This document shows, piece after piece, positions 1 through 64,000 of a stretch of DNA of 64,000 nucleotides. The notes under the pieces are model-generated. The model had not been told where the DNA came from and made no database searches. It saw only the letters and a program-made list of their open reading frames with translations. The stretch comes from Escherichia coli. Its GTDB lineage: Bacteria > Pseudomonadota > Gammaproteobacteria > Enterobacterales > Enterobacteriaceae. Location of the stretch: the NCBI RefSeq assembly GCF_044647545.1, contig NZ_CP172818.1; one strand, 5' to 3'. The translations under genes were made by a program, and so were the position numbers. How positions within the stretch are numbered: position 1 is the stretch's first letter; the number at the start of each line of letters is the position of its first letter.

Positions 1-506
1 TATCGGGAAACCAGGCTCCCGCTCTGGTAGCAATTTCCTTTGTGGTTGTTTTCCTGTGCCTTGCTGCACTCTATGAAAGCTGGTCAATTCCTGTCTCGGT
101 TATGTTGGTCGTGCCGTTAGGGATTGTCGGCGTGCTACTAGCGGCGACACTCTTTAATCAAAAAAATGACGTCTACTTTATGGTGGGCTTGCTAACGACA
201 ATTGGCTTGTCGGCTAAAAACGCTATTTTGATTGTTGAGTTCGCTAAAGATCTCATGGAAAAAGAGGGTAAAGGTGTTGTTGAAGCGACACTAATGGCAG
301 TACGTATGCGTCTGCGTCCTATCCTGATGACCTCTCTCGCCTTTATTCTCGGCGTATTACCGCTAGCTATCAGTAACGGTGCCGGCAGTGGCGCGCAGAA
401 CGCAGTGGGTATCGGGGTAATGGGCGGGATGGTTTCTGCAACGTTGCTGGCAATCTTCTTCGTGCCGGTGTTCTTTGTGGTGATCCGCCGTTGCTTTAAA
501 GGATAA
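1..506 (+). CDS. acrF: RND multidrug efflux permease AcrF, C-terminal part (5' end lies outside window)
   Basis: ORF reads in from the window edge to a stop at 506; hydrophobic RND C-terminal TM segments; position upstream of yhdV-yhdW as in E. coli. Confidence 0.75.
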
Positions 507-758
507 ATCAGAAACATAAAGGCACTTTCGGGTGCCTTTATTATTTTCAGTGAAACCCATAAAAATTAATAAGATATTCTTCTTCTCACTCTTTAAAAAC
601 TTTCTATAGTTCCCGCTCCCTTCACTATTTTTACAATTCACATAATTTGTCATTATTCATTCCGCAAGATTTATAACCTCCGGTGATAAAATGGCATTCA
701 GCTCGTTAATAAGAGAGTTAACTTATTAAGCGTTAGCGTTTATTACTGAGGTAACACC

Positions 759-980
759 ATGAAAAGATTAATTCCTGTGGCATTGCTCACCGCATTGCTG
801 GCGGGCTGTGCTCACGATTCGCCCTGCGTTCCGGTTTATGATGATCAGGGTCGACTGGTTCACACCAATACCTGTATGAAAGGCACGACTCAGGATAACT
901 GGGAAACGGCTGGGGCTATTGCTGGCGGGGCAGCAGCTGTTGCTGGCCTGACGATGGGGATCATCGCTCTGTCGAAATAA
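759..980 (+). CDS. yhdV: small lipoprotein YhdV
   Basis: 73 aa ORF with lipoprotein signal (LLAGC lipobox) and Gly/Ala-rich C-terminus; synteny. Confidence 0.75.
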   Translation: MKRLIPVALLTALLAGCAHDSPCVPVYDDQGRLVHTNTCMKGTTQDNWETAGAIAGGAAAVAGLTMGIIALSK

Positions 981-1410
981 CTGAACAGGGCGCGGAGTAC
1001 CGCGCTCTGTTTAACGATACAGTATCTCTCCATAAGATAAAATATTGCTATATTCTGCTGGGTAATTCCCTGCTGATTTAGCATGTTATATCGCGTTATT
1101 TCGCTGCTTTCGAAATAACGCATCAATTTAATTTTCACACTTCCTACCAGAAATATACTCACGCTAACAATCATTATTCTGCTTAGTAAAAAATGTGTGA
1201 ATATTTTGCGCCAAAATGTGGCGCATGTTTCATTTTCGCACCATTGCGGGGCGCTGTTTTTATTATTTCCTGTCTACACTCAGCTTATTGCGACGCGAAA
1301 TCGTGCGCAAAAGCTGGCACTACTTTTGCTTATAAGAGGATGGCCACAGACAGGTAAAAGACGTTTCCCAAACGTCCTATAACGATAATTTTCGCCTCAC
1401 AGGAAGCATT

Positions 1411-2436
1411 ATGAAAAAGATGATGATAGCCACACTGGCTGCCGCCAGCGTGCTGCTTGCCGTTGCAAATCAGGCGCATGCTGGCGCGACGCTTGATGCC
1501 GTTCAGAAAAAAGGTTTTGTGCAATGCGGGATCAGTGATGGATTACCTGGGTTCTCTTATGCCGATGCTGACGGTAAGTTTTCAGGTATTGATGTAGATG
1601 TTTGTCGTGGTGTTGCGGCAGCTGTATTTGGTGACGACACGAAAGTGAAATATACCCCGCTCACTGCAAAAGAACGCTTCACGGCTTTACAGTCAGGGGA
1701 GGTGGATTTGCTCTCCCGTAATACGACCTGGACTTCATCTCGCGATGCCGGGATGGGAATGGCATTTACCGGCGTCACTTATTACGACGGCATTGGCTTC
1801 CTGACTCACGATAAAGCGGGACTAAAAAGCGCGAAAGAACTGGATGGCGCTACCGTCTGTATTCAGGCGGGTACTGATACCGAACTCAACGTTGCCGATT
1901 ACTTTAAGGCAAACAATATGAAGTACACACCAGTGACTTTCGATCGCTCTGACGAATCAGCGAAGGCACTGGAATCTGGTCGCTGCGATACGCTGGCCTC
2001 GGATCAATCACAACTGTATGCCCTGCGCATCAAATTAAGCAACCCGGCTGAATGGATTGTCTTACCGGAAGTTATCTCCAAAGAACCGCTTGGGCCGGTA
2101 GTTCGTCGTGGCGATGATGAATGGTTCTCGATTGTACGCTGGACGCTTTTCGCCATGCTGAATGCTGAAGAGATGGGCATCAATTCCCAGAACGTCGATG
2201 AAAAAGCGGCTAATCCGGCAACGCCTGATATGGCACATCTGCTGGGTAAAGAAGGCGATTACGGCAAGGATCTGAAGCTGGATAATAAATGGGCTTACAA
2301 CATCATCAAACAGGTGGGTAACTACTCGGAAATTTTTGAGCGTAACGTAGGTTCAGAAAGCCCGCTGAAAATTAAACGTGGGCAAAATAATCTCTGGAAT
2401 AACGGCGGAATTCAGTACGCGCCGCCCGTGCGTTAA
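1411..2436 (+). CDS. yhdW: amino-acid ABC transporter periplasmic substrate-binding protein
   Basis: 341 aa ORF with signal peptide, first gene of a four-gene ABC transporter cluster; intact here. Confidence 0.85.
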   Translation: MKKMMIATLAAASVLLAVANQAHAGATLDAVQKKGFVQCGISDGLPGFSYADADGKFSGIDVDVCRGVAAAVFGDDTKVKYTPLTAKERFTALQSGEVDLLSRNTTWTSSRDAGMGMAFTGVTYYDGIGFLTHDKAGLKSAKELDGATVCIQAGTDTELNVADYFKANNMKYTPVTFDRSDESAKALESGRCDTLASDQSQLYALRIKLSNPAEWIVLPEVISKEPLGPVVRRGDDEWFSIVRWTLFAMLNAEEMGINSQNVDEKAANPATPDMAHLLGKEGDYGKDLKLDNKWAYNIIKQVGNYSEIFERNVGSESPLKIKRGQNNLWNNGGIQYAPPVR

Positions 2437-2503
2437 GTCGGTGTGAGGTAACGAGCGTCGCTACGGCGGCGCTCTCTTCAGCGTTATGCTTTCCGAGGTT
2501 TCT

Positions 2504-3685
2504 ATGTCTCATCGCCGCTCAACCGTTAAAGGCTCACTCTCCTTTGCCAACCCTACGGTTCGCGCCTGGTTATTCCAGATCCTTGCCGTTGTTGCTGTTG
2601 TTGGCATTGTTGGTTGGCTATTTCACAACACTGTGACGAATCTCAGTAATCGTGGCATTACTTCAGGTTTTGCCTTTCTGGATCGCGGCGCTGGCTTCGG
2701 TATTGTCCAGCATTTGATCGATTACCAGCAGGGTGATACCTACGGACGCGTTTTCATTGTTGGCTTACTCAATACGCTACTGGTTTCTGCATTGTGTATT
2801 GTATTCGCTTCTGTTCTGGGCTTCTTTATCGGTCTGGCGCGACTTTCGGATAACTGGCTGCTACGAAAGCTTTCCACAATTTATATTGAGATCTTCCGTA
2901 ATATTCCGCCGCTGCTGCAAATCTTCTTCTGGTACTTTGCCGTGTTGCGCAATTTGCCCGGACCACGCCAGGCAGTGAGTGCGTTTGAGCTGGCCTTTTT
3001 GAGCAATCGTGGGCTTTATATTCCGTCGCCGCAGCTGGGAGACGGATTTATTGCATTTATCCTGACTGTTGTTATTGCTATAGCCCTTTCTGTTGGACTA
3101 TTCCGTTTTAATAAAACGTACCAGATAAAGACCGGACAATTGCGCCGAACCTGGCCGGTCGCCGTTATGTTGATCATAGGTTTGCCTTTACTGGCGCAAT
3201 GGCTTTTTGGCGCAGCACTACACTGGGATGTTCCAGCCCTACGAGGCTTTAACTTCCGTGGCGGGATGGTTTTAATTCCTGAACTGGCAGCCTTAACGCT
3301 GGCACTTTCGGTTTATACCTCTGCATTTATCGCCGAGATTATCCGCGCTGGGATCCAGGCAGTGCCTTATGGTCAACATGAAGCGGCACGGTCACTGGGA
3401 TTACCCAACCCGGTTACGCTACGCCAGGTCATTATTCCCCAGGCACTGCGAGTGATTATTCCGCCGTTAACCAGCCAGTATCTCAACATCGTCAAAAACT
3501 CCTCTCTTGCCGCCGCTATTGGCTATCCGGATATGGTTTCGCTGTTTGCTGGCACCGTGCTGAACCAGACGGGGCAAGCCATCGAGACGATAGCCATGAC
3601 CATGTCGGTCTATCTGATTATCAGCCTGACTATCTCGCTGCTGATGAATATCTATAACCGCCGCATCGCGATCGTTGAACGCTAA
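2504..3685 (+). CDS. yhdX: amino-acid ABC transporter permease
   Basis: Polytopic membrane ORF; track ORF starts at 2486, likely start at MSHRR (2504). Confidence 0.85.
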   Translation: MSHRRSTVKGSLSFANPTVRAWLFQILAVVAVVGIVGWLFHNTVTNLSNRGITSGFAFLDRGAGFGIVQHLIDYQQGDTYGRVFIVGLLNTLLVSALCIVFASVLGFFIGLARLSDNWLLRKLSTIYIEIFRNIPPLLQIFFWYFAVLRNLPGPRQAVSAFELAFLSNRGLYIPSPQLGDGFIAFILTVVIAIALSVGLFRFNKTYQIKTGQLRRTWPVAVMLIIGLPLLAQWLFGAALHWDVPALRGFNFRGGMVLIPELAALTLALSVYTSAFIAEIIRAGIQAVPYGQHEAARSLGLPNPVTLRQVIIPQALRVIIPPLTSQYLNIVKNSSLAAAIGYPDMVSLFAGTVLNQTGQAIETIAMTMSVYLIISLTISLLMNIYNRRIAIVER

Positions 3686-3691
3686 GGAGTC

Positions 3692-4798
3692 ATGATGACA
3701 AAAGTATTGCTGTCTCATCCCCCGCGCCCGGCGAGCCATAACTCAAGCCGCGCGATGGTGTGGGTGCGAAAAAATCTATTCTCCAGCTGGAGCAATAGCC
3801 TGCTGACTATTGGCTGCATATGGTTGATGTGGGAACTGATCCCACCGTTGCTGAACTGGGCATTTTTGCAGGCTAACTGGGTTGGCTCAACGCGTGCCGA
3901 CTGCACAAAAGCCGGTGCCTGTTGGGTCTTCATCCACGAACGATTTGGTCAGTTTATGTATGGGCTTTACCCACACGACCAACGCTGGCGAATTAACCTG
4001 GCATTACTGATTGGGCTTGTATCGATCGCACCAATGTTCTGGAAAATACTCCCGCATCGCGGTCGCTATATTGCGGTATGGGCGGTGATTTACCCACTGA
4101 TTGTCTGGTGGCTGATGTATGGCGGGTTTCTTGGTCTTGAGCGGGTTGAAACCCGGCAATGGGGCGGGCTGACGCTAACTTTAATTATTGCATCAGTTGG
4201 GATTGCGGGGGCGCTGCCGTGGGGGATCTTACTGGCGTTAGGTCGCCGCTCCCATATGCCGATTGTGCGTATCTTATCGGTCATTTTTATCGAGTTCTGG
4301 CGCGGTGTACCGCTGATTACCGTTCTGTTTATGTCTTCGGTCATGCTGCCGTTGTTTATGGCAGAAGGCACCAGTATCGACAAATTGATCCGCGCGCTGG
4401 TTGGCGTGATCCTGTTTCAGTCAGCATATGTTGCGGAAGTCGTGCGAGGCGGATTACAGGCGCTGCCTAAAGGGCAATATGAAGCGGCAGAGTCGCTGGC
4501 GTTGGGTTACTGGAAAACCCAGGGGCTGGTTATTCTGCCACAGGCGTTGAAGCTGGTGATTCCTGGGCTGGTAAATACCATCATCGCACTTTTCAAAGAT
4601 ACCAGCCTGGTGATCATCATCGGGTTGTTCGATCTTTTCAGTAGCGTTCAGCAGGCAACCGTTGATCCCGCCTGGTTGGGTATGTCGACGGAAGGGTATG
4701 TTTTCGCAGCACTGATCTACTGGATCTTCTGTTTCAGCATGTCACGTTATAGCCAACATCTGGAAAAACGTTTTAACACCGGGCGTACACCGCATTGA
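3692..4798 (+). CDS. yhdY: amino-acid ABC transporter permease
   Basis: 368 aa polytopic membrane ORF immediately downstream of yhdX. Confidence 0.85.
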
Positions 4799-4805
4799 GG
4801 ACACT

Positions 4806-5564
4806 ATGAGCCAAATTTTACTGCAACCTGCTAACGCGATGATTACGCTGGAAAACGTCAATAAATGGTATGGGCAATTCCATGTTTTGAAAAATATAAA
4901 TTTAACCGTGCAACCGGGAGAACGGATCGTTCTGTGTGGCCCTTCTGGTTCCGGTAAATCGACAACCATTCGTTGTATTAATCATCTGGAAGAACACCAA
5001 CAGGGACGGATCGTGGTAGATGGCATCGAGCTTAACGAAGATATTCGCAATATTGAGCGCGTCAGGCAGGAAGTGGGAATGGTCTTTCAGCATTTCAATC
5101 TCTTCCCTCATCTGACCGTTCTACAGAACTGTACCCTGGCACCGATTTGGGTACGCAAGATGCCAAAGAAAGAGGCAGAAGCTCTGGCGATGCATTACCT
5201 TGAGCGGGTGAGAATTGCCGAACATGCGCATAAGTTTCCCGGACAGATTTCAGGTGGTCAGCAGCAACGCGTTGCCATTGCGCGTTCGCTGTGTATGAAG
5301 CCGAAAATTATGTTATTTGATGAGCCAACGTCGGCGCTCGATCCTGAGATGGTGAAAGAGGTGCTGGATACGATGATTGGGCTGGCGCAGTCGGGTATGA
5401 CAATGCTGTGTGTAACACATGAGATGGGGTTTGCACGAACCGTCGCTGACCGGGTGATTTTTATGGATCGTGGGGAAATAGTGGAGCAAGCTGCACCGGA
5501 TGAGTTTTTTGCGCATCCTAAGTCAGAGCGTACGAGGGCATTTTTATCGCAGGTGATCCATTAA
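4806..5564 (+). CDS. yhdZ: amino-acid ABC transporter ATP-binding protein
   Basis: Walker [13 protein letters not shown] signature LSGGQQQR, Walker [12 protein letters not shown]. Confidence 0.9.
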
Positions 5565-5585
5565 TTGAATGTTAGTTCGAAAAGC

Positions 5586-5620
5586 AAAAAGGCCATCCTT
5601 TCGGATGGCTTTGTTGATTT
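5586..5620. terminator. bidirectional intrinsic terminator (yhdZ on plus strand, rrnD operon on minus strand)
   Basis: GC stem gccatcc-tttc-ggatggc flanked by T-runs on both strands, between yhdZ stop and the 3' end of rrfF. Confidence 0.65.
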
Positions 5621-5621
5621 G

Positions 5622-5741
5622 ATGTCTGGCAGTTCCCTACTCTCGCATGGGGAGACCCCACACTACCATCGGCGCTACGGCGTTTCACTTCTGAGTTCGG
5701 CATGGGGTCAGGTGGGACCACCGCGCTACTGCCGCCAGACA
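5622..5741 (-). rRNA. rrfF: 5S ribosomal RNA, distal copy of rrnD operon
   Basis: 120 nt match (reverse complement) to enterobacterial 5S rRNA; second 5S copy downstream of thrV. Confidence 0.95.
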
Positions 5742-5778
5742 AATTCTTTTCTAATCTGCCGAACTTTAACCTAAAAAG

Positions 5779-5854
5779 TGGTGCTGATACCCAGAGTCGA
5801 ACTGGGGACCTCACCCTTACCAAGGGTGCGCTCTACCAACTGAGCCATATCAGC
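5779..5854 (-). tRNA. thrV: tRNA-Thr (anticodon GGU)
   Basis: 76 nt cloverleaf sequence with CCA end and GGT anticodon, reverse complement, between the two 5S genes. Confidence 0.95.
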
Positions 5855-5866
5855 ACGCTAAATTTG

Positions 5867-5986
5867 ATGCCTGGCAGTTCCCTACTCTCGCATGGGGAGA
5901 CCCCACACTACCATCGGCGCTACGGCGTTTCACTTCTGAGTTCGGCATGGGGTCAGGTGGGACCACCGCGCTAAGGCCGCCAGGCA
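5867..5986 (-). rRNA. rrfD: 5S ribosomal RNA
   Basis: 120 nt match to 5S rRNA; differs from rrfF at 4 positions. Confidence 0.95.
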
Positions 5987-6078
5987 AATTCTGTTTTATC
6001 AGACCGCTTCTGCGTTCTGATTTAATCTGTATCAGGCTGAAAATCTTCTCTCTTCCGCCAAAACATCTTCGGCGTTGT

Positions 6079-8982
<2,904 letters not shown>

Positions 8983-9165
8983 TCACAACCCGAAGATGTT
9001 TCTTTCGACTCATCATCGTGTTGCGAAAATTTGAGAGACTCACGAACAACTTTCGTTGTTCAGTGTTTCAATTTTCAGCTTGATCCAGATTTTTAAAGAG
9101 CAAAACTTCGCAGTGAACCTTTGCAGGTACACTCTGAAGTATTTTTTATTTAATCACTACAGAGA

Positions 9166-9241
9166 TGGTGGAGCTATGCGGGATCGAACCGCAGACCTCC
9201 TGCGTGCAAAGCAGGCGCTCTCCCAGCTGAGCTATAGCCCC
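9166..9241 (-). tRNA. alaU: tRNA-Ala (anticodon UGC), 16S-23S spacer
   Basis: 76 nt exact tRNA-Ala sequence (GGGGCTATAGCTCAG...) in reverse complement. Confidence 0.95.
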
Positions 9242-9283
9242 ATAACATGTAGTTAAAACCTCTTCAAATTTGCGGTGCAAATT

Positions 9284-9360
<77 letters not shown>

Positions 9361-9428
9361 GTAGAGGTTTTACTGCTCATTTTCATCAGACAATCTGTGT
9401 GAGCACTGCAAAGTACGCTTCTTTAAGG

Positions 9429-10970
<1,542 letters not shown>

Positions 10971-11101
10971 AAAAGTTTGATGCTCAAAGAATTAAACTTC
11001 GTAATGAATTACGTGTTCACTCTTGAGACTTGGTATTCATTTTTCGTCTTGCGACGTTAAGAATCCGTATCTTCGAGTGCCCACACAGATTGTCTGATAA
11101 A

Positions 11102-11114
11102 TTGTTAAAGAGCA
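11102..11114 (-). promoter_or_regulatory. boxA antitermination element of rrn leader
   Basis: Reverse complement TGCTCTTTAACAA matches the rrn boxA consensus, in the 16S leader. Confidence 0.7.
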
Positions 11115-11154
11115 GTTGCGACGCTGCTTTCAGCTCACTGTCGCGAGGTGGCGT

Positions 11155-11182
11155 ATATTACGCTTTCCTCTTTCAGAGTCAA
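11155..11182 (-). promoter_or_regulatory. rrnD P2 promoter (-35 TTGACT, 16 bp spacer, -10 TAATAT)
   Basis: Sigma70 hexamers on minus strand with GC-rich discriminator, upstream of boxA and 16S. Confidence 0.7.
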
Positions 11183-11262
11183 CCCTGAATTTCAGGATTT
11201 TTTCTCTTCGTTGTTCCGACCATCTTGTGAAGTGTTTCACATTGTCGTCTCAACGGAGGCGC

Positions 11263-11290
11263 ATTATAGGGATCCCATTTTTTTGCACAA
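11263..11290 (-). promoter_or_regulatory. rrnD P1 promoter (-35 TTGTGC, 16 bp spacer, -10 TATAAT, GCGC discriminator)
   Basis: Minus strand reads CTTGTGCAAAAAAATGGGATCCCTATAATGCGCCTCC, typical rrn P1 architecture. Confidence 0.75.
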
Positions 11291-11400
11291 GTACTTTTTT
11301 GATCTTTTTTTCTGTTTGTTGTTTTTTCACCCTTTTTGCTGCATTTGCACACAAAACGGTGCTTTTTTGCATACTAAAAGACTTGCACAAGGCCAATAAT
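11291..11400 (-). promoter_or_regulatory. AT-rich UP element / probable Fis-binding upstream activating region of rrnD P1
   Basis: A/T tracts immediately upstream of P1 -35; inferred from known rrn promoter architecture. Confidence 0.45.
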
Positions 11401-11442
11401 GCACCCAAAGTCATTAGTAAATCATTTATTGTTGAGGTAAGT

Positions 11443-11997
11443 ATGTCTGATGTTTTACGCCCATACCGCGATCTTTTTCCACAAATCGGTCAGCGCGTAA
11501 TGATCGACGATAGTAGTGTAGTGATCGGTGACGTTCGTTTGGCTGATGATGTGGGGATCTGGCCACTCGTTGTGATTCGTGGTGATGTACATTATGTACA
11601 GATTGGAGCACGCACCAATATCCAGGATGGCAGTATGTTGCATGTCACCCATAAGTCCTCATACAACCCAGATGGCAACCCATTAACCATTGGCGAAGAT
11701 GTCACTGTTGGTCATAAGGTGATGCTCCACGGCTGTACCATTGGCAATCGAGTGTTGGTTGGGATGGCATCAATTTTACTTGATGGTGCAATAGTAGAAG
11801 ATGATGTGATGATTGGTGCGGGTAGCCTGGTCCCACAAAATAAACGGCTGAAGAGCGGATATCTGTATCTCGGTAGCCCCGTCAAACAGATCCGCCCGTT
11901 AAGTGATGAAGAGAAGGCTGGGTTACGCTATTCCGCAAATAACTACGTGAAATGGAAGGACGAATATCTGGATCAAGGTAACCAGACCCAACCTTGA
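11443..11997 (+). CDS. yrdA: hexapeptide-repeat (gamma carbonic anhydrase-like) protein YrdA
   Basis: 184 aa ORF from ATG 11443 with left-handed beta-helix hexapeptide repeats; the track ORF (11116) over-extends 5' into the rrnD promoter. Confidence 0.85.
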   Translation: MSDVLRPYRDLFPQIGQRVMIDDSSVVIGDVRLADDVGIWPLVVIRGDVHYVQIGARTNIQDGSMLHVTHKSSYNPDGNPLTIGEDVTVGHKVMLHGCTIGNRVLVGMASILLDGAIVEDDVMIGAGSLVPQNKRLKSGYLYLGSPVKQIRPLSDEEKAGLRYSANNYVKWKDEYLDQGNQTQP

Positions 11998-12230
11998 TCA
12001 TCTTCACTTTGTTCCTGAATTAAGTTTTCTGCTTCTTCTTCCAGGTCCCAGCGATGCTGACGAAAACTCGCTAACCACTGTTCTGGCGTATCTCCTGCAA
12101 AGCGGTTCGCCAGACTCTCTCCAGTAATAGCGCAAGTGAGCTGCATACCATTTACAAGAGCGGGAAAACAAACGCATTTTTTACTCTCGTTCCACTCTTC
12201 CCTGTCCGGAAACTGGATGGCCTGATTCAC
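11973..12230 (-). CDS. yrdB: DUF1488 family small protein YrdB
   Basis: 85 aa ORF, synteny immediately downstream of aroE. Confidence 0.75.
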
Positions 12231-13045
12231 GCGGACAACTCCTCCTGCAATTGCTTTATAACTGGTTCTATGTCAGGCAGAACACCGTGCCAGAGAAGAA
12301 AGGCATGAGCTGCCTGTGCCACCAGCATCCCCAATCCATCCGCATTACGCTTTGAACCTCGCAGCTCACACCATGCCAGAAAAGGTGTTTTTCCTTTCTG
12401 ATAGAACATGTCATAGCAACACATGCCTGAATGAATGAGCGATGCCGGGATCGCGGGAATATCACCACTGATGCCACTGGATGTTGCATTAATAATGAGA
12501 TCGAACTCATGCCCCTCCAGTTCGTCCATACCCAACGCCTGAATACTGCCCGTGTGCGCAAACAATTTAGCCAACTCTTCCGCGCGGGATACCGTCCGAT
12601 TAGTGATTGTCACCGCGCAGTCCAGAGAAAGGAGTGGAAGTAATACACCACGAGACGCCCCACCAGCGCCGATGAGTAGAATACGTAAACCAGGGCGGAT
12701 AAAAGACAGACGTTCCAGATCGCTTAACAAGCCTACGCCATCGGTATTGTCACCCAGCAGGCGTCCATCTTCTAACCGCTTGAGGGTATTAACAGCACCA
12801 GCCAACGCTGCCCGTTCAGTAAGTTCATCAGCTCTGGCAAAGGCCTCTTCTTTAAAAGGCACCGTCACATTCGCTCCTTTACCACCAGCACTAAAGAAAG
12901 CGTTCAGTGTGTTAATGAAATCATTGATAGGTGCCAGCACGCGCCCATAGGGATGTTCAATATTCAATTGCTGAGCAAATTGCTGATGAATGAATGGCGA
13001 TTTGCTGTGGGCTATTGGATTACCAAAAACAGCATAGTTTTCCAT
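12227..13045 (-). CDS. aroE: shikimate dehydrogenase
   Basis: N-terminus [17 protein letters not shown], Rossmann GAGGASRG motif; start chosen at the internal ATG of the track ORF. Confidence 0.9.
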
Positions 13046-13049
13046 TATG

Positions 13050-13622
13050 TTACCCCTGTCGAAACAGTTCACCCGTCAGGGCATCGCGGATTTCTGAAGG
13101 ATTTAAACGCCCTCCCGTTTCACCAGGCACAACCGGGAACGCTGCGCCAAATTGTGCGCGAACTTCGTCTACTGTTCGACAAGGCGGCAATCCACTCAAG
13201 TTGGCACTGGTAGAAACCAGCGGTTTACCATAAGCCTGGCACAAAGCAACCACCAACGGATGGTCGGTGACTCGTACAGCAAGCGAATCAAAGCGGCCCG
13301 TCAACCAGCGCGGTGTTGTCGCAGGCGCGGGAAAGACAAAGGTGACGGGACCTGGCCAGCGAGAAAAAATGGTTTCACGCTGCGCATCAGTCAGCATGCA
13401 GTCATCAATATAGGGTTTAAGCTGCTCGTAATTTGCCGCGATTAAAATCAGCCCCTTATCAACCGGACGCTGTTTTAACTCCAACAGTCTCATCACTGCT
13501 GTTTCGCTATCAGGATCGCACCCGACACCGAAAACGGCTTCCGTGGGATAGGCGATGACACGTTCTTCATTGAGGACATCTATCGCAGCTGCGATAGCGT
13601 CTCCTTGCAGGTTATTATTCAC
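13050..13622 (-). CDS. tsaC: L-threonylcarbamoyladenylate synthase (t6A37), YrdC/Sua5 family
   Basis: YrdC fold signature; probable GTG start at 13622 inside the longer track ORF. Confidence 0.85.
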
Positions 13623-13626
13623 GTTA

Positions 13627-14169
13627 TTATTCCGCCGAAACCGGCTTTCCACATTGTTTACTGGCACAAAAGTGTTTTACACCCTGCGCGGTTTTCTTTT
13701 CGATGAGTAGCGGATAATGACACTCAGGGCATTCTCCGGCTATAGGTTTGAAGTTAATGGCAAATTGACACTCCGGGTAGCGATCACAGGAATGAAATGT
13801 TTTGCCATAACGGGAGCGGCGCTGGACCAGATGGCCCGTCCGACATTGGGGACATGTAATTGCTGTTTCGTCCGGTTTATCGATAAGTTCGGTATGTTCG
13901 CATTCAGGATAGTTACTGCAACCAACAAACATACCAAAGCGCCCCTGGCGTAAGACCAGATTTGCGCCGCATGCAGGGCAAATCTGTCCCTCCAGAACTT
14001 TGACGATATGTCCATCCGCTGAAGATTTCAGAGGACGGACGTAGTCACACGCCGGATACTGTGAGCATCCAAGAAACGGACCGTGTTTCCCGGATCGAAT
14101 AACCAGTTCAGCCCCGCACTTTGGGCAGGACTCATTATTACGCACCGTGAACAGTGCTGATTTCGCCAT
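13627..14169 (-). CDS. yrdD: topoisomerase-type C4 zinc-ribbon DNA-binding protein YrdD
   Basis: 180 aa with repeated CxxC...CxxC zinc-ribbon units. Confidence 0.8.
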
Positions 14170-14197
14170 AACAACTTATGCTGAATTAAAGAAATGA

Positions 14198-14671
14198 TTA
14201 ATGCAGCATACCTTCATTCACTTCAAAGAGTAATTCTTCCATTTGCTGGTACGCATTTTCGCAGCCCGGAATATTGAACAACACCATCAGGATTACCCAT
14301 TTCAGGTCTTCCAGGTCGAACTCTGCGGTATCCAGCGCGAGCACTCGCTCTATCACCATTTCACGGGTTTCAAGGTTAAGCACCTGAATTTGCTCAAGGA
14401 AAAGCAGAAAACCACGACAGCTGGCATCCAGCCTTTCACACTCTTCAGGGGTATAAATACGCATGGAGAGTGGATCAGAGGCCAGTTGCATCGGTTCTGC
14501 CAGTCCTTCCTGATAATCCGCAAGCTTTTCCAGCCAAAGCAGGGCATTGTAGATATCTTCTCGATCAAATCCTGCGTCGGTAAGATCCTGTTCAAGTTTG
14601 TCTTGATCCACACGCAACTCAGCTTCTGTGTGAATATAGGTTTCAAACAAATACATTAGTACGTCGAACAT
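14198..14671 (-). CDS. smg: Smg protein (DUF494)
   Basis: 157 aa acidic protein, conserved partner downstream of dprA. Confidence 0.85.
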
Positions 14672-15767
14672 GGCATGCCCTCCTCAATCGGACATAGCCG
14701 CCGGGTACAGCTGCGATCCATCCTGCTAACTCCAGTTCGAGTAGTTGAGTTACTACCTCTGGCACAGGTTGGCCGGCACGTTCAGCGACGACGTCAACAG
14801 GTGTTACCTCATCTCCTACGTTAGCCAGGAGCTCAGGAAATGGCAATGCCACGTCTTCCTGATCTGGTGAATAAAATGAATTTTCAGGGGCGTCTGGCAA
14901 CCAGTGCAATCCAAATTGCAAGTTTTCCAGAATTTCTTCCGGTTCCGTCACAAGAATCGCACCTTGTTTTATTAACCAGTGAGGCCCTTCGCTTCCCGGA
15001 TTCCCTAATGGACCCGGCAAGGCAAAAACTTCACGCCCCTGCTCAAGCGCACAACGTGCTGTCACCAGCGAACCACTGCGCAAAGCCGCTTCCACCACCA
15101 GTACACCTTTACTTAGACCACTGATAATGCGATTTCTTCGTGGGAAATTGTAAGCAAGGGGAGGAACATCAAGGGGAAATTCCGAGACGAGAGCACCACC
15201 CTGTTCAAGTAGACTGGCAGCCAGTGGAGCATGGCGGCGGGGATGAATAGTATTAAGTCCATTCCCCAATACAGCAATGCTGACGCCATTTACCTGTAAG
15301 GCCGCTTTATGCGCCACACCATCGATTCCACGCGCCAGTCCACTCGTAATTGTCACTCCACGCGTCGCCAGAGTTTCGCAAAATAATCGTCCCCATCGCT
15401 CGCCATACCATGAATGCGCCCGACTCCCCACTACGGCAAGCTGAAATGAATGCAACGCGTGCAGTTCTCCTTCAACAAACAGTGTGCCGGGGTAATCTGT
15501 CGTCGCCAGAAGTTGAGGAGGATAAAATTCGCTGTCCGCAGAGATTAAATGATGGTTGGGTTGCTCCAACCAACAAAGTGAGCTTTCGATACTCTTTCGC
15601 GGAAATGAAAGAAAGCGTTGTGCCTGCCGCAATGTAAGCCCTGTTTGCTGCAATACAACCGCATCAATATGCGACTGTTTTGCCAGCCAGTGAGCTATAC
15701 GGACCATATCATCGCCGTACAAGCTGCTGACGCTCATTAAACGCAGCCAAATTTCTGTATCGACCAT
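14643..15767 (-). CDS. dprA: DNA processing protein DprA (Smf)
   Basis: 374 aa, Rossmann-like DprA domain; 3' end overlaps smg start by 29 nt. Confidence 0.85.
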
Positions 15768-15896
15768 CCTTATCTCCCTGCCATAAGCAGCCTTAGCAAT
15801 CTTTGCGATTGGTCAGTGATGCTGTCAATCAGAGGGGGATTTGTCTAGAATAGAAGAAATAATCTTTCTAACTCCTGAACACATCTCTGGAGATTT

Positions 15897-16406
15897 ATGT
15901 CAGTTTTGCAAGTGTTACATATTCCGGACGAGCGGCTTCGCAAAGTTGCTAAACCGGTAGAAGAAGTGAATGCAGAAATTCAGCGTATCGTCGATGATAT
16001 GTTCGAGACGATGTACGCAGAAGAAGGTATTGGCCTGGCGGCAACCCAGGTCGATATCCATCAACGTATCATTGTTATTGATGTTTCGGAAAACCGTGAC
16101 GAACGGCTGGTGTTAATCAATCCGGAGCTTTTAGAAAAAAGCGGCGAAACAGGCATTGAAGAAGGATGCCTGTCGATCCCTGAACAACGTGCTTTAGTGC
16201 CACGCGCAGAGAAAGTTAAAATTCGCGCCCTGGACCGCGACGGTAAACCATTTGAACTGGAAGCAGAGGGTCTGTTAGCCATCTGTATTCAGCATGAGAT
16301 GGATCACCTGGTCGGCAAACTGTTTATGGATTATCTGTCACCGCTGAAACAACAACGTATTCGTCAGAAAGTTGAAAAACTGGATCGTCTGAAAGCCCGG
16401 GCTTAA
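15897..16406 (+). CDS. def: peptide deformylase
   Basis: 169 aa with motifs [19 protein letters not shown]. Confidence 0.95.
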
Positions 16407-16420
16407 GGATAAGAACTAAC

Positions 16421-17368
16421 GTGTCAGAATCACTACGTATTATTTTTGCGGGTACACCTGACTTTGCAGCGCGTCATCTCGACGCGCTGTTGTCTTCTGG
16501 TCATAACGTCGTTGGCGTGTTCACCCAGCCAGACCGACCGGCAGGACGCGGTAAAAAACTGATGCCCAGCCCGGTTAAAGTTCTGGCTGAGGAAAAAGGT
16601 CTGCCCGTTTTTCAACCTGTTTCCCTGCGTCCACAAGAAAACCAGCAACTGGTCGCCGATCTACAGGCTGATGTTATGGTTGTCGTCGCCTATGGCTTAA
16701 TTCTGCCTAAAGCAGTGTTGGAGATGCCGCGTCTTGGCTGTATCAACGTTCATGGTTCACTGCTGCCGCGCTGGCGCGGTGCCGCGCCAATCCAACGTTC
16801 GCTGTGGGCGGGCGATGCAGAAACCGGCGTAACCATTATGCAAATGGATATTGGTTTAGACACCGGTGACATGCTCTATAAGCTCTCCTGCCCGATTACC
16901 GCAGAAGATACCAGTGGTACGCTGTACGACAAACTGGCAGAGCTTGGCCCACAAGGGCTTATTACTACGTTGAAACAACTGGCAGACGGCACGGCGAAAC
17001 CAGAAGTTCAGGACGAAACTCTCGTCACTTACGCTGAAAAATTGAGTAAAGAAGAAGCGCGTATTGACTGGTCGCTTTCGGCGGCACAGCTTGAACGCTG
17101 CATTCGCGCTTTTAATCCATGGCCAATGAGCTGGCTGGAAATTGAAGGCCAGCCTGTTAAGGTCTGGAAAGCGTCGGTCATTGATACGGTGACAAAGTCT
17201 GCGCCAGGAACAATCCTTGAAGCCAGCAAACAAGGCATTCAGGTCGCGACCGGTGATGGCATCCTGAATCTGCTCTCGTTGCAACCTGCGGGTAAGAAAG
17301 CGATGAGCGCACAAGACCTCCTGAATTCTCGTCGGGAATGGTTTGTTCCGGGCAACCGTCTGGCCTGA
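16421..17368 (+). CDS. fmt: methionyl-tRNA formyltransferase
   Basis: 315 aa, N-terminus [16 protein letters not shown], directly downstream of def. Confidence 0.95.
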
Positions 17369-17413
17369 TAGTCCACTCTTCTAAGCCCGGTCTTGCCGGG
17401 CATTTTTATACTT

Positions 17414-18703
17414 ATGAAAAAACAACGTAATTTACGTAGCATGGCGGCCCAGGCCGTTGAACAAGTCGTCGAGCAAGGGCAATCATTAAGCAACATTCTG
17501 CCACCGCTCCAGCAAAAAGTTTCTGATAAAGACAAAGCACTTCTTCAAGAGTTGTGCTTTGGCGTACTGCGTACGCTTTCACAGTTAGACTGGCTGATTA
17601 ATAAGCTAATGGCCCGTCCGATGACAGGCAAACAGCGTACTGTTCATTACCTGATTATGGTTGGTTTGTATCAACTGCTTTATACCCGCATTCCACCTCA
17701 TGCCGCGCTGGCTGAAACGGTTGAAGGCGCAGTTGCAATTAAGCGCCCGCAACTTAAGGGATTGATTAACGGTGTATTACGTCAGTTCCAGCGTCAGCAA
17801 GATGAGTTATTAGCCGAGTTTAATGCCAGTGATGCACGTTATCTGCATCCTTCCTGGTTGCTGAAGCGTCTGCAAAAGGCGTATCCCGAGCAGTGGCAAT
17901 CCATCGTCGAAGCCAATAACCAGCGTCCGCCAATGTGGCTGCGCGTTAATCGTACGCATCATTCCCGCGACAGCTGGCTTGCATTGCTGGATGAAGCAGG
18001 AATGAAAGGTTTCCCGCATGCGGATTACCCTGATGCTGTACAGCTGGAAACACCTGCACCTGTTCATGCGCTACCCGGTTTTGAAGAAGGATGGGTTACC
18101 GTTCAGGATGCTTCAGCACAAGGTTGCATGACCTGGCTTGCTCCACAAAATGGTGAACACATTCTGGATCTTTGCGCTGCCCCCGGCGGTAAAACAACGC
18201 ATATTCTTGAGGTTGCTCCAGAGGCGCAAGTTCTGGCGGTCGATATTGATGAGCAGCGCCTCTCTCGCGTTTACGACAATTTAAAACGCCTTGGTATGAA
18301 GGCAACCGTGAAACAAGGTGATGGCCGTTACCCTTCCCAATGGTGTGGCGAGCAACAGTTTGATCGCATTTTATTAGATGCGCCTTGTTCAGCAACCGGT
18401 GTGATTCGTCGCCATCCGGATATTAAATGGTTACGTCGCGATCGCGATATCCCGGAACTCGCGCAATTGCAGTCTGAAATTCTCGACGCCATTTGGCCGC
18501 ATTTAAAATCCGGTGGAACCCTGGTCTATGCCACCTGTTCAGTGTTACCGGAAGAGAATAGCCTGCAGATTAAAGCCTTTTTGCAACGTACCGCTGATGC
18601 CGAACTTTGCGAAACAGGAACACCAGAGCAACCGGGTAAACAAAATCTGCCTGGTGCCGAAGAGGGCGACGGCTTCTTTTACGCTAAGCTAATCAAAAAG
18701 TGA
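17414..18703 (+). CDS. rsmB: 16S rRNA (cytosine967-C5)-methyltransferase RsmB (Sun)
   Basis: NusB-like N-domain plus SAM methyltransferase domain ([10 protein letters not shown]); start at MKKQRNL inside the track ORF. Confidence 0.9.
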
Positions 18704-18724
18704 TGAGATAACGGGTCGCGACTG

Positions 18725-20101
18725 ATGAAAATTATCATTCTGGGTGCCGGCCAGGTTGGCGGCACACTGGCGGAAAACCTGGTTGGCGAGAACAACGATA
18801 TCACTGTTGTCGATACCAACGGTGAGCGTCTGCGGACCTTGCAGGATAAATTTGACCTGCGAGTCGTGCAGGGGCATGGCTCTCATCCACGCGTATTGCG
18901 GGAGGCAGGTGCCGACGACGCCGATATGCTGGTTGCTGTAACCAGTTCAGATGAAACCAATATGGTTGCCTGCCAGGTAGCCTACTCACTTTTCAACACC
19001 CCTAATCGCATCGCTCGTATCCGCTCACCAGACTACGTGCGCGATGCCGATAAGCTATTTCATTCAGATGCTGTACCGATTGATCATCTGATCGCACCAG
19101 AGCAGTTGGTTATCGATAATATTTACCGACTGATTGAGTATCCCGGCGCATTGCAGGTGGTAAACTTCGCTGAGGGTAAAGTCAGCCTGGCTGTGGTTAA
19201 AGCCTATTACGGCGGCCCGCTGATTGGTAATGCACTTTCGACCATGCGCGAACATATGCCACATATCGATACTCGTGTGGCAGCAATTTTCCGCCATGAT
19301 CGCCCCATTCGTCCGCAAGGTTCGACCATTGTTGAAGCTGGTGATGAAGTGTTCTTTATTGCCGCTTCACAGCATATCCGCGCGGTGATGAGTGAATTAC
19401 AGCGACTGGAAAAACCGTATAAGCGGATCATGCTGGTTGGTGGTGGTAATATCGGTGCAGGGCTGGCGCGTCGTCTGGAAAAAGATTACAGCGTCAAACT
19501 CATCGAACGTAATCAGCAGCGCGCTGCCGAACTGGCGGAAAAGTTGCAGAATACGATCGTCTTTTTTGGTGATGCGTCGGATCAAGAACTGCTGGCCGAA
19601 GAACATATCGATCAAGTTGATCTGTTTATTGCTGTCACCAACGATGACGAAGCCAATATCATGTCCGCCATGCTTGCCAAACGTATGGGTGCGAAAAAGG
19701 TGATGGTATTGATCCAGCGTCGCGCTTATGTGGATCTGGTTCAGGGGAGCGTGATCGATATTGCGATTTCACCGCAACAAGCAACTATTTCTGCGTTGCT
19801 TAGCCATGTGCGAAAAGCTGATATTGTTGGTGTTTCCTCACTGCGCCGCGGCGTAGCAGAAGCTATTGAAGCCGTTGCTCACGGTGATGAAAGCACCTCA
19901 CGCGTTGTCGGCAGAGTCATTGATGAAATCAAGCTACCGCCAGGAACGATTATTGGAGCGGTGGTACGTGGAAACGACGTGATGATTGCCAATGACAATC
20001 TGCGCATTGAGCAAGGCGATCACGTAATTATGTTCCTCACAGATAAAAAGTTTATTACCGACGTCGAAAGACTGTTCCAGCCAAGTCCTTTCTTCTTGTA
20101 A
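18725..20101 (+). CDS. trkA: Trk potassium uptake protein TrkA (two NAD-binding domains)
   Basis: 458 aa, two Rossmann GxGxxG repeats ([16 protein letters not shown]). Confidence 0.95.
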
Positions 20102-20230
20102 TTAATAAGGCGTCTAATGACGCCTTATTATTTCCCTTTGATTATCAAGGATTAATTAAATTCATTCCTGGCAGGAAAATGGCTTAACATTTGTTAGACT
20201 TATGGTTGTCGGCTTCATAGGGAGAATAAC

Positions 20231-20641
20231 ATGAGCATTATTAAAGAATTTCGCGAATTTGCGATGCGCGGGAACGTGGTGGATTTGGCGGTGGGTGTCA
20301 TTATCGGTGCGGCATTCGGGAAGATTGTATCTTCACTGGTTGCCGATATCATCATGCCACCTCTGGGCTTATTAATTGGCGGGATCGACTTTAAACAGTT
20401 TGCTGTCACGCTACGCGATGCGCAGGGGGATATCCCTGCTGTTGTGATGCATTACGGTGTCTTCATTCAAAACGTCTTTGATTTTCTGATTGTGGCCTTT
20501 GCCATCTTTATGGCGATTAAGCTAATCAACAAACTGAATCGGAAAAAAGAAGAACCAGCAGCCGCACCTGCACCAACTAAAGAAGAAGTATTACTGACAG
20601 AAATTCGTGATTTGCTGAAAGAGCAGAATAACCGCTCTTAA
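20231..20641 (+). CDS. mscL: large-conductance mechanosensitive channel
   Basis: 136 aa, N-terminus [26 protein letters not shown]. Confidence 0.95.
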
Positions 20642-20856
20642 CAAGCGCCTGAAAGCAGAAGGCCAGTGGTAAAAAAGTGATTTACTTTCTTGCCACTGGC
20701 CTCCCAGTTCCCCCGATTGCCATGTTTTCCTTTTCGCATGTAACTGCCTTTCCCTTTCTTATTTTTCTCTACTCGCTGTCGGAATAAGGGATCATGTAGT
20801 AATGCTTCTATCGCATTATCCTTTATCTGCCCTTTAGTATGCTGATATCGGCTCAT
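20638..20856 (-). CDS. arfA: alternative ribosome-rescue factor A
   Basis: 72 aa basic protein ([25 protein letters not shown]...), convergent with mscL; contains 3' hairpin. Confidence 0.85.
20661..20701. promoter_or_regulatory. stem-loop inside arfA 3' coding region (RNase III site producing non-stop arfA mRNA); likely also mscL terminator
   Basis: 9 bp perfect stem ggccagtgg / ccactggcc with 23 nt loop. Confidence 0.6.
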
Positions 20857-20911
20857 AAAAACTCCAGTTGGTTATTTAACGGCGCGAGTGTAATCCTGCC
20901 AGTGCAAAAAA

Positions 20912-21337
20912 TCAACAGCCACTCTTAACGCCACTCGCTCCTTGTTCAAGAGCTTCAAGAATCGAGCAATAAACACTGCTATGGGCGGTCCCACAACAGG
21001 CATCGTTAAGGCGTTGCAAGGAACGCTGCATACTCTGCAACTCGGCTATCCGTGCTTCGACTTCCTGCAATCTTTCCTGCACAATGCCTTTTGACTCCTG
21101 ACAGGTATGGTGTTCAGGATCGATACGGATCGACAGCAACTCGCGGATCGACTCCAGACTGAAACCAAGTTGTCTGGCATGGCGGATAAATTTCAATCGC
21201 TGGAGATCGCTTTCGGTATACAGGCGAAACCCACCTTCGGTGCGTACTTCATGCTCCATCATCTGCTGCTTTTCGTAATAACGAATCGTGTCGGGCGTAA
21301 CTTCTGCCAGTTTTGCCAACTCACCAATGCGATACAT
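20912..21337 (-). CDS. zntR: MerR-family Zn(II)-responsive transcriptional regulator
   Basis: 141 aa, MerR HTH N-terminus, C-terminal Cys/His metal-binding residues. Confidence 0.9.
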   Translation of the reverse strand: MYRIGELAKLAEVTPDTIRYYEKQQMMEHEVRTEGGFRLYTESDLQRLKFIRHARQLGFSLESIRELLSIRIDPEHHTCQESKGIVQERLQEVEARIAELQSMQRSLQRLNDACCGTAHSSVYCSILEALEQGASGVKSGC

Positions 21338-21347
21338 AAATTATCTC

Positions 21348-21716
21348 TCAGTTGTCATTAATTTTATTCAGAAGCTTATCAGCATATTCGCCACGTAAAA
21401 ATTCAGTGCTCAAACCTGCTTGCCGCAGTTTCAACTCCAGTAAAGACAACTGACGGCTAACCTCTTGATATTGCTGGTCATCCTGACGGATACCTTTGAG
21501 AATATCCAGAAGCTGAATTGCTTCCTTGCGCTGCTCAAGTTCTGGCGGTAAACAACCAGCATTTTTTAACAAGCGATAGCCAGCACGCAGTTCCGGCGGT
21601 ACGTGTGAATCATCATCCAGAATTAATGGCTCACCAATGCCTGGGAGATTATCAAACTCACCTTTAGCTTGTGCTTCAGTAATATGGCGCTCTGCCCACT
21701 GGTCAAGTAACCACAT
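21348..21716 (-). CDS. yhdN: DUF1992 protein YhdN
   Basis: 122 aa ORF, synteny between zntR and rplQ. Confidence 0.8.
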   Translation of the reverse strand: MWLLDQWAERHITEAQAKGEFDNLPGIGEPLILDDDSHVPPELRAGYRLLKNAGCLPPELEQRKEAIQLLDILKGIRQDDQQYQEVSRQLSLLELKLRQAGLSTEFLRGEYADKLLNKINDN

Positions 21717-21781
21717 AAATACTCCAGGGGATGAACAAAAAGAGTACAGCTATTGTAGATAAGTGGGGATACTATGGGTAT

Positions 21782-21809
21782 AAAAAAACCCGCCGGGGCG
21801 GGTTTTTTT
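21782..21809 (-). terminator. intrinsic terminator of the alpha operon (downstream of rplQ)
   Basis: Stem cccgccggggcggg followed by T-run on minus strand, just after rplQ stop. Confidence 0.75.
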
Positions 21810-21822
21810 ACGTTGCTTCAGA

Positions 21823-22230
<408 letters not shown>

Positions 22231-22246
22231 TTAACCTGTGATCCGG

Positions 22247-23236
22247 TTACTCGTCAGCGATGCTTGCCGGTGGCCAGTTTTCCAGGCGCATGCCCAGAGA
22301 CAGTCCACGGGAAGCCAGCACGTCTTTAATCTCAGTAAGAGATTTTTTACCAAGGTTAGGCGTTTTAAGGAGCTCAACCTCGGTACGCTGTACCAGATCA
22401 CCGATATAGTGGATAGCTTCTGCTTTAAGGCAGTTAGCAGAGCGGACAGTCAATTCCAGATCGTCAACAGGGCGCAGCAGGATCGGATCGAACTCTGGTT
22501 TCTCTTCTTTCACTTCAGGCTGACGTACATCACGTAAGTCAACGAAAGCTTCCAGTTGTTCAGCCAGAATGGTTGCCGCACGACGAATCGCCTCTTCAGG
22601 ATCGATTGTGCCGTTGGTTTCCATTTCGATGACCAGCTTGTCCAGGTCGGTACGCTGTTCTACACGCGCTGCTTCAACATTGTAGGCAATACGCTCCACA
22701 GGGCTGTAGCATGCGTCGACCAGCAGACGGCCGATTGGGCGCTCATCTTCTTCCGAATGAATTCGGGTAGAAGCCGGCACATAACCACGACCGCGCTGAA
22801 CTTTGATACGCATGCTAATAGACGCGTTCTCATCGGTCAGGTGGCAGATCACGTGCTGCGGCTTGACGATTTCGACATCACCGTCGTGGGTGATATCGGC
22901 TGCAGTCACAGGGCCAATGCCAGATTTATTCAAGGTAAGAATAACTTCATCTTTGCCCTGAACTCTCACCGCCAGCCCTTTCAGGTTGAGCAGGATTTCC
23001 AGGATATCTTCCTGAACGCCTTCTTTGGTGCTGTACTCATGTAGTACACCATCAATCTCAACCTCGGTCACCGCGCAACCCGGCATCGATGAGAGCAGAA
23101 TACGGCGCAGTGCGTTACCCAGAGTATGGCCAAAGCCACGCTCTAAAGGCTCAAGGGTCACCTTGGCGTGCGTCGAACTCACTTGCTCGATATCAACCAG
23201 GCGCGGTTTTAGAAACTCTGTCACAGAACCCTGCAT
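22247..23236 (-). CDS. rpoA: DNA-directed RNA polymerase subunit alpha
   Basis: 329 aa, [18 protein letters not shown]... Confidence 0.95.
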
Positions 23237-23261
23237 TGTGTCCTCTCTTTGGTACTAAGCT

Positions 23262-24308
<1,047 letters not shown>

Positions 24309-24321
24309 TCAATCACCCCGA

Positions 24322-26304
<1,983 letters not shown>

Positions 26305-26311
26305 CTGCTAC

Positions 26312-27445
<1,134 letters not shown>

Positions 27446-27450
27446 CTACC

Positions 27451-28758
<1,308 letters not shown>

Positions 28759-28785
28759 TTACTCCCGTGATTCAATTGGTGACAA

Positions 28786-29094
<309 letters not shown>

Positions 29095-29105
29095 GTAACC
29101 CTACC

Positions 29106-32449
<3,344 letters not shown>

Positions 32450-32454
32450 CTACC

Positions 32455-32736
<282 letters not shown>

Positions 32737-32749
32737 TTATCCTCTAAAA

Positions 32750-35145
<2,396 letters not shown>

Positions 35146-35165
35146 TCAATCGCTCAATGACCTGA

Positions 35166-35660
<495 letters not shown>

Positions 35661-35799
35661 CTGGGGGGGCGGGCCGCGCCGCGCGGGGGCGCTTGTTCGC
35701 CCTCTCTGCACGGCTGGTGTCCGGCAGTTCGGCCCGTCTCTGGTCGGTTTTTCTGGGTGAAAGGTGGCGGCCGCGCGATTTACGCGTGCCCGCCCCCCC

Positions 35800-36204
35800 C
35801 CCCTTACTCTGGTCAGGTCTTTTGTTCTATCATGGGAGTTTGGGCTAATCGATTCCCCTGATCGGTTTAGCCGATGCGTTATGGGGGGCGATTATTGGTT
35901 ACGGCACATTCGCTGTCATTTACTGGGGGTATCGCATTCTGCGTCATAAAGAAGGATTAGGCTATGGTGATGTGAAGTTTCTCGCCGCCCCCTTGGTGCC
36001 TGGCATACATCCTATCGACTGGTTTTCCTTGCTGCCTTCATTGCTTGCCGAGCCGTAGTTCATTGGTCTGCTCATGAGAGGAAAAGAGTCATTAAAAAAT
36101 CTCCCGCTGCCGTTGTGGGAGCATCTTCTGCGCGAACTGACGGGTTTCGTTGTAGGCTGGGATAGTTATGCTGGCAGGCCGTTAATCTTTAACTTTTATT
36201 TGTG
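35800..36204 (+). pseudogene. gspO: 3' remnant of a type II secretion / type IV prepilin peptidase gene (gspO-like), frameshifted
   Basis: Translation gives PLLWSGLLFYHG, then after a stop ...IGYGTFAVIYWGYRILRHKEGLGYGDVKFLAA, then a frame change before a C-terminal PLPLWEHLL stretch; no start codon or 5' half; the 3' end overlaps the convergent bfr stop. Confidence 0.6.
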
Positions 36205-36658
36205 ATTGCAGGTAATTTTGTAGACCGATTTTACCGATGAGATCCAGCTCAGTTTCGAGCCAGTCAATATGACCTTCTTCATCGGCAAGGATCTCGATCA
36301 TCATATCACGGCTAACATAGTCATGAACGCTGTCGGCATACGCGATAGCCTCACGGAGATCCTTAGCGCCTTCCAGTTCTAATCGCAGGTCGGATTGCAG
36401 CATCTCCTCGACATCTTCACCAATCCCCAGTTTGCCTAAATCCTGTAAGTTGGGGATTCCTTCTAAAAACAAAATACGCTCGATATATTTATCAGCGTGT
36501 TTCATCTCATCGATAGATTCATGGTATTCGACGTCATTGAGACGCATCAGGCCCCAGTTTTTAAACATCCGGGCATGGAGAAAATACTGATTGATTGCGA
36601 CAAGCTCATTTCCCAATAGTTTATTGAGATAATTTATGATTTTAACATCACCTTTCAT
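36182..36658 (-). CDS. bfr: bacterioferritin
   Basis: 158 aa from [32 protein letters not shown]; ferroxidase-site residues; the track ORF has a 7-codon 5' extension. Confidence 0.9.
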
Positions 36659-36729
36659 TTTTAGTCCCTCCGCTTCCACTATTAGAGCGTAGATGGGGCT
36701 AGCGGGATGTCAAAAAATAAGCGTGGGCT

Positions 36730-36924
36730 TCAGGCAATCTCTTTAAATTCTGGCATCTGCATCAACTCGTCCTGCATCACTTCGCGCGCGGCGCGAATGC
36801 ACTTACCGCATTGATTTCCCACAGGAATAAACTTACGCAATTGTTGGAAAGATTGCGGATGAAACTGACGTACTGCCTGGCGAATTTTTTTGTCACTTAC
36901 ACCATTACACAAACAAACGTACAT
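36730..36924 (-). CDS. bfd: bacterioferritin-associated ferredoxin
   Basis: 64 aa, MYVCLCNGVSDKKIRQAV..., Cys ligands for a 2Fe-2S cluster. Confidence 0.9.
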   Translation of the reverse strand: MYVCLCNGVSDKKIRQAVRQFHPQSFQQLRKFIPVGNQCGKCIRAAREVMQDELMQMPEFKEIA

Positions 36925-36944
36925 GATTGCTCCCGTTCAAATTC

Positions 36945-36985
36945 TGCGCAAAGTGTAAATGAGAATGGTTATGATTACAATAGCA
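36945..36985 (-). promoter_or_regulatory. putative Fur box / promoter region upstream of bfd-bfr
   Basis: Minus strand reads tgtaatcataaccattctcatt, resembling the GATAATGATAATCATTATC Fur consensus; by eye only. Confidence 0.3.
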
Positions 36986-37030
36986 CAATTTTATTTGCGC
37001 CATAGTTCAGCGAGGAACGACAAAACGGGC

Positions 37031-37051
37031 AAAAAGGGCGCCGAAGCGCCC
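37031..37051 (-). terminator. intrinsic terminator downstream of tufA (end of str operon)
   Basis: Minus strand GGGCGC-TTCG-GCGCCC hairpin followed by TTTTT, about 30 nt after tufA stop. Confidence 0.75.
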
Positions 37052-37080
37052 TTTTCAATTCAAAACTAATTAACGAGTAA

Positions 37081-38322
<1,242 letters not shown>

Positions 38323-38335
38323 TTAACCCTTAGGC

Positions 38336-40462
<2,127 letters not shown>

Positions 40463-40546
40463 TTATCTTTTAGGCGTTCAATTTAAGTAGCCCAAAGCGG
40501 GCTGCTTACTGGAAGCGCCCGCCTGGTGACTAAAACTCCGAAGGGA

Positions 40547-41587
<1,041 letters not shown>

Positions 41588-41613
41588 TCAAGAAATATAC
41601 AACGATCCCGCCA

Positions 41614-41901
41614 TCACCAGGCCATCTGGCTGGAGTGCTTAACCGTAAGTCTGACGAAATCAGTATAGTCAATGGGAATGATGTCGTTCGAAATTCGACC
41701 AGTCAAACCGCGGGCAATAAGGTCTTCGTTCAGGGCATAGACCTTAATGGGGGCATTACGCAGACTTTCAAGGTAGCAGTTACCGTCAACTCCGGCAGTT
41801 ACGCCATCTTGCAATAATAGCAGTTCGTCGCCTTCACTGAGCAGACGCAGCAGCGCAGCAAAATCCGTCAGCCAGGGTGAACGATGTAATGTATGCAGCA
41901 T
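41614..41901 (-). CDS. tusB: tRNA 2-thiouridine synthesis sulfur relay protein TusB
   Basis: 95 aa, DsrH-like; synteny tusD-tusC-tusB upstream of rpsL. Confidence 0.85.
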
Positions 41902-41908
41902 AAACGCC

Positions 41909-42267
41909 TCAAAACCTCAAAATAACATCGTAGTTGGCGAGTTCGCGGCGTAAGGCATCTGCTTCGAGCGGCGTGGCTTCGACAACAAAGGGTGTCTGCG
42001 GATCTAACCCGCGTTCGCGCAGTGAAGCCGCACAAACCCAGCACTGTTCAATGTCGTACAGACCCAACAATTTAAAAGTGGCAATGTAATCACGCGCCAG
42101 CACTGCATCGGGCTTTTGTCCTGGCAGCAGCTGAAAAACGCCATCAGCTATAAAGAAGACAGCCAGATCGTCAGTTAATGCGGAAGTTGCCAGTAAAGCA
42201 TCTAAACCTTCCCGGCCTGCAGCTGTACCATGAGGCGCAGTAGAAAAAACAAACGCAATTCGTTTCA

Positions 42268-42268
<1 letters not shown>
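41909..42268 (-). CDS. tusC: sulfur relay protein TusC
   Basis: 119 aa DsrF-like. Confidence 0.85.
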
Positions 42269-43376
<1,108 letters not shown>

Positions 43377-43503
43377 GAAAAAAAACACTCCTTTTCAGGA
43401 GCCTGTCGTTAACTTTTCAGGGCAGGCTCATTAATGATGCGGGTAACTAAATTAATACAGCGGAGGTTCCGCTTTCCAGCACTAATTATATCCGGCCTGT
43501 AAT

Positions 43504-43532
43504 AAAAAAACCGCCGCCTGGTCAGGCGGCGG
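43504..43532 (-). terminator. intrinsic terminator downstream of fkpA
   Basis: Minus strand stem CCGCCGCCTGAC/CAGGCGGCGG followed by a T-run. Confidence 0.75.
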
Positions 43533-43542
43533 TTCTTAATGC

Positions 43543-44355
43543 TTATTTTTTAGCAGAATCTGCGGCTTTCGCATCAGCTTCCGGCTTTGCATCAGCCTTC
43601 GGCGCTGGTTTCACATCCAGCAGCTCTACGTCAAACACCAGGGTAGAATTCGGTGGAATCCCCGGAACACCCGCTTTGCCGTAAGCCAGTTCTGGTGGAA
43701 TAACCAGTTTGATCTTACCGCCTTTCTTGATGTTCTTCAGACCTTCTGTCCAACCCGGGATAACACCGTCCAGACGGAAAGAGAGCGGTTCACCACGGGT
43801 GTAAGAGTTGTCGAACTCTTTACCGTCGATCAGCGTACCTTTGTAGTTCACGACAACAGTATCGCTGTCTTTCGGTGCTTCGCCTTTACCGGCTTCTACT
43901 ACCTGATAAACCAGACCAGTTGAAGAGGTTTTCACACCTTTCTCTTTGGCAAATTTCTCGCGGTACTCTTTACCTTTCGCTTCGTTATCTGCCGCGTCTT
44001 TTTCCATCTTCGCCTGAGCAGAAGACTTCACGCGAGCTTCGAATGCTTGCAGTGTCTGTTCGATCTCTTGGTCGGAGAGTTTGCTCTTATCAGCAAATGC
44101 ATCCTGAACACCAGCGATCAGCTGATCTTTATCCAGTTTGATGCCCAGTTTTTCTTGTTCTTTAAGAGAGTTTTCCATGTAACGACCCAGCGAAGCACCC
44201 AATGCATAAGCTGATTTCTGATCGTCATTTTTGAACGCTGCTTTGCTGTCAGCAGTTGTAGCAGGTTTTGCAGCTTCAGCAGCAAAAGTGATTGGTGCAT
44301 GCAGGGCAACGGCCATTGTGGTCGCCAGCAGCGTTACTTTAAACAGTGATTTCAT
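43543..44355 (-). CDS. fkpA: periplasmic FKBP-type peptidyl-prolyl cis-trans isomerase FkpA
   Basis: 270 aa with signal peptide and FKBP domain, Lys/Ala-rich C-terminus. Confidence 0.9.
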   Translation of the reverse strand: MKSLFKVTLLATTMAVALHAPITFAAEAAKPATTADSKAAFKNDDQKSAYALGASLGRYMENSLKEQEKLGIKLDKDQLIAGVQDAFADKSKLSDQEIEQTLQAFEARVKSSAQAKMEKDAADNEAKGKEYREKFAKEKGVKTSSTGLVYQVVEAGKGEAPKDSDTVVVNYKGTLIDGKEFDNSYTRGEPLSFRLDGVIPGWTEGLKNIKKGGKIKLVIPPELAYGKAGVPGIPPNSTLVFDVELLDVKPAPKADAKPEADAKAADSAKK

Positions 44356-44575
44356 CCATATCTCCAGGATCGGGGCATCTCACCCCAGGGTTAACTATTA
44401 TCAGAAGGGTACTATAAAGCGTTGTCGAACAAATCTACATACAGACACGCCCTATTATCATCTATTTTCAGACTCTTTTTGTTTAAATTAGTTTCGATGA
44501 CCGCGAAATGAGTGCTGTCTCGGGCAGCAAAGTTAAGTAGAATCCGCGGCGACCATTCGACAAAAGAGGTGAATC

Positions 44576-44794
44576 ATGCAGGATTTATCATTGGAAGCAC
44601 GCCTGGCAGAGCTGGAGAGCCGATTGGCTTTTCAGGAAATCACCATTGAAGAACTGAACGTCACGGTGACCGCTCATGAAATGGAGATGGCGAAACTGCG
44701 CGATCATCTGCGTCTGCTGACCGAGAAGCTAAAAGCCAGCCAGCCGTCGAACATCGCGTCGCAGGCTGAAGAAACGCCACCGCCACATTATTGA
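44576..44794 (+). CDS. slyX: SlyX family protein
   Basis: 72 aa coiled-coil protein, [28 protein letters not shown]. Confidence 0.85.
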
Positions 44795-44805
44795 GGCGTA
44801 AAAAA

Positions 44806-44827
44806 AGCGGGGATTCCCCCGCTTTTT
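44806..44827. terminator. bidirectional intrinsic terminator between convergent slyX and slyD
   Basis: Perfect stem gcggggattcccccgc with A-run upstream and T-run downstream. Confidence 0.8.
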
Positions 44828-44843
44828 TGTCACTTTTTCGGTA

Positions 44844-45434
44844 TTAGTGGCAACCGCAACCGCCGTTACCTTTACCGCCGCAGCAGCCTTCGCCACCGTG
44901 TTCATGACCGTGATCGTGGCCATGACCACCGCAGCAACCGTCGTGGTCGTGATCGTGGTGATGATCGTGTGCACCGTGAACGTGGCCATGAGCCAGTTCT
45001 TCTTCAGTCGCTTCGCGAATCGCCACAACTTCAACGTTGAATTTCAGGTTCTGACCGGCCAGCATGTGGTTACCATCAACCACGACGTGATCGTCTTCAA
45101 CCGCAGTGATTTCAACCGGTACCGGACCCTGGTCGGTTTCAGCCAGGAAACGCATACCTACCTGCAGTTCATCAACGCCCATAAATACGTCTTTAGGAAC
45201 GCGTTGCACCAGGTTTTCGTCGTACTGACCGTAAGCGTCGTTCGCGCCAACAGCGACATCAAATTTGTCGCCAACTTCGTGACCTTCCAGCGCCGTTTCC
45301 AGGCCAGAGATCAGGGAACCGTGACCATGCAGGTAGTCCAGCGGCGCACTCACCGGAGACTCATCAACCAACACACCGTCTTCTGTACGTACCTGATAGG
45401 CCAGGCTGACCACCAGGTCTTTTGCTACTTTCAT
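44844..45434 (-). CDS. slyD: FKBP-type peptidyl-prolyl isomerase / metallochaperone SlyD
   Basis: 196 aa, MKVAKDLVVSLAYQVRTEDGVLVDESPVSAPLDYLHGHGSLISGLE, His/Cys/Gly-rich C-terminal tail. Confidence 0.95.
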   Translation of the reverse strand: MKVAKDLVVSLAYQVRTEDGVLVDESPVSAPLDYLHGHGSLISGLETALEGHEVGDKFDVAVGANDAYGQYDENLVQRVPKDVFMGVDELQVGMRFLAETDQGPVPVEITAVEDDHVVVDGNHMLAGQNLKFNVEVVAIREATEEELAHGHVHGAHDHHHDHDHDGCCGGHGHDHGHEHGGEGCCGGKGNGGCGCH

Positions 45435-45528
45435 GATATCTCCTGAGCATGGGAAGAATAGTGGCGCAGATTGTAGCGGAATTCTGCAGCCGTGTACTCA
45501 CTAGCTTAAAAAAACTCGGCGCATATCG

Positions 45529-45729
45529 CTAGTCCGGATGAAAAATCCCGATCACTTGCTCATCTTTGCGAACGTGATCGCGGGCTTCTTTGTCTGCTTC
45601 TCGCATCTGATGTCCGCACTTAACACATTCAACAATATCAATATTATTTTCGCGCCACATCGCCATTGAATCCTGCGCCTGACAGGCCGGGCATTTTGCC
45701 CCCGCAATAAAACGTTTTCGGATTGCCAT
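45529..45729 (-). CDS. yheV: zinc-ribbon small protein YheV
   Basis: 66 aa with CPACQ...CVKCGH zinc-ribbon pattern. Confidence 0.8.
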   Translation of the reverse strand: MAIRKRFIAGAKCPACQAQDSMAMWRENNIDIVECVKCGHQMREADKEARDHVRKDEQVIGIFHPD

Positions 45730-45738
45730 CTTTACCCT

Positions 45739-47544
45739 CTACTCAAATTCATCCCAGCCGTCCAGCTGGCGTCGTTCTTGTTGCATTTCACGCTGGAAAA
45801 TCTCTTCCAGTTCGCGTCGGGCTTCCCTGGCGCGAGAAATTTGTACGGTATCGGCATGCATTGGGATGAGCTCTCGCAACATCCGCATATCCAGGCGACG
45901 AAAATGCAGCTGCGCCCGCTGTGCCTGATGCGGATGCATGCCAAGCGTGACCAGCGTCTTGCGTCCCAGCTCTAACGCACTGGAGAATGTCTCACGAGAA
46001 AACTGCGTCACCCCTGCCTGTAATAACTCATGCGCCTCCACACGTCCGCGCGCTCGCGCAAGAATATGTAAATGCGGAAAGTGCTGCTGGCATATTTCCA
46101 CCAGTTTCATGGTGTCTTCCGGCTCGTTACAGGTAATGACGATAGACTCAGCGGCCTCTGCACCCGCAGAACGTAAAAGATCTACCTGCGTGGCGTCGCC
46201 GTAATAAACTTTGTAGCCATATTTACGCATCAGGTTAACGGCGCTGATATCCCGCTCCAGCACGGTAATGCGCATTTTATTTGCCATCAGCAAACGACCA
46301 ATCACCTGACCAAAACGCCCAAAGCCCACGACAATGACCTGCGGTTTATCATCGTTGACCCATGGTTTTTCGTCTTCTTCTTCCGGTCCGTTAAACTGGC
46401 GGGATAGCCATTTATCTACCAGCTTCATCAGCAGCGGCGTGGTCATCATGGAAAGCGTCACCGTCACCAGCAACAGCGCCATCTGGTCGCCCTGAAATAA
46501 GCGTTGTGAAGAAGCGGTAGAAAAGAGCACAAAGGCAAACTCACCGCCCTGACTCAACACGCCAGCAAACTGCATCCGCTCTGAGCTACGCACGCCATAC
46601 AATCGCGCCAGCAGATACAGCACGAGAATTTTCACCGCCACCAGCACAACCACACTTATCACTACCCACAACAGATGGGTATAAAGCACCCCGAGGTTGA
46701 GTGACATGCCGACAGAGATAAAGAACAAACCGAGCAGCAAGCCTTTGAAGGGATCGATAGCCGTTTCCAGTTCATGGCGATATTCACTTTCCGCCAGTAG
46801 CACACCCGCAATAAACGTACCGAGCGCCATCGACAACCCCAGCGCATCCATAAACAATGCGGAACCCAACACCAGCAGCAGCGTCGCGGCGGTGAACACT
46901 TCCCGCACACCAGAAGCTGCAATAAAACGGAATACCGGACGCAGTAAATAGCGCCCGCCAATCAGCATGCCGACAAACGCCAGCACCTTCATGCCGATCT
47001 TCATCCAGTCGAAATGTTCGTCTGCCGAACCCGCCAACAACGGCACTAACGCCAGTGCCGGGATCACCGCCAGATCCTGAAACAGCAGAACCGAAAAACC
47101 TAGCTGCCCGGATTCGCTGCGATTCATCCCTTTCTCACGCATCAGTTGCAACGCCATTGCGGTTGAGGACATCGCAAGGCCAATACCACCGACCACCGCC
47201 GCCTGCCATGAGAAATGGGTCAGCATCAATAATCCCGCCAGCAACGCCGCGCTTAACAGCACCTGTGCCGCACCTACGCCAAAAATCGAACGCCGCAATT
47301 GCCAAAGCTTGGAGGGATTCAACTCCAGGCCGATGATAAACATCAGGAACACCACGCCGAGTTCCGAAAAGTGGAGGATCTCATCGACGTCGCTAATAAA
47401 ACCCAGCCCCCACGGGCCAATAGCAATCCCTGCCAGCAAATATCCCAACACAGCGCCAATCCCCAGCCGCGATGCCAGCGGCACCGCAGCCACCGCCGCG
47501 AAGAGAAACAGCACTCCTGCGAGTAAAAAATCGGAACCTTCCAT
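45739..47544 (-). CDS. kefB: glutathione-regulated potassium-efflux system protein KefB
   Basis: 601 aa, CPA2 antiporter membrane domain plus C-terminal KTN/RCK domain. Confidence 0.9.
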
Positions 47545-48098
47545 CAGCGGCCTCCTGGAGACAGCGGATTTGCCAGCCAGTCACCGTAGGCTCTGGCGTG
47601 GCTCGCCAGCTCCTGTGCGCTTTGCCGTCTCGCCCAGTAAATAATGATGGGACTTAACCAATGCATCCGGCACATGCCCGCCGCCAGTTCAAAGGGGCGC
47701 AGCACATCGCTCATCGGGTAGCGATTCAAGGCGTCATAACGGTAAGCACTTTCCGGCTCGCCGGTGGTAATCACGCTACGCCAGTACTTTCCCGCCAGTT
47801 GGTTTCCTCCCGGCCCGCTGGCAAAACCACGGCTTAATACCCGGTCCAGCCACTCTTTCAGTAGCGCCGGGCAGCTATAGGTATAAAGAGGATGCTGAAA
47901 GACAATCACCTCGTGCTCGCGCAGTAATGCCTGCTCTCGGGGGATATCAATAAAAAAATCGGGATAGTGCGCGTAAAGGTCGTGCACGGTAACATTGCTG
48001 AGCTGCGTAGCCGGTTTAAGCAGTACCCGGTTTGCCACCGAGTCCTGAGATTCCGGATGGGCATACAGCAGCAAAACTTTCGCTGGCTGAGACATCAT
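47544..48098 (-). CDS. kefG: KefB ancillary protein KefG (flavodoxin-like quinone oxidoreductase fold)
   Basis: 184 aa, [24 protein letters not shown]; stop overlaps kefB start. Confidence 0.9.
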
Positions 48099-48225
48099 CC
48101 CCCTCCCGGTATGGTTTTTGTGTATAGTCGCTGTTTTGGGCTACCATTGCGCCCGGTGCGGCAGCTCGCCCATACATTACATTATCATAATGATAAGTTA
48201 ACATAGTCTGAACATACGGCGCCTT

Positions 48226-50139
48226 ATGATTGTTTTCTCCTCGTTACAAATTCGTCGCGGCGTGCGCGTCCTGCTGGATAATGCCACCGCCACCATCAAC
48301 CCCGGGCAGAAAGTCGGCCTGGTGGGTAAAAACGGCTGTGGTAAATCTACCCTGCTGGCATTGCTGAAAAATGAAATCAGCGCCGACGGCGGCAGCTACA
48401 CCTTTCCGGGAAGCTGGCAACTGGCGTGGGTGAATCAGGAAACACCAGCGCTACCGCAAGCGGCGCTGGAATATGTCATTGACGGCGACCGTGAATATCG
48501 TCAACTGGAAGCGCAGCTACACGACGCCAACGAACGTAACGACGGGCACGCCATCGCCACTATTCATGGCAAGCTGGATGCTATTGACGCATGGAGTATT
48601 CGCTCCCGTGCCGCCAGCCTGCTGCACGGCCTCGGTTTCAGCAATGAACAACTGGAGCGCCCGGTAAGTGATTTCTCCGGTGGCTGGCGTATGCGTCTTA
48701 ACCTTGCCCAGGCGCTGATTTGCCGTTCAGACTTGCTGCTGCTCGACGAACCGACTAACCACCTCGATCTCGATGCCGTTATCTGGCTGGAAAAATGGCT
48801 GAAGAGCTATCAGGGCACGCTGATCCTGATCTCTCACGACCGCGACTTCCTCGATCCGATCGTTGATAAAATTATTCATATCGAACAACAAAGCATGTTC
48901 GAGTACACCGGCAACTACAGTTCGTTTGAAGTACAGCGCGCCACCCGTTTGGCGCAGCAACAAGCGATGTATGAAAGCCAGCAGGAACGCGTGGCGCATC
49001 TGCAAAGTTATATCGACCGTTTCCGTGCCAAAGCCACCAAAGCGAAGCAGGCCCAGAGCCGTATTAAGATGCTGGAGCGTATGGAGCTGATTGCCCCGGC
49101 GCACGTCGACAACCCGTTCCGCTTTAGCTTCCGCGCGCCGGAAAGCCTGCCTAATCCGTTATTAAAGATGGAAAAAGTCAGCGCAGGCTATGGTGATCGC
49201 ATTATTCTCGACTCGATTAAACTGAATCTGGTCCCCGGCTCGCGCATTGGTCTGCTAGGCCGCAACGGCGCGGGTAAATCGACATTAATCAAACTGTTAG
49301 CCGGTGAACTTGCGCCAGTCAGCGGTGAAATTGGTCTGGCGAAAGGGATCAAGCTCGGCTACTTCGCCCAGCATCAACTTGAATACCTGCGCGCCGACGA
49401 ATCGCCTATTCAACATCTGGCACGTTTAGCGCCGCAGGAGCTGGAACAAAAACTGCGTGATTACCTCGGCGGCTTTGGTTTCCAGGGCGATAAAGTAACC
49501 GAAGAAACGCGCCGCTTTTCCGGTGGGGAAAAAGCCCGCCTGGTGCTGGCATTAATCGTCTGGCAGCGTCCGAATCTGCTGCTGCTCGACGAACCGACTA
49601 ACCACCTTGACCTCGACATGCGTCAGGCACTCACTGAAGCATTAATCGAGTTCGAAGGCGCGCTGGTTGTCGTTTCGCACGACCGTCATTTGCTGCGTTC
49701 CACCACTGACGATCTCTACCTGGTTCACGATCGTAAAGTCGAACCGTTCGACGGCGATCTGGAAGATTATCAACAGTGGTTGAGCGACGTACAAAAGCAG
49801 GAAAACCAGGCCGACGAAGCGCCAAAAGAGAACGCGAACAGCGCCCAGGCACGTAAAGATCAGAAACGTCGGGAAGCGGAGCTGCGTGCGCAAACCCAGC
49901 CACTGCGTAAAGAGATTGCCCGTCTGGAAAAAGAGATGGAGAAGCTGAACGCGCAACTGGCGCAGGCGGAAGAGAAACTCGGCGACAGCGAACTGTACGA
50001 TCAAAGCCGTAAAGCGGAGTTGACCGCCTGCCTGCAACAGCAAGCCAGCGCCAAATCCGGCCTGGAAGAGTGCGAAATGGCGTGGCTGGAAGCCCAGGAG
50101 CAGCTTGAGCAGATGCTGCTGGAAGGCCAAAGCAACTGA
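48226..50139 (+). CDS. yheS: ABC-F family ATPase (translation-associated)
   Basis: 637 aa with two ABC cassettes (GKNGCGKST, GRNGAGKST) and C-terminal coiled coil, no TM domain. Confidence 0.9.
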   Translation: MIVFSSLQIRRGVRVLLDNATATINPGQKVGLVGKNGCGKSTLLALLKNEISADGGSYTFPGSWQLAWVNQETPALPQAALEYVIDGDREYRQLEAQLHDANERNDGHAIATIHGKLDAIDAWSIRSRAASLLHGLGFSNEQLERPVSDFSGGWRMRLNLAQALICRSDLLLLDEPTNHLDLDAVIWLEKWLKSYQGTLILISHDRDFLDPIVDKIIHIEQQSMFEYTGNYSSFEVQRATRLAQQQAMYESQQERVAHLQSYIDRFRAKATKAKQAQSRIKMLERMELIAPAHVDNPFRFSFRAPESLPNPLLKMEKVSAGYGDRIILDSIKLNLVPGSRIGLLGRNGAGKSTLIKLLAGELAPVSGEIGLAKGIKLGYFAQHQLEYLRADESPIQHLARLAPQELEQKLRDYLGGFGFQGDKVTEETRRFSGGEKARLVLALIVWQRPNLLLLDEPTNHLDLDMRQALTEALIEFEGALVVVSHDRHLLRSTTDDLYLVHDRKVEPFDGDLEDYQQWLSDVQKQENQADEAPKENANSAQARKDQKRREAELRAQTQPLRKEIARLEKEMEKLNAQLAQAEEKLGDSELYDQSRKAELTACLQQQASAKSGLEECEMAWLEAQEQLEQMLLEGQSN

Positions 50140-51161
50140 TGGCGCAGATAACAACGACCGATGCCAATGAATTTAGCAGCAGTGCTGAATTCTCCCCTAT
50201 GCGCGGCTTTAGCAATTGTCATCTACAAACCATGCTGCCGCGTCTGTTCCGTCGCAAGGTGAAATTCACCCCGTACTGGCAGCGGCTGGAGTTGCCCGAC
50301 GGCGATTTTGTCGATCTCGCGTGGAGTGAAGATCCTGCACAGGCGCGGCATAAACCGCGTTTAGTCGTGTTTCACGGGCTCGAAGGCAGTCTCAATAGCC
50401 CTTACGCCCACGGTCTGGTTGAGGCGGCGCAAAAGCGTGGCTGGCTGGGCGTGGTGATGCATTTTCGCGGATGCAGCGGTGAACCAAACCGTATGAACCG
50501 CATTTACCATTCGGGCGAAACCGAAGACGCTAGCTGGTTTTTACGCTGGCTGCAACGCGAATTTGGTCATGCGCCAACGGCTGCCGTCGGCTATTCGCTC
50601 GGCGGTAATATGCTGGCCTGTTTGCTGGCAAAAGAAGGTACTGATCTCCCGATTGATGCGGCGGTGATTGTCTCTGCGCCGTTTATGCTGGAGGCCTGTA
50701 GTTACCATATGGAAAAGGGCTTTTCCCGCATTTATCAGCGTTACTTGCTGAACCTGTTAAAAGCCAATGCCGCGCGCAAGCTGGCAGCCTACCCCGGAAC
50801 ACTGCCGATTAATCTCGCGCAGTTAAAATCGGTACGTCGCATCCGTGAATTTGACGATCTCATCACCGCCAGAATTCACGGCTACGCTGACGCTATCGAC
50901 TATTATCGTCAGTGTAGCGCCATGCCGATGCTGAACCAGATCGCCAAACCGACGCTGATTATTCACGCCAAAGACGATCCGTTTATGGATCATCAGGTGA
51001 TCCCGAAACCGGAAAGTCTCCCCCCGCAGGTGGAGTATCAACTGACTGAACATGGCGGTCATGTTGGCTTTATTGGCGGTACGTTACTTCATCCGCAAAT
51101 GTGGCTGGAGTCACGCATTCCTGACTGGTTAACAACGTATCTGGAGGCGAAATCATGTTGA
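50139..51161 (+). CDS. yheT: alpha/beta-hydrolase fold protein YheT
   Basis: 340 aa, GYSLGGN nucleophile elbow; start overlaps yheS stop. Confidence 0.85.
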
Positions 51162-51373
51162 TTCCGTGGCAAGACCTCTCCCCCGAAACGCTGGAAAATT
51201 TAATTGAAAGCTTTGTGTTACGTGAAGGCACCGATTATGGTGAACATGAGCGTACACTTGAACAGAAAGTCGCCGACGTCAAACGCCAGCTACAGTGCGG
51301 AGAAGCGGTGCTGGTATGGTCGGAGCTGCACGAAACGGTCAATATCATGCCGCGCAGTCAGTTTCGCGAATAA
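51155..51373 (+). CDS. yheU: UPF0270 small protein YheU
   Basis: 72 aa [35 protein letters not shown]. Confidence 0.8.
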
Positions 51374-51426
51374 CCTGCAACCGTCGGCGGACGAGATAAT
51401 AATGATAGCTAAGTCATGGAGTTACT

Positions 51427-52296
51427 ATGTCTGCCAAACATCCGGTCATTGCGGTAACAGGATCCAGCGGCGCGGGGACCACCACCACCAGCCTCGCGTT
51501 TCGTAAAATATTCGCGCAGTTAAATCTGCATGCAGCCGAGGTGGAAGGTGACAGTTTTCACCGTTACACCCGCCCGGAAATGGACATGGCGATCCGCAAA
51601 GCGCGCGACGCCGGGCGGCATATCAGCTACTTCGGCCCCGAAGCGAACGACTTCGGCCTGCTGGAACAAACCTTCATTGAATACGGTCAGAGCGGCAAAG
51701 GGAAATCTCGCAAATATCTGCATACCTACGACGAAGCCGTACCGTGGAATCAGGTACCGGGGACATTCACCCCATGGCAACCTTTACCGGAACCCACTGA
51801 TGTACTGTTTTATGAAGGTTTACACGGCGGCGTCGTCACGCCACAGCATAACGTTGCGCAGCATGTGGATTTACTGGTCGGCGTGGTGCCTATCGTTAAC
51901 CTTGAGTGGATTCAAAAATTGATCCGCGACACCAGCGAGCGCGGGCACTCACGAGAAGCAGTGATGGACTCAGTAGTGCGCTCAATGGAAGACTATATCA
52001 ACTACATCACACCGCAGTTTTCCCGCACCCATCTTAACTTCCAGCGCGTTCCCACCGTCGACACCTCAAACCCGTTCGCGGCAAAAGGTATCCCGTCGCT
52101 GGATGAAAGCTTTGTGGTGATCCATTTTCGTAATCTGGAAGGGATCGATTTCCCCTGGCTGCTGGCGATGTTGCAGGGCTCATTCATTTCCCACATCAAT
52201 ACGTTAGTGGTGCCCGGCGGCAAAATGGGTCTGGCAATGGAATTAATTATGCTGCCGCTGGTGCAACGATTGATGGAAGGAAAGAAAATCGAGTAA
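51427..52296 (+). CDS. prkB: phosphoribulokinase-family protein
   Basis: 289 aa, P-loop GSSGAGTTT, PRK/uridine kinase family. Confidence 0.85.
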   Translation: MSAKHPVIAVTGSSGAGTTTTSLAFRKIFAQLNLHAAEVEGDSFHRYTRPEMDMAIRKARDAGRHISYFGPEANDFGLLEQTFIEYGQSGKGKSRKYLHTYDEAVPWNQVPGTFTPWQPLPEPTDVLFYEGLHGGVVTPQHNVAQHVDLLVGVVPIVNLEWIQKLIRDTSERGHSREAVMDSVVRSMEDYINYITPQFSRTHLNFQRVPTVDTSNPFAAKGIPSLDESFVVIHFRNLEGIDFPWLLAMLQGSFISHINTLVVPGGKMGLAMELIMLPLVQRLMEGKKIE

Positions 52297-52350
52297 CTCT
52301 GCTATTACGCCGGATAAAATACTATCCGGCTTCACAACGGGATAGTTAAA

Positions 52351-52755
52351 TCACGCGGCAACCACTTCATACGAGTGAGTAATATTCACCGCTTTTTCCA
52401 GCATCAACGCCACTGAACAATATTTCTCAGCAGAGAGATCAACCGCACGCGCAACCGCTGCGTCTTTCAGGTCGCGACCGGTGACGATAAAATGCAGATT
52501 AATGTGCGTAAACAGGCGTGGTGCCTCTTCGCGGCGTTCAGAGGTCAATTTTACTTCACAATCGACCACATCCTGACGCCCTTTTTGCAGGATAGAAACC
52601 ACATCGATGGCACTGCAACCCCCCGCCGCCATCAACACCATTTCCATCGGACTTGGTGCTTTATCGCCTGAGTTGCCGTCCATTAAAATCTGGTGACCAG
52701 AGGCGGATTCGCCCAGAAAAGTTAACCCTTCGACCCACTTCACTCGCGCTTGCAT
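52351..52755 (-). CDS. yhfA: OsmC/Ohr-family protein YhfA
   Basis: 134 aa OsmC-like, divergent from crp. Confidence 0.85.
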   Translation of the reverse strand: MQARVKWVEGLTFLGESASGHQILMDGNSGDKAPSPMEMVLMAAGGCSAIDVVSILQKGRQDVVDCEVKLTSERREEAPRLFTHINLHFIVTGRDLKDAAVARAVDLSAEKYCSVALMLEKAVNITHSYEVVAA

Positions 52756-53056
52756 TTTTGCTACTCCACTGCGTCAATTTTCCTGACAGAGTACGCGTAC
52801 TAACCAAATCGCGCAACGGAAGGCGACCTGGGTCATGCTGAAGCGAGACACCAGGAGACACAAAGCGAAAGCTATGCTAAAACAGTCAGGATGCTACAGT
52901 AATACATTGATGTACTGCATGTATGCAAAGGACGTCACATTACCGTGCAGTACAGTTGATAGCCCCTTCCCAGGTAGCGGGAAGCATATTTCGGCAATCC
53001 AGAGACAGCGGCGTTATCTGGCTCTGGAGAAAGCTTATAACAGAGGATAACCGCGC
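52756..53056. promoter_or_regulatory. crp promoter region (divergent from yhfA)
   Basis: 300 bp divergent intergenic region upstream of crp; individual sites not mapped. Confidence 0.4.
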
Positions 53057-53689
53057 ATGGTGCTTGGCAAACCGCAAACAGACCCGACTCTCGAATGGTT
53101 CTTGTCTCATTGCCACATTCATAAGTACCCATCCAAGAGCACGCTTATTCACCAGGGTGAAAAAGCGGAAACGCTGTACTACATCGTTAAAGGCTCTGTG
53201 GCAGTGCTGATCAAAGACGAAGAGGGTAAAGAAATGATCCTCTCCTATCTGAATCAGGGTGATTTTATTGGCGAACTGGGCCTGTTTGAAGAGGGCCAGG
53301 AACGTAGCGCATGGGTACGTGCGAAAACCGCCTGTGAAGTGGCTGAAATTTCGTACAAAAAATTTCGCCAATTGATTCAGGTAAACCCGGACATTCTGAT
53401 GCGTCTGTCTGCACAGATGGCGCGTCGTCTGCAAGTCACTTCAGAGAAAGTGGGCAACCTGGCGTTCCTCGACGTGACGGGCCGCATTGCACAGACTCTG
53501 CTGAACCTGGCAAAACAACCAGATGCTATGACTCACCCGGACGGTATGCAAATCAAAATTACCCGTCAGGAAATCGGTCAGATTGTCGGCTGTTCTCGTG
53601 AAACCGTGGGACGCATTCTGAAGATGCTGGAAGATCAGAACCTGATCTCCGCACACGGTAAAACCATCGTCGTTTACGGCACTCGTTAA
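53057..53689 (+). CDS. crp: cAMP receptor protein (catabolite activator protein)
   Basis: 210 aa, [50 protein letters not shown]... with C-terminal HTH. Confidence 0.97.
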
Positions 53690-53727
53690 TCCCGTCGGAG
53701 TGGCGCGTTACCTGGTAGCGCGCCATT

Positions 53728-55830
53728 TTGTTTCCCCCGATGTGGCGCAGACTGATTTATCACCCCGATATTAACTATGCACTGCGACAAACGCTGGTGC
53801 TATGTTTGCCCGTGGCCGTTGGGTTAATGCTTGGCGAATTACGATTCGGTCTGCTCTTCTCCCTCGTTCCTGCCTGTTGCAATATTGCGGGCCTTGATAC
53901 GCCTCATAAACGTTTTTTCAAACGCTTAATCATTGGTGCGTCGCTGTTTGCCACCTGTAGCTTGCTGACACAGCTACTACTGGCAAGAGATGTTCCTCTG
54001 CCCTTTTTGCTGACCGGATTAACGCTGGTACTTGGCGTCACTGCTGAGCTGGGGCCATTGCACGCAAAATTGCTTCCCGCATCGCTGCTCGCCGCCATTT
54101 TTACCCTCAGTCTGGCGGGATACATGCCGGTCTGGGAACCGTTGCTCATCTATGCGCTGGGCACTTTGTGGTACGGATTGTTTAACTGGTTTTGGTTCTG
54201 GATCTGGCGCGAACAACCGCTACGCGAGTCACTAAGTCTGCTGTACCGTGAACTGGCAGATTACTGTGAAGCCAAATACAGCCTGCTTACCCAGCACACC
54301 GACCCTGAAAAAGCGCTGCCACCGCTGCTGGTGCGCCAGCAAAAAGCGGTCGATTTAATTACTCAGTGCTATCAGCAAATGCATATGCTTTCCGCGCAAA
54401 ATAATACCGATTACAAGCGGATGCTGCGTATTTTCCAGGAGGCGCTGGATTTGCAGGAACATATTTCGGTCAGTTTGCATCAGCCGGAAGAGGTGCAAAA
54501 GCTGGTCGAGCGTAGCCATGCGGAAGAAGTTATCCGCTGGAATGCGCAAACCGTCGCCGCTCGCCTGCGCGTGCTGGCTGATGACATTCTTTACCATCGC
54601 CTGCCAACGCGTTTTACGATGGAAAAGCAAATTGGCGCACTGGAAAAAATCGCCCGCCAACACCCGGATAATCCGGTTGGGCAATTCTGCTACTGGCATT
54701 TCAGCCGCATTGCCCGCGTGCTGCGCACCCAAAAACCGCTCTATGCCCGTGACTTACTGGCCGATAAACAGCGGCGAATGCCGTTACTTCCGGCGCTGAA
54801 AAGTTATCTGTCACTAAAGTCTCCGGCGCTACGCAATGCCGGACGACTCAGTGTGATGTTAAGCGTTGCCAGCCTGATGGGCACCGCACTGCATCTGCCG
54901 AAGTCGTACTGGATCCTGATGACGGTATTGCTGGTGACGCAAAATGGCTATGGCGCAACCCGTCTGAGGATTGTGAATCGCTCCGTGGGAACCGTGGTCG
55001 GGTTAATCATTGCGGGCGTGGCGCTGCACTTTAAAATTCCCGAAGGTTACACCCTGACCTTGATGCTGATTACCACCCTCGCCAGCTACCTGATATTGCG
55101 CAAAAACTACGGCTGGGCGACGGTCGGTTTTACCATTACCGCAGTGTATACCCTGCAACTGTTGTGGCTGAACGGTGAGCAGTACATCCTTCCGCGTCTT
55201 ATCGATACCATTATTGGTTGTTTAATTGCTTTCGGTGGTACTGTCTGGCTGTGGCCGCAGTGGCAGAGCGGGTTATTGCGTAAGAACGCCCATGACGCTT
55301 TAGAAGCCTATCAGGACGCGATTCGCTTGATTCTGAGCGAGGACCCGCAACCTACGCCACTGGCCTGGCAGCGAATGCGGGTAAATCAGGCGCATAATAC
55401 TCTGTATAACTCATTGAATCAGGCGATGCAGGAACCGGCGTTTAACAGCCATTATCTGGCAGATATGAAACTGTGGGTAACGCACAGCCAGTTTATTGTT
55501 GAGCATATTAATGCCATGACCACGCTGGCGCGGGAACACCGGGCATTGCCACCGGAACTGGCACAAGAGTATTTACAGTCTTGTGAAATCGCCATTCAGC
55601 GTTGTCAGCAGCGACTGGAGTATGATGAACCGGGTAGTTCTGGCGATGCCAATATCATGGATGCGCCGGAGATGCAGCCGCACGAAGGCGCGGCAGGTAC
55701 GCTGGAGCAGCATTTACAGCGGGTTATTGGTCATCTGAACACCATGCACACCATTTCGTCGATGGCATGGCGTCAGCGACCGCATCACGGGATTTGGCTG
55801 AGTCGCAAGTTGCGGGATTCGAAGGCGTAA
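53728..55830 (+). CDS. yhfK: inner membrane protein YhfK (FUSC/aromatic acid exporter-like)
   Basis: 700 aa polytopic membrane protein downstream of crp. Confidence 0.85.
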   Translation: MFPPMWRRLIYHPDINYALRQTLVLCLPVAVGLMLGELRFGLLFSLVPACCNIAGLDTPHKRFFKRLIIGASLFATCSLLTQLLLARDVPLPFLLTGLTLVLGVTAELGPLHAKLLPASLLAAIFTLSLAGYMPVWEPLLIYALGTLWYGLFNWFWFWIWREQPLRESLSLLYRELADYCEAKYSLLTQHTDPEKALPPLLVRQQKAVDLITQCYQQMHMLSAQNNTDYKRMLRIFQEALDLQEHISVSLHQPEEVQKLVERSHAEEVIRWNAQTVAARLRVLADDILYHRLPTRFTMEKQIGALEKIARQHPDNPVGQFCYWHFSRIARVLRTQKPLYARDLLADKQRRMPLLPALKSYLSLKSPALRNAGRLSVMLSVASLMGTALHLPKSYWILMTVLLVTQNGYGATRLRIVNRSVGTVVGLIIAGVALHFKIPEGYTLTLMLITTLASYLILRKNYGWATVGFTITAVYTLQLLWLNGEQYILPRLIDTIIGCLIAFGGTVWLWPQWQSGLLRKNAHDALEAYQDAIRLILSEDPQPTPLAWQRMRVNQAHNTLYNSLNQAMQEPAFNSHYLADMKLWVTHSQFIVEHINAMTTLAREHRALPPELAQEYLQSCEIAIQRCQQRLEYDEPGSSGDANIMDAPEMQPHEGAAGTLEQHLQRVIGHLNTMHTISSMAWRQRPHHGIWLSRKLRDSKA

Positions 55831-55892
55831 TGCAGGCTAAACCATCGGATACAGCGTTCACGCCGCATCCGACATCTTTTGCCTGATGCGTC

Positions 55893-57131
<1,239 letters not shown>

Positions 57132-57201
57132 TTACGCATAAACCAATGTGAAATTATAATCACAAAATATGCATAAAAAATCACTTAATAGCAATCAGAA
57201 A

Positions 57202-57765
57202 TCAGCGATGCAGGAAATTAGCCAGCAGTTGATGTCCTTGTTCGCTGAGAATACTTTCTGGATGGAACTGCACACCTTCCAGATCCCACTGGCGATGGCG
57301 AATCCCCATAATCTCGCGGGTTTCGCTCCAGGCCGTCACTTCAAAGCACGCTGGTAATGAGTTAGGTTCCACCACCAGCGAATGGTAGCGTGTCACGGTA
57401 AGTGGATTTGCCAGCCCCCGAAATACGCCCTCACCGCTATGTGTAATCGGCGAGGTTTTGCCGTGCATGACCTTTGCGGCGCGCACAACTTTGCCACCAA
57501 ATGCCTGCGCCATTGCCTGATGACCGAGGCAAACGCCAAGAATCGGCAAGCACCCGACATAGTGGCGAATAACGTCAAGGGAGATCCCGGCTTCATCTGG
57601 CGTACAGGGGCCGGGTGAGATGACAATTTTTTGTGGTTTAAGGGCGTCGATATCCGCCAGCGTCAACGCATCGTTGCGCTTAACCAGCACATCCGCCCCC
57701 AGTTCACAAAAGTACTGGTAGAGGTTCCAGGTAAAAGAATCGTAGTTATCAATAAGCAGGATCAT
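57202..57765 (-). CDS. pabA: aminodeoxychorismate synthase component II (glutamine amidotransferase)
   Basis: 187 aa, [19 protein letters not shown], catalytic GVCLGHQ. Confidence 0.9.
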
Positions 57766-57796
57766 GGCGGCTCCGGTACGAAAGAACCGCGCTATT

Positions 57797-58399
57797 TTAC
57801 TCAGATTCCCCGGCTTCGCTTACCACTTTGCTAAATATCATCTGCAGTGCGGTGAGATCCCCCATTGCCCCACTCTGATTTGCCTGATTCCAGGCCTCTT
57901 TTTCGATACCCTGCCAGCTCAGTTGGTAGCCCGCATGAATCGCTAGTTGCTCGAAGAAGATCCGCTGTGCCAGACCACTTCCCACCCGGAAGGGATGCAG
58001 CACGTTGATTTCACAATAGTAATGCGCCAGCCGCTCGACGAACTTCGCTTTCTTCAGGCCAACCAGATAACCTTCTTCCTCCAGATCCTGCATCAGGGCA
58101 TTGCCCTCTTTTTCGATATAAGCAAAGTGGCAGAACGGCGTATCTCCCTGATAAATATCGACTTCGCGCAGTTGCCCCGCCCAGTCGAAAATATCCTGAT
58201 ACAGCTGGCGATGGATAGTGCGCAAATGCGGTAAACCGCGCACCAGCGGACCAAGCTCAATGGTCGCAGCACGTAGCGCCGTCATTTCGTAAGCGGCCTG
58301 TTCCAGCCGCTGCTGCTGGCGGATGTTCAGCCGGTTACGCATGATATCAAGGCCTGGATAAAGATACGGATCGCGCCCTTCGCCGAATTTATCGCTCAT
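57797..58399 (-). CDS. fic: Fic-family protein (putative adenylyltransferase / FicT toxin)
   Basis: 200 aa Fic fold; active-site motif reads [12 protein letters not shown]. Confidence 0.85.
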
Positions 58400-58556
58400 A
58401 GTGCCCCCTCAGCGCTTCAAGACGCGCTAAAGCCTCTGCGGCAGTAAGAGTGACTAAAGGCATCTCGACGCCTTCAAGACGGCGACTGGCCTGGAAATTA
58501 CGATTACGCTGAAGCTCCCAGAGACGGGACTTTTGCTTATCGGTGAGTTTCTTCAC
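58389..58556 (-). CDS. yhfG: small protein YhfG (putative FicA antitoxin partner of Fic)
   Basis: 55-codon ORF from GTG ([35 protein letters not shown]...), stop overlaps fic start; hand-translated, below track cutoff. Confidence 0.65.
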
Positions 58557-58660
58557 TTGATGCCTCCCTGAACGTGTCCATTTGCCACAAGTATAAGCGG
58601 CAAATCCGGGTTACGCCGGGAGAGCAGAAGCGCGGGCAAGATTGCCCGCGCGAGAAATCA

Positions 58661-59242
<582 letters not shown>

Positions 59243-59503
59243 TTAACAAACAGAGCAGAAAAAAAGCAAGTGAAGAGATTCTAAATAGCCTTCAAGAACA
59301 AGGCCATCCCTTTACCTAATTTTACGTATCTGAAATATATGTAACCTGACGGTCACTTTTTATTCCGTGATCAAAATCACCTCTTAAAATGCAATTTAGC
59401 AACCGATTGCAATAAAACATTTAATCAGATCACAAAATCGCCTAAAATCGCCCGCTCGCGGCATAGCCCGCTATGCCATTTTATTTTTGAACGCAGGCCA
59501 ATC

Positions 59504-60685
59504 ATGACTAACAGCAATCGCATCAAGCTCACATGGATTAGCTTTCTTTCCTACGCACTGACCGGTGCGTTGGTTATTGTCACCGGGATGGTGATGGGAA
59601 ATATCGCCGATTATTTCAATCTGCCTGTTTCCAGTATGAGTAATACCTTCACCTTCCTCAACGCCGGCATTTTAATCTCTATCTTCCTCAACGCCTGGCT
59701 GATGGAAATCGTCCCGTTGAAAACGCAGTTACGTTTTGGCTTTCTCCTGATGGTGCTGGCGGTTGCCGGTTTGATGTTCAGCCACAGCCTGGCACTGTTC
59801 TCGGCGGCGATGTTCATTCTCGGGGTGGTCAGCGGCATCACCATGTCGATTGGTACATTCCTGGTAACACAAATGTATGAAGGACGTCAGCGCGGTTCAC
59901 GCCTGTTATTTACCGACTCCTTCTTCAGTATGGCCGGGATGATTTTCCCAATGATCGCCGCGTTTCTGCTGGCGCGCAGCATTGAGTGGTACTGGGTTTA
60001 TGCCTGCATCGGGCTGGTGTACGTCGCTATCTTTATTCTGACCTTCGGCTGTGAGTTCCCGGCGCTGGGTAAACATGCGCCAAAAACGGACGCTCCGGTA
60101 GCGAAAGAAAAATGGGGGATCGGCGTGCTGTTTCTCTCCATTGCGGCACTGTGCTACATCCTCGGTCAGTTAGGTTTTATCTCCTGGGTGCCTGAGTATG
60201 CCAAAGGCCTGGGCATGAGCCTGAACGACGCGGGCACGCTGGTGAGTAACTTCTGGATGTCATACATGGTCGGCATGTGGGCGTTCAGCTTTATTCTTCG
60301 CTTCTTTGATTTGCAACGCATTCTGACCGTACTGGCTGGTCTGGCTGCGATTCTGATGTACGTCTTTAACACCGGAACACCGGCACATATGGCGTGGTCA
60401 ATTCTCGCCCTGGGCTTCTTCTCCAGCGCGATCTATACCACCATCATCACTTTGGGTTCACAGCAGACAAAAGTACCGTCGCCAAAACTGGTTAACTTTG
60501 TCCTGACCTGCGGGACCATCGGTACTATGTTGACCTTTGTGGTTACCGGCCCGATTGTTGAACATAGCGGTCCGCAGGCGGCGCTGCTGACGGCAAACGG
60601 TCTGTACGCTGTCGTCTTTGTGATGTGCTTCCTGTTAGGTTTCGTCAGCCGTCACCGTCAGCATAACACCCTGACCTCTCATTAA
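59504..60685 (+). CDS. tsgA: MFS-family transporter TsgA
   Basis: 393 aa, 12-TM major facilitator pattern. Confidence 0.85.
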
Positions 60686-60874
60686 TTGCTCATGCCGGGC
60701 GGCACTATCGTCGTCCGGCCTTTTCCTCTCTTACCGCGCTACGTACATCTATTTCTATAAACCCGCTCAATTTGTCTGTTTTTTGTACAAACATGAAATG
60801 TCAGACAATTCCGTGACTTAAGAAAATTTATACAAATCAGCAACATACCTCTTAAGGAGTATATAAAGGTGAAT

Positions 60875-60888
60875 TTGATTTACATCAA
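60875..60888 (+). promoter_or_regulatory. FNR binding site of the nirB promoter
   Basis: TTGATTTACATCAA matches the FNR consensus TTGAT-N4-ATCAA, about 70 bp upstream of nirB. Confidence 0.75.
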
Positions 60889-60946
60889 TAAGCGGGGTTG
60901 CTGAATCGTTAAGGTAGGCGGTAATAGAAAAGAAATCGAGGCAAAA

Positions 60947-63490
60947 ATGAGCAAAGTCAGACTCGCAATTATCGGTAACGGTATGGTCGGCCATCGCTTT
61001 ATCGAAGATCTTCTTGATAAATCTGATGCGGCCAACTTTGATATTACCGTTTTCTGTGAAGAACCGCGCATCGCTTATGACCGCGTACACCTCTCGTCTT
61101 ACTTCTCTCACCACACCGCCGAAGAGCTGTCGCTGGTGCGCGAAGGCTTCTACGAGAAACACGGCATCAAAGTTCTGGTCGGCGAACGCGCTATCACCAT
61201 CAACCGTCAGGAGAAGGTGATTCACTCCAGCGCCGGGCGCACCGTTTTTTATGACAAGCTGATCATGGCGACCGGTTCCTACCCGTGGATCCCGCCAATC
61301 AAAGGTTCTGATACTCAGGACTGCTTTGTCTATCGCACTATTGAAGACCTCAACGCCATTGAATCCTGCGCCCGTCGCAGCAAACGCGGTGCCGTTGTTG
61401 GTGGCGGCCTGTTAGGTCTGGAAGCCGCTGGCGCGCTGAAAAACTTAGGTATTGAAACCCACGTTATCGAATTTGCCCCTATGCTGATGGCGGAACAGCT
61501 TGATCAGATGGGTGGCGAGCAGCTGCGTCGCAAAATCGAAAGTATGGGCGTGCGCGTTCACACCAGCAAAAACACCCTTGAGATTGTGCAGGAAGGTGTC
61601 GAAGCGCGTAAAACCATGCGTTTTGCCGACGGCAGCGAGCTGGAAGTCGACTTTATCGTCTTCTCAACCGGTATCCGTCCGCGCGATAAGCTGGCAACCC
61701 AGTGTGGTCTGGACGTTGCTCCGCGTGGGGGTATTGTCATCAATGATTCCTGCCAGACTTCCGATCCGGATATCTACGCCATCGGTGAATGCGCAAGCTG
61801 GAACAACCGTGTATTTGGTCTGGTAGCACCTGGCTACAAAATGGCGCAGGTCGCCGTTGACCATATTCTTGGTAGCGAAAACGCCTTTGAAGGTGCTGAC
61901 CTTAGCGCCAAGTTGAAACTGCTGGGCGTAGACGTAGGTGGTATTGGTGATGCGCACGGTCGCACGCCTGGCGCACGTAGCTACGTTTACCTCGACGAAA
62001 GCAAAGAGATCTACAAACGCCTTATTGTCAGCGAAGACAACAAAACCCTGCTCGGTGCGGTACTGGTGGGCGATACCAGCGACTACGGCAACCTGCTGCA
62101 ACTGGTGCTGAACGCTATCGAGCTGCCGGAAAACCCGGATTCTCTGATTCTGCCGGCGCACTCTGGTAGCGGTAAGCCGTCTATCGGTGTTGATAAACTG
62201 CCGGACAGCGCGCAAATCTGCTCCTGCTTCGACGTCACCAAAGGCGACCTGATTGCTGCTATCAACAAAGGCTGCCACACCGTTGCGGCGCTGAAAGCTG
62301 AAACCAAAGCGGGTACTGGCTGCGGTGGCTGTATCCCGCTGGTCACTCAGGTACTGAACGCGGAACTGGCGAAGCAGGGCATCGAAGTTAACAACAACCT
62401 GTGCGAACACTTTGCTTATTCGCGTCAGGAACTGTTCCATTTAATCCGCGTTGAAGGCATTAAAACCTTCGAAGAACTGCTGGCGAAACACGGCAAAGGC
62501 TACGGTTGTGAAGTTTGTAAACCGACCGTCGGTTCGCTGCTGGCCTCCTGCTGGAACGAATACATTCTGAAGCCGGAACATACTCCGCTGCAGGATTCAA
62601 ACGACAACTTCCTCGCTAACATCCAGAAAGACGGCACCTACTCGGTGATCCCGCGTTCTCCGGGCGGTGAAATCACCCCGGAAGGGCTGATGGCAGTAGG
62701 TCGTATCGCGCGTGAATTTAATCTCTACACCAAAATCACCGGCTCCCAGCGCCTGGCGATGTTTGGCGCACAGAAAGACGATCTGCCGGAGATCTGGCGT
62801 CAGCTGATTGAAGCCGGCTTCGAAACCGGTCATGCCTATGCGAAAGCACTGCGTATGGCGAAAACCTGCGTGGGTAGCACCTGGTGCCGCTACGGCGTTG
62901 GCGATAGCGTCGGCCTCGGCGTGGAACTGGAAAACCGCTACAAAGGCATCCGTACTCCGCACAAAATGAAGTTTGGTGTCTCCGGCTGTACCCGTGAATG
63001 TTCAGAAGCTCAGGGTAAGGACGTGGGTATCATCGCCACCGAAAAAGGCTGGAACCTCTACGTTTGTGGTAACGGCGGCATGAAACCGCGTCATGCGGAT
63101 CTGCTGGCGGCGGATATCGATCGCGAAACGCTGATCAAATATCTCGACCGCTTCATGATGTTCTACATCCGTACTGCCGACAAACTGACGCGTACCGCGC
63201 CGTGGTTAGAAAACCTTGAAGGCGGCATCGATTACCTGAAAGCGGTGATCATTGACGACAAACTGGGGCTGAACGCACATCTGGAAGAAGAGATGGCGCG
63301 CCTGCGTGAAGCGGTAGTATGTGAGTGGACTGAGACGGTCAATACACCGTCCGCGCAGACTCGCTTCAAACACTTCATCAACAGCGACAAGCGTGACCCG
63401 AACGTGCAGATGGTGCCAGAGCGCGAACAGCACCGTCCGGCAACGCCGTATGAACGTATCCCGGTAACTCTGGTGGAGGACAACGCATGA
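60947..63490 (+). CDS. nirB: NADH-dependent nitrite reductase large subunit
   Basis: 847 aa, FAD/NAD-binding domains, siroheme/4Fe-4S Cys cluster motifs. Confidence 0.95.
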   Translation: MSKVRLAIIGNGMVGHRFIEDLLDKSDAANFDITVFCEEPRIAYDRVHLSSYFSHHTAEELSLVREGFYEKHGIKVLVGERAITINRQEKVIHSSAGRTVFYDKLIMATGSYPWIPPIKGSDTQDCFVYRTIEDLNAIESCARRSKRGAVVGGGLLGLEAAGALKNLGIETHVIEFAPMLMAEQLDQMGGEQLRRKIESMGVRVHTSKNTLEIVQEGVEARKTMRFADGSELEVDFIVFSTGIRPRDKLATQCGLDVAPRGGIVINDSCQTSDPDIYAIGECASWNNRVFGLVAPGYKMAQVAVDHILGSENAFEGADLSAKLKLLGVDVGGIGDAHGRTPGARSYVYLDESKEIYKRLIVSEDNKTLLGAVLVGDTSDYGNLLQLVLNAIELPENPDSLILPAHSGSGKPSIGVDKLPDSAQICSCFDVTKGDLIAAINKGCHTVAALKAETKAGTGCGGCIPLVTQVLNAELAKQGIEVNNNLCEHFAYSRQELFHLIRVEGIKTFEELLAKHGKGYGCEVCKPTVGSLLASCWNEYILKPEHTPLQDSNDNFLANIQKDGTYSVIPRSPGGEITPEGLMAVGRIAREFNLYTKITGSQRLAMFGAQKDDLPEIWRQLIEAGFETGHAYAKALRMAKTCVGSTWCRYGVGDSVGLGVELENRYKGIRTPHKMKFGVSGCTRECSEAQGKDVGIIATEKGWNLYVCGNGGMKPRHADLLAADIDRETLIKYLDRFMMFYIRTADKLTRTAPWLENLEGGIDYLKAVIIDDKLGLNAHLEEEMARLREAVVCEWTETVNTPSAQTRFKHFINSDKRDPNVQMVPEREQHRPATPYERIPVTLVEDNA

Positions 63491-63813
63491 GCCAGTGGAA
63501 AGACATCTGCAAAATCGATGACATCCTGCCTGAAACCGGCGTCTGCGCGCTGTTAGGTGACGAGCAGGTAGCAATTTTCCGCCCGTATCACAGCGACCAG
63601 GTGTTTGCGATCAGCAACATCGACCCGTTCTTCGAGTCCAGCGTGCTGTCACGCGGGCTGATTGCGGAACACCAGGGCGAGCTGTGGGTCGCCAGCCCGC
63701 TGAAAAAACAGCGTTTTCGCTTAAGCGACGGCTTGTGCATGGAAGACGAACAGTTTTCCGTCAAGCATTACGACGCGCGAGTGAAAGACGGCGTGGTGCA
63801 GCTACGCGGTTAA
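63487..63813 (+). CDS. nirD: nitrite reductase small subunit
   Basis: 108 aa Rieske-like fold, start overlaps nirB stop. Confidence 0.9.
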   Translation: MSQWKDICKIDDILPETGVCALLGDEQVAIFRPYHSDQVFAISNIDPFFESSVLSRGLIAEHQGELWVASPLKKQRFRLSDGLCMEDEQFSVKHYDARVKDGVVQLRG

Positions 63814-63937
63814 TGTTTTAACGGGAGGCACAATGCCTCCCCTTTTTGCATGGTCCTGTAATAACCTTGGTATATTGCAGGACATTTTTTAAACTTTTTG
63901 TTTTATTTTTTGTTTTTATTTTTTAAAGGATAATCAA

Positions 63938-64000
63938 ATGTTTACAGACACTATTAATAAGTGTGCGGCTAACGCTGCGCGCATTGCACGCCTGTCGGCA
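63938..64000 (+). CDS. nirC: nitrite transporter NirC, N-terminal 21 codons (truncated by window end)
   Basis: ATG at 63938 with MFTDTINKCAANAARIARLSA, expected third gene of the nir operon. Confidence 0.6.
   Translation, partial: MFTDTINKCAANAARIARLSA

What the first reader, a model, noticed from the sequence alone, without database searches (positions are those of the whole stretch)
1195..1240. Perfect 7 bp inverted repeat upstream of yhdW, a candidate operator
TGCGCCA-AAATG-TGGCGCA (about 1208-1226) lies roughly 190 bp upstream of the yhdW start in an otherwise AT-rich 430 bp intergenic region. A perfect palindrome of this size is typical of a dimeric regulator site; no regulator is known to me for this operon.
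Basis: seen in the sequence. Interest (0 to 1): 0.3.

Follow-up and report, generated by a model that had tools for sequence, protein, structure and literature searches.

The report
NtrC enhancer box upstream of yhdW
The palindrome is real, but it is most likely the outer of two binding boxes for the known nitrogen-starvation activator NtrC, which switches on the already described sigma-54 promoter of the yhdWXYZ amino-acid transporter operon, so it is ordinary and largely known.

Summary
The window is E. coli, and the palindrome lies in the 430-bp yhdV-yhdW spacer.

A perfect 7-bp inverted repeat is only marginally unusual here. The context gives it meaning:
- About 100 bp downstream lies CTGGCACTACTTTTGCT (1314-1330), the published sigma-54 ChIP-seq site of yhdW.
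- 30 bp downstream lies a second similar box, CGCACCATTGCGGGGCG (1237-1253).
- Each box matches the 17-bp NtrC consensus TGCACCAnnnTGGTGCA at 10 of 14 positions. They are the only such pair in 64 kb.
- Published NtrC ChIP-seq and expression data place yhdWXYZ in the NtrC regulon.

Across 80 Enterobacteriaceae loci, both boxes, their 30-bp spacing and the promoter are conserved. The box-to-promoter distance is 71-73 or 82-84 bp, one helical turn apart.

The perfect palindrome itself occurs only in E. coli proper. Its outer right-arm bases are poorly conserved, and its arms are 2 bp further apart than a canonical NtrC site. No hairpin covariation and no ZraR box were found.

Verdict: a known type of enhancer site at a known NtrC/sigma-54 promoter. 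The exact binding register is unresolved. Low interest.

The parts
1207..1225 (.). It is the promoter-distal NtrC-like box ('site 1') read as a 19-bp dyad.
   Evidence: Searches give the sequence and arms. It matches NtrC half-sites at 12/14 when the spacer is widened by 2 bp. It is perfect only in E. coli proper, 3 of 81 loci.
1207..1223 (.). Site 1 read in the canonical 17-bp NtrC register: TGCGCCA-AAA-TGTGGCG. Centre 1215, about -126 from the inferred transcription start.
   Evidence: It matches TGCACCAnnnTGGTGCA at 10/14. The conserved columns TTTTGCkC (1204-1211) and TGTGGC (1217-1222) fall within this span across 80 loci.
1237..1253 (.). Site 2, the promoter-proximal NtrC-like box CGCACCA-TTG-CGGGGCG (19-bp reading 1237-1255). 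Centre 1245, about -96, and 30 bp from site 1.
   Evidence: 10/14 to the consensus. Many genera have a perfect TGCACCA left half. GCACC and G.GC are strongly conserved, and the spacing to site 1 is invariant.
1314..1330 (+). Sigma-54 promoter yhdWp, CTGGCACTACTTTTGCT. GG is at 1316-1317 and GC at 1328-1329.
   Evidence: Identical to published sigma-54 ChIP-seq site OS34 for yhdW. It was also recovered by RpoN holoenzyme gSELEX. TGGCA-N-TTGC is present in all 80 loci that retain upstream sequence.
1341..1341 (+). Inferred transcription start of yhdWp, about 70 nt before the ATG.
   Evidence: Inferred from the -12 GC position and from the value 70 listed for yhdW. Not mapped here.
1256..1290 (.). 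T-rich tract (1256-1268), the highly conserved block CCTGTCTACACTC (1269-1281) and the IHF-like ACTCAGCTTATTG (1278-1290), all lying between the boxes and the promoter. Role uncertain.
   Evidence: The block is conserved in all but 6 of the distinct upstream sequences. The IHF consensus match of 7/9 is not above chance.
1411..2436 (+). yhdW, the periplasmic binding protein of the YhdWXYZ amino-acid ABC transporter. It is the first gene served by the promoter and is intact in this strain.
   Evidence: 341-aa ORF. The annotation of the homologous K-12-like locus shows it frameshifted there.
984..1011 (+). Hairpin AACAGGGCGCGG/CCGCGCTCTGTT just after the yhdV stop, the likely yhdV terminator. It is listed to show that the palindrome is not needed for that role.
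   Evidence: Inverted repeat I1. The yhdV ORF ends at 980.

Best explanation
The palindrome is the promoter-distal member of a pair of NtrC (GlnG) binding boxes. Together they form the upstream activating sequence (enhancer) of the sigma-54-dependent promoter yhdWp.

Under nitrogen limitation, phosphorylated NtrC dimers occupy the two boxes. Their centres lie about -126 and -96 from the start and 30 bp apart, so they sit on roughly the same face of the helix. The dimers assemble into the active oligomer. This contacts the sigma-54 holoenzyme bound in a closed complex at 1314-1330 by looping out the intervening DNA. ATP hydrolysis then drives open-complex formation and transcription of yhdWXYZ.

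Shown in the literature: sigma-54 binds this promoter, NtrC is cross-linked at this locus in vivo, and expression depends on the Ntr system.

Shown here: the boxes' sequence similarity to the NtrC consensus, their conservation, their fixed spacing, and their helical phasing with the promoter.

Inferred: NtrC contacts exactly these bases, and in which register. The perfect symmetry seen in E. coli is probably incidental to a box with NtrC-like half-sites.
For: 1. The sigma-54 promoter CTGGCACTACTTTTGCT lies 101 bp (site 1) and 71 bp (site 2) downstream of the box centres. It is identical to the published sigma-54 ChIP-seq site for yhdW and was found by RpoN gSELEX.
2. NtrC ChIP-seq gives a 16-fold peak at yhdWXYZ in N-starved cells, and the operon is listed as Ntr-regulated by expression analysis. 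It also appears in an NtrC iModulon and among the sigma-54 promoters of RegulonDB.
3. That peak is called between the promoter and the start codon. The same is true of the glnA control, whose known sites lie about 140-170 bp further upstream. The yhdW boxes lie about 120-150 bp upstream of their peak.
4. Each box matches the consensus TGCACCAnnnTGGTGCA at 10/14. In glnAp2 the two strongest matches, at the expected positions of its high-affinity sites, score 13 and 12, and weaker matches score 8-9. No other 17-mer in the spacer scores 9 or more. The two boxes are the only core-matching pair 20-45 bp apart in 64 kb.
5. The 30-bp spacing compares with 32 bp in glnAp2.
6. Across 80 Enterobacteriaceae loci, both boxes align without gaps and are strongly conserved, while the DNA just upstream is unrelated.
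7. The distance from site 2 to the -24 GG is 71-73 bp in 32 sequences and 82-84 bp in 49, never 74-81, although the intervening sequence is unrelated between genera. This phasing ties the boxes functionally to the promoter. The 82/112-114 class reproduces the glnAp2 geometry of 82 and 114.
8. In E. coli the 64-bp block holding both boxes is identical in 4178 of 5355 genomes, whereas the whole spacer is mostly 95-99% identical.
Against: - No base-level footprint of NtrC at yhdW was found in the papers I could read.
- The NtrC-alone gSELEX list (cut-off 40%) does not include the yhdV/yhdX spacer. It also misses other accepted Ntr promoters.
- The boxes are only 10/14 in the canonical register. 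For site 1 the mean match across genera is better with a spacer 2 bp too long (9.8 against 8.9 of 14), a geometry not described for NtrC.
- A separate group reports regulation of yhdWXYZ by the ZraSR system.
- ChIP-seq resolution does not separate these boxes from the promoter.
Confidence: 0.78

Rival explanations
1. The 19-bp perfect dyad is an operator for an as yet unidentified dimeric regulator that recognises TGCGCC-N7-GGCGCA. It would act independently of NtrC, for example as a repressor of yhdW or of a sigma-70-type promoter in the spacer.
For: The dyad is perfect in E. coli. In the 19-bp register site 1 shows more dyad symmetry across genera than in the 17-bp register, with a mode of 4-5 of 7 Watson-Crick positions against 2-4. 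Site 2 has the same 6-N7-6 layout. A conserved -10-like block, TCTACACT, lies downstream, so site 2 would sit near its -35 region.
Against: The half-sites are NtrC-like, and NtrC is found at this locus in vivo. Right-arm bases 1223-1224 are poorly conserved, and the dyad is perfect in only 3 of 81 loci. Phasing with the sigma-54 promoter is what an enhancer predicts, not what an independent operator predicts. No candidate regulator or second genomic copy was found: there is one match in 64 kb.
Confidence: 0.08
2. The boxes are the enhancer for ZraR, the sigma-54 activator of the ZraPSR envelope-stress system, which has been reported to regulate yhdWXYZ.
For: A 2026 preprint states that a 2018 study showed ZraSR regulation of the operon. 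ZraR belongs to the NtrC family and needs a sigma-54 promoter, which is present.
Against: The ZraR boxes in the zraP-zraS spacer are CGAGTAAAAATGACTCG and its inverted copy. The best match to their arms in the yhdW spacer is 6/10, which is background: 994 windows in 64 kb score at least that. ZraR gSELEX and ChIP-exo found essentially only zraP/zraSR.
Confidence: 0.05
3. The palindrome acts as an RNA hairpin. It would be an intrinsic terminator, either a back-up for yhdV or the terminator of a small transcript starting at the sigma-70-like site at 1132-1159.
For: The pattern scan flags 1207-1225 plus TGTTTCATTT as terminator-like, and finds a sigma-70-like site (TTTTCA-16-TATACT) at 1132-1159. 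There is a weak sub-threshold Rfam match to MicA at 1150-1229: 23.1 bits against a gathering score of 41, E = 0.33.
Against: There is no covariation. 80.1% of cells are paired, no better than shuffles (298 of 500 reach it). Only one cell has a double change, and the central pair is broken in 37 of 48 sequences. The folding z-score is -1.2. The T-run is interrupted. yhdV has its own hairpin at 984-1011. The DNA 5' of 1201 is hypervariable even within E. coli and unrelated in other genera, so there is no conserved transcript body.
Confidence: 0.04

Closest known systems
The glnAp2 enhancer of E. coli: NtrC sites 1 and 2 upstream of the sigma-54 promoter of glnALG
   Same: Two NtrC-type boxes sit about three helical turns apart (30 bp here, 32 bp there), roughly 70-115 bp upstream of a TGGCAC-N5-TTGC promoter. 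Most other genera show the same 82/112-114 bp geometry as glnAp2. Both loci are bound by NtrC in the same ChIP-seq experiment.
   Different: The glnAp2 boxes match the consensus at 13 and 12 of 14, while the yhdW boxes match at 10 of 14. The best-matching right halves at yhdW lie 2 bp too far out. The E. coli yhdW enhancer is one helical turn closer to the promoter. No upstream sigma-70 promoter (the glnAp1 equivalent) has been demonstrated.
Weak, cooperative NtrC enhancers of other Ntr transport operons (glnHp2, argT, hisJ, gltI, potF), from established knowledge of the Ntr regulon
   Same: A sigma-54 promoter of an amino-acid ABC transporter operon is induced on nitrogen limitation, has imperfect NtrC boxes, and may have an architectural element between enhancer and promoter.
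   Different: I did not examine those promoters here. An IHF site at yhdW is not supported above chance.
ZraR boxes of the zraP-zraSR spacer
   Same: These are enhancer sites of an NtrC-family activator. They are dyads with an A/T-rich centre, and one centre reads AAAAATG, similar to AAAATG here.
   Different: The arm sequences are unrelated: CGAGT/ACTCG against GCGCC/GGCGC.

Membership tests
NtrC (GlnG) upstream activating site of a sigma-54 promoter | A -24/-12 (TGGCAC-N5-TTGC) promoter downstream that is bound by sigma-54 | tested here: met
   CTGGCACTACTTTTGCT at 1314-1330 is identical to published ChIP-seq site OS34. It is conserved in all 80 loci that retain upstream sequence.
NtrC (GlnG) upstream activating site of a sigma-54 promoter | A 17-bp dyad resembling TGCACCAnnnTGGTGCA | tested here: inconclusive
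   Both boxes score 10/14 in the 17-bp register, between the top-scoring (12-13) and weaker (8-9) glnAp2 matches. Site 1 matches better (12/14) with a spacer 2 bp longer, and across genera the two registers score similarly.
NtrC (GlnG) upstream activating site of a sigma-54 promoter | Two or more sites on the same helix face, about three turns apart, about 70-150 bp upstream of the promoter | tested here: met
   The centres at 1215 and 1245 are 30 bp apart in every locus. They lie 101 and 71 bp from the -24 GG. The distance classes 71-73 and 82-84 bp differ by one turn.
NtrC (GlnG) upstream activating site of a sigma-54 promoter | Occupancy by NtrC in vivo and NtrC-dependent expression | not testable with these tools
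   Literature only: a 16-fold NtrC ChIP-seq peak at yhdWXYZ and a citation of expression analysis, and an NtrC iModulon. The NtrC-alone gSELEX list lacks this spacer.
NtrC (GlnG) upstream activating site of a sigma-54 promoter | A direct footprint of NtrC on these bases | not testable with these tools
   No footprint or EMSA for yhdW was found in the held papers.
Intrinsic (Rho-independent) terminator | A G+C-rich hairpin directly followed by a U-run, at the end of a transcription unit, with the stem maintained in relatives | tested here: not met
   The pattern is flagged, but the stem is not maintained and shows no covariation. The fold is not better than shuffles. It lies 227 bp past the yhdV stop, and yhdV has its own hairpin.
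ZraR enhancer box | Similarity to the CGAGT-N7-ACTCG boxes of the zraP-zraSR spacer | tested here: not met
   The best match in the yhdW spacer is 6/10 arm positions, which is background level.
Classical operator of a dimeric repressor | A conserved dyad overlapping or immediately flanking the core promoter it controls | tested here: not met
   The dyad centre is about 126 bp upstream of the only documented start site. Perfect symmetry occurs in 3 of 81 loci. An overlapping sigma-70/sigma-S promoter is only conjectural.

The most novel reading that the evidence does not exclude
Two readings are not excluded.

1. The boxes may truly be used in the 6-N7-6 register, 2 bp wider than any described NtrC site. 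This register fits site 1 better in most genera. It would imply either an unusual NtrC binding mode or a different NtrC-family activator.

2. The boxes may have a second, repressive role, as the NtrC sites do over glnAp1. The target would be a conserved but undocumented sigma-S/sigma-70-type promoter whose -10 would be the invariant TCTACACT block (1273-1280). Site 2 would sit at its -35 region.
Probability: 0.1. Interest if true: 0.4.

Novelty: already known. Interest (0 to 1): 0.15.

Why it matters
It matters little beyond annotation. The finding places a base-level candidate for the NtrC enhancer at a promoter already assigned to the Ntr regulon. It also shows that both the enhancer and its helical phasing are conserved across Enterobacteriaceae.

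Practical value:
- The boxes give precise targets for mutagenesis, which suits groups now studying YhdWXYZ in antibiotic tolerance and gut colonisation.
- They offer a way to settle whether NtrC or ZraR drives the operon.
- The 2-bp-wide dyad is a small natural test case for how tolerant NtrC is to half-site spacing.

Tried and rejected
- **RNA hairpin or terminator:** rejected on pair counts over 48 distinct orthologous sequences and on folding energy.
- **Known RNA family:** only a sub-threshold MicA match, E = 0.33.
- **ZraR box:** I fetched the zraP-zraS spacer, extracted its 20-nt inverted boxes and scanned the yhdW spacer. Only background-level matches appeared.
- **IHF site between the boxes and the promoter:** the best match is 7/9 to WATCAANNNNTTR, which is not above chance.
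- **Conserved stem formed by TTGCG...CGCAA just upstream of -24:** RNAalifold gives only a 4-bp stem at -1.5 kcal/mol with few covariations. Left unexplained.
- **Small ORFs across the palindrome (1193-1357 and 1197-1382):** rejected. The start region is hypervariable within E. coli, and the region carries indels between genera whose lengths are not multiples of three.
- **Evolved-coculture mutations said to lie 'directly upstream of yhdW':** the ones I could retrieve lie inside the pseudogene, not in the boxes.
- **Primary descriptions of the Ntr regulon:** my attempts to read them (Zimmer 2000; Reitzer and Schneider 2001) failed because the papers are not held.

Full report
**Observation.** The window is E. 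coli: the spacer is 100% identical to strain FDAARGOS_497 and is present in 5376 of 5426 complete genomes. The layout is yhdV (759-980), a 430-bp spacer, then an intact yhdW (1411-2436) followed by yhdXYZ.

On its own it is only marginally unusual. This dyad with up to 2 mismatches is expected 0.44 times per window. Perfect 7-bp inverted repeats with short loops occur about 1.1 times per kb and turn up in 20% of shuffled spacers. A G+C-rich one appears in 2.2% of shuffled spacers.

**Context.** About 100 bp downstream lies CTGGCACTACTTTTGCT (1314-1330). This exact 17-mer is the published sigma-54 ChIP-seq site assigned to yhdW. It was also recovered by RpoN holoenzyme gSELEX and is counted among RegulonDB's sigma-54 promoters. 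The inferred start is about 1341.

Sigma-54 promoters need an upstream activator. NtrC ChIP-seq in nitrogen-starved cells reports a 16-fold peak at yhdWXYZ and cites expression evidence that the operon is Ntr-regulated. Later work places it in an NtrC iModulon and calls it NtrC-regulated.

**The boxes.** The NtrC consensus is the 17-bp dyad TGCACCAnnnTGGTGCA. The glnA probe sequence confirms the two classic boxes, 32 bp apart. In the yhdW spacer only three 17-mers reach 9/14 or better. Those at 1207 (10/14) and 1209 (9/14) both lie inside the palindrome. The third, at 1237 (CGCACCATTGCGGGGCG, 10/14), lies 30 bp downstream.

This is the only pair of core-matching boxes 20-45 bp apart in the 64-kb window. 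For scale, the two strongest glnAp2 matches, at the expected positions of its high-affinity sites, score 13 and 12, and its weaker matches score 8-9. The box centres lie about -126 and -96 from the inferred start.

**Conservation.** I retrieved 80 yhdW loci from Escherichia, Citrobacter, Enterobacter, Kosakonia, Trabulsiella, Cedecea, Atlantibacter and others. All 80 loci that retain upstream sequence keep the sigma-54 promoter. From site 1 through site 2 the sequences align without a single gap, whereas the DNA immediately upstream is unrelated.

The strongly conserved columns are:
- TTTTGCkC (1204-1211)
- TGTGGC (1217-1222)
- A1225
- GTT (1227-1229)
- TTTyGCACC (1234-1242)
- G.GC (1249-1252)

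The perfect palindrome is not the conserved entity. The left arm is TGCTCY in most genera. G1223 and C1224 of the right arm vary; Citrobacter, for example, has GGCTTA. All seven positions are complementary in only 3 of 81 sequences, all E. coli proper. Within E. coli the 64-bp block with both boxes is identical in 4178 of 5355 genomes, although the spacer as a whole is mostly 95-99% identical. Conservation starts sharply at about 1201.

**Coupling to the promoter.** The distance from the site 2 centre to the -24 GG is 71-73 bp in 32 sequences and 82-84 bp in 49, and never 74-81. The sequence filling that interval is unrelated between genera. The two classes differ by one helical turn, and the longer class reproduces the glnAp2 geometry of 82 and 114 bp. 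An enhancer that must face the promoter predicts this. An independent operator or terminator does not. The caveat is that the two length classes may trace to few indel events. The tight ±1 bp range within each class, across unrelated filler sequences, is the stronger part of the argument.

**ChIP peak position.** The published peak (NC_000913.2 coordinates 3416981-3417061) maps to window 1328-1408, between the promoter and the ATG. In the same study the glnA peak also lies between promoter and ATG, about 140-170 bp from its known boxes. The yhdW boxes lie about 120-150 bp from their peak. The displacement is the same, so the peak is compatible with binding at the boxes. The resolution does not prove it.

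**Unresolved register.** In E. coli the palindrome's two arms are each good NtrC half-sites, but they sit 2 bp too far apart: 12/14 with N5 between the heptamers instead of N3. Across genera, site 1 averages 9.8/14 in the wide register and 8.9/14 in the canonical one. Site 2 averages 9.6 and 9.8.

Column conservation points the other way. The best-conserved right-half bases (G.GC in site 2, TG..GC in site 1) coincide with the T, G and GC positions of the canonical 17-mer. The bases that only the wide register needs (1223-1224) are poorly conserved. I therefore favour canonical-register binding with a weak right half and regard the perfect E. coli symmetry as incidental. Computation cannot settle this.

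**Rivals.**
- *RNA hairpin or terminator.* The scan flags the hairpin plus TGTTTCATTT. However, the stem is not maintained: the central pair is broken in 37 of 48 sequences, only one cell shows a compensatory change, and pairing is no better than shuffles. The folding z-score is -1.2, and yhdV has its own hairpin at 984-1011. A MicA-like Rfam match is far below threshold.
- *ZraR.* A 2026 preprint cites a 2018 study for ZraSR control of yhdWXYZ. The genuine ZraR boxes (CGAGTAAAAATGACTCG) have no counterpart in the yhdW spacer. ZraR gSELEX and ChIP-exo see essentially only zraP/zraSR.
- *Unknown dimeric regulator on the 19-bp dyad.* This cannot be excluded, but it has no positive support beyond the symmetry.

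**Evidence against NtrC.** The NtrC-alone gSELEX list does not contain this spacer, though that list also misses other accepted Ntr promoters. I found no footprint or EMSA for yhdW in the held literature.

**Verdict.** It is wrong about novelty and probable mode: the regulator is the known activator NtrC acting from an enhancer, not an unknown protein acting at an operator. The feature belongs to a known NtrC/sigma-54 promoter. Interest is low. What remains open is the 2-bp spacing oddity and an unexplained, highly conserved block between enhancer and promoter.

Noticed in passing
window 1269-1281 (with T-rich tract 1256-1268): CCTGTCTACACTC is almost invariant across genera, more so than either NtrC-like box, and no explanation here accounts for it. 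It contains TCTACACT, which by my recollection resembles a sigma-S/sigma-70-type extended -10 (a lead, not a test). It also overlaps a weak IHF-like match (ACTCAGCTTATTG, 7/9, not above chance). It is absent in the Cedecea-like clade.
   Followed up: partly
window 1245-1316 and loci L002-L081: The distance between the proximal box and the -24 element is bimodal, 71-73 or 82-84 bp. The classes are one helical turn apart, there are no intermediates, and the filler sequence between them is unrelated across genera.
   Followed up: yes
window 1288-1311: The TTGCG...CGCAA flanks are kept across genera around a filler of variable length and sequence. Many individual sequences can form a hairpin and a few A-U/G-U covariations appear, but the consensus fold is only 4 bp at -1.5 kcal/mol. 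The right flank GCAAAAG is also complementary to CTTTTGC of the -12 element (inverted repeat 1307-1313/1323-1329).
   Followed up: partly
Its left arm is deleted in E. whittamii and in a divergent E. coli. Function unknown.
   Followed up: no
window 1190-1200: The 11 bases just 5' of the palindrome are hypervariable among E. coli strains (AAAATGTGTGA, ACACGCGTAA, AGGTGAATTA and others). Everything from 1201 to the yhdW ATG is nearly invariant, so the conservation boundary is sharp.
   Followed up: partly
window 1218 (locus L085, O157:H7): E. coli O157:H7 carries G-to-A at the position equivalent to 1218, inside the palindrome's spacer. That base is invariant in the 48 distinct orthologous sequences from other loci.
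   Followed up: no
window 1355-1381: An inverted repeat, TAAAAGACGTTT / AAACGTCCTATA with a perfect core GACGTTT-ccc-AAACGTC, lies in the predicted 5' untranslated region of yhdW. It is invariant within Escherichia.
   Followed up: no
window 1411-2436 versus locus L001 3431-4455: yhdW is intact (341 aa) in this strain but is annotated as frameshifted in the K-12-like genome. A published coculture evolution experiment found small deletions inside the K-12 pseudogene at high frequency.
   Followed up: partly
window 1150-1229 (+): A sub-threshold Rfam match to the MicA sRNA (23.1 bits, gathering score 41, E = 0.33) ends at the palindrome. A sigma-70-like site (TTTTCA-16-TATACT) at 1132-1159 lies just before it. 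The region is not conserved outside E. coli.
   Followed up: partly

What the first reader, a model, noticed from the sequence alone, without database searches (positions are those of the whole stretch)
1411..2436. yhdW is intact, unlike the K-12 reference where I recall it as a pseudogene
The substrate-binding gene of the yhdWXYZ transporter is a continuous 341-codon ORF with a signal peptide. From memory, MG1655 annotates yhdW as disrupted, so this strain probably retains a functional transporter of unknown amino-acid specificity.
Basis: partly seen in the sequence, partly recalled or inferred. Interest (0 to 1): 0.25.

Follow-up and report, generated by a model that had tools for sequence, protein, structure and literature searches.

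The report
Intact yhdW; K-12 carries the mutation
This strain has the normal, intact gene for the amino-acid-binding protein of the YhdWXYZ transporter; the laboratory strain K-12 is the exception, with a one-base deletion, and this is already documented, so the finding is correct but ordinary.

Summary
Window 1411-2436 (+) is an uninterrupted 341-codon yhdW with a standard signal peptide. It is followed by intact yhdX, yhdY and yhdZ. MG1655 b3268 is annotated as a pseudogene. Its only lesion is loss of one base, gene nt 68 (window 1478), in codon 23 at the A-H-A signal-peptidase site, which leaves a 78-aa product.

The intact state is the ancestral norm, not a feature of this strain. The deletion-specific 34-mer occurs in 355 of 5,426 complete E. 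coli genomes, essentially all K-12 laboratory derivatives. All 80 species of Enterobacteriaceae sampled have an intact 341-codon gene, 91-99% identical.

The operon is driven by a sigma-54 promoter at 1315-1330. It is conserved in 79/79 species and already known as yhdWp, reported as NtrC-regulated.

The protein is a family-3 binding protein, 58% identical to the BztA-like structure 4z9n. A 2026 preprint already reports the same nt-68 deletion and shows that C. rodentium YhdW binds asparagine (Kd 0.37 uM).

Most likely function: a nitrogen-limitation-induced periplasmic importer of asparagine or related polar amino acids. The finding is already known and of low interest.

The parts
1207..1225 (+). 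Conserved imperfect palindrome TGCGCCAAAATGTGGCGCA. Candidate enhancer site for a sigma-54 activator (NtrC and/or ZraR). This role is inferred, not shown.
   Evidence: Conserved block in an alignment of 16 genera. Also flagged as an inverted repeat. Its half-sites resemble the NtrC half-site, but the spacing is 2 nt longer than the canonical 17-mer (my reading, with the consensus taken from memory).
1237..1254 (+). Second conserved upstream block, CGCACCATTGCGGGGCGC, with an NtrC-like GCACCA half-site. Candidate activator site (inferred).
   Evidence: Invariant G89/C90/C92/C103 and neighbouring columns. The operon is described as NtrC-regulated in 10.1101/770727.
1269..1283 (+). Conserved block CCTGTCTACACTCAG between the putative enhancer sites and the promoter. 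Function unknown; possibly a site for a DNA-bending protein.
   Evidence: Nearly invariant across 16 genera.
1315..1330 (+). Sigma-54 promoter yhdWp: -24 TGGCAC, 5-nt spacer, -12 TTGCT.
   Evidence: It is the only match to TGGCACN5TTGCW in the 64 kb (0.14 expected). The motif is kept in 79/79 species while the 5-nt spacer varies. The literature describes yhdWp as a sigma-54 promoter with a perfect consensus (PMC7045595). An RpoN holoenzyme gSELEX peak lies in the yhdV-yhdX spacer (PMC8743547).
1343..1359 (+). Conserved 5'-UTR block GCCACAGACAGGTAAAA. Bases 1346-1354 are perfectly complementary to GcvB nt 153-161. This is a weak, unproven lead.
   Evidence: The 9-mer is kept in 64/79 species, but a match of this length arises in 7% of shuffles.
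1401..1406 (+). Shine-Dalgarno sequence AGGAAG.
   Evidence: Read directly from the sequence. The CACAGGA core is invariant across genera.
1411..2436 (+). yhdW: intact periplasmic substrate-binding protein, 341 aa. The signal peptide is encoded by 1411-1482. Base 1478 is the one missing in K-12.
2504..3685 (+). yhdX: permease, 393 aa, intact.
3695..4798 (+). yhdY: permease, 367 aa, intact.
4806..5564 (+). yhdZ: ABC ATPase, 252 aa, intact, with Walker A GPSGSGKS, signature ISGGQ, Walker B IMLFDE and H-loop VTH.
5589..5612 (.). GC-rich hairpin with T-runs on both strands. Likely a bidirectional terminator between yhdZ and the convergent rrnD operon.
   Evidence: pattern match only.

Best explanation
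Window 1411-2436 is the ordinary, ancestral, intact allele of yhdW, the first gene of the yhdWXYZ operon.

Proposed mechanism:
- YhdW is exported by the Sec pathway and its 24-residue signal peptide is cleaved after A-H-A.
- In the periplasm it captures a polar L-amino acid. Asparagine is most likely, possibly with aspartate, glutamate or glutamine.
- It docks onto the YhdX/YhdY permease pair, and the YhdZ ATPase drives import.
- Transcription starts from a sigma-54 promoter at 1315-1330 and so depends on an enhancer-binding activator. NtrC under nitrogen limitation is reported, and ZraR is also reported.

The K-12 lineage lost one base in codon 23. That destroys the cleavage site and shifts the frame, leaving K-12 with YhdXYZ but no binding protein.

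Shown here: the intact ORFs, the exact K-12 lesion, its restriction to K-12-type DNA, the conservation of gene and promoter across genera, and family membership.

Inferred: the substrate, the direction of transport and the identity of the activator.
For: - ORF, signal peptide and Shine-Dalgarno sequence.
- MG1655 b3268 is annotated as a pseudogene. The lesion is one missing base at nt 68, giving a 78-aa product.
- The other 19 differences from K-12 in yhdW include only one amino-acid change, V64I. This points to purifying selection and a recent lesion.
- yhdX, yhdY and yhdZ are intact, with 8, 4 and 2 amino-acid differences from K-12.
- The deletion-specific 34-mer is in 355/5426 genomes. All 60 sampled are K-12 derivatives, apart from one mosaic genome carrying a K-12-identical segment.
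- The locus is present at >=80% coverage in 5394/5426 genomes.
- 80/80 species have an intact 341-codon gene, and 79/79 keep the sigma-54 motif.
- The protein is 58% identical end to end to the BztA-like 4z9n.
- Literature: the same nt-68 deletion, and Asn binding by C. rodentium YhdW with Kd 0.37 uM; a sigma-54 promoter; an RpoN binding peak; NtrC regulation and the K-12 frameshift; strong induction of yhdW and yhdX in UPEC CFT073 together with ast genes and argT.
Against: - There is no transport or binding measurement for the E. coli protein.
- The Asn result comes from an un-reviewed preprint on C. rodentium, whose YhdW I could not retrieve. It was not among the 80 best loci, so it is probably below about 91% identity.
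- That preprint also found no growth defect in the deletion mutant and calls the system 'not a primary Asn importer'.
- The related Aap and Bzt systems have broader substrate ranges.
- The two upstream conserved blocks do not fit the canonical 17-bp NtrC spacing, so the activator sites are not established.
Confidence: 0.9

Rival explanations
1. YhdWXYZ in E. coli is a broad-range 'general L-amino-acid permease' like AapJQMP of Rhizobium, not an asparagine-selective system.
For: The preprint states that YhdW, BztA and AapJ are homologues and that YhdZ falls in the KEGG 'general L-amino acid transport' group. The large binding protein (341 aa) and long permeases (393 and 367 aa) match that subgroup.
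Against: [quoted passage not shown]
Confidence: 0.25
2. Even with an intact binding protein, the system mainly acts in efflux or antibiotic homeostasis rather than nutrient import.
For: In K-12, deleting yhdWXYZ raises lomefloxacin accumulation and sensitivity. Aap can mediate efflux as well as uptake.
Against: In C. rodentium, which has the complete system, deletion does not change antibiotic susceptibility. Type I ABC systems with a binding protein are importers (established knowledge). The sigma-54/NtrC control and the co-induction with ast and argT fit nitrogen scavenging.
Confidence: 0.05
3. The difference is an artefact: either a sequencing error created the K-12 frameshift, or an error masks a frameshift in this window.
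For: None found.
Against: 355 independent K-12-type assemblies share the deletion. 5,035 other genomes match the K-12 80-mer around the site at 95-99% rather than exactly. The window sequence is identical to FDAARGOS_497 over 1-5609. 80 species have the same 341-codon frame.
Confidence: 0.01
4. The gene is intact but the operon is silent or decaying in this strain, so no functional transporter is made.
For: Reporter work found yhdWp among the weakest of the sigma-54 promoters tested. No laboratory growth phenotype is known.
Against: The ratio of 18 silent changes to 1 amino-acid change against K-12, and the 91-99% protein identity across genera, show continuing selection. Promoter and Shine-Dalgarno sequence are conserved. 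yhdW is strongly induced in CFT073. The preprint reports in-vivo fitness effects in C. rodentium and, citing Shea et al. 2024, in UPEC.
Confidence: 0.05

Closest known systems
E. coli K-12 MG1655 yhdW (b3268), annotated as a pseudogene
   Same: Same locus and synteny (acrEF-yhdV-yhdWXYZ-rrnD). About 98% nucleotide identity. Identical promoter and 5' UTR. Once the frame is restored, the protein differs by one residue, V64I.
   Different: K-12 lacks base 68 of the gene, which truncates the product to 78 aa. The window gene is intact.
Citrobacter rodentium YhdWXYZ (Borde et al. 2026 preprint, 10.64898/2026.05.04.722672)
   Same: Orthologous four-gene operon with an intact binding protein. Other Citrobacter species are 95-98% identical to the window's YhdW.
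   Different: Asn binding (Kd 0.37 uM) and the mouse colonisation phenotype were measured only for C. rodentium. I did not obtain its YhdW sequence. The paper gives 85%, 89% and 92% identity for YhdX, YhdY and YhdZ against E. coli.
Brucella ovis BztA-like periplasmic binding protein, PDB 4z9n
   Same: Aligns over residues 22-341 at 58% identity, E = 5e-122, including the C-terminal extension typical of this subgroup.
   Different: From an alphaproteobacterium, and its ligand has not been characterised.
BztABCD of Rhodobacter capsulatus and AapJQMP of Rhizobium leguminosarum
   Same: Same gene order (binding protein, two permeases, ATPase). Same subgroup according to the preprint. Aap is also induced by nitrogen limitation.
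   Different: Reported substrate ranges are wider: Glu/Gln/Asp/Asn for Bzt, and most L-amino acids for Aap. I did not compare the sequences directly.

Membership tests
Polar amino-acid ABC importer (type I, binding-protein dependent) | Family-3 solute-binding protein domain | tested here: met
   Pfam PF00497, 59.7 bits against a cut-off of 26.4.
Polar amino-acid ABC importer (type I, binding-protein dependent) | Cleavable N-terminal signal peptide on the binding protein | tested here: met
   KK, a hydrophobic core and A-H-A|G, read directly and by hydropathy. The A-x-A motif is kept in the 80 species. No dedicated signal-peptide predictor was available.
Polar amino-acid ABC importer (type I, binding-protein dependent) | Two permeases with the BPD_transp_1 domain and the His/Glu/Gln/Arg/opine 3-TM region | tested here: met
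   PF00528 in both. TIGR01726 scores 63.5 and 69.6 bits against a cut-off of 42.2.
Polar amino-acid ABC importer (type I, binding-protein dependent) | ABC ATPase with Walker A, signature, Walker B and H-loop motifs | tested here: met
   PF00005, 136.7 bits. The motifs were located.
Polar amino-acid ABC importer (type I, binding-protein dependent) | ATP-dependent uptake of an amino acid | not testable with these tools
   Needs transport assays.
Aap/Bzt subgroup (general or acidic/amide amino-acid permeases) | Large binding protein of about 340 aa, alignable end to end with a BztA/AapJ-type protein | tested here: met
   58% identity to 4z9n over residues 22-341.
Aap/Bzt subgroup (general or acidic/amide amino-acid permeases) | Long permeases (about 370-400 aa) and the gene order binding protein-permease-permease-ATPase | tested here: met
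   393 and 367 aa. The conserved permease core starts only around residue 160-190. Gene order is W-X-Y-Z.
Aap/Bzt subgroup (general or acidic/amide amino-acid permeases) | Direct sequence comparison with R. leguminosarum AapJ or R. capsulatus BztA | not tested
   Those sequences were not fetched. The relationship rests on the preprint's statement.
Aap/Bzt subgroup (general or acidic/amide amino-acid permeases) | Substrate range | not testable with these tools
   Only the C. rodentium orthologue has been measured, and it binds Asn.
Lysine/arginine/ornithine binding protein family (TIGR01096) | Score at or above the curated cut-off | tested here: not met
   198.8 bits against a cut-off of 256.35. 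It is not filed as a member of this family.
Sigma-54 (RpoN) dependent promoter | -24 GG and -12 GC elements with canonical spacing, conserved in orthologous loci | tested here: met
   TGGCAC-N5-TTGCT at 1315-1330, the only match in the window, kept in 79/79 species. An RpoN gSELEX peak and reporter work are in the literature.
Sigma-54 (RpoN) dependent promoter | Identified enhancer-binding activator and its sites | tested here: inconclusive
   Two conserved upstream blocks exist, but their spacing does not fit the canonical NtrC 17-mer. NtrC and ZraR are both reported as regulators.

The most novel reading that the evidence does not exclude
The deeply conserved non-coding blocks around yhdWp could encode regulation that has not been described. 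The 5'-UTR block at 1343-1359 might pair with the R3 seed region of the GcvB small RNA (9 perfect base pairs, local duplex about -16 to -20 kcal/mol). That would put yhdW in the GcvB amino-acid-transporter regulon. The two upstream palindromic blocks might integrate two different sigma-54 activators (NtrC and ZraR). Such control could have been overlooked because the gene is a pseudogene in K-12.
Probability: 0.12. Interest if true: 0.3.

Novelty: already known. Interest (0 to 1): 0.08.

Why it matters
It matters little beyond bookkeeping. The point worth keeping is that K-12 is an atypical reference at this locus. Conclusions about YhdWXYZ drawn from K-12, such as its antibiotic-accumulation phenotype, may not carry over to wild, commensal or pathogenic E. 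coli, which have the complete importer. This has already been said in print. The intact allele in this window could serve as a template to repair K-12 yhdW, or as the natural E. coli protein for ligand assays.

Tried and rejected
- Full-length RNA duplex folding of the yhdW 5' UTR against GcvB. It forces a global duplex, and the result was no better than shuffles or random genomic segments, so I rejected it as a test. I replaced it with a local seed test, which gave only P about 0.07.
- Rfam scan of 600-5600 at a permissive threshold. The only result was a chance sub-threshold microRNA hit. No known leader or sRNA was found.
- Sigma-70 promoter scan. It found fewer matches than the shuffles and nothing convincing upstream of yhdW, which fits a sigma-54-only promoter.
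It was not among the 80 loci kept, so I could not measure identity to the biochemically characterised protein.
- An independent origin of the deletion in the non-K-12-labelled genome EcN_Sk. Rejected, because its yhdW is 0/1025 different from K-12.
- Filing the protein as a Lys/Arg/Orn, Glu/Asp or cystine binding protein. Rejected, because all NCBIfam scores are far below their cut-offs.
- I skipped the large protein-database searches and structure prediction, because they could not change the verdict.

Full report
**Observation.** Window 1411-2436 (+) is one uninterrupted ORF of 341 codons that starts at ATG. AGGAAG lies 4 nt upstream of the start. The N-terminus, MKKMMIATLAAASVLLAVANQAHA|GATLD, has the three parts of a Sec signal peptide: two lysines, a 15-residue hydrophobic core (mean hydropathy 2.37) and an A-x-A cleavage motif. 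A stop-free run of this length has a chance probability of about 8e-8. The product matches Pfam SBP_bac_3 above threshold. It also matches the solved periplasmic binding protein 4z9n at E = 5e-122 over residues 22-341, at 58% identity.

**Comparison with K-12.** NC_000913.3 annotates yhdW (b3268, 3419042-3420066) as a pseudogene of 1025 nt, against 1026 nt here. RefSeq marks the same gene 'frameshifted' in K-12 AG100. A global alignment shows one indel: K-12 lacks the A at gene nt 68 (window 1478), in codon 23, the His of the A-H-A cleavage motif. The K-12 reading frame then ends after 78 aa. The other 19 differences are substitutions, and only one changes an amino acid (V64I). The mature part of the K-12 protein is still fully open in the shifted frame. 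The lesion is therefore recent, and the gene had been under purifying selection until then. yhdX (2504-3685), yhdY (3695-4798) and yhdZ (4806-5564) are intact in both strains, with 8, 4 and 2 amino-acid differences.

**Which state is unusual.**
- The locus is present at >=80% coverage in 5394 of 5426 complete E. coli genomes.
- An 80-nt K-12 probe across the deletion matches exactly in 355 genomes and at 95-99% in 5035.
- A 34-nt probe that can only seed on the deleted allele hits the same 355 genomes. An evenly spaced sample of 60 of them is made up of K-12 laboratory derivatives such as MG1655, BW25113, DH5alpha, C600, J53 and MC4100.
- The one exception by label, EcN_Sk, has a yhdW identical to K-12 at all 1025 positions, inside a roughly 3.5-kb K-12-identical segment. 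It carries K-12-type DNA, not an independent event.
- Across 80 species representatives of Escherichia, Citrobacter, Enterobacter, Kosakonia, Cedecea and others, yhdW is an intact 341-codon gene in 80/80, at 91-99% protein identity.

The intact state is therefore ancestral and nearly universal. K-12 is the exception.

**Surroundings and regulation.** The four genes are tightly spaced, with gaps of 67, 9 and 7 nt. A GC-rich hairpin with T-runs on both strands follows at 5589-5612, facing the convergent rrnD operon.

Upstream, TGGCAC-N5-TTGCT at 1315-1330 is the only sigma-54 consensus match in the 64 kb, with 0.14 expected. It is retained in 79/79 species while its 5-nt spacer varies, which is a clean phylogenetic footprint. 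No convincing sigma-70 promoter is present.

The literature agrees:
- yhdWp is listed as a sigma-54 promoter with a perfect consensus (PMC7045595).
- An RpoN holoenzyme gSELEX peak lies in the yhdV-yhdX spacer (PMC8743547).
- The operon is described as NtrC-regulated (10.1101/770727) and as ZraSR-regulated.
- In UPEC CFT073, yhdW and yhdX are among the ten most induced genes in artificial urine, together with astABCDE and argT (10.1101/2023.10.13.562160).

A 16-genus alignment also shows conserved blocks at 1207-1225, 1237-1254 and 1269-1283, and in the 5' UTR. The first two look like activator sites but do not fit the canonical NtrC spacing, so I leave the activator sites open.

**What it does.** All defining parts of a type I, binding-protein-dependent polar amino-acid ABC importer are present and pass the curated thresholds. 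No NCBIfam substrate-specific model reaches its cut-off. The best, the Lys/Arg/Orn family, scores 198.8 against 256.35, so the specificity cannot be read from those models.

The closest solved structure is the uncharacterised BztA-like protein of Brucella ovis. The 2026 preprint by Borde et al. places YhdW with BztA and AapJ. It shows by thermal shift and ITC that C. rodentium YhdW binds asparagine with Kd 0.37 uM and not valine. It also finds no laboratory growth defect in the deletion mutant, but reduced early colonisation in mice.

My best explanation is a nitrogen-limitation-induced periplasmic scavenging system for asparagine, possibly also for related acidic and amide amino acids. The substrate and the direction of transport are inferred by orthology. 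They are not shown for the E. coli protein.

[quoted passage not shown] An earlier preprint already called K-12 yhdW non-functional because of a frameshift. The genome annotations say the same. My independent alignment reproduces these statements exactly. The finding is correct, already known, and describes the normal state of the species.

**Limits.**
- I could not retrieve C. rodentium YhdW, because it was not among the 80 loci kept. Its identity to the E. coli protein was therefore not measured.
- I did not compare directly with AapJ or BztA of the model organisms.
- I did not count other kinds of disruption across all E. coli genomes. At least one IS1 insertion exists (H40).
- The GcvB complementarity in the 5' UTR is not statistically compelling on its own.

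Noticed in passing
window 1346-1354 (within the conserved 5'-UTR block 1343-1359): ACAGACAGG is a perfect complement of GcvB sRNA nt 153-161. The local duplex is about -16 to -20 kcal/mol, and the 9-mer is kept in 64/79 species. A match of this length occurs in 7% of shuffles, and no paper in the library links yhdW to GcvB.
   Followed up: partly
window 1207-1225, 1237-1254 and 1269-1283: Three non-coding blocks upstream of the sigma-54 promoter are conserved across 16 genera. The first is a 19-bp imperfect palindrome, and the second carries an NtrC-like GCACCA half-site. Neither fits the canonical NtrC spacing, and the third block has no obvious assignment.
   Followed up: partly
L087 (NZ_CP172017.1, strain EcN_Sk, stool, Herdecke, Germany), locus 2951-3975: This 5.06-Mb genome is not labelled K-12, yet it carries a yhdW identical to K-12 at all 1025 nt, including the deletion. 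The gene sits inside a roughly 3.5-kb K-12-identical stretch flanked by clusters of differences. Its acrF is also annotated as frameshifted.
   Followed up: partly
window 35661-36170 and 37014-37028: These are the only places where the window departs notably from its near-identical relative FDAARGOS_497. The first is a stretch flanked by G- and C-homopolymer runs between rpsJ and bfr. The relative's annotation shows only a 155-aa 'prepilin peptidase' gene there, no chiA between bfd and tuf, and no gsp secretion cluster of the kind I recall K-12 having at this position.
   Followed up: no
window 5609-5613: Three single-base C deletions relative to FDAARGOS_497 lie in the terminator hairpin between yhdZ and the 5S rRNA gene. 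There is also one indel in the 23S rRNA gene (6338) and three A/G differences in the 16S rRNA gene (10347, 10687, 10881). These may be rrn copy variation or assembly noise.
   Followed up: no
hit H40 (NZ_CM192846.1, strain EC-07): This genome matches only the last 6% of the query, next to an IS1A transposase. It is an example of an independent IS disruption of yhdW outside K-12. In all, 26 genomes have a partial match and 6 have none.
   Followed up: no
L004-L083: Most orthologous loci sit at a contig end just beyond yhdZ. That is consistent with the adjacent rRNA operon breaking draft assemblies, and it suggests the yhdWXYZ-rrn adjacency is conserved across Enterobacteriaceae. One locus is labelled 'Chryseobacterium sp. 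18061' but carries an enterobacterial-type gene (91% identity), so it is probably a mislabelled or contaminated assembly.
   Followed up: no

What the first reader, a model, noticed from the sequence alone, without database searches (positions are those of the whole stretch)
5622..5986. Tandem 5S genes flanking thrV differ by compensatory changes in helix I
rrfD and rrfF differ at four positions. RNA position 3 is C in rrfD and U in rrfF, while its pairing partner near the 3' end (about position 118) is G in rrfD and A in rrfF, preserving the base pair; positions 12-13 are CU versus AG. The two copies are therefore distinct alleles kept structurally valid, not a recent duplication or assembly collapse.
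Basis: seen in the sequence. Interest (0 to 1): 0.3.

Follow-up and report, generated by a model that had tools for sequence, protein, structure and literature searches.

The report
Two slightly different tandem 5S genes
The end of this E. coli ribosomal RNA operon carries two 5S rRNA genes that differ by a matched pair of changes preserving one base pair; this is a real but already known feature of the operon, and the same signature in the second gene turns out to be shared across many related bacteria.

Summary
Window 5622-5986 (minus strand) holds the end of the E. coli rrnD operon: 5S (rrfD), tRNA-Thr(GGU) (thrV), 5S (rrfF), terminator. The two 120-nt 5S genes differ at exactly four RNA positions: 3 (C/U), 12 (C/A), 13 (U/G) and 117 (G/A). 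Position 3 pairs with 117, not 118, in helix I, so C-G becomes U-A.

None of this is new. The window's rrfF is identical to rrfF of K-12 MG1655, and the allele sits in the same context in 5424 of 5426 complete E. coli genomes. The 12/13 differences are ordinary variation between operons and strains.

The survey added one thing. In 120 loci from Enterobacterales, U3:A117 occurs only in the copy after tRNA-Thr (57 of 124 distal copies, 0 of 61 others), in five families. Six copies carry U·G and none carries C·A.

Most likely explanation: an old compensated substitution that gene conversion cannot remove. The two sites lie at opposite ends of a roughly 131-bp homology block, so partial conversion leaves a one-sided hybrid, as in the rare E. 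coli exceptions.

Verdict: real and correctly interpreted, already known, low interest.

The parts
5867..5986 (-). Proximal 5S rRNA gene (rrfD), 120 nt; C3 (window 5984), C12-U13 (5975-5974), G117 (5870)
   Evidence: Rfam RF00001 93.2 bits; identical to the rrfD-context copy of E. coli FDAARGOS_497, 536 and O157:H7; differs from K-12 rrfD only at position 13
5779..5854 (-). tRNA-Thr (anticodon GGU), thrV
   Evidence: ARAGORN; Rfam tRNA 70.7 bits; annotated thrV in K-12
5622..5741 (-). Distal 5S rRNA gene (rrfF), 120 nt; U3 (window 5739), A12-G13 (5730-5729), A117 (5625)
   Evidence: Rfam RF00001 90.2 bits; 120/120 identical to K-12 rrfF b3272
5742..5778 (-). 37-nt spacer between thrV and rrfF; only its last 6 nt (AGAATT, 5742-5747) match the sequence upstream of rrfD (5987-5992)
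   Evidence: Flank comparison; exact-identity extension has a median of 6 nt upstream in 58 tandem pairs
5855..5866 (-). 12-nt spacer between rrfD and thrV; its first 5 nt (CAAAT, 5862-5866) match the 5 nt downstream of rrfF (5617-5621)
   Evidence: Flank comparison
5583..5612 (-). Intrinsic terminator hairpin after rrfF (stem 5609-5592, then a T-run). On the + strand the same hairpin follows yhdZ.
   Evidence: Terminator scan; homologous to the terminator of E. coli 536 and FDAARGOS_497, but with three single-base deletions
6079..8982 (-). 23S rRNA gene of the same operon (rrlD)
   Evidence: Rfam RF02541 2868.6 bits

Best explanation
This is the distal end of the E. coli rrnD operon: 23S, 5S (rrfD), tRNA-Thr (thrV), 5S (rrfF), terminator, all made as one transcript. 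Both 5S genes are intact. rrfF carries an old, fully compensated replacement of one helix I base pair (C3-G117 to U3-A117, presumably via a U·G wobble).

The pair persists although gene conversion homogenises rRNA paralogs, for two reasons. First, rrfF shares only about 131 bp of homology with any other 5S gene, and the two sites sit about 9 nt from opposite edges of that block, 114 nt apart. A conversion patch almost never carries both. Second, one-sided conversion gives U·G (nearly neutral) or C·A (destabilising), and these hybrids are not fixed.

The interior of the gene, including loop A positions 12-14, is freely exchanged, so the 12/13 differences are ordinary polymorphism.

Shown: the anatomy, the pairing, the allele distribution and the one-sided hybrids. 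Inferred: a single ancient origin, selection against hybrids, and the homology-edge effect.
For: Anatomy.

Pairing: position 3 pairs with 117 in the MFE folds and in the Rfam model.

Within E. coli: rrfF is identical in the window and K-12, and it is the only one of K-12's eight 5S genes with U3:A117. Spacer plus rrfF is present in 5424 of 5426 complete genomes.

Across species: distal copies are C-G 62, U-A 57 and U·G 5; other copies are C-G 60, U·G 1 and U-A 0 (Fisher p = 5e-13, not corrected for phylogeny). In 58 tandem pairs, positions 3 and 117 each differ in 32, and no other position differs in more than 9. All other helix I pairs are invariant or vary on one side only. The U-A allele occurs in Enterobacteriaceae, Morganellaceae, Pectobacteriaceae, Hafniaceae and Budviciaceae.

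Homogenised interior: 0.73 differences between copies within a genome, against 3.1-3.75 between genera. E. coli 536 has rrfF converted to CU at 12-13 but still U3:A117.

Short homology: median exact identity runs 6 nt upstream and 4 nt downstream of the gene. The seven 23S-linked K-12 copies share at least 45 nt upstream.

One-sided hybrids in E. coli: four rrfF copies with C3 keep A117; two rrfF copies with G117 keep U3; three 23S-linked copies with U3 keep G117; one rrfD with A117 keeps C3.

Energies: C-G -50.7, U-A -48.6, U·G -48.0, C·A -43.5 kcal/mol.

Published rates: rrn gene conversion runs at about 3.6e-4 per genome per generation, at least 100 times the point-mutation input; roughly 50 bp is needed for efficient RecA recombination; rates fall with reduced homology (PMC8022953).
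Against: Conversion patches do reach position 3 and position 117 individually at measurable frequency: up to 17 and up to 19 of about 5400 genomes. So the edge-of-homology protection is not absolute.

In K-12-type strains the terminator after rrfF resembles that of rrnA/rrnB, so 3' homology there extends well past position 117.

The hybrid alleles could be polishing artefacts of long-read assemblies rather than real conversions.

The distribution is patchy: absent from all sampled Erwiniaceae and Yersiniaceae, and mixed within Enterobacter. That fits either one origin with many losses or several origins.

The nearest-neighbour version of the concerted-evolution test was indecisive (6 own-genome nearer, 5 other-genus nearer, 4 ties), because the gene is so conserved.
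Confidence: 0.75

Rival explanations
1. The U3:A117 pair is actively selected as an identity mark for the second copy. Because two near-identical 5S RNAs lie on one transcript, the 5' strand of helix I of one copy can pair with the 3' strand of the other. The changed pair penalises such cross-copy (domain-swapped) folding.
For: The nearest-neighbour model rates a swapped fold of the rrfD-thrV-rrfF transcript as competitive. The swapped-minus-native ensemble free energy is -8.2 kcal/mol if helix I were identical in both copies and -3.9 kcal/mol with the real sequences, so U3:A117 costs the swapped fold about 4.3 kcal/mol. The signature occurs only in distal copies and in five families.
Against: About half of the distal copies surveyed are C-G, and many species have tandem copies with no differences at all (Pantoea agglomerans, Erwinia rhapontici, Siccibacter, Izhakiella, Acerihabitans, Biostraticola). 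The mark is therefore dispensable. The swapped fold is still predicted to be favoured with the real sequence, so the change would not solve the problem. Co-transcriptional folding and rapid processing should favour local pairing anyway (my own knowledge).
Confidence: 0.12
2. U3:A117 is not one ancient allele but has arisen repeatedly in distal copies, which are less often corrected by gene conversion, through the easiest compensatory path (two transitions via U·G).
For: The distribution is patchy across families and even within Enterobacter (8 U-A, 4 C-G, 1 U·G). U·G intermediates exist, and U·G costs only 0.6 kcal/mol relative to U-A.
Against: Helix I has seven G-C/C-G pairs that could take the same path, yet only 3:117 shows a two-sided change in 185 copies. 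Losses by conversion are mechanistically easier than repeated identical double gains.
Confidence: 0.15
3. The differences are an assembly or sequencing artefact (chimeric or collapsed rrn repeats).
For: rRNA repeats are error-prone in assemblies. The window has unusual single-base deletions just downstream of rrfF.
Against: The spacer plus rrfF allele of the window is found in essentially all complete E. coli genomes: it is identical to K-12's rrfF, 5424 of 5426 genomes hold it at 80% coverage or more, and 5047 records match it at 99% identity or better. The same signature appears in independent assemblies of dozens of genera.
Confidence: 0.01
4. rrfF is a decaying, non-functional extra copy that is drifting away from the functional 5S genes.
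For: It is the only 5S gene not directly linked to a 23S. Its Rfam score is slightly lower than rrfD's (90.2 against 93.2 bits).
Against: Its only private changes are a compensated pair, and positions 4-116 are identical to K-12 rrfB and rrfE. The short processing-site flanks (AGAATT upstream, CAAAT downstream) and a terminator are kept. No distal copy in 124 carries an unpaired 3:117. 5S gene dosage is reported to matter for fitness (Ammons et al. 1999, seen only as a reference; its content is from my own knowledge).
Confidence: 0.03

Closest known systems
E. coli K-12 rrnD distal region: rrfD (b3274), thrV (b3273), rrfF (b3272)
   Same: Same gene order, same neighbour (yhdZ), identical thrV-rrfF spacer, and an rrfF sequence identical at 120/120. 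The rrfD/rrfF differences at positions 3, 12 and 117 are also the same.
   Different: The window's rrfD has U13 where K-12 has G13. U13 is also in strains 536, O157:H7 and FDAARGOS_497. The terminator after rrfF is of the rrnG-like type, not the rrnA/B-T1-like type of K-12.
Compensatory base change (covariation) in rRNA helices, and concerted evolution of rRNA paralogs by gene conversion
   Same: This is a Watson-Crick pair replaced by another through two transitions. The wobble intermediate is seen in relatives, and the rest of the gene is kept identical between paralogs. Conversion rates between E. coli rrn operons have been measured (PMC8022953).
   Different: Here the covarying pair distinguishes two paralogs within one operon and stays tied to one of them across families. 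Concerted evolution normally prevents exactly that.
Intragenomic rRNA heterogeneity proposed to be functional (for example the rrsH 16S variant of E. coli, Kurylo et al. 2018, PMC6312700)
   Same: A conserved sequence variant confined to one rRNA gene copy of E. coli.
   Different: No evidence here of differential expression or function. rrfF has no promoter-like site of its own and is co-transcribed with rrfD, and the change is structurally neutral. I did not manage to read that paper for 5S content (one search failed on a term that was too short).

Membership tests
Bacterial 5S rRNA (Rfam RF00001) | Covariance-model score above the curated gathering threshold over the full model | tested here: met
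   93.2 and 90.2 bits against a threshold of 38, model positions 1-120 of 120, for both copies
Bacterial 5S rRNA (Rfam RF00001) | Helix I formed by the 5' and 3' ends and closing a three-way junction | tested here: met
   MFE folds of both copies pair 1-10 with 110-119. The Rfam alignment pairs position 3 with 117.
E. coli rrnD-type operon end (5S, tRNA-Thr, 5S) | Order 23S, 5S, tRNA-Thr(GGU), 5S, terminator, next to yhdZ | tested here: met
   the annotation of matching loci in FDAARGOS_497 and K-12
E. coli rrnD-type operon end (5S, tRNA-Thr, 5S) | Distal gene identical to the reference rrfF allele | tested here: met
   120/120 identity to K-12 b3272
Compensatory base-pair substitution | The two changed positions are partners in the accepted structure, and both states are standard pairs | tested here: met
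   C3-G117 against U3-A117. Across 80 distinct sequences: CG 53, UA 22, UG 5, unpaired 0. 0 of 500 shuffles reach the observed number of cells changed on both sides or the covariation score. Sliding the partner by 1-3 columns leaves 33-46% of cells paired, against 98.7%.
Compensatory base-pair substitution | More than chance for this single pair of sequences | tested here: met
   Simulation: p about 0.013 for a standard pair and 0.010 for Watson-Crick only
Concerted evolution by gene conversion between 5S paralogs | Paralogs within a genome are more alike than orthologs between genera | tested here: inconclusive
   Mean interior differences are 0.73 within a genome against 3.1 (distal to distal) and 3.75 (proximal to proximal) between genera. 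The nearest-neighbour test was split 6/5/4 because the gene is so conserved.
Concerted evolution by gene conversion between 5S paralogs | Mosaic alleles whose changed segment matches another copy | tested here: met
   E. coli 536 rrfF has CU at 12-13. O157:H7 4276 rrfF has C3 plus CU. O103 RM8385 rrfD has U3 plus AG. These could be assembly artefacts; reads were not available.
Functionally specialised rRNA variant | Differential expression of the variant, or a phenotype caused by it | not testable with these tools
   No expression or phenotype data. No promoter-like site within 5500-6100.

The most novel reading that the evidence does not exclude
The distal-only U3:A117 pair is not a frozen accident but is maintained by selection in many Enterobacterales. 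It would act as a paralog identity mark that lowers cross-copy helix I pairing in the tandem 5S transcript, or that otherwise gives rrfF-type 5S RNA a distinct processing or assembly behaviour.
Probability: 0.12. Interest if true: 0.45.

Novelty: already known. Interest (0 to 1): 0.2.

Why it matters
For genome annotation it matters little. This is the standard E. coli rrnD operon end, and the two 5S alleles are those of the reference genome.

The modest wider point concerns concerted evolution. The two halves of a compensated pair lie at opposite ends of a short homology block, so conversion cannot move them together, and each partial transfer breaks or weakens the pair. One base pair can therefore stay paralog-specific across a whole bacterial order. 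That is a clean natural example of epistasis limiting concerted evolution.

It also gives a practical marker. U3/A117 distinguishes rrfF from the other seven 5S genes in reads or RNA, and one-sided hybrids at these sites can flag polishing errors in rrn repeats.

Tried and rejected
1. I tried to read the original description (Duester & Holmes 1980, Nucleic Acids Res 8:3793) and Ammons et al. 1999. Neither is held. Literature searches for rrfF, rrnD and 5S found only strain tables and general statements. The claim of prior description therefore rests on the K-12 reference annotation and my own knowledge.

2. Domain-swap hypothesis. The energy calculation shows a penalty of about 4.3 kcal/mol but does not make the native fold favoured, and many species have identical tandem copies. 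I kept it only as a low-probability rival.

3. Nearest-neighbour test of concerted evolution: indecisive.

4. Identity-band counts for the 3'-side synthetic queries were confounded by clipped or joined alignments and by similar terminators in other operons. For example, one exact hit was in an rrnG context. Only inspected loci are used as evidence.

5. Assembly-artefact and pseudogene readings are rejected (see rivals).

6. One search failed because a search term was too short, and I did not repeat it.

Full report
**What is there.** Rfam finds, on the minus strand, 16S (9429-10970), two spacer tRNAs, 23S (6079-8982), a 5S (5869-5984), a tRNA, and a second 5S (5624-5739). ARAGORN calls the spacer tRNAs as tRNA-Ile and tRNA-Ala, and the tRNA between the two 5S genes as tRNA-Thr(GGU) at 5779-5854. 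An intrinsic terminator hairpin follows the second 5S (stem 5609-5592, then a T-run), and no promoter-like site lies in 5500-6100. The matching loci in E. coli FDAARGOS_497 and K-12 MG1655 are annotated as 23S, 5S, tRNA-Thr, 5S next to yhdZ. In K-12 the genes are rrlD, rrfD, thrV and rrfF. The window is E. coli: 6 kb next door is 100% identical to several complete genomes.

**The observation.** I took the mature 120-nt genes as 5867-5986 (rrfD) and 5622-5741 (rrfF). The two copies differ at exactly four RNA positions: 3 (C/U), 12 (C/A), 13 (U/G) and 117 (G/A). The MFE folds of both copies pair 1-10 with 110-119, and the Rfam model pairs position 3 with 117. With four random substitutions, the chance that two hit partners and keep a standard pair is 1.3%.

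**It is the reference allele.** The window's rrfF is identical to K-12 rrfF. K-12 rrfD and rrfF differ at 3, 12 and 117, and the fourth difference here is U13 in the window's rrfD. U13 is also present in strains 536, O157:H7 and FDAARGOS_497. Among K-12's eight 5S genes only rrfF has U3:A117, and it is otherwise identical to rrfB and rrfE. A12 is in rrfA, B, E and F, and C12 is in rrfC, D, G and H. The 12/13 differences are therefore ordinary variation between operons and strains. Spacer plus rrfF is present in 5424 of 5426 complete E. coli genomes, and 5047 records match at 99% or better. An assembly artefact is excluded.

**Beyond E. coli.** I scanned one genome per species for a tRNA-Thr 3' end followed by a 5S start. 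Nearly all loci are Enterobacterales, plus two from Aeromonas.
- Of 124 complete 5S copies directly after the tRNA, 62 are C3-G117, 57 are U3-A117 and 5 are U3·G117.
- Of 61 other copies in the same loci, 60 are C-G, 1 is U·G and none is U-A (Fisher p = 5e-13, not corrected for phylogeny).
- No copy has C·A.
- In 58 tandem pairs, positions 3 and 117 each differ in 32 pairs. The next most variable positions are loop A 12, 13 and 14 (9, 9 and 7 pairs). In Salmonella, most Citrobacter, Silvania, Dickeya and Enterobacter hormaechei, 3 and 117 are the only differences.
- All other helix I pairs are invariant or vary on one side only.
- The formal count on 80 distinct sequences gives CG 53, UA 22, UG 5 and unpaired 0 for pair 3:117.
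- The U-A allele occurs in most Enterobacteriaceae genera and also in Photorhabdus (Morganellaceae), Dickeya (Pectobacteriaceae), Hafnia (Hafniaceae) and Leminorella (Budviciaceae). It is absent from all sampled Erwiniaceae and Yersiniaceae.

**Why it persists (inference).** Gene conversion between E. coli rrn operons runs at about 3.6e-4 per genome per generation, at least 100 times the point-mutation input. It needs roughly 50 bp of homology and falls with reduced homology (PMC8022953). The seven 23S-linked 5S genes of K-12 share at least 45 nt of identical upstream flank, whereas rrfF shares only AGAATT upstream and CAAAT downstream. Across 58 tandem pairs, exact identity extends a median of 6 nt upstream and 4 nt downstream. 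Positions 3 and 117 thus lie about 9 nt inside opposite edges of a roughly 131-bp block.

The interior is homogenised: 0.73 differences between copies within a genome, against 3.1-3.75 between genera. E. coli 536 has rrfF converted to CU at 12-13 while keeping U3:A117.

Synthetic hybrid queries against the 5,426 genomes show that one-sided events do occur:
- rrfF context with C3: at most 17 records. All four loci inspected keep A117, and three of them are co-converted at position 12, one also at 13.
- 23S-linked context with U3: at most 20 records. Three inspected keep G117. CFT073 has a single fused 5S.
- rrfF with G117: both loci inspected keep U3.
- rrfD with A117: one genome, which keeps C3.

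No clean two-sided switch was seen. Predicted stabilities are C-G -50.7, U-A -48.6, U·G -48.0 and C·A -43.5 kcal/mol. This matches U·G being tolerated in some species and C·A never being fixed. The picture is a compensated pair trapped behind a small fitness valley that conversion cannot jump in one step.

**Caveats.**
- The hybrids may be polishing artefacts.
- Conversion does reach each site individually.
- In K-12-type strains, 3' homology extends into an rrnA/B-like terminator.
- A single origin with many losses has not been separated from repeated origins.

**A more interesting rival.** Two near-identical 5S RNAs on one transcript could pair across copies. ViennaRNA rates such a swapped fold at -8.2 kcal/mol relative to native if helix I were identical, and at -3.9 kcal/mol with the real sequences. 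U3:A117 therefore costs the swapped fold about 4.3 kcal/mol. But the swapped fold remains favoured in the model, and many species have identical tandem copies. I give this reading about 0.12.

**Verdict.** The feature is already present in the K-12 reference and, to my knowledge, was described with the rrnD distal region in 1980 (a paper I could not retrieve). The order-wide, distal-only distribution of U3:A117 is a neat addition but not a surprise to specialists. Interest is about 0.2.

Noticed in passing
window 5610-5614 (terminator between rrfF and yhdZ): Three separate single-base deletions (C on the + strand) relative to the closest genome. None of the 5,426 complete E. coli genomes has this form (best 98.4% over 181 nt), although the flanking DNA is otherwise almost identical to FDAARGOS_497 (four other differences in the first 35.6 kb). 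The changes shorten the terminator stem and leave a bulge. This could be a private mutation or a sequencing error.
   Followed up: partly
window 6338; 10347, 10687, 10881: Compared with FDAARGOS_497 there is a 1-nt insertion inside the 23S and three A/G substitutions inside the 16S. These are the only other differences in the first 35.6 kb. They could reflect rrn gene conversion or sequencing error.
   Followed up: no
window ~35660-37030: The stretch between rpsJ and bfr (a prepilin-peptidase remnant in FDAARGOS_497) is strongly divergent and rich in indels relative to the otherwise near-identical closest genome.
   Followed up: no
downstream of rrfF: window 5583-5621; L002, L123, L124: E. coli strains carry one of two unrelated terminators after rrfF. 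K-12 and O157:H7 have an rrnA/B-T1-like one, which differs from rrfA's by a G..C to A..T change that looks compensatory. The window, 536 and FDAARGOS_497 have an rrnG-like one. U3:A117 is kept with both.
   Followed up: partly
L141 (E. coli CFT073, NC_004431.1 3854683-3855638): At the rrnD end CFT073 has a single 5S and no thrV. That gene combines the 23S-side upstream flank with U3, A12-G13, A117 and the rrfF terminator. It is either a deletion between the two 5S genes or an assembly collapse.
   Followed up: partly
L136, L144 (K-12-derived O16:H48 mouse-gut isolates PG20180060 and PG20180170-172): Closely related isolates show opposite one-sided changes in rrfF: C3·A117 in one, and U3·G117 in PG20180170. 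PG20180171 and PG20180172 match the same G117 query but I did not inspect them. This is either conversion on a short timescale or a polishing artefact.
   Followed up: partly
L121 (contig labelled Chryseobacterium sp. 18061): A contig filed under a Bacteroidota name carries an enterobacterial-type 5S, tRNA-Thr, 5S end with the U3:A117 distal allele. It is probably contamination or mislabelling.
   Followed up: no
L046 (Erwinia rhapontici) 495-552 and 770-827: There are two pattern matches 275 nt apart, suggesting tRNA-Thr followed by 5S repeated twice in tandem, which would give three 5S genes in a row.
   Followed up: no
L126 (E. coli IH5, NZ_CP168269.1): A 5S gene whose first ~19 nt are replaced by unrelated sequence sits between mqo and an IS3 transposase. 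That genome has only 4 matching places for the 5S query, so its rrn loci appear rearranged.
   Followed up: no
window 9166-9360: The rrnD 16S-23S spacer here carries tRNA-Ile and tRNA-Ala. The text of PMC4696680 assigns tRNA-Glu to rrnD, which looks like a slip in that paper.
   Followed up: no
window 8990-9098: The Rfam 'StyR-44' hit (123.9 bits) lies in the spacer immediately upstream of the 23S. It therefore belongs to the rrn transcript and is not a separate gene.
   Followed up: no

Follow-up and report, generated by a model that had tools for sequence, protein, structure and literature searches.

The 29-nt dprA/smg overlap of Escherichia coli as a probable stop-loss extension conserved among Enterobacterales

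The dprA and smg genes of Escherichia coli overlap by 29 nt, and we consider, with a probability of about 0.7, that this is a real, annotated and lineage-specific stop-loss overlap, in which the smg start is largely autonomous and the junction is frozen within a nucleotide-selected stretch of DNA that serves smg expression. The window analysed here is a stretch of 64,000 nt of the E. coli chromosome (contig NZ_CP172818.1 of assembly GCF_044647545.1), in which both genes lie on the minus strand (Table 1). DprA consists of an N-terminal SAM domain (PF25317 SAM_SMF, E-value 1e-21), a Rossmann-like DNA_processg_A core (PF02481, 5e-70) and a C-terminal winged helix (PF17782 DprA_WH, 2e-11), as delimited by Pfam, and it is matched by a solved DprA structure (PDB 3MAJ, E 6e-45). 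Smg matches PF04361 over its full length (residues 1-157 against profile positions 1-153 of 153, E 3e-59). The RefSeq PGAP coordinates of both genes are the same as the ORF calls, and the annotation of K-12 MG1655 is equal (smg 3431991-3432464, smf 3432436-3433560). The dprA/smg overlap is thus already known, since it is present in the reference annotation, and by itself it changes nothing, as it fits the standard stop-loss model.

Table 1. Coordinates of the features discussed in the text (positions within the window).
Feature	Position	Strand	Basis or remark
dprA (smf) CDS, 374 aa	14643-15767	-	ORF, Pfam domains, RefSeq annotation
smg CDS, 157 aa (DUF494)	14198-14671	-	ORF, PF04361, RefSeq annotation
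29-nt out-of-frame dprA/smg overlap	14643-14671	-	Direct reading of the sequence; length identical in 67/67 Enterobacterales loci
dprA stop TGA	14643-14645	-	Third base of smg Phe9 (TTT) + GA of Glu10; Phe9 TTT in 66/66 loci
smg start ATG	14669-14671	-	ATG in 80/80 orthologous loci; first start past the in-frame stop
TGA in smg frame, bounding the smg ORF	14684-14686	-	15 nt 5' of ATG; stop at -15 in most loci
Shine-Dalgarno GAGGAGG for smg, also dprA AGG AGG (Arg360-Arg361)	14679-14685	-	Sequence
Alternative in-frame ATG (Met6), rejected as start	14654-14656	-	Start of some 152-aa database entries
Ultra-conserved block A (start of DprA winged-helix domain)	14759-14846	-	Alignment conservation
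Variable patch between the blocks (DprA residues ~335-342)	14738-14758	-	Alignment
Ultra-conserved block B, last 66 nt before smg ATG	14672-14737	-	Major-allele frequency 0.95-0.97, including dprA third positions
Candidate internal promoter TTGCCA-N17-TAACGT	14818-14846	-	Hexamers near-invariant, spacer variable
Predicted local hairpin GGCUAUGUCC[GAUUGAGGA]GGGCAUGCC	14672-14699	-	Single-sequence fold and RNAalifold
Predicted long-range helix, 5' arm CGCUGAAC pairing with GUUCGACG	14780-14787 with 14662-14669	-	RNAalifold; unproven

The original prediction of a 29-nt same-strand overlap is borne out by the sequence, as is the initiation of smg inside the last codons of dprA in a conserved pair, the two genes being syntenic across Gamma- and Betaproteobacteria. 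The overlap contains the last nine sense codons of dprA with its stop, and codons 1-9 of smg plus 2 nt of codon 10, the smg frame being +1 relative to that of dprA. The minus-strand sequence of the junction is ...CGA TTG AGG AGG GCA TGC CAT GTT CGA CGT ACT AAT GTA TTT GTT TGA in the dprA frame and ATG TTC GAC GTA CTA ATG TAT TTG TTT GAA in the smg frame. It is indeed the longest overlap of the window, but its description as an exception among overlaps of 1-4 nt overlooked two cases: the other 11 co-directional overlaps measure 1 nt (six cases), 4 nt (three cases), 7 nt (yheT/yheU) and 11 nt (fic/yhfG). As stops make up 3 of the 64 codons, the calculated probability that nine codons contain none is ~0.65, so that a run of this length is typical once a stop has been lost. 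The length of the overlap is not beyond chance by itself; its conservation is.

We compared 80 orthologous loci overall, in a sample drawn outside Morganellaceae and Budviciaceae, and counted overlap lengths in the 67 Enterobacterales loci whose dprA is intact. All 67 share the length of exactly 29 nt, which is fixed across at least five families. Plesiomonas has an overlap of 8 nt, as TTT at Phe2 makes GTT TGA, and a contig resembling Aeromonadales likewise carries a truncated 8-nt version. In nine loci from Aeromonas, Vibrio, Photobacterium, Alteromonadaceae and Agarivorans, dprA ends 1-8 nt before the smg ATG, and nine outgroup dprA loci end at GGYVR(L/R)RR(G/N)*. Aliagarivorans has the spacing of E. 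coli but TAA for TGC (AGG AGG AAC TAA C ATG versus AGG AGG GCA TGC C ATG). More distant lineages display gaps of 40-117 nt or 1-nt overlaps. Because the length is invariant in Enterobacterales while dprA stops shortly before the ATG in sister orders, the overlap appears to be a lineage-specific 3' extension. Outside Enterobacterales, dprA terminates right behind GGYVR(L/R)RR, its stop falling within the 1-8 nt that separate the ribosome-binding site of smg from its ATG. This stop was probably lost in the ancestor of the sampled Enterobacterales, whereupon the dprA frame would have read through the smg start to the first in-frame stop, formed by Phe9 TTT and the GA of Glu10, adding 11 residues to DprA. 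The present extension does end at the first in-frame stop within smg, and it has no homology to the DprA family; 3MAJ aligns to residue 359 of 374 at most, 3MAJ and DprA_WH ending at 357-359.

Elongation of the upstream gene at its 3' end after disruption of its stop is the commonest modelled route to unidirectional overlaps (Fonseca, Harris and Posada 2013; PMC3887535). Our data resemble this model in that outgroups stop just before the ATG and Enterobacterales run into smg, in that the residues added to DprA lack a counterpart in other DprA proteins, and in that the overlap is in the phase of the common -8 class, of which Plesiomonas presents the exact version. In contrast, a length fixed at 29 nt and three invariant synonymous sites in smg are unexpected for a neutral by-product. 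A second comparison can be made with the dprA-smg-topA cluster of Beta- and Gammaproteobacteria, for which RT-PCR showed co-transcription of the three genes in Neisseria meningitidis (PMC5817196). The order is the same, with dprA followed by smg and then by a topoisomerase-I-related gene, which is a full-length topA 3' of smg in two of our loci (L086 and L089) and in E. coli only the gene of the Zn-ribbon protein YrdD. Unlike in E. coli, 40-117 nt lie between dprA and smg in the distant lineages of our sample; both the overlap and the ultra-conserved dprA 3' end are specific to Enterobacterales.

The start of smg is sound. It is preceded at 7 nt by the Shine-Dalgarno (SD) core GGAGG, which coincides with tandem Arg codons of dprA that are AGG in 61 of 65 and 64 of 65 loci. 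A GGAGG-like motif likewise lies inside the last dprA codons of sister orders, although it is read in a different dprA frame in Aeromonas and takes a weaker purine-rich form in an Alteromonadaceae locus. In all likelihood smg starts at the ATG at 14671, served by an SD that doubles as the rare AGG-AGG codons, a worked example of how the SD of a downstream gene can force such codons onto the gene upstream. A start miscall, with smg truly beginning at Met6 or later, is very improbable. Some public entries do give a 152-aa Smg from Met6 (Erwinia, Mixta, JGI), and very long co-directional overlaps are reported to be often mispredicted (PMC2478687). However, Met6 has no SD upstream of it in the sequence, is kept in 59 of 66 relatives and replaced by Ile or Leu in the other 7, and would still leave a 14-nt overlap. 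It would also drop the FDVL that follows Met1, which is conserved family-wide and extends to (F/L)DVL(M/I/L)YLFE across DUF494 representatives; the Pfam match begins at profile position 1, and most homologues reach 4-5 residues further N-terminally. The start that we checked is thus conserved in every orthologous locus (ATG in 80 of 80), with a GGAGG-type SD at 7 nt in Enterobacterales and equivalent motifs in outgroups, and a search for a downstream start that is conserved, has a ribosome-binding site and would abolish the overlap found none, Met6 being the sole candidate. The junction can serve as a worked example of a long overlap validated as real rather than as a start-codon miscall. We found no published mapping of transcription or translation starts for smg in the accessible data of Cappable-seq, Romero et al., TRAINSPOTTER, Ribo-RET and Conway et al.

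It had also been claimed that the overlap implies translational coupling, which does not follow, since smg has a strong SD of its own, the dprA stop is distant, and smg is kept where dprA is dead. Coupling would mean that ribosomes translating dprA open a masking hairpin, or that, having terminated at TGA, they start again 26 nt upstream; the overlap would then be kept for co-regulation or stoichiometry. We consider this possible but rather unlikely. In its favour are the same-strand arrangement with the smg SD inside the upstream ORF, the exactly conserved length, the co-transcription in Neisseria (PMC5817196), the enrichment of coupled pairs among short overlaps (PMC10666635), and a predicted fold in which a hairpin extends up to the base before AUG and a long-range helix spans smg from the last base of AUG to the first base of codon 4. 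Unfolding of the local hairpin by ribosomes is, on this model, a possible route to coupling. Yet the SD is strong and optimally spaced, and it would be accessible because its core sits in the predicted loop. Moreover, the dprA stop is found 26 nt 3' of the smg AUG, and its last base is 28 nt from the first base of AUG. Termination-reinitiation has been documented for -4 and -1 overlaps and falls steeply with distance, coupling being lost at about 20 nt in a study that varied intergenic gaps and not long overlaps (PMC10666635); dprA/smg lies outside the range in which stop and start overlap or are separated by about -8 to +6. The coupled ATGA/TGATG pairs (Huber et al. 2019, 2023; PMC6728339, PMC10666635) are likewise co-directional neighbours in a conserved cluster with the downstream SD inside the upstream ORF, but their stop and start overlap, whereas here they are 26 nt apart, and smg has its own strong SD and is kept with the same initiation region where dprA is dead. 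This is the case in three endosymbionts that retain an intact smg; as their dprA is a pseudogene full of stops, translation of smg must there be independent of that of dprA. Sister orders and distant lineages, for their part, have gaps of 1-117 nt. The dprA gene of E. coli belongs to the weakly expressed Sxy/CRP-S competence regulon and the downstream tsaC is essential, which favours an expression independent of dprA. We infer that smg initiation is largely autonomous and does not depend on dprA translation. Overlap alone, as this example illustrates, is weak evidence for translational coupling.

The 11-residue tail of DprA is probably for the most part a by-product of the overlap, because its last five residues change exactly with the synonymous sites of smg. 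The four residues seen at position 369 (N, H, D and Y) correspond to the four third bases of smg Leu5, and position 371 is L, F, P or S, following the codon choice at smg Tyr7 and Leu8. A functional tail (for example with an extra basic HVRR beside RLRR), on which purifying selection would hold the overlap at 29 nt, is a still less likely explanation than coupling. It could account for three smg codons that are invariant in 66 of 66 loci: Phe2 TTC, which avoids TGA; Asp3 GAC, which keeps Arg367 CGT; and Phe9 TTT, which makes the stop. Among 89 other conserved degenerate smg codon columns only one is invariant (Fisher p = 9.5e-4), and outgroups without the overlap encode Phe2 by TTT and Phe9 by either TTT or TTC. 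In addition, TTC at Phe9 would lengthen DprA by only 4-32 residues, yet it was never observed. Against such a function, positions 368-372 vary radically (T/S/F/I; N/H/D/Y; V/L; L/F/P/S; V/I) in step with smg synonymous drift, the tail lies outside the part of DprA alignable to 3MAJ, and Plesiomonas and the Aeromonadales-like contig carry the truncated version. AT-rich symbionts with a pseudogene dprA retain TTC and GAC, so that these two codons are constrained for a reason other than DprA. The invariance of Phe9 TTT fixes the dprA stop and is left unexplained by a leader function alone. We give almost no credence to a last explanation, in which a programmed +1 frameshift at the AGG-AGG tandem would yield a DprA-Smg fusion and the conserved overlap would be a recoding signal. 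Frameshifting at tandem AGG-AGG codons is a known effect of limiting tRNA-Arg(CCU), the smg frame is +1 and open from 12 nt 5' of its ATG, just past a TGA overlapping TTG-AGG, and nucleotide conservation around the site is extreme. However, the first AGG is replaced by AAG in Rahnella, Hafnia and Edwardsiella, outgroups retain AGG AGG with a stop directly after it, and a slip from AGG to GGA gives no slippery P-site pairing. Database proteins that join DprA_WH to Smg (P0048, P0107) were rejected as evidence, as their junctions are scrambled in the manner typical of assembly indels and display no clean shift. A literature search on DprA-Smg interaction returned nothing relevant, the mentions of smf/smg concerning eukaryotic Sm proteins.

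A separate observation concerns the DNA around the junction and is worth more than the overlap itself: dprA evolves fast, yet its 3' end is more conserved than any DNA around it. The segment 14659-14846, that is the last ~175 nt of dprA and 13 nt of smg, surpasses the remainder of the ~6-kb locus in conservation, also at synonymous sites, and in a 6.2-kb alignment of 57 loci it supplies the 60-nt windows of highest conservation, although dprA is elsewhere the least conserved gene there. Conservation of third codon positions is 0.87-0.94 in the last 175 nt of dprA versus 0.39-0.5 further upstream, and 0.5-0.65 in smg. In block A, four-fold degenerate codons such as CCA, GTA, ACA, GTC and GGC do not vary among the 65 loci, and the conservation of block B runs on to 14659 inside smg. 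The three endosymbionts with a stop-filled dprA retain block B, the SD and ATG TTC GAC GTA; the identity of their block B to E. coli is 0.92, 0.88 and 0.74, and that of their intact smg CDS 0.74, 0.73 and 0.69. Two extremely reduced symbionts without dprA have lost the conserved block yet keep smg, so that the block is not indispensable. Being single-copy and chromosomal, it is not a repeat or a mobile element. Nor did we find an overlapping ORF behind the synonymous constraint, since neither the alternative frames nor the antisense strand hold an ORF that remains open and whose start is conserved; a 49-aa antisense ORF (14675-14824) varies in its start (ATG, TTG or CTG) and is broken in another strain of E. 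coli. A search of 14100-15900 against Rfam gave no family match.

The stretch 14659-14846 (~190 nt) is under selection at the nucleotide level, most likely for a regulatory role in smg expression, be it as a leader, as an initiation region or as an internal promoter for smg-yrdD-tsaC-aroE. More specifically, and at somewhat less than even odds, we suggest a dual-use element that encodes the winged helix and also acts as promoter, leader or initiation region, from which the housekeeping genes smg-(yrdD)-tsaC-aroE would be expressed without dependence on the dprA promoter, itself under competence control; it would be this element, rather than coupling or the tail, that freezes the 29-nt overlap. 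One hypothetical internal promoter is formed by TTGCCA and TAACGT, which persist with their 17-nt spacing in most outgroups as well as in the symbionts whose dprA is dead. The match to the consensus is weak, with 3 of 6 positions of the -10 hexamer, and a promoter scan did not report it, as it fell under the scan threshold; an RpoD SELEX paper gives only the smf-def intergenic promoter.

RNA structure is another candidate. The predicted local hairpin ends one base before AUG and has the SD core in its loop; it displays no covariation in the alignment, where its lower stem is broken in Gullanella. In the predicted long-range helix, GUUCGACG runs from the G of AUG through codons 2 and 3 of smg to the first base of codon 4; 100% of the cells are paired and the only changes are one-sided, between G-C and G-U. 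For the predicted leader structure as a whole, which was derived from the same sequences, 99.3% of the cells are paired and both-side changes occur in only 2 of 46 pairs. As the sequences barely vary, covariation provides almost no support for the predicted structure, and the fold energy is not significant (z = -1.19 for the sense strand, +0.66 for the antisense strand and +0.65 for the local junction). Should the conserved segment act as leader or promoter for smg and for tsaC, which is essential, this would account for the escape of these genes from the competence-specific control of dprA, and it would offer a handle on the function and regulation of Smg, which is kept even in endosymbiont genomes of 0.7 Mb.

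The original prediction described a long overlap between the 3' end of dprA (smf) and the start of smg, a DUF494 gene, and took it to imply translational coupling. The overlap itself is borne out by the sequence, by RefSeq PGAP and by the curated K-12 MG1655 record, both of which give the identical 29 nt; it is already annotated and not novel. On the minus strand, dprA ends ...CGA TTG AGG AGG GCA TGC CAT GTT CGA CGT ACT AAT GTA TTT GTT TGA and smg begins ATG TTC GAC GTA CTA ATG TAT TTG TTT GAA, the second base of the dprA codon CAT being the A of the smg ATG, with smg in the +1 frame. The 157-aa smg ORF is a full-length DUF494 protein and the 374-aa dprA ORF carries SAM_SMF, DNA_processg_A and DprA_WH (Pfam). 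Many E. coli chromosomes match the surrounding 1.8-kb region at 100% identity, and 5425 of 5426 complete genomes contain it; strain FDAARGOS_497 is annotated with the same coordinates as the window.

Features around the dprA/smg overlap, with the minus-strand genes in their order along the window
Feature	Position	Strand	Remark
yrdB		-	
aroE		-	
tsaC		-	
yrdD	13627-14169	-	
smg	14198-14671	-	
dprA	14643-15767	-	
dprA/smg overlap	14643-14671	-	29 nt
def, fmt		+	divergent from dprA
Block A	14759-14846	-	conserved, 65 loci; start of DprA winged-helix
Variable patch	14738-14758	-	between the blocks, from conservation
Block B	14672-14737	-	conserved, 65 loci; extends to 14659 within smg
TTGCCA-N17-TAACGT	14818-14846	-	candidate internal promoter; hexamers near-invariant, spacer variable in free-living species

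This overlap is indeed the longest co-directional one in the window, but the accompanying statement that the others span 1-4 nt missed two of them: the remaining overlaps measure 1, 1, 1, 1, 1, 1, 4, 4, 4, 7 and 11 nt. The 7-nt case is yheT/yheU (52765-52771) and the 11-nt case fic/yhfG (59999-60009), both with coordinates derived from locus L090. Overlaps in E. coli generally fall into the -4, -1 and -8 classes, longer ones being rare (PMC10666635). The plus-strand yrdA and minus-strand yrdB overlap convergently at their 3' ends by 25 nt (11973-11997). An apparent 41-nt tsaC/yrdD overlap, from an ORF call at GTG 13667 (205 aa), is a mechanical artefact; RefSeq tsaC starts at 13622 (190 aa) and overlaps nothing.

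Because long overlaps often turn out to be start-codon miscalls, and very long co-directional ones are reported to be frequent mispredictions (PMC2478687), the smg start was the main point tested. An in-frame TGA 15 nt 5' of the ATG at 14671 precludes a longer smg ORF. A Shine-Dalgarno (SD) sequence, GAGGAGG, lies at 14685-14679 with a 7-nt spacer, and the homologous ATG is found in all 80 orthologous loci (one genome per species). Among the 1.8 billion cluster representatives searched, 841 were Smg homologues at an E of 1e-10 or better, and most of these aligned their own residues 5-6 with E. coli residues 1-2; from these N-termini (a 16-residue consensus), the FDVL following E. coli Met1 is therefore conserved family sequence. 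The sole alternative start, Met6 (14656), has no SD, is replaced by Ile or Leu in 7 of 66 enterobacterial sequences and would still leave a 14-nt overlap; a downstream start therefore does not remove the overlap, which stands. Many public 152-aa Smg entries begin at Met6 (e.g. P0071, P0093, P0094 and P0101; Erwinia amylovora, Mixta calida, JGI gene calls), and these look like start-codon miscalls that drop conserved residues.

Every one of the 67 Enterobacterales loci whose dprA is intact has an overlap of precisely 29 nt; these loci come from Escherichia, Citrobacter, Enterobacter, Klebsiella-like genera, Erwinia, Pantoea, Pectobacterium, Dickeya, Serratia, Rahnella, Yersinia, Hafnia and Edwardsiella (Morganellaceae, Budviciaceae and Pasteurellales were left out of the sampling). 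Plesiomonas (L080) has an 8-nt overlap, its Phe2 codon TTT giving GTT TGA in the dprA frame, and the same form with Phe2 TTT occurs independently in an Aeromonadales-like metagenomic contig (L083). A single synonymous smg base at Phe2 thus decides whether the overlap is 8 or 29 nt long. In nine outgroup loci from Aeromonas, Vibrio, Photobacterium, Alteromonadaceae, Aliagarivorans and Agarivorans, DprA ends in GGYVR(L/R)RR(G/N)*, and its stop lies 1-8 nt 5' of the smg ATG. In more distant lineages dprA and smg are 40-117 nt apart or overlap by 1 nt, and full-length topA usually comes next. Alignments to the Rhodopseudomonas DprA structure 3MAJ and to the Pfam winged-helix model reach only residues 357-359 of 374. 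Taken together, the outgroup stops and the ends of these alignments suggest that the overlap probably arose by a lineage-specific 3' elongation of dprA following stop loss, an order of events that we infer. Aliagarivorans AGG AGG AAC TAA C ATG and E. coli AGG AGG GCA TGC C ATG have equal spacing, and loss of such a TAA would reproduce the enterobacterial arrangement. The pair would then belong to the known class of unidirectional overlaps by 3' elongation, modelled as their commonest origin (PMC3887535).

The SD of smg predates the overlap, a GGAGG-like motif being present in the last dprA codons of outgroups too. It consists of the Arg codons AGG AGG in E. coli and most outgroups, including several without the overlap; in Aeromonas it lies in a different dprA frame and an Alteromonadaceae locus has a weaker version. 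AGG occupies the two dprA codons (14679-14684) in 61 and 64 of 65 loci. These tandem codons, among the rarest in E. coli, are fixed in dprA because they form the ribosome-binding site of smg.

Conservation extends well beyond the SD. In a profile of 65 loci anchored on the smg ATG, the last ~175 nt of dprA have a major-allele frequency of 0.90-0.97, and their third codon positions reach 0.87-0.94 versus 0.39-0.5 upstream and 0.5-0.65 in smg. Even four-fold degenerate codons (Pro CCA, Val GTA, Thr ACA, Val GTC, Gly GGC) are the same in 65 of 65 genomes. The two blocks contain the most conserved 60-nt windows (0.91, 0.87, 0.96) of a 6.2-kb alignment of 57 loci, in which no gene is less conserved than the remainder of dprA (0.46-0.76). 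Block conservation is restricted to Enterobacterales. The stretch is single-copy and not a repeat, it matches no Rfam family, and no alternative-frame or antisense ORF accounts for the constraint in 14659-14846, an interval that takes in 13 nt of smg. No published data on transcription starts or initiation sites were found for the dprA 3' end. Its regulatory roles are those we infer from conservation alone, and this dual-use, ultra-conserved end is the part that merits experimental follow-up.

Within the overlap, constraint could reflect selection on the DprA tail. An alignment of 66 smg genes contains 96 codon columns in which the amino acid is conserved and degenerate, of which only four are codon-invariant (Phe2 TTC, Asp3 GAC, Phe9 TTT and Glu145): three of seven eligible columns inside the overlap versus one of 89 outside (Fisher p = 9.5e-4, treating codon columns as independent). 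In the dprA frame, Phe2 TTC avoids TGA, Asp3 GAC keeps Arg367 and Phe9 TTT creates the stop; outgroups without the overlap have TTT at Phe2 and either TTT or TTC at Phe9. The remaining synonymous sites vary freely, and the DprA tail tracks them (N/H/D/Y at position 369, L/F/P/S at 371). At face value, the invariant sites suggest selection on DprA tail length and on the HVRR start. For Phe2 and Asp3 this suggestion is weakened because symbionts with a dead dprA keep both codons. Phe9 TTT remains compatible with mild selection against a longer tail, since TTC would add 4-32 residues to DprA.

These symbionts constitute a natural experiment. In three insect endosymbionts, the Pantoea symbiont of Nezara, Steffania and Gullanella, dprA is full of stops in every frame; block B nevertheless retains 0.92, 0.88 and 0.74 identity to E. 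coli, as against 0.74, 0.73 and 0.69 for the intact smg coding sequence and 0.57-0.61 for the decayed upstream dprA. The SD and ATG TTC GAC GTA are kept despite a locus G+C of 27-40%. Two far more reduced symbionts, L091 (AP014521.1, a 708-kb genome) and L092, have deleted dprA and yrdD and lost the conserved block. This pattern of retention and loss argues that block B and smg codons 2-3 are constrained for the sake of smg and not of DprA, that smg can be translated without dprA translation, and that the element is advantageous, not indispensable. As L091 and L092 (locus G+C 23-25%) retain smg-tsaC-aroE together without dprA and yrdD, Smg may have a housekeeping role tied to its downstream neighbours and not to competence.

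The coupling originally proposed finds only partial support. smg does initiate within dprA codons, but termination-reinitiation pairs are defined by a stop/start spacing that dprA/smg lacks, and smg is kept where dprA is dead. Termination-reinitiation is unlikely, the dprA stop being too far from the smg AUG. Translation of smg begins at 14671, using a strong SD that lies within dprA codons, and dprA ribosomes, when present, pass through this start and stop 26 nt downstream; initiation would be mainly autonomous. Coupling could possibly operate if these ribosomes unfolded a local hairpin that RNAalifold predicts to end right before the smg AUG, with the SD core in its loop. A long-range helix is also predicted between CGCUGAAC (14787-14780) and GUUCGACG, the latter comprising the G of AUG, smg codons 2-3 and the first base of codon 4. 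It takes in the invariant third bases of Phe2 and Asp3, and the synonymous sites that vary freely either lie in predicted bulges or show C/U facing G. Compensatory change affects only 2 of 46 predicted pairs, the prediction was made from the very sequences on which it was assessed, and its fold energy is not unusual; the RNA structure around the smg start is a plausible prediction.

TTGCCA-N17-TAACGT is a candidate internal promoter for smg-yrdD-tsaC-aroE, a weak sigma-70-like match under the promoter-scan threshold. In the three dead-dprA loci (L045, L067, L070), the 5' edge of block A still has TTGCCA or TTGCTA and, after a 17-nt spacer, TAAC(G/C/T)T.

YrdD is made up solely of topoisomerase-I zinc ribbons (three Zn_ribbon_Top1 matches), and full-length topA directly follows smg in distant lineages (L086, L089); E. 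coli yrdD thus resembles a remnant or a paralogue of the topA C-terminal part within a conserved dprA-smg-topA cluster. Finally, a segment of 50-137 nt with 98-100% identity to the sequence immediately 5' of chromosomal def (15764-15900) is found on ~260 mostly conjugative IncF-type plasmids, in some plasmids with a plasmid def copy and in others as an unannotated 50-nt relic directly 3' of tsh/hbp (plasmid locus L094).

Follow-up and report, generated by a model that had tools for sequence, protein, structure and literature searches.

The overlapping mscL and arfA 3' ends within the window, a stretch of 64,000 nucleotides of the Escherichia coli chromosome, share an inverted repeat which very probably represents the known autoregulatory stem-loop of arfA, with an mscL-sense counterpart that marks the 3' end of mscL. 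Regulation on the arfA side is textbook knowledge, and nothing new is added to it here. For the mscL side we propose that the hairpin probably forms the protective end of a transcript terminated by Rho, the protective role and the order of events (Rho termination followed by trimming) being deduced from sequence features and published transcript data.

Identification of the locus is straightforward. Many RefSeq genomes match positions 20100–21000 with 100% identity, and this segment is found in 5425 of the 5426 complete genomes of E. coli. The gene order trkA (18725–20101, plus strand), mscL (plus), arfA (minus), zntR (20912–21337, minus), yhdN and rplQ is common to the window and the E. coli RefSeq genomes. 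The arfA product matches the Pfam family ArfA (PF03889) with residues 4–45 (E = 9.2e-26; 89.5 bits against a cutoff of 25.5) and agrees with chain 3 of PDB entry 5H5U in each of its 72 residues. The two genes are arranged tail-to-tail and overlap by 4 nt, the palindrome TTAA at 20638–20641 being common to both stop codons. A preliminary description of the sequence had placed a 72-codon arfA convergent with mscL, and the coordinates given there agree with the open reading frame list and the sequence (Table 1).

Table 1. Features of the mscL–arfA region in window coordinates, with the strand and the evidence for each.
Feature	Position	Strand	Evidence
mscL open reading frame (large-conductance mechanosensitive channel)	20231–20641	+	Open reading frame list; Pfam MscL, E = 2e-47; RefSeq annotation
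arfA open reading frame (alternative ribosome-rescue factor A), 72 codons plus stop	20638–20856	-	Open reading frame list; Pfam; PDB identity; RefSeq annotation
Perfect DNA inverted repeat, 10 bp	20660–20702 (arms 20660–20669 and 20693–20702)		Direct reading; exact-match scan
Predicted arfA-sense RNA hairpin, codons 51–67	20656–20706	-	RNA fold; pairing; frozen synonymous sites; strand specificity of G·U pairs
U-rich tail UUCUGCUU directly 3' of the Watson-Crick stem in arfA sense, candidate U-tract	20653–20660	-	5/8 T
Codons 1–55 kept on the non-stop mRNA made by RNase III, encoding active ArfA	20692–20856	-	yrdG 5' end; Morra 2023; 5U4I; mass spectrometry
arfA-derived sRNA yrdG (b4846), 54 nt, antisense to the mscL 3' UTR	20638–20691	-	MG1655 annotation 3438431–3438484 (offset 3417793)
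mscL 3' UTR (+1 to +64), hairpin pairs within 20660–20702	20642–20705	+	Term-seq; SEnd-seq via Morra 2023 Fig. 2A; fold
C-rich, G-poor untranslated stretch, candidate rut site and Rho termination region	20703–20780	+	Composition; bicyclomycin data

The preliminary description had also reported a perfect 9-bp stem with a spacing of 23 nt at 20661–20701, within arfA. This is exact, as GGCCAGTGG (20661–20669) is the reverse complement of CCACTGGCC (20693–20701). The large open loop implied by that spacing did not stand, however, because in the arfA-sense fold the presumed loop is self-complementary and the structure extends to a helix of 22 bp. Its outer part comprises 14 bp (20693–20706 paired with 20656–20669) and is followed by a 1x1 internal loop (20692/20670), an inner helix of 8 bp (20684–20691 paired with 20671–20678) and a loop of 5 nt (20679–20683). 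Folding of 20650–20710 in both senses, which had been suggested as a check, predicted a stable structure in arfA sense (-32.1 kcal/mol, z = -7.07, with none of 200 shuffled sequences being as stable) and a weaker one in mscL sense (-27.8 kcal/mol, z = -5.39). The difference arises because wobble pairs (G·U) on the arfA strand turn into C·A mismatches on the other strand. A 9-bp perfect stem by itself is not rare, given that 7.5 ± 3.3 perfect stems of at least 9 bp with loops of 3–30 nt are expected per window in Markov-1 simulations, but the whole structure is far beyond chance. In arfA sense it ranks third in stability among the local folds of 61 nt when both strands of the 64-kb window are considered (top 0.04%). 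A near-continuous helix of 22 bp corresponds to about two helical turns, the size of a classical RNase III substrate.

A scan of 20000–21400 against Rfam 15 with E values up to 1 revealed no family over the hairpin and merely sub-threshold matches attributable to chance (e.g. MIR408, E = 0.17). Likewise, a consensus terminator scan left the hairpin unflagged on both strands. The rules of that scan demand an uninterrupted stem and a loop of 3–8 nt and are blind to a helix with a 1x1 internal loop, for which reason the hairpin tails were scored by a direct count of T residues per 8 nt.

Eighty loci from different species were retrieved via alignment of ArfA (77–99% identity, all matches belonging to the Enterobacteriaceae). 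The hairpin is present in the same register in all 80, and the alignment is ungapped. Among the 77 distinct sequences, 96.0% of the cells of the 22-pair structure are standard pairs, a value that none of 500 shuffles equalled and that compares with 42–64% in controls in which the 3' partner was slid. Covariation is thin, with 11 of the 22 pairs being invariant and one pair covarying strongly (columns 29–35: CG in 44 sequences, UA in 28, UG in 5); this type of evidence carries little weight, as the outer helix hardly varies within the Enterobacteriaceae. Suppression of synonymous changes and strand asymmetry are more informative than covariation. In codons whose amino acid is conserved, the entropy of third positions amounts to 0.156 bits within the hairpin (codons 51–67) as opposed to 1.10 bits in the rest of arfA (Mann-Whitney p = 1.9e-4). 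Pairs that form exclusively in arfA sense, i.e. G·U pairs, account for 236 cells and those exclusive to mscL sense for 13; overall pairing in mscL sense reaches 82.8%. Based on the frozen synonymous sites and the one-sided wobbles, selection on the stem therefore acts at the level of RNA, and on the arfA strand.

In principle, the inverted repeat might have been kept only by the coding constraint on ArfA, or by chance, and have no function as RNA. Perfect 9-bp stems are expected about seven times per 64 kb, and residues 52–55 are part of mature ArfA. Nevertheless, the likelihood of such an explanation is negligible. Neither constraint nor chance accounts for a fold with a z score of -7 or for third positions that are frozen specifically in the codons of the hairpin, and residues 61–65 (F-F-T-T-G) hardly vary despite being located past the C-terminal end of active ArfA.

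The function of the stem-loop in arfA expression is well documented. As summarized by Abo and Chadani 2014 (PMC3989581), arfA mRNA increases strongly when the stem is destabilized by synonymous mutations or when rnc is disrupted, and the RNase III cut is mapped to the arfA stem. According to the same summary, the C termini determined by mass spectrometry for ArfA with and without the tag match the RNase III cut, truncated arfA mRNA and protein increase in ssrA mutants, and full-length ArfA is unstable owing to its hydrophobic tail. Two staggered cuts in arfA were found again when RNase III cleavage was mapped in vivo across the transcriptome (Altuvia 2018, PMC6212723), and Morra 2023 describes the arfA fragments 166–189 and 190–stop. 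The published mutants with synonymous changes in the stem and the cleavage data (PMC3989581, PMC6212723) also rule out that coding constraint or chance alone maintains the repeat.

The exact cleavage coordinates used here derive from secondary accounts (Abo and Chadani 2014, Morra 2023, Altuvia 2018) and from the MG1655 annotation. In the latter, the 5' end of yrdG (MG1655 3438484) corresponds to window position 20691 and to nucleotide 166 of arfA. The annotation thereby places the cut in the 5' arm between nucleotides 165 and 166 (20692|20691), a site that coincides with the internal loop, with exactly 55 codons remaining; the construct of the structural study 5U4I covers ArfA residues 1–55.

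According to the published work, the course of events is as follows. Codons 51–67 of the arfA transcript fold and both arms of the helix are cut by RNase III. Cleavage of the 5' arm after nucleotide 165 yields a message of 55 codons that lacks a stop codon and releases the 54-nt yrdG RNA. Ribosomes stall at the end of this non-stop mRNA and are normally rescued by tmRNA-SmpB, which tags ArfA for proteolysis and promotes decay of the mRNA, so that active ArfA(1–55) builds up only when trans-translation is saturated or absent. Published work thus supports the preliminary description, in which an RNase III hairpin had been assigned to arfA as the source of a non-stop mRNA that makes ArfA synthesis dependent on failure of tmRNA. 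The wild-type Term-seq tables of MG1655 contain no 3' end in arfA sense, which would agree with a rapid loss of this mRNA. With this type of control, arfA is the textbook gene whose message is made without a stop codon and whose product is seen only once the principal route of ribosome rescue is overwhelmed.

Premature termination may be a second route to such messages, a point that was absent from the preliminary description. The candidate U-tract UUCUGCUU on the 3' side of the arfA-sense stem is interrupted and, in the predicted fold, pairs in part with a 5' GGGAG, and at least five of eight positions of the corresponding tail are T in 65 of 81 sequences. According to Abo and Chadani 2014 (PMC3989581), truncated arfA mRNA of rnc mutants ends just past the repeat, which is read there as premature termination. 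The hairpin together with its U-rich tail may therefore stop some polymerases early and give rise to arfA transcripts that are also devoid of a stop codon.

The K-12 locus, with arfA (yhdL, b4550) and the sRNA gene yrdG (b4846), has the same gene, neighbours, protein, hairpin and cleavage position as the window. It differs by one synonymous exchange in the stem, as position 20662 is G in the window and A in K-12 (Gly65 encoded by GGC and GGU, respectively). In arfA sense this position forms a G-C pair in the window and a G·U pair in K-12, where the mscL-sense RNA has an A·C mismatch instead. Accordingly, the K-12 allele is predicted to fold with -29.4 kcal/mol in arfA sense versus -20.7 kcal/mol in mscL sense.

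With respect to mscL, mapping of 3' ends by Term-seq had been suggested along with the preliminary description, and published data place the mscL end next to the hairpin. Term-seq of MG1655 detected a plus-strand 3' end at 3438498, equivalent to window position 20705, in LB at OD 0.4, in LB at OD 2.0 and in M63 medium. This is 3 nt past the last base pair of the mscL-sense hairpin. It also coincides with the mscL 3' UTR of +1 to +64 defined by SEnd-seq, as cited by Morra 2023. Measured from the mscL stop codon, the distance to the perfect stem is 18 nt and that to the base of the extended helix 15 nt, and in all 80 species the stop codon of the convergent mscL precedes the helix by 3–18 nt (mode 16).

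A stable G+C-rich stem at such a distance from the stop codon, conserved throughout the species compared and followed closely by the steady-state 3' end, is what might be expected of a Rho-independent terminator that releases mscL RNA without any factor. The preliminary description had stated that the hairpin probably terminates mscL. The position of the 3' end bears this out, but an intrinsic mechanism is probably wrong. The mscL-sense hairpin is not followed by a U-tract: its tail, CCCAGUUC, and the equivalent tails in all 81 sequences contain at most three U in 8 nt, and 0/81 reach five of eight. Moreover, the terminator scan passed over the element, it is the arfA strand that profits from the non-Watson-Crick pairs, the K-12 allele folds poorly in mscL sense, and read-through into the downstream region is raised by bicyclomycin (see below). 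Taken together, these points make intrinsic termination of mscL very improbable.

The data obtained with bicyclomycin point to Rho. In the study that also provided the Term-seq ends, DirectRNA-seq with and without the drug located a Rho region with its best position at MG1655 3438536, i.e. window position 20743. The Rho score of 5.84 (p = 3.4e-28) is calculated from coverage windows of 800 nt and places the termination point only roughly. Upstream and downstream coverage were 245 and 73 without the drug and 147 and 256 with bicyclomycin. The untranslated RNA immediately downstream of the hairpin has a composition that befits a rut site, 20703–20780 containing 34.6% C and 11.5% G. The resulting C/G ratio of 3.0 is in the top 0.3% of all 78-nt windows in the 64 kb, and the median downstream ratio across the 81 sequences is 2.67; this C-richness follows from the antisense of ArfA codons for Lys, Gly and Arg and need not have been selected as a rut site.

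Precise 3' ends after a stable stem-loop that has no U-tract, with a rut site immediately downstream, have been described for Rho-dependent transcripts, and in these cases PNPase and RNase II are held off by the stem-loop (Dar and Sorek 2018, NAR 46:6797). Trimming back of Rho-terminated ends was reported by Adams et al. Given the missing U-tract, the bicyclomycin-sensitive read-through and the C-rich downstream sequence, we therefore favour a protective stem-loop of a Rho-terminated mscL mRNA over an intrinsic terminator. In the model that we propose, Rho would load on the C-rich RNA antisense to arfA just downstream of the mscL hairpin and end transcription there. 3'-to-5' exonucleases would then shorten the transcript as far as the hairpin, which would shield the mRNA and set the end at 20705. 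Owing to the overlap, the 3' fragment of arfA is at the same time an antisense RNA in cis to the 3' UTR of mscL.

A different origin of the mscL end is suggested by the convergent arrangement of the two genes. In overlapping bidirectional terminators, as described for hairpins between convergent genes, the hairpin pauses both polymerases, and head-on and trailing collisions release both transcripts. The overlapping ends of mscL and arfA, which are listed as an overlapping convergent pair, indeed surround a hairpin that can fold in either sense, and the mscL 3' UTR end comes, according to its citation in Morra 2023, from the very SEnd-seq study that defined such terminators. By contrast, the symmetry of A-tract and U-tract seen in the canonical elements of the window (trkA, 20103–20130; rplQ, 21781–21810) is missing here, and weak expression of arfA should make collisions rare. 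As collisions do not account for the sensitivity to bicyclomycin either, we regard such a terminator as an unlikely explanation.

It is also conceivable that the end at 20705 and the small RNAs of the locus result mainly from RNase III processing, either of an mscL:arfA duplex or of the mscL-sense hairpin, in the manner of an excludon with mutual control of the two genes. In keeping with this idea, mscL mRNA falls about 2-fold in vivo under the influence of the arfA 3' fragment, and RNase III cleaves the hairpin of the mscL 3' UTR in vitro with the release of a fragment of approximately 25 nt (Morra 2023). In addition, an RNA of 49 nt from the mscL 3' UTR has been reported, and ExcludonFinder lists mscL–arfA among the overlapping convergent pairs. 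The enzyme, however, cuts within helices and not 3 nt past the base of a helix, cleavage in mscL sense refers to the in vitro situation only, and the regulatory effects are modest (1.5- to 3.7-fold). RNase III processing is thus improbable as the main source of the end, although cutting of the mscL-sense hairpin, or head-on collision of RNA polymerases, could contribute to it.

If the Rho-dependent model for mscL applies, the locus may be regarded as a dual-strand device that is conserved across the Enterobacteriaceae. The antisense strand of arfA would supply the entire Rho-dependent 3'-end module of mscL, with the hairpin serving as exonuclease stop and the codons for the Lys-, Gly- and Arg-rich portion of ArfA as C-rich rut site, while the hairpin itself is kept optimal for the arfA strand. 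We consider the chances of this extended proposal to be even. It would imply that termination and mRNA stability of mscL are tied to the sequence of arfA, and possibly to its transcription. A literature search for mscL in combination with bicyclomycin and Rho retrieved nothing relevant. In the literature searched, the dual-strand module is not taken up in any main text and shows only in a supplementary table. The proposal matters for the editing of either gene, as deletion of arfA would remove the 3'-end module of mscL.

Several known systems resemble the locus. The Rho-dependent transcripts of Dar and Sorek 2018 share with mscL a stem-loop before a precise end, the absence of a U-tract, a C-rich downstream region and read-through that is sensitive to bicyclomycin. 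Unlike in those transcripts, stem-loop and rut-like region of mscL are embedded in the codons of a convergent gene, and on the opposite strand both fulfil a second function that is under better selection. On the arfA side, brfA (yqkK) of Bacillus subtilis and the terminator-type arfA genes of other proteobacteria likewise consist of a rescue-factor reading frame of about 72 codons which is broken by a structure before its stop codon, giving rise to a non-stop mRNA and to gating by trans-translation. While brfA relies solely on a Rho-independent terminator, arfA of E. coli is subject to cleavage by RNase III, with premature termination as a probable back-up. Finally, mscL–arfA has in common with excludons and other cis-antisense systems the overlapping convergent 3' ends, the involvement of RNase III and reciprocal effects at the level of mRNA. 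In contrast to excludons, the overlap of mscL and arfA measures only some 50–65 nt, and intramolecular hairpins dominate in place of a long intermolecular duplex.

Within E. coli, the stem of the arfA hairpin is polymorphic at window position 20662 (K-12 3438455), where the window carries G and both K-12 and L003, a single locus of our Enterobacteriaceae comparison, carry A. The exchange is synonymous (Gly65). In the arfA-sense RNA it amounts to a G-C pair with the window G and to a G·U pair with the K-12 A; in the mscL-sense RNA the A creates an A·C mismatch, which costs about 7 kcal/mol on that strand.

Across the 80 arfA loci of this comparison (L003–L082) the hairpin is invariant, yet the sequence 3' of it is not conserved, and the annotated or inferred length of the ArfA reading frame ranges from 68 to about 110 residues. 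Such a variable tail is as expected if it is translated essentially never. One member of the set, L028 (NZ_CACSJJ010000125.1), is a contig of only 383 bp that is assigned to Arthrobacter sp. 18067 but contains a Raoultella-like arfA with the hairpin; this contig is almost certainly a contamination of the Arthrobacter assembly. None of the Rfam 15 families covers this well-studied regulatory hairpin, which lies within window 20644–20719. The top match in this interval, to the plant microRNA precursor model MIR408, had an E-value of 0.17 and was dismissed as a chance match.

Published bicyclomycin data place a region of Rho termination on the arfA strand also, at window 20694, minus strand (MG1655 3438487; Rho score 2.49, p = 1.7e-5), that is, within the 5' arm of the arfA hairpin, a position that is poorly resolved because the score was computed over 800-nt windows. 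Rho may assist in halting transcription on the arfA strand before it enters mscL in antisense orientation.

At the junction of the two convergent genes lies a further, small hairpin whose loop holds the stop codons of both mscL and arfA (TTAA, 20638–20641). It was called terminator-like on the arfA strand by the terminator scan and is also present in the fold of the 101-nt RNA. The annotated coding sequences share these four nucleotides in the window, as they do in MG1655 (3438431–3438434), whereas Morra et al. 2023 classed the E. coli mscL-arfA pair as 'proximal, non-overlapping'.

Hairpin at the mscL-arfA junction and canonical terminators of the window
Feature	Window position	Structure	Evidence
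Small hairpin	20633–20647	5-bp stem; minus strand CGCUU-GUUAA-GAGCG, then GUUAUUCUGC	terminator scan and fold
Canonical terminator 3' of trkA	20103–20130	12-bp stem, T-rich tail	
Canonical terminator 3' of rplQ	21781–21810	AAAAAAACCCGCC-GGGG-CGGGTTTTTTT, symmetric A-tract/U-tract element	

The terminators 3' of trkA and rplQ represent this window's examples of U-tract elements, and it is with both of these that the arfA hairpin contrasts.

What the first reader, a model, noticed from the sequence alone, without database searches (positions are those of the whole stretch)
35655..35805. About 150 bp GC-rich island with G7 and C11 homopolymers, inverted ends and rare-cutter motifs next to the S10 promoter
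The sequence ctgggggggcgggccgcgccgcgcggggg ... ggcggccgcgcgatttacgcgtgcccgccccccccccc is far above local GC content. The G7 tract (35663-35669) and C11 tract (35793-35803) sit in inversely complementary arms (GGGGGGGCGGGC / GCCCGCCCCCCC). It contains GCGGCCGC and ACGCGT, both rare in E. coli. It lies where the -35 element for the minus-strand TATAAT at 35655-35660 would be expected, and at the 5' breakpoint of the gspO remnant. Candidates: natural slipped-strand tract, small inverted-repeat element, deletion junction, or assembly/homopolymer error.
Basis: seen in the sequence. Interest (0 to 1): 0.55.

Follow-up and report, generated by a model that had tools for sequence, protein, structure and literature searches.

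The report
Garbled assembly patch beside S10 promoter
The GC-rich island is really in the window, but no other public sequence has it, and it is most likely a badly resolved stretch of this one E. coli assembly rather than a biological element.

Summary
Positions 35662-35803 are 74.6% GC against 50.9% for the window. They hold the window's only G7 run, only C11 run and only NotI site, and they have 12-nt perfectly complementary ends.

The rest of the window is almost base-for-base identical to ST648-like E. coli such as FDAARGOS_497. Identity to all 5,425 complete E. coli genomes stops exactly after the S10 -10 box, at 35661. In relatives, 299 nt lie where the 142-nt island sits: the conserved S10 -35 (TTGCGT), a spacer and the first 105 nt of a 468-nt prepilin-peptidase (gspO) remnant.

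The island's right two-thirds are two overlapping, GC-inflated, A/T-depleted garbled copies of one gspO' segment. The next 365 nt differ from relatives by about 42 indels and substitutions. bfr and bfd are identical to relatives.

The same window has other unique oddities of the kind nanopore consensus leaves. Three 16S changes fall at a Dcm site, at a Dam site and between A runs. There are also dropped bases at two further non-coding sites.

The island was not found in plasmids, phages, GTDB genomes, JGI metagenomes or 15 billion proteins.

Verdict: a local assembly or consensus artefact, probability about 0.8. A real strain-specific scrambled junction is the main rival. Interest is low.

The parts
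35166..35477 (-). rpsJ (S10), first gene of the S10 ribosomal-protein operon; intact
   Evidence: ORF list. RefSeq annotation of the colinear relative. 100% identical to relatives.
35478..35661 (-). S10 leader plus the -10 box (TATAAT at 35655-35660 on the minus strand). Identity to all other E. coli ends at 35661.
   Evidence: Query positions 1-262 (35400-35661) are at least 99% identical in 3,170 records, and the match ends at 262 in the listed rows. The distance from the -10 to the rpsJ ATG fits the ~172-nt leader, a figure from my own knowledge.
35662..35803 (.). The GC-rich singleton island (142 nt, 74.6% GC). It replaces 299 nt of relatives: the S10 -35 TTGCGT, a 194-nt spacer and gspO' nt 1-105.
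   Evidence: No BLAST hit in E. coli genomes or phages, and only chance-level hits in plasmids. No exact match in GTDB genomes or JGI metagenomes.
35663..35674 (.). Left arm GGGGGGGCGGGC, including the G7 run. It lies in what should be the -10/-35 spacer.
   Evidence: I5.
35788..35799 (.). Right arm GCCCGCCCCCCC. The GCCCG is genuine gspO' sequence (GTGCCCG) and is followed by an inserted C run, C11 at 35793-35803.
35708..35752 (+). Garbled copy 1 of gspO' nt ~72-124 (GCATGGCTTGTTACCTGACAGATTTACGTGCCCGTTACTCTGGTCAGGTCTTT in relatives)
   Evidence: Local alignment score 19, reached by 2 of 1000 shuffles. It is the best + strand hit of this piece in the 67-kb reference. Direct repeat D1 has 69-nt spacing.
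35748..35792 (+). Garbled copy 2 of gspO' nt ~55-105, running on into the remnant. It contains the NotI site (35767) and the MluI site (35782), both created by the garbling.
   Evidence: Local score 16, reached by 0 of 500 shuffles. Alignment.
35804..36168 (+). Rest of the prepilin-peptidase (gspO) remnant, with 29 inserted bases, 10 deleted bases and 3 substituted bases compared with relatives. The reading frame is destroyed. Relatives have an intact 468-nt ORF here.
   Evidence: Annotation of relatives.
36182..36658 (-). bfr (bacterioferritin), identical to relatives; right-hand limit of the bad patch
36661..36661 (.). Unique 1-nt deletion (CATTTTATAG to CATTTTTAG) between the bfr ribosome-binding site and start codon
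37014..37028 (.). Unique 27-nt shortfall in the bfd-tufA spacer. The retained bases lack every T of the relatives' sequence.
   Evidence: The best E. coli match is 97.7%.
5609..5613 (.). Three C's missing in the rrn terminator hairpin; unique to this window
   Evidence: The best E. coli match is 99.8%.
10347..10881 (-). Three unique G-to-A differences in 16S rRNA (10347, 10687, 10881). They fall at a Dcm site, at the G of a Dam GATC site, and at a G between A runs.
   Evidence: No 16S copy in 5,425 genomes is better than 99.6%.

Best explanation
The island has no biological function. It is the worst part of a roughly 0.5-kb mis-resolved patch (35662-36168) in this particular genome assembly.

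The true sequence is most likely the ordinary rpsJ / S10 promoter / gspO-remnant / bfr spacer of ST648-like E. coli, which is 645 nt in relatives. Here it has been rendered as 507 nt of consensus in which:
- A/T bases are dropped;
- G/C bases and G/C runs are inserted;
- one ~50-70-nt gspO' segment appears twice.

My inferred cause is a long-read (nanopore-type) contig end, circularisation junction or low-coverage patch. Its consensus would have been too wrong for short reads to map and polish. This fits the residual methylation-motif and homopolymer-type errors left in the rRNA operon of the same window.

Shown: the island is unique, the patch is sharply delimited, it is a garbled copy of gspO', the -35 is lost, and other unique errors occur nearby.

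Inferred: the sequencing technology and the exact assembly step that produced the patch.
For: 1. Singleton. Identity to 5,425 complete E. coli genomes ends at 35661, and no genome has the island. There are no non-chance hits in plasmids or phages, no exact hits for two 24-26-mers in GTDB genomes or JGI metagenomes, and no ORF across it among 15 billion proteins.

2. Out of scale with the background. Outside the clusters, the window differs from FDAARGOS_497 by one SNP in the ~27 kb to the right and by a handful of bases in the 35.6 kb to the left. The patch has 142 nt of near-unalignable sequence followed by 42 differences in 365 nt.

3. Not foreign DNA. Positions 35748-35792 and 35708-35752 are significant but degraded copies of the same gspO' segment (0 of 500 and 2 of 1000 shuffles). 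Changes run towards G/C and A is lost. That looks like noise on the native sequence plus an uncollapsed overlap.

4. It removes the -35 (GCTTGCGT) that all five comparators of both locus types keep, in front of an essential 11-gene ribosomal-protein operon (essentiality and leader control per PMC10578931).

5. The same window carries other unique errors. These are 16S changes at CCAGG (Dcm), at GATC (Dam) and at AAAGAA, three dropped C's at 5609-5613, a 1-nt deletion at 36661 and a 27-nt shortfall at 37014-37028. Dcm motifs and homopolymers are the dominant nanopore consensus errors (PMC6591954).
Against: - No reads, quality values or assembly metadata are available, so the artefact is inferred, not shown.
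- The errors are not uniform. Stretches of 126 nt (35863-35987) and 29 nt (35804-35832) inside the patch are error-free, and bfr and bfd are perfect. A single raw read would not look like that.
- The 12-nt perfectly complementary ends and the stable fold (z = -3.8) are more ordered than plain noise.
- All the dense differences fall in non-coding or pseudogene DNA, which is also what selection on a real mutation cluster would leave.
- C-to-T at a Dcm site is also a classic natural mutation hotspot.
- No sequencing adapter or recombination-scar sequence is detectable.
Confidence: 0.8

Rival explanations
1. A real, strain-specific complex rearrangement. A break between the S10 promoter and gspO' would have been repaired by template switching or slippage, deleting ~300 nt and leaving a direct duplication of a gspO' segment, an inverted 12-nt copy and expanded G/C runs. 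The S10 operon would then run on a -10-only promoter, or on read-through from the minus-strand promoter-like site at 35919-35891.
For: - The junction has order: perfect 12-nt inverted ends, a 69-nt-period duplication and a stable fold.
- Dense changes are confined to dispensable DNA, while bfr and bfd are untouched.
- A promoter-like site, ATGACA-17-AATAAT, faces rpsJ 230 nt upstream.
- The left boundary coincides with the point where natural locus types also diverge from each other.
Against: - Templated repair copies faithfully. Here the copies are 20-40% diverged, with base-composition drift and scattered 1-4-nt insertions over a further 365 nt.
- The conserved -35 of an essential operon is lost.
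- None of 5,425 genomes, including near-identical ST648-like strains, shows any intermediate.
- Other unique error-like changes occur in the same window at methylation motifs and hairpins.
Confidence: 0.12
2. A small non-autonomous mobile element (MITE-like or REP/ERIC-like) with 12-bp terminal inverted repeats, inserted next to the S10 promoter.
For: Perfect 12-nt terminal inverted repeats 113 nt apart. TACT occurs directly to the left and one base to the right of the island.
Against: - There is no second copy in this window, in 28 Gb of E. coli genomes, or in plasmids, phages, GTDB genomes or metagenomes.
- The interior is garbled native gspO' sequence, not foreign DNA.
- It replaces 299 nt rather than inserting.
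- No Rfam family matches.
Confidence: 0.02
3. A phase-variable (contingency) homopolymer tract in a promoter spacer, as in Neisseria porA/opc or Bordetella fim. Slippage of the C7 tract (minus strand) between -35 and -10 would tune S10 operon expression.
For: A 7-nt G/C run lies 2 nt upstream of the -10 hexamer, inside the would-be spacer.
Against: - There is no recognisable -35 on the far side of the tract.
- The tract is absent from every other E. coli genome, so no length polymorphism exists.
- On/off switching of an essential ribosomal-protein operon is implausible.
Confidence: 0.02
4. Foreign or engineered DNA: a fragment from a GC-rich organism, a polylinker (NotI and MluI 7 nt apart) or a dG/dC-tailed cloning junction.
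For: The window's only NotI site sits next to an MluI site. A G run on the left and a C run on the right mimic G/C-tailed inserts.
Against: - No similarity beyond chance to 72,556 plasmids (best E-value 2, Streptomyces and Rhizobium fragments) or to phages.
- No adapter, FRT, loxP or lacZ-polylinker similarity.
- Both restriction sites lie inside the garbled gspO' copy and arise from its G/C-ward changes.
- At 75% GC such sites are not very unlikely, and ACGCGT occurs 23 times in the window.
Confidence: 0.02

Closest known systems
Long-read assembly defects: contig-end or circularisation-junction errors, and unpolished low-identity patches in hybrid assemblies
   Same: - Sharply bounded stretch of insertion- and deletion-rich consensus.
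- Duplicated (uncollapsed) overlap.
- Found in a single assembly, with flanks identical to relatives.
- Accompanied by residual Dcm-, Dam- and homopolymer-type errors in the multi-copy rRNA operon (error classes per PMC6591954).
   Different: - The strong G/C inflation and the neat 12-nt inverted ends are not a described hallmark of such defects that I know of.
- The technology and pipeline of this assembly are unknown to me.
- Errors are clustered rather than uniform.
The natural rpsJ / gspO-remnant / bfr arrangement of E. coli lineages that lack the gsp type II secretion operon (about 2,250 of 5,425 complete genomes)
   Same: Same gene order, and the same remnant sequence from 35804 onward once indels are discounted. 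The window's flanks are identical to ST648-like members of this group.
   Different: Relatives have a 194-nt spacer with the S10 -35, and an intact 468-nt remnant ORF. The window lacks the -35, the spacer and the first 105 nt of that ORF, and the rest of its remnant is frameshifted many times.
Phase-variable homopolymer tracts in promoter spacers (Neisseria porA/opc, Bordetella fim; from my own knowledge)
   Same: A G/C homopolymer lies immediately upstream of a -10 hexamer.
   Different: There is no -35 partner, no tract-length variation among genomes, and the operon is an essential housekeeping one.
Enterobacterial small repeats with inverted ends (REP/BIME, ERIC/IRU, MITEs)
   Same: Size of about 140 nt, intergenic location, terminal inverted repeat, and a stable hairpin-closed fold.
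   Different: Single copy in all data searched, no family match, and an interior derived from the adjacent pseudogene.

Membership tests
Sequencing/assembly artefact | Sequence present in one assembly only and absent from near-identical relatives | tested here: met
   None of 5,425 complete E. coli genomes has it. Flanks are ~100% identical to ST648-like strains.
Sequencing/assembly artefact | Local difference density far above the genome-wide divergence from the closest relatives, and dominated by indels | tested here: met
   29 insertions, 10 deletions and 3 substitutions in 365 nt, plus 142 nt that are barely alignable. The 27 kb to the right has 1 SNP.
Sequencing/assembly artefact | Other platform-typical errors in the same assembly (methylation motifs, homopolymers, repeats) | tested here: met
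   Unique 16S changes at CCAGG, at GATC and at AAAGAA. Dropped bases at 5609-5613, 36661 and 37014-37028. Error classes per PMC6591954.
Sequencing/assembly artefact | Raw reads disagree with the consensus, or coverage/quality collapses at the site | not testable with these tools
   No reads, quality values or assembly metadata are available.
Mobile small inverted-repeat element (MITE, ERIC, REP-like) | Multiple copies in the genome or in related genomes | tested here: not met
   No BLAST match in 28 Gb of E. coli genomes at E<=10. No matches in plasmids, phages, GTDB genomes or metagenomes.
Mobile small inverted-repeat element (MITE, ERIC, REP-like) | Terminal inverted repeats | tested here: met
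   12-nt perfect arms at 35663-35674 and 35788-35799.
Mobile small inverted-repeat element (MITE, ERIC, REP-like) | Simple insertion with a target-site duplication into otherwise intact flanks | tested here: not met
   It replaces 299 nt of the relatives' sequence. TACT on both sides is out of register by 1 nt.
Phase-variable promoter homopolymer (contingency locus) | Tract lies between functional -35 and -10 elements | tested here: not met
   The -10 is present, but no -35 is. The window has GCGGCG-type sequence where relatives have TTGCGT.
Phase-variable promoter homopolymer (contingency locus) | Tract length varies among strains or among reads | tested here: not met
   The tract is absent from all other genomes. 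Read-level variation is not testable here.
Natural deletion junction of the gsp locus | Junction shared by the clonal relatives, with flanks colinear with the ancestral sequence | tested here: not met
   The closest relatives (identical flanks) carry the longer, intact version. The window's right flank is garbled for a further 365 nt.

The most novel reading that the evidence does not exclude
The sequence is real. In that case one ST648-like clinical E. coli has suffered a local replication or repair accident that did three things:
- it scrambled ~650 nt;
- it stripped the -35 and upstream region from the promoter of the essential S10 ribosomal-protein operon;
- it placed a G/C homopolymer in the promoter spacer.

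The cell would then live on a -10-only promoter or on read-through transcription. This would be a natural experiment on how much promoter the main ribosomal-protein operon needs, and an example of clustered, GC-biased local hypermutation with no known mechanism in E. coli.
Probability: 0.1. Interest if true: 0.45.

Novelty: not a real feature. Interest (0 to 1): 0.07.

Why it matters
As an artefact it matters only for data hygiene. It would mis-annotate the S10 promoter and the gspO remnant. It would also create a false NotI site and false unique markers in pangenome or SNP analyses, and it flags that this assembly has unpolished spots, including its 16S gene. If the sequence were real, it would mean that an essential ribosomal-protein operon tolerates complete loss of its -35 and upstream promoter region, which would deserve an experiment.

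Tried and rejected
- Rfam scan of 34000-38000 at E<=1: nothing, not even for the S10 leader.
- BLAST of the island: no match in E. coli genomes or phages. In plasmids only chance hits at E>=2 to Streptomyces and Rhizobium.
- Exact scans of GTDB species genomes and JGI metagenomes with two island 24-26-mers: 0 hits each.
- Protein route. The 103-aa ORF across the island finds only K-12-type ORFs that share the antisense-leader part. Ten exact ORF look-ups were all absent.
- 'The island is the relatives' 299 nt with A/T deleted' (longest common subsequence): not better than shuffles for the island as a whole (119 against 118.7 +/- 2.0). Only the right two-thirds are demonstrably derived.
- 'The whole island is a palindrome' (foldback read): only the 12-nt ends plus CGCG pair; the inner parts are not significant.
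- The simple sigma-70 scan finds the S10 promoter neither in the window nor in the relative, because TTGCGT matches only 3 of 6 positions. It could not be used as a test.
- Tandem Repeats Finder: nothing.
- Two older S10-leader papers could not be read, so the 172-nt leader length rests on my own knowledge.

Full report
**What is there.**
- G7 lies at 35663-35669 and C11 at 35793-35803. These are the only G or C runs of 7 or more in the 64 kb.
- The 12-nt arms GGGGGGGCGGGC (35663-35674) and GCCCGCCCCCCC (35788-35799) are perfectly complementary.
- The NotI site at 35767 is the only one in the window.
- The MluI site at 35782 is one of 23, so ACGCGT is not rare here.
- The minus-strand TATAAT is at 35655-35660.
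- Delimited as 35662-35803, the island is 142 nt with G55 C51 T29 A7, or 74.6% GC. All 142-nt windows average 50.9 +/- 5.0%, with a maximum of 64.1% elsewhere.
- It folds into an end-closed structure of -46.1 kcal/mol, against -34.3 +/- 3.1 for shuffles.

**Context.** The window is E. coli. The layout is rplC and rpsJ (35166-35477, minus strand), the S10 leader, the island, a prepilin-peptidase (gspO) remnant, bfr (36182-36658, minus), bfd, and tufA. This is the arrangement of the roughly 2,250 complete E. coli genomes that lack the gsp operon between rpsJ and bfr.

The window is almost identical to ST648-like strains such as FDAARGOS_497, IMT16316 and MS6198. Positions 10000-34000 match at 100.0%. 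In a full comparison with FDAARGOS_497, positions 1-35661 show 7 differences, and the 27 kb to the right of 37028 show one SNP.

**The island is a singleton.** In every one of 5,425 complete genomes, identity stops exactly after CATTATAC at 35661.
- A sensitive BLAST of the island finds nothing in 28 Gb of E. coli genomes even at E<=10.
- It finds nothing in phages and only chance fragments in plasmids.
- Two island 24-26-mers have no exact match in 100,044 species genomes or in the JGI metagenomes.
- No ORF spanning the island exists among about 15 billion proteins.
- No Rfam family, adapter, FRT/loxP or polylinker similarity was found.

**What it replaces.** Relatives have 299 nt between the -10 box and the point where clean homology resumes (TTACTCTGG, window 35804). 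Those 299 nt comprise the S10 -35 region, a 194-nt spacer, and the first 105 nt of an intact 468-nt remnant ORF.

Five comparators from both locus types (gsp-less: FDAARGOS_497, O157:H7 ATCC 43888, strain 700481; gsp-bearing: BL21, Esc27) all carry GCTTGCGT 16-17 nt upstream of TATAAT, although their spacers differ. The window has GC-only sequence there. The -35 of the promoter of an essential, heavily studied 11-gene operon (PMC10578931) would therefore be gone. The distance from the -10 to the rpsJ ATG (about 171 nt) fits the known ~172-nt S10 leader. That figure is from my own knowledge, because the older papers could not be opened.

**Anatomy of the island.** It is not foreign DNA.
- Positions 35748-35792 are a degraded copy of remnant nt ~55-105. 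Compare TTTTTCTGGG-TG-AAAGGTGGC..GATTTACGCGTGCCCG with the relatives' TTTTTCTGGGATGCAAAGCATGGCTTGTTACCTGACAGATTTACGTGCCCG. None of 500 shuffles reaches the score.
- Positions 35708-35752 are a second, worse copy of nt ~72-124. Two of 1000 shuffles reach the score, and it is the best + strand hit of that piece in the whole 67-kb reference. The repeat finder independently reports the 69-nt-spaced pair CTCTGGTCGGTTTTTCTG / CTCTGGTCAGGTCTTTTG.
- The changes run towards G/C, with loss of A. Both restriction sites and the C11 run are products of this garbling: GTGCCCG|TTACT becomes GTGCCCG-C10-TTACT.
- The leftmost ~45 nt have no demonstrable origin. Their only order is the 12-nt arm (plus CGCG) complementary to the right end.
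- Treating the whole island as an A/T-deleted version of the relatives' 299 nt does no better than shuffles.

**The anomaly is larger than the finding.** From 35833 to 36168 the remnant differs from relatives by 29 inserted, 10 deleted and 3 substituted bases in 365 nt. This destroys the ORF that relatives keep intact. The patch ends just before the bfr stop codon, and bfr and bfd are identical to relatives.

**Other unique differences in the window:**
- a 1-nt deletion at 36661;
- a 27-nt shortfall at 37014-37028, in which every T of the relatives' sequence is missing;
- three C's missing from the rrn terminator hairpin at 5609-5613;
- three G-to-A changes in 16S rRNA that none of about 38,000 E. 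coli 16S copies has.

The three 16S changes fall at CCAGG (Dcm), at the G of GATC (Dam), and at a G between A runs. Dcm motifs and homopolymers are the dominant residual errors of nanopore consensus (PMC6591954). Multi-copy rRNA genes are also where short-read polishing commonly fails, a point that rests on my own knowledge.

**Interpretation.** The strain differs from its relatives by about one SNP per tens of kilobases. It cannot have accumulated some 200 changes in 500 nt by ordinary divergence. Recombination from a distant lineage is also excluded, because the adjacent genes are identical and the differences are mainly indels.

The best explanation (probability about 0.8) is a locally mis-resolved consensus. 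I infer a long-read contig end, circularisation junction or thin-coverage patch. An uncollapsed overlap would explain the duplicated segment, and short reads could not map well enough to repair the patch.

Evidence against this:
- I have no reads.
- The errors are clustered, with a 126-nt and a 29-nt error-free stretch inside the patch.
- The ends are neatly complementary.
- All the damage lies in dispensable DNA.

The main rival (about 0.12) is therefore a real, strain-specific complex rearrangement that left the S10 operon with a -10-only promoter or with read-through from the promoter-like site at 35919-35891. A mobile inverted-repeat element, a phase-variable promoter tract, and an engineered or foreign insert each fail defining tests (see the membership table).

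**Verdict.** This is not a real biological feature, and interest is low. The decisive test is read mapping, or PCR from rpsJ to bfr (705 nt against 843 nt).

Noticed in passing
window 10347, 10687, 10881 (16S rRNA, about 9429-10970, minus strand): Three G-to-A differences that no 16S copy in 5,425 complete E. coli genomes shares (best match 99.6% over 731 nt). The contexts are CCAGG to CCAAG (Dcm site), GGATC to GAATC (Dam site) and AAAGAAG to AAAAAAG. They look like residual nanopore-type consensus errors, but real 5-methylcytosine deamination is not excluded for the first.
   Followed up: partly
window 5609-5613: Three C's are missing from the rrn-operon terminator hairpin (GGATGGCCTTTCGCTTG becomes GGATGGCTTTGTTG). 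This shortens the stem from 11 to 7 bp and is unique among complete E. coli genomes (best match 99.8%).
   Followed up: partly
window 37014-37028 (bfd-tufA spacer, just beyond the tufA terminator): The window has 29 nt where relatives have 56 nt. The retained bases contain no T at all, so an AT-rich stretch upstream of bfd is lost. Unique to this window (best E. coli match 97.7%).
   Followed up: partly
window 36661: A one-base deletion between the bfr Shine-Dalgarno sequence and the start codon (GGAGGGACTATAAAATG becomes GGAGGGACTAAAAATG on the minus strand). The mechanical ORF list therefore starts bfr at an upstream in-frame GTG.
   Followed up: no
window 35655-35700 compared with L001, L002, L005-L007: The gsp-bearing (K-12/BL21-type) and gsp-less E. 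coli locus types diverge from each other at exactly the same base (after CATTATAC) where the island begins. Both keep GCTTGCGT at the -35 position, with unrelated spacer sequence between it and the -10. The natural boundary of the gsp-locus polymorphism thus runs through the S10 promoter spacer.
   Followed up: partly
window 6338 / L003 7061 (23S rRNA): FDAARGOS_497 has C5 where the window and other relatives have C6. This is probably a homopolymer error in that reference rather than in the window.
   Followed up: partly
window 35919-35891 (minus strand), also L001 2162-2134: A conserved promoter-like site (ATGACA, 17 nt, AATAAT) lies inside the gspO remnant and points towards rpsJ. It is present in relatives too. 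Its function is unknown.
   Followed up: no
searches: Every search of the E. coli collection matched 5,425 of 5,426 genomes, even for rpsJ and 16S. One genome never matches. It may be the window's own source, held out of the search.
   Followed up: no

Follow-up and report, generated by a model that had tools for sequence, protein, structure and literature searches.

The chiA- and gsp-less rpsJ-tufA interval of an Escherichia coli genome is very probably the ordinary short allele of a two-state locus

In E. coli K-12 MG1655, the genes between the S10 and str operons are arranged in the order rpsJ (b3321)-gspB-gspA-gspC..O-bfr-bfd-chiA (b3338)-tufA (b3339), and the gsp+/chiA+ genome LTC101 shows the same gene order. 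In the E. coli DNA analyzed here (the window, i.e. the whole stretch of 64 kb), bfd is found next to tufA and bfr next to a short region that ends at rpsJ. The question raised by this locus is whether two neighbors of a retained bfr-bfd pair have been deleted, as an initial annotation of the sequence implied, or whether the window carries a different version of the entire interval. In the following, the K-12-type version is called the long allele and the version devoid of chiA and gsp the short allele. The features of the locus, with their positions in the window, are given below.

35166..35477, minus strand: rpsJ, gene 1 of the S10 ribosomal-protein operon (NF001861, E 8e-51); left conserved anchor
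35478..35661, minus strand: putative S10 leader and -10 hexamer TATAAT (35656-35661), assigned from the sequence; final stretch common to both alleles
35662..35799, no strand: window-private 138-bp segment, 74% GC, with G7 and C11 runs at its ends
35800..36178, plus strand: prepilin-peptidase remnant (hopD-like, Peptidase_A24), located by tblastn and DNA alignment
36182..36658, minus strand: bfr (bacterioferritin), short-allele type (TIGR00754, E 6e-80)
36730..36924, minus strand: bfd (bacterioferritin-associated ferredoxin), short-allele type (NCBIfam NF007803, E 4.6e-44), start codon at 36924
36955..36979, minus strand: Fur-box-like array upstream of bfd (consensus match)
37015..37029, no strand: window-private shortened junction, 26 bp fewer, just inside the right cassette boundary
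37030..37057, minus strand: terminator hairpin of tufA and the str operon, 12-pair stem with T-run
37081..38265, minus strand: tufA, the last gene of the str operon (TIGR00485, E 4e-239), stop at 37081; right conserved anchor

From rpsJ to fusA, the three genes on the minus strand are bfr, bfd, and tufA, and the gap between rpsJ and bfr is 704 bp. When the 64-kb window was searched by tblastn with ChiA, GspA, GspB, GspD, GspE, and GspM, no match was obtained anywhere in it. The gspC-O operon was not found between rpsJ and bfr (queries GspD, GspE, and GspM), nor was the divergent gspA-gspB operon found beside rpsJ (queries GspA and GspB), and the 156-bp spacer between bfd and tufA, the place of chiA in K-12, had neither an ORF nor a ChiA match. 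The sole secretion-related trace in the window was the degraded prepilin-peptidase remnant at 35801-36178, between rpsJ and bfr. [quoted passage not shown]

The bfd-tufA spacer extends from 36925 to 37080. It contains a terminator-like hairpin on the tufA strand (37057-37030) and a Fur-box-like site (36979-36961) with 14 of 19 matches to GATAATGATAATCATTATC, a score that was reached by 4 of 1000 shuffles; the Fur-box-like array is identical in other short-allele genomes. The spacer would thus both end transcription of the str operon and supply a Fur-regulated promoter for bfd. The initial annotation had given the end of bfd (36924), the tufA stop (37081), and the intervening 156 bp correctly, and its description of the spacer as a terminator plus the upstream region of bfd agrees with the single hairpin, the Fur-box-like site, and the lack of an ORF. 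It was likewise right in stating that both chiA and gsp are missing at the locus, as the tblastn searches of the 64 kb confirmed, and in stating that K-12 carries chiA between bfd and tufA.

Comparison of the window with LTC101 showed that the two sequences are closely similar on either side of the interval and strongly diverged within it. The 262 bases up to 35661, on the rpsJ side, were 100% identical, which places the left cassette boundary at 35661/35662, and on the tufA side the alignment picked up at window position 37029 with 98% identity from there on, K-12-type homology resuming at the terminator. Between these flanks, the bfr-bfd segment had a DNA identity of 77.5% (79.7% for bfr and 76.0% for bfd against the K-12 type), and the Bfr and Bfd proteins were each 88% identical to those of K-12. 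This divergence is far beyond within-species variation. The rpsJ gene is 100% identical in the window and in the K-12-type and short-type genomes, tufA is 99.6% identical across E. coli, and the natural variation in the short cassette of 11 other genomes amounts to 10-48 substitutions and 0-1 gaps per 1768 bp. The K-12-type bfr-bfd allele is absent from the locus, and the sequences present are those of the short allele: the coding DNA of bfr and bfd shows zero differences from that of E. coli FDAARGOS_497, so that both proteins are identical to their counterparts in that strain, and this exact Bfr protein is widespread in the short layout. Since the diverged bfr-bfd pair lies between flanks that are 98-100% identical, the whole S10-str interval constitutes one alternative cassette.

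The frequency of the two arrangements was counted over 5426 complete E. coli genomes. In 2255 of them (41.6%), bfd directly adjoined tufA, and the entire short layout was matched in 2251. The chiA gene was present in 3163 genomes and gspD-gspE in 3134. The counts for bfd beside tufA and for chiA add up to 5418 of the 5426, and the two states thus partition the species almost exactly; chiA and gsp are present or absent together across E. coli. The same counts (3163 + 2255) suggest that few, if any, of the short-allele genomes carry chiA elsewhere. O157:H7 carries the short layout, and in CFT073 and an ST131 strain the query match was limited to tufA, indicating the long layout. The short allele normally measures about 1.5 kb, or 1368 bp as written in the window, and the long allele about 16.6 kb (16.65 kb). 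The claim that bfr-bfd had stayed intact between two missing neighbors was therefore only partly borne out, as the ORFs are intact and the loci absent, but the pair belongs to a different allele (77.5% DNA and 88% protein identity). Nor is the absence itself noteworthy, for the same arrangement occurs in 41.6% of complete E. coli genomes, in O157:H7 (PMC3707838), and in Salmonella (PMC6735719).

That T2SS-alpha and chiA form an accessory locus is already published. The K-12 locus, consisting of gspAB, gspC-O, and chiA, goes back to Francetic et al. 2000, as cited in PMC11390585, and the name T2SS-alpha to Strozen et al., as cited in PMC3707838. The system is missing from O157:H7 (PMC3707838), was found in 58% of a set of ETEC genomes (PMC6446980), and occurred in 29% of bovine commensal versus 63% of mastitis strains (PMC11390585). 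In a pan-genome GWAS, gsp, chiA, bfr, and bfd co-varied as a single accessory block with identical strain frequencies (PMC11390585). A single linked cassette with a diverged bfr-bfd pair explains why the core genes bfr and bfd were listed as 'accessory' alongside gsp and chiA in that study.

The peptidase remnant was informative as to which allele the window carries. In tblastn, it was 63% identical to residues 35-155 of a 155-aa protein of FDAARGOS_497, and at the DNA level it was 88.9% identical to the FDAARGOS_497 sequence, with about 25 indels. It has no start, its 5' end is gone, and it contains many frameshifts. The intact 155-aa Peptidase_A24 gene, convergent with bfr, is not present in the window, where residues 35-155 alone are recognizable, and as written the gene would be either a pseudogene or a sequence error. 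The intact homolog carries PF01478. Against K-12 GspO, the remnant had 54% identity over 63 residues, about half the length of the match to the 155-aa protein, and the intact protein (HopD155) is approximately 41% identical to a K-12-type GspO (L046). Most likely, the truncated A24 peptidase that the short allele encodes is a vestige of a far older T2SS once located here.

We also examined the site in other Enterobacterales by a species scan with Bfr as the query (one genome per species), followed by a tblastn panel over the returned loci. The best 80 loci of the scan included no Escherichia or Salmonella (E. albertii and E. fergusonii were absent), and for the nearest outgroups we rely on the literature, according to which Salmonella has bfd, bfr, and hopD as the genes separating its str operon from its S10 operon (Brandis, Cao & Hughes 2019, PMC6735719). 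The results showed that the tufA-bfd-bfr-X-rpsJ site is kept across the order in several states. The short form with a truncated A24 peptidase was found in Pluralibacter, Citrobacter sp. MGH106, Kluyvera, Silvania, Enterobacter sp. kpr-6, and Buttiauxella, and a short, peptidase-less form in Pantoea, Erwinia, and Xenorhabdus. A gsp cluster without chiA was present in C. amalonaticus S646, C. braakii, Chimaeribacter, and Rahnella, and gsp together with chiA in Enterobacter sichuanensis, Trabulsiella, the MAG UBA5654, and the E. coli long allele. Kosakonia oryziphila had chiA and a full-length gspO on a contig that stops before gspD/E. The clusters of gsp genes at the rpsJ-tufA site are thus spread over Citrobacter, Enterobacter, Trabulsiella, Chimaeribacter, and Rahnella.

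In most of the Enterobacterales species, the tufA-bfd gap was about 125-200 bp, and chiA was seen in a subset alone; accordingly, the usual state is bfd beside tufA, to which chiA has been added in some of the species. Inserts of approximately 0.9 to 3.2 kb between tufA and bfd were observed in Yokenella (L038, 1-3303), Kosakonia sacchari (L016, 429-1323), and Providencia (L083, 700-1817); they have no similarity to ChiA, so that something else fills the chiA slot in these genomes. Two genomes labeled Citrobacter amalonaticus had similar bfr-bfd sequences, one of them (L017) with a full gsp cluster but no chiA, the other (L010) with the short form and a truncated peptidase. As these two differ in gsp, presence/absence polymorphism of gsp at this site is not unique to E. 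coli. In a neighbor-joining tree of bfd plus bfr (657 nt, simple p-distances), the E. coli short allele grouped with Citrobacter (92% bootstrap) and the K-12 allele with the gsp+chiA MAG UBA5654 (95% bootstrap).

Taken together, these results make it very probable that the chiA- and gsp-less window carries the ordinary short allele of the locus and not an unusual double deletion. The cassette would comprise the tufA terminator, bfd, bfr, and a relic prepilin-peptidase gene, followed by the S10 promoter, and E. coli would hold two deeply diverged versions of it, a short one (the window, O157:H7, and the FDAARGOS_497 lineage) and a long one (K-12, CFT073, and ST131). The lack of chiA and gsp would then be due to the strain carrying the short allele, and not to two deletions in a K-12-like locus. 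Had a K-12-like ancestor lost gspBA-gspC..O and chiA by two separate, independent deletions while keeping its original bfr-bfd, both loci would be gone and the bfr-bfd ORFs intact, just as observed, and the prepilin-peptidase fragment could pass for a remnant of gspO. However, bfr-bfd is only about 78% (DNA) and 88% (protein) identical to K-12 between flanks of 98-100% identity, the remnant matches the short-allele 155-aa protein better (63%) and over a stretch roughly twice as long as the one aligned with K-12 GspO (54%, 63 residues), intact HopD155 is only about 41% identical to a K-12-type GspO, and the same short layout is seen in other genera. The divergence of the bfr-bfd alleles rules out deletion around a retained core, and this explanation has next to no probability. 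The possibility that the source strain in fact has gsp and chiA, and that the region was collapsed or mis-joined during assembly, is highly improbable as well. Private, error-like sequence does lie exactly in the non-coding parts of the cassette, one stretch of it being a GC-rich filler at the left boundary. The bfr and bfd genes, however, have short-allele coding sequences in which not one base is substituted compared with FDAARGOS_497, the remainder of the 64 kb matches that genome, which carries a clean short allele, almost perfectly, and there are no fragments of chiA or gsp in the window.

As to the direction of change, we infer that the short allele would be the native enterobacterial arrangement, and that short and long alleles may have been swapped between lineages by homologous recombination in the near-invariant ribosomal and EF-Tu genes on either side. 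The grouping of the short-allele bfr-bfd with Citrobacter is what vertical descent would predict, and the DNA identity of 85-86% between the short-allele bfr and the closest Citrobacter bfr appears to fit such descent, no recent donor being visible. In the opposite case, which we consider unlikely, the long allele would be original in Escherichia and the short allele would have been brought in by recombination in the flanks, the donor being a relative similar to Citrobacter or Salmonella. Such an order of events would agree with the gsp clusters found at the site in many Enterobacterales, including Yersiniaceae-level relatives, with the resemblance of the short-allele peptidase to a relic of a gsp cluster, and with the phylogroup-level diversity of the long allele in E. 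coli (95-100%), which shows that it is old in the species. The presence of gsp at this site in genera as distant as Rahnella and Chimaeribacter may mean that the T2SS is ancestral and that the short form is derived and spread later. On the other hand, the modest identity to the closest Citrobacter bfr and the lack of a visible recent donor speak against an entry from outside, the short allele groups where the species tree would put E. coli, and it, too, has phylogroup-level diversity (10-48 substitutions per 1768 bp). Moreover, the nearest relative found for the K-12 allele is a distant MAG, at about 80%.

Although the genes of the window are those of an ordinary short allele, the sequence around them is not. 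The 64-kb window is nearly identical to FDAARGOS_497, with one 10-kb flank at 100.0% identity. Only eight differences lie outside the cassette, and seven of these fall within the rRNA operon. The eight (at 5610-5614, 6338, 10347, 10687, 10881, and 60844) consist of three single-C deletions beside the 5S gene, a C inserted into the 23S gene, three G-to-A changes in 16S, and, in the tsgA-nirB interval, a SNP at 60844. Within the cassette, there are four private changes. At 35662-35799, the 138-bp segment (74% GC) stands in place of 295 bp of the normal short allele, which include the conserved octamer GCTTGCGT (putative -35 of S10) and the 5' end of the prepilin-peptidase gene. The remnant itself has about 25 small indels and few substitutions at 35800-36170, the bfd-bfr spacer has a 1-bp deletion at 36662, and 26 bp are missing from the bfd-tufA spacer at 37015-37029. 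In total, the cassette differs from that of FDAARGOS_497 by 4 mismatches and 32 gap openings, the opposite of the natural, substitution-dominated variation.

The 138-bp segment is the most GC-rich 138-mer of the window, and its ends are the only G/C runs of at least 7 in it. The ends form an inverted repeat, GGGGGGGCGGGC...GCCCGCCCCCCC, and the segment folds end to end (z = -3.8). It contains NotI and MluI sites. No match to the segment was found in the 5426 complete E. coli genomes or in plasmids, the JGI metagenomes yielded no copy of a 28-mer taken from it, and an Rfam scan of 35000-37300 at E ≤ 1 gave no match. It could therefore not be assigned to a known element. An origin of the segment as a degraded copy of the replaced 295 bp was also rejected, the longest common subsequence of the two being no better than that of shuffles. 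None of the five ORFs spanning the odd region was present by exact look-up in a collection of 15 billion proteins, a weak result given that the choice of start codon matters. We also rejected the idea that the peptidase patch had been acquired from a different species, because the differences are nearly all indels (4 mismatches versus 32 gap openings).

The usual length of the bfd-tufA spacer in chiA-less E. coli is 182 bp, and the 156-bp version, 26 bp shorter, was matched in none of the 5426 complete genomes; a 32-mer across the junction was not found in the JGI metagenomes. The junction piece of the window is a perfect subsequence of the normal 41 bp (p ~0.02). The length of 156 bp should thus be treated cautiously, and fine-scale claims on this spacer need more than the window sequence alone.

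Error in the sequence or its assembly is the most likely source of the private changes in the cassette. A RefSeq complete genome, HH97 (L005, NZ_CP116409.1), has a different scramble of the peptidase 5' region (1225-1750), the annotation describing the gene as frameshifted and incomplete, and its bfd-tufA spacer, too, is shortened, by a deletion of 32 bp (2600-2650). This second, independent case affecting the same two spots hints that the locus may be prone to a recurrent technical problem. It is very unlikely that the changes are real and arose by a localized, indel-type mutational process or through an unknown small element, in a strain that is close to FDAARGOS_497 over about 62 kb. If they were, a 138-bp segment bounded by inverted repeats would have removed the apparent -35 of S10, about 30 small indels would have accompanied it, and the disturbance in HH97 would mark a genuine hotspot.

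The left boundary of the alleles lies directly upstream of the S10 -10 hexamer (window 35656-35690; L001, L006, and L097). In both natural alleles, the octamer GCTTGCGT is located 16 nt upstream of the TATAAT, although the intervening spacers differ, and alignment of the upstream sequences showed that GC-rich sequence has replaced it in the window. The octamer is a putative -35 element of the essential S10 operon. As it is kept at equal distance from the -10 despite unrelated spacers, the promoter elements appear to be conserved across the allele boundary. A consensus promoter scan called no promoter in any of the alleles, the natural ones included, and is for this reason uninformative as to a loss of the S10 promoter in the window.

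The ChiA/T2SS-alpha trait has been linked to epithelial adherence and to fitness in mastitis and adherent-invasive E. coli. The predicted negative status of the source strain is a useful annotation of modest importance and not a discovery. What the locus illustrates is that the rpsJ-tufA interval acts as a single swappable cassette with a deeply diverged bfr-bfd pair.

Among known systems, the window is closest to the short layout of Salmonella enterica (bfd-bfr-hopD), O157:H7, and FDAARGOS_497, with which it shares the order and orientation of tufA, bfd, bfr, an opposing A24 peptidase, and rpsJ as well as the lack of chiA and gsp. It differs from this layout in that the peptidase gene is broken and has lost its 5' end, the spacer is 156 instead of 182 bp, and a 138-bp GC-rich segment replaces 295 bp beside the S10 promoter. 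The adjacency typical of the short cassette, with bfd directly downstream of the tufA terminator and a gap of about 180 bp, is present in the window with its 156 bp. The K-12 T2SS-alpha locus occupies the same rpsJ-tufA site and has a homologous, diverged bfr-bfd pair and a prepilin peptidase of a homologous family, but its 14 gsp genes and chiA are missing from the window, and its interval is 16.6 kb compared with about 1.4 kb. The loci of C. amalonaticus S646, C. braakii, Chimaeribacter, and Rahnella combine traits of both: as in the window, bfd adjoins tufA (gaps of 146-350 bp), whereas, unlike in the window, a full gsp cluster lies between bfr and rpsJ.

What the first reader, a model, noticed from the sequence alone, without database searches (positions are those of the whole stretch)
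36945..36985. Fur-box-like sequence upstream of bfd
The minus strand reads tgtaatcataaccattctcatt, resembling the Fur consensus; bfd-bfr are iron-regulated in E. coli. This is a by-eye match only.
Basis: inference. Interest (0 to 1): 0.2.

Follow-up and report, generated by a model that had tools for sequence, protein, structure and literature searches.

The report
Fur repressor site on bfd promoter
The flagged sequence is a genuine, strongly scoring binding site for the iron-sensing repressor Fur. It sits on the promoter of the iron-release gene bfd and is conserved across many bacteria, but it is already documented in E. coli, so the finding is correct and ordinary.

Summary
The minus strand reads tgtaatcataaccattctcatt at 36979-36958, 34-55 bp upstream of the bfd start codon (36924).

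I built a Fur weight matrix without a seed from 17 E. coli promoters that bind Fur in vivo; bfd was not among them. With it, 36958-36976 scores 19.8 bits. That is the best of about 128,000 positions in the window and above the median of real sites (17.5). About 3e-5 such sites are expected by chance in this intergenic region.

Two weaker sites lie 6 bp to either side, giving a 31-bp, three-site cluster (36952-36982). The cluster covers a conserved predicted promoter, TTGTAA-17 nt-TACACT.

All 80 bfd loci from other Gammaproteobacteria have a Fur box at -34 to -61. In a 30-genus alignment the box is the only conserved upstream block.

E. coli 042 has an identical promoter, and its published ChIP-exo Fur peak lies inside the box. 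Published fur deletions derepress bfd.

The most likely mechanism is that Fe2+-Fur blocks the bfd promoter when iron is plentiful. This is already known (Chen 2007; Beauchene 2015; Gao 2023).

The transcription start is predicted, not mapped.

The parts
36958..36976 (.). Core Fur box (19 bp, near-palindromic). Reads AATGAGAATGGTTATGATT on the + strand and AATCATAACCATTCTCATT on the bfd-sense strand. Lies at -52 to -34 from the bfd ATG.
   Evidence: 19.8 bits, rank 1 in the window. Chance expectation is 2.7e-5 in the intergenic region. The ChIP-exo peak of strain 042 maps to the equivalent of 36958-36970.
36952..36970 (.). Downstream phased Fur site, shifted 6 bp, overlapping the predicted -10 hexamer
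   Evidence: 11.6 bits, second best in the window. A score of 11.57 or more was reached in only 37 of 5000 simulations.
36964..36982 (.). Upstream phased Fur site, shifted 6 bp, overlapping the predicted -35 hexamer
   Evidence: 8.5 bits. Together the three sites span 31 bp (36952-36982), the geometry Chen 2007 reports for K-12 bfd.
36975..36980 (-). Predicted -35 hexamer TTGTAA
   Evidence: Read from the sequence. TTGNNN at this position with a 17-nt spacer is conserved in 76/81 bfd loci. Columns T51, T52 and G53 are at least 90% conserved in the 30-genus alignment. Not found by the generic promoter scan because it matches only 8/12.
36952..36957 (-). Predicted -10 hexamer TACACT
   Evidence: TANNNT lies 17 nt after the -35 in 76/81 loci, with the middle positions varying: TACACT, TAGAAT, TATTTT, TACAAT and others. 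The transcription start is not mapped.
36945..36945 (-). Predicted transcription start (A, 7 nt after the -10). Inference only.
   Evidence: Inferred from hexamer spacing. No TSS was found in the accessible Cappable-seq supplement.
36930..36934 (-). Shine-Dalgarno sequence GGGAG of bfd
   Evidence: GGAG is at least 90% conserved in the alignment.
36730..36924 (-). bfd, encoding bacterioferritin-associated [2Fe-2S] ferredoxin (64 aa); the regulated gene
   Evidence: ORF, Pfam Fer2_BFD at 58 bits, E. coli annotation.
36182..36658 (-). bfr, encoding bacterioferritin (158 aa), downstream of bfd
   Evidence: ORF, Pfam Ferritin at 129 bits, annotation.
37030..37057 (-). Intrinsic terminator of tufA. 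It insulates the bfd promoter from read-through.
   Evidence: 12-bp stem with 6 GC pairs followed by a T-run.

Best explanation
The sequence is the operator through which the iron-sensing repressor Fur controls bfd. A strong 19-bp Fur box (36958-36976) fills the 17-nt spacer of the bfd sigma-70 promoter. Two weaker boxes, offset by 6 bp on either side, extend the operator over the -35 and -10 hexamers, giving 31 bp in all (36952-36982).

When iron is plentiful, Fe2+-Fur dimers bind on opposite faces of this stretch and stop RNA polymerase from using the promoter. When iron is scarce, Fur releases the DNA and bfd is transcribed. The Bfd ferredoxin then passes electrons through the haem of bacterioferritin to release stored iron.

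Shown here: the matrix score, its statistical significance, the phased cluster, the deep conservation of box and position, and the conserved promoter hexamers around it.

Shown in published work on the identical or orthologous sequence: in-vivo Fur occupancy and Fur-dependent repression.

Inferred: the transcription start, occlusion as the mode of repression, and the number of dimers bound.
For: (a) A matrix learned without a seed from 17 Fur-bound MG1655 promoters, excluding bfd, recovers the classical motif AATGATAATGATTATCAAT.

(b) The site scores 19.8 bits, the top of the window, and beats 14 of 17 leave-one-out training sites. Phased sites at -6 and +6 bp score 11.6 and 8.5 bits.

(c) The expected number by chance is 2.7e-5 in the intergenic region, and 0 of 5000 simulations reach the score.

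(d) All 80 bfd loci from Enterobacteriaceae, Erwiniaceae, Hafnia, Pseudomonas, Marinomonas, Alcanivorax and others have a best site of 8.7-21.4 bits centred -34 to -61 from the ATG. In Enterobacteriaceae it is nearly always -43. Control stretches in the same loci score -8.7 to 9.2.

(e) In the 30-genus alignment the only conserved upstream block is window 36956-36980.

(f) TTGNNN-N17-TANNNT encloses the box in 76/81 loci, against 2.8 in shuffles.

(g) The ChIP-exo Fur peak in E. coli 042, which has the identical promoter, lies inside the box. Peaks were called at bfd in 8 of 9 strains under iron-replete conditions.

(h) bfd is derepressed in fur deletions. bfd belongs to the Fur-2 iModulon. 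A Fur cluster was predicted at -40 in K-12 and detected with the PRODORIC matrix in an ExPEC strain.
Against: I found no in-vitro footprint or EMSA on this sequence. Troxell 2011 lists direct binding at Salmonella bfd as unconfirmed.

The transcription start is not mapped. The generic promoter scan found nothing at its 9/12 threshold, and the Cappable-seq supplement has no entry at the predicted position.

Consensus-mismatch counts are not significant window-wide.

In K-12-type strains the 13-bp ChIP-exo calls lie at -53 to -66, just upstream of the core box (-49 to -31), not on it.

MG1655 itself has no bfd peak in the 2023 dataset.

Part of the -35 hexamer is also part of the Fur motif, so promoter conservation and box conservation are not fully independent.
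Confidence: 0.92

Rival explanations
1. The resemblance is chance. This is an AT-rich promoter spacer that happens to look like a Fur box and has no regulatory role.
For: Consensus-mismatch searches give about as many hits as shuffles do: 1 against 1.3, and 4 against 2.15. Another site in the window also has 5 mismatches to the 19-mer.
Against: The matrix score has a per-position P of 1e-7 and 0 of 5000 simulations reach it. The site ranks first in the window by 8 bits. It is conserved at the same position in all 80 loci examined. The ChIP-exo peak falls on the identical sequence in strain 042.
Confidence: 0.02
2. The conserved block is conserved only because it is the bfd core promoter (-35, spacer, -10). 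Fur regulation of bfd is indirect or works through a different site.
For: The conserved block coincides with the predicted promoter. K-12-type ChIP-exo calls sit 4-17 bp upstream of the core box. A second peak lies inside bfd.
Against: Promoter spacers are not normally conserved in sequence. Here the spacer is the most conserved part and matches the Fur matrix in every lineage, even where the -10 differs. No alternative site above 6 bits exists upstream of bfd. The 042 peak lies on the box.
Confidence: 0.04
3. The site is bound mainly by another protein that favours AT-rich DNA (H-NS, IHF or Fis) or by a Fur paralogue such as Zur, rather than by Fur.
For: The sequence is AT-rich. Published work has Fur acting against H-NS at the related ftnA gene, as cited.
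Against: The matrix was trained only on Fur ChIP-exo targets, and the score is typical of the strongest Fur operators such as ryhB and sodA. The in-vivo occupancy is anti-Fur ChIP, and expression changes in fur deletions. I did not scan with Zur, H-NS or IHF matrices.
Confidence: 0.02

Closest known systems
Fur operator of E. coli 042 bfd (ChIP-exo peak P119, Gao et al. 2023, PMC10164565)
   Same: The gene order is the same (tufA, bfd, bfr, no chiA). The promoter sequence is identical from -60 to -25, including all three phased boxes. The Fur peak at -46 to -34 lies inside the box, and bfd is derepressed in the fur deletion.
   Different: The window's tufA-bfd spacer upstream of about -85 differs by substitutions and an indel. 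The operator itself is unchanged.
Predicted Fur site cluster of E. coli K-12 bfd (Chen et al. 2007, PMC2189734: 20.2 bits total, 3 sites, 31 bp, -40)
   Same: It is the orthologous position, with the same three-site, 6-bp-phased, 31-bp geometry and the same TTGNAA-17-TANNNT promoter frame.
   Different: The K-12 allele (AATGAAAATAGTTCTTATT) scores 12.8 bits in my matrix against 19.8 here. K-12 has chiA inserted between tufA and bfd, and homology to the window begins only at the -35.
Classical Fur-repressed promoters with the box inside the core promoter (ryhB, sodA, fhuA, cirA, fepA-fes)
   Same: The same 19-bp motif and comparable scores (leave-one-out 16.8-22.6 bits), in promoters of genes induced by iron starvation.
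   Different: Those genes mostly encode iron uptake functions or a small RNA. bfd encodes an iron-mobilising ferredoxin. Several of those operators have in-vitro footprints, and I found none for bfd.
Fur box upstream of bfd in Pseudomonas (e.g. P. pseudoalcaligenes, PMC6922518)
   Same: A Fur box lies upstream of bfd, bfd rises 16-fold in a fur mutant, and bfr is regulated reciprocally. My scan finds 14.7-17.6-bit boxes at -52 to -61 in the Pseudomonas loci.
   Different: The box overlaps the -35 (TTGACA or TTGATA) instead of filling the spacer from position 5 of the hexamer, and it lies further from the ATG. bfd and bfr are not always adjacent.

Membership tests
Fe2+-Fur operator (Fur box) of Enterobacteria | The sequence matches the Fur binding motif as well as experimentally bound sites do | tested here: met
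   19.8 bits against a leave-one-out training range of 4.4-22.6 (median 17.5); rank 1 of about 128,000 window positions; P=9.7e-8 per position.
Fe2+-Fur operator (Fur box) of Enterobacteria | Overlapping sites phased by 6 bp, allowing several dimers to bind (cluster architecture of Chen 2007 and Lavrrar & McIntosh) | tested here: met
   Sites at 36952, 36958 and 36964 score 11.6, 19.8 and 8.5 bits and span 31 bp. This matches the '3 sites, 31 bp' reported for K-12 bfd.
Fe2+-Fur operator (Fur box) of Enterobacteria | The operator overlaps the core promoter of the regulated gene | tested here: met
   The box fills the spacer of the predicted TTGTAA-17-TACACT promoter. This arrangement is conserved in 76/81 loci against 2.8 by chance. 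Caveats: the promoter is predicted (8/12 match, missed), and no mapped TSS was found.
Fe2+-Fur operator (Fur box) of Enterobacteria | The site is conserved upstream of orthologous genes | tested here: met
   80 of 80 loci have a box at -34 to -61. It is the only conserved upstream block in the 30-genus alignment.
Fe2+-Fur operator (Fur box) of Enterobacteria | Fur occupies the site in vivo | not testable with these tools
   Literature only. The ChIP-exo peak in strain 042 lies on the identical sequence. Peaks were called at bfd in 8 of 9 strains. ChIP-seq also shows binding in K-12.
Fe2+-Fur operator (Fur box) of Enterobacteria | The downstream gene is derepressed by fur deletion or iron limitation | not testable with these tools
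   Literature only. log2FC of 2.3-7.3 in fur deletions; bfd-lacZ fusion repressed by Fur; Salmonella 5.9-fold; induction in iron-restricted egg white.
Fe2+-Fur operator (Fur box) of Enterobacteria | Metal-dependent binding of purified Fur to this DNA (EMSA or DNase I footprint) | not testable with these tools
   I found no published footprint for bfd. Troxell 2011 lists binding as not confirmed for Salmonella bfd.

The most novel reading that the evidence does not exclude
E. coli carries two diverged bfd promoter alleles. One is linked to absence of chiA and has a 19.8-bit core box; it is the window's type and occurs in 2254 of 5426 genomes. The other is linked to presence of chiA and has a 12.8-bit box; it is the K-12 type and occurs in 2595 genomes. 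The 7-bit difference might set different iron thresholds or tightness of bfd repression, and so of iron release from bacterioferritin, in different lineages. The published log2FC values (for example 042 5.5, W3110 7.3, if the columns follow the strain order of Dataset 4) show no obvious trend, so any effect would be subtle.
Probability: 0.2. Interest if true: 0.2.

Novelty: already known. Interest (0 to 1): 0.08.

Why it matters
The site couples release of stored iron from bacterioferritin to the cell's iron status, which is a standard part of bacterial iron homeostasis. Confirming it here adds nothing new biologically. It also shows that a weight matrix plus a phylogenetic footprint, and not a consensus match, is what separates this real site from look-alikes such as the one at 18724-18742. 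The Bfr-Bfd interaction is being pursued as an antibacterial target in Pseudomonas, so knowing that its regulation is conserved has mild practical value.

Tried and rejected
(1) Classical 19-mer consensus with up to 3 mismatches: no hit in the window. The site has 5 mismatches.

(2) The published motifs TGAnAATnATTcTCA and TGATAATnATTATCA with mismatches: they hit the site but are not enriched over shuffles window-wide. I rejected this as a test in favour of a matrix.

(3) Generic sigma-70 scan: 0 promoters in 36600-37200 at its 9/12 threshold. The promoter was inferred from conservation instead.

(4) A mapped TSS: not in the accessible Cappable-seq supplement, and literature searches found none.

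(5) Seo et al. 2014 and Panina et al. 2001 are not held. The Chen 2007 and Beauchene 2015 supplements are not held.

(6) The fecI promoter fetch missed the promoter and was left out of training.

(7) Organism: the protein search suggested Citrobacter (98% Bfd identity). DNA comparison shows the window is E. coli: 97% to HH97 across tufA-stop to bfr-end, 82-90% to Citrobacter and other genera, and 100% to E. coli strains at 50-53 kb.

(8) The second ChIP-exo peak inside bfd has no matrix support, so I did not adopt it as part of the operator.

Full report
**What is there.** On the minus strand the window encodes tufA (stop at 37081). It is followed by a strong intrinsic terminator (37057-37030) and a 156-bp intergenic region. 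Next come a 64-aa ORF starting at 36924 and a 158-aa ORF at 36658-36182. Pfam identifies the two ORFs as a BFD-like [2Fe-2S] ferredoxin and a ferritin-like protein. E. coli genomes annotate the same genes as bfd and bfr. The window is E. coli. It is 100% identical to several strains at 50-53 kb. From the tufA stop to the bfr end it is 97% identical to strain HH97, against 82-90% for Citrobacter and other genera.

**Is the match more than chance?** By consensus counting it is not clearly so. The site has 5 mismatches to the classical 19-mer and ties with one other site in the window. The published ChIP-exo motif TGAnAATnATTcTCA hits it with 2 mismatches, but 1.3 such hits are expected in 64 kb. 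The 7-1-7 motif gives 4 hits against 2.15 expected.

I therefore built a weight matrix that does not rely on memory. I took ChIP-exo Fur peaks of MG1655 from Gao et al. 2023 (bfd is not in that list). I fetched 17 intergenic regions of classic targets and ran an unseeded Gibbs sampler on them. It recovered AATGATAATGATTATCAAT, the classical Fur motif.

Scanning the window on both strands puts 36958-36976 first at 19.8 bits. The next non-overlapping site scores 10.8. Leave-one-out scores of the training sites range from 4.4 to 22.6 with a median of 17.5, and only ryhB and sodA score higher than this site. The exact per-position probability is 9.7e-8. That gives 2.7e-5 expected sites in the intergenic region and 0.012 in the window, and none of 5000 Markov simulations reached the score. 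The mismatches to the consensus fall at low-information positions.

**Anatomy.** Two further sites lie exactly 6 bp to either side: 36952-36970 at 11.6 bits and 36964-36982 at 8.5 bits. Together the three span 31 bp. Chen et al. 2007 describe the same geometry for K-12 bfd: 3 sites, 31 bp, at -40.

The core box fills the 17-nt spacer between TTGTAA (36980-36975) and TACACT (36957-36952). This 8/12 promoter is below the threshold of the generic scan, but conservation supports it. A TTGNNN-N17-TANNNT frame encloses the box in 76 of 81 bfd loci, against 2.8 in shuffles. The middle of the -10 varies freely (TACACT, TAGAAT, TATTTT, TACAAT and others) while T1, A2 and T6 are kept. One caveat is that the -35 partly overlaps the Fur motif, so the two signals are not fully independent. 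The transcription start (about 36945) is inferred. I found no mapped TSS.

**Comparative evidence.** A search with the Bfd protein returned 80 loci from Enterobacteriaceae, Erwiniaceae, Hafnia, Pseudomonas, Marinomonas, Alcanivorax and others. Every one has its best Fur-matrix site (8.7-21.4 bits) centred 34-61 nt upstream of the bfd ATG. In Enterobacteriaceae it is almost always at -43. Control stretches from the same loci score -8.7 to 9.2. In an alignment of 30 genera, sequence upstream of the -35 is unconserved. The only conserved block is window 36956-36980, followed by the Shine-Dalgarno sequence and the ATG.

**Published experimental evidence.**
- Gao et al. 2023 called a ChIP-exo Fur peak at bfd under iron-replete conditions in 8 of 9 E. 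coli strains. They measured log2 fold changes of 2.3-7.3 for bfd in fur deletions.
- Strain 042 has the same chiA-less gene order as the window and an identical promoter from -60 to -25. Its peak (3816258-3816270) maps to -46 to -34, entirely inside the box at -52 to -34.
- In K-12-type strains (W3110, CFT073) the 13-bp calls lie at -53 to -66. They abut the upstream edge of a weaker cluster whose core scores 12.8 bits at -49 to -31.
- Beauchene et al. 2015 report Fur ChIP-seq binding and Fur-dependent repression of a bfd promoter-lacZ fusion.
- Huja et al. 2014 detected the box with the PRODORIC matrix.
- Salmonella bfd rises 5.9-fold in a fur mutant, although direct binding was listed as unconfirmed in 2011.
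- Pseudomonas shows the same pattern.

**Mechanism.** The best-supported reading is classical Fur repression by promoter occlusion. With sufficient iron, Fe2+-Fur dimers occupy the three phased sites and cover -35, spacer and -10. Under iron limitation Fur leaves and bfd is transcribed. Bfd then reduces the bacterioferritin core through its haem to release Fe2+; this function is taken.

The matrix match, the cluster, the conservation and the promoter frame are shown here. Occupancy and regulation are shown in the literature for the identical or orthologous sequence. The TSS, the occlusion step and the stoichiometry are inferred. The rivals are a chance match, conservation due to the promoter alone, and binding by another AT-favouring protein. 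Together I give them less than 10%.

**Comparison with known systems and novelty.** The site meets every sequence-level criterion of an enterobacterial Fur operator that I could test. The in-vivo criteria are met in the literature. The in-vitro footprint could not be tested with these tools, and I found none published. The site is the same element already described for E. coli bfd, so it is already known. Interest is low (0.08).

**Side observations.** E. coli has two diverged bfd promoter alleles. The window type has no chiA upstream, a 19.8-bit box, and occurs in 2254 of 5426 genomes. The K-12 type has chiA inserted, a 12.8-bit box, and occurs in 2595 genomes. Homology between the two begins only at the -35. 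Whether the 7-bit difference changes regulation is untested, and it is the only mildly novel angle.

Noticed in passing
window 36925-37080 compared with L002 (K-12 W3110) and L098 (CFT073): E. coli is split between two arrangements. In one, tufA-bfd are adjacent with a strong Fur box (2254 of 5426 genomes). In the other, chiA is inserted between tufA and bfd and the promoter allele is diverged and weaker (2595 genomes). Homology between the alleles starts only at the -35 hexamer, and about 577 genomes match neither 71-bp probe.
   Followed up: partly
window 18724-18742 (also 18721-18739): This is the only other site in the window with 5 mismatches to the classical Fur 19-mer (CAGAATGATAATTTTCATC). 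It scores only about 9 bits in the matrix and overlaps the ATG of a 458-aa ORF beginning MKIIIL, which from memory looks like trkA. It is most likely a coding coincidence. Gao 2023 does list a ChIP-exo peak assigned to trkA-rsmB-fmt-def in strain KO11, but I did not compare its position with this site.
   Followed up: partly
equivalent of window ~36817-36829 (inside bfd, +95 to +107 from the ATG); L099 418-430: Gao 2023 lists a second Fur ChIP-exo peak labelled 'bfr, intergenic' in strains 042, W and Sakai, about 141-149 bp from the bfd peak. In strain 042 it falls inside the bfd coding sequence. No Fur-matrix match above 0 bits exists there. It could be a ChIP-exo border artefact or a non-canonical site near an internal bfr promoter.
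   Followed up: partly
window ~36995-37030 (between the tufA terminator and the bfd promoter): This short stretch differs by substitutions and indels from every complete E. coli genome searched; the best full-length identity is 96.2%, and many strains differ in length by 27 bp. The promoter just downstream and distant parts of the window are 100% identical to some strains. It appears to be a small hypervariable spacer.
   Followed up: no
window 35500-36180: The region between bfr and the rpsJ leader has no convincing ORF. E. coli annotations place a frameshifted, truncated prepilin peptidase pseudogene here. The window matches chiA-less strains at only 92.5% over 80% of the stretch, so this side of bfr is also variable.
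   Followed up: no
L018-L019 (Citrobacter amalonaticus) compared with window 36733-36924: The window's Bfd protein is 98% identical to that of Citrobacter amalonaticus, although the DNA is only 87-90% identical. The K-12 Bfd is a different protein accession from the one in the chiA-less strains 042 and HH97. The chiA-less E. coli allele therefore looks like the ancestral enterobacterial form, and the K-12 allele looks like the derived one.
   Followed up: no
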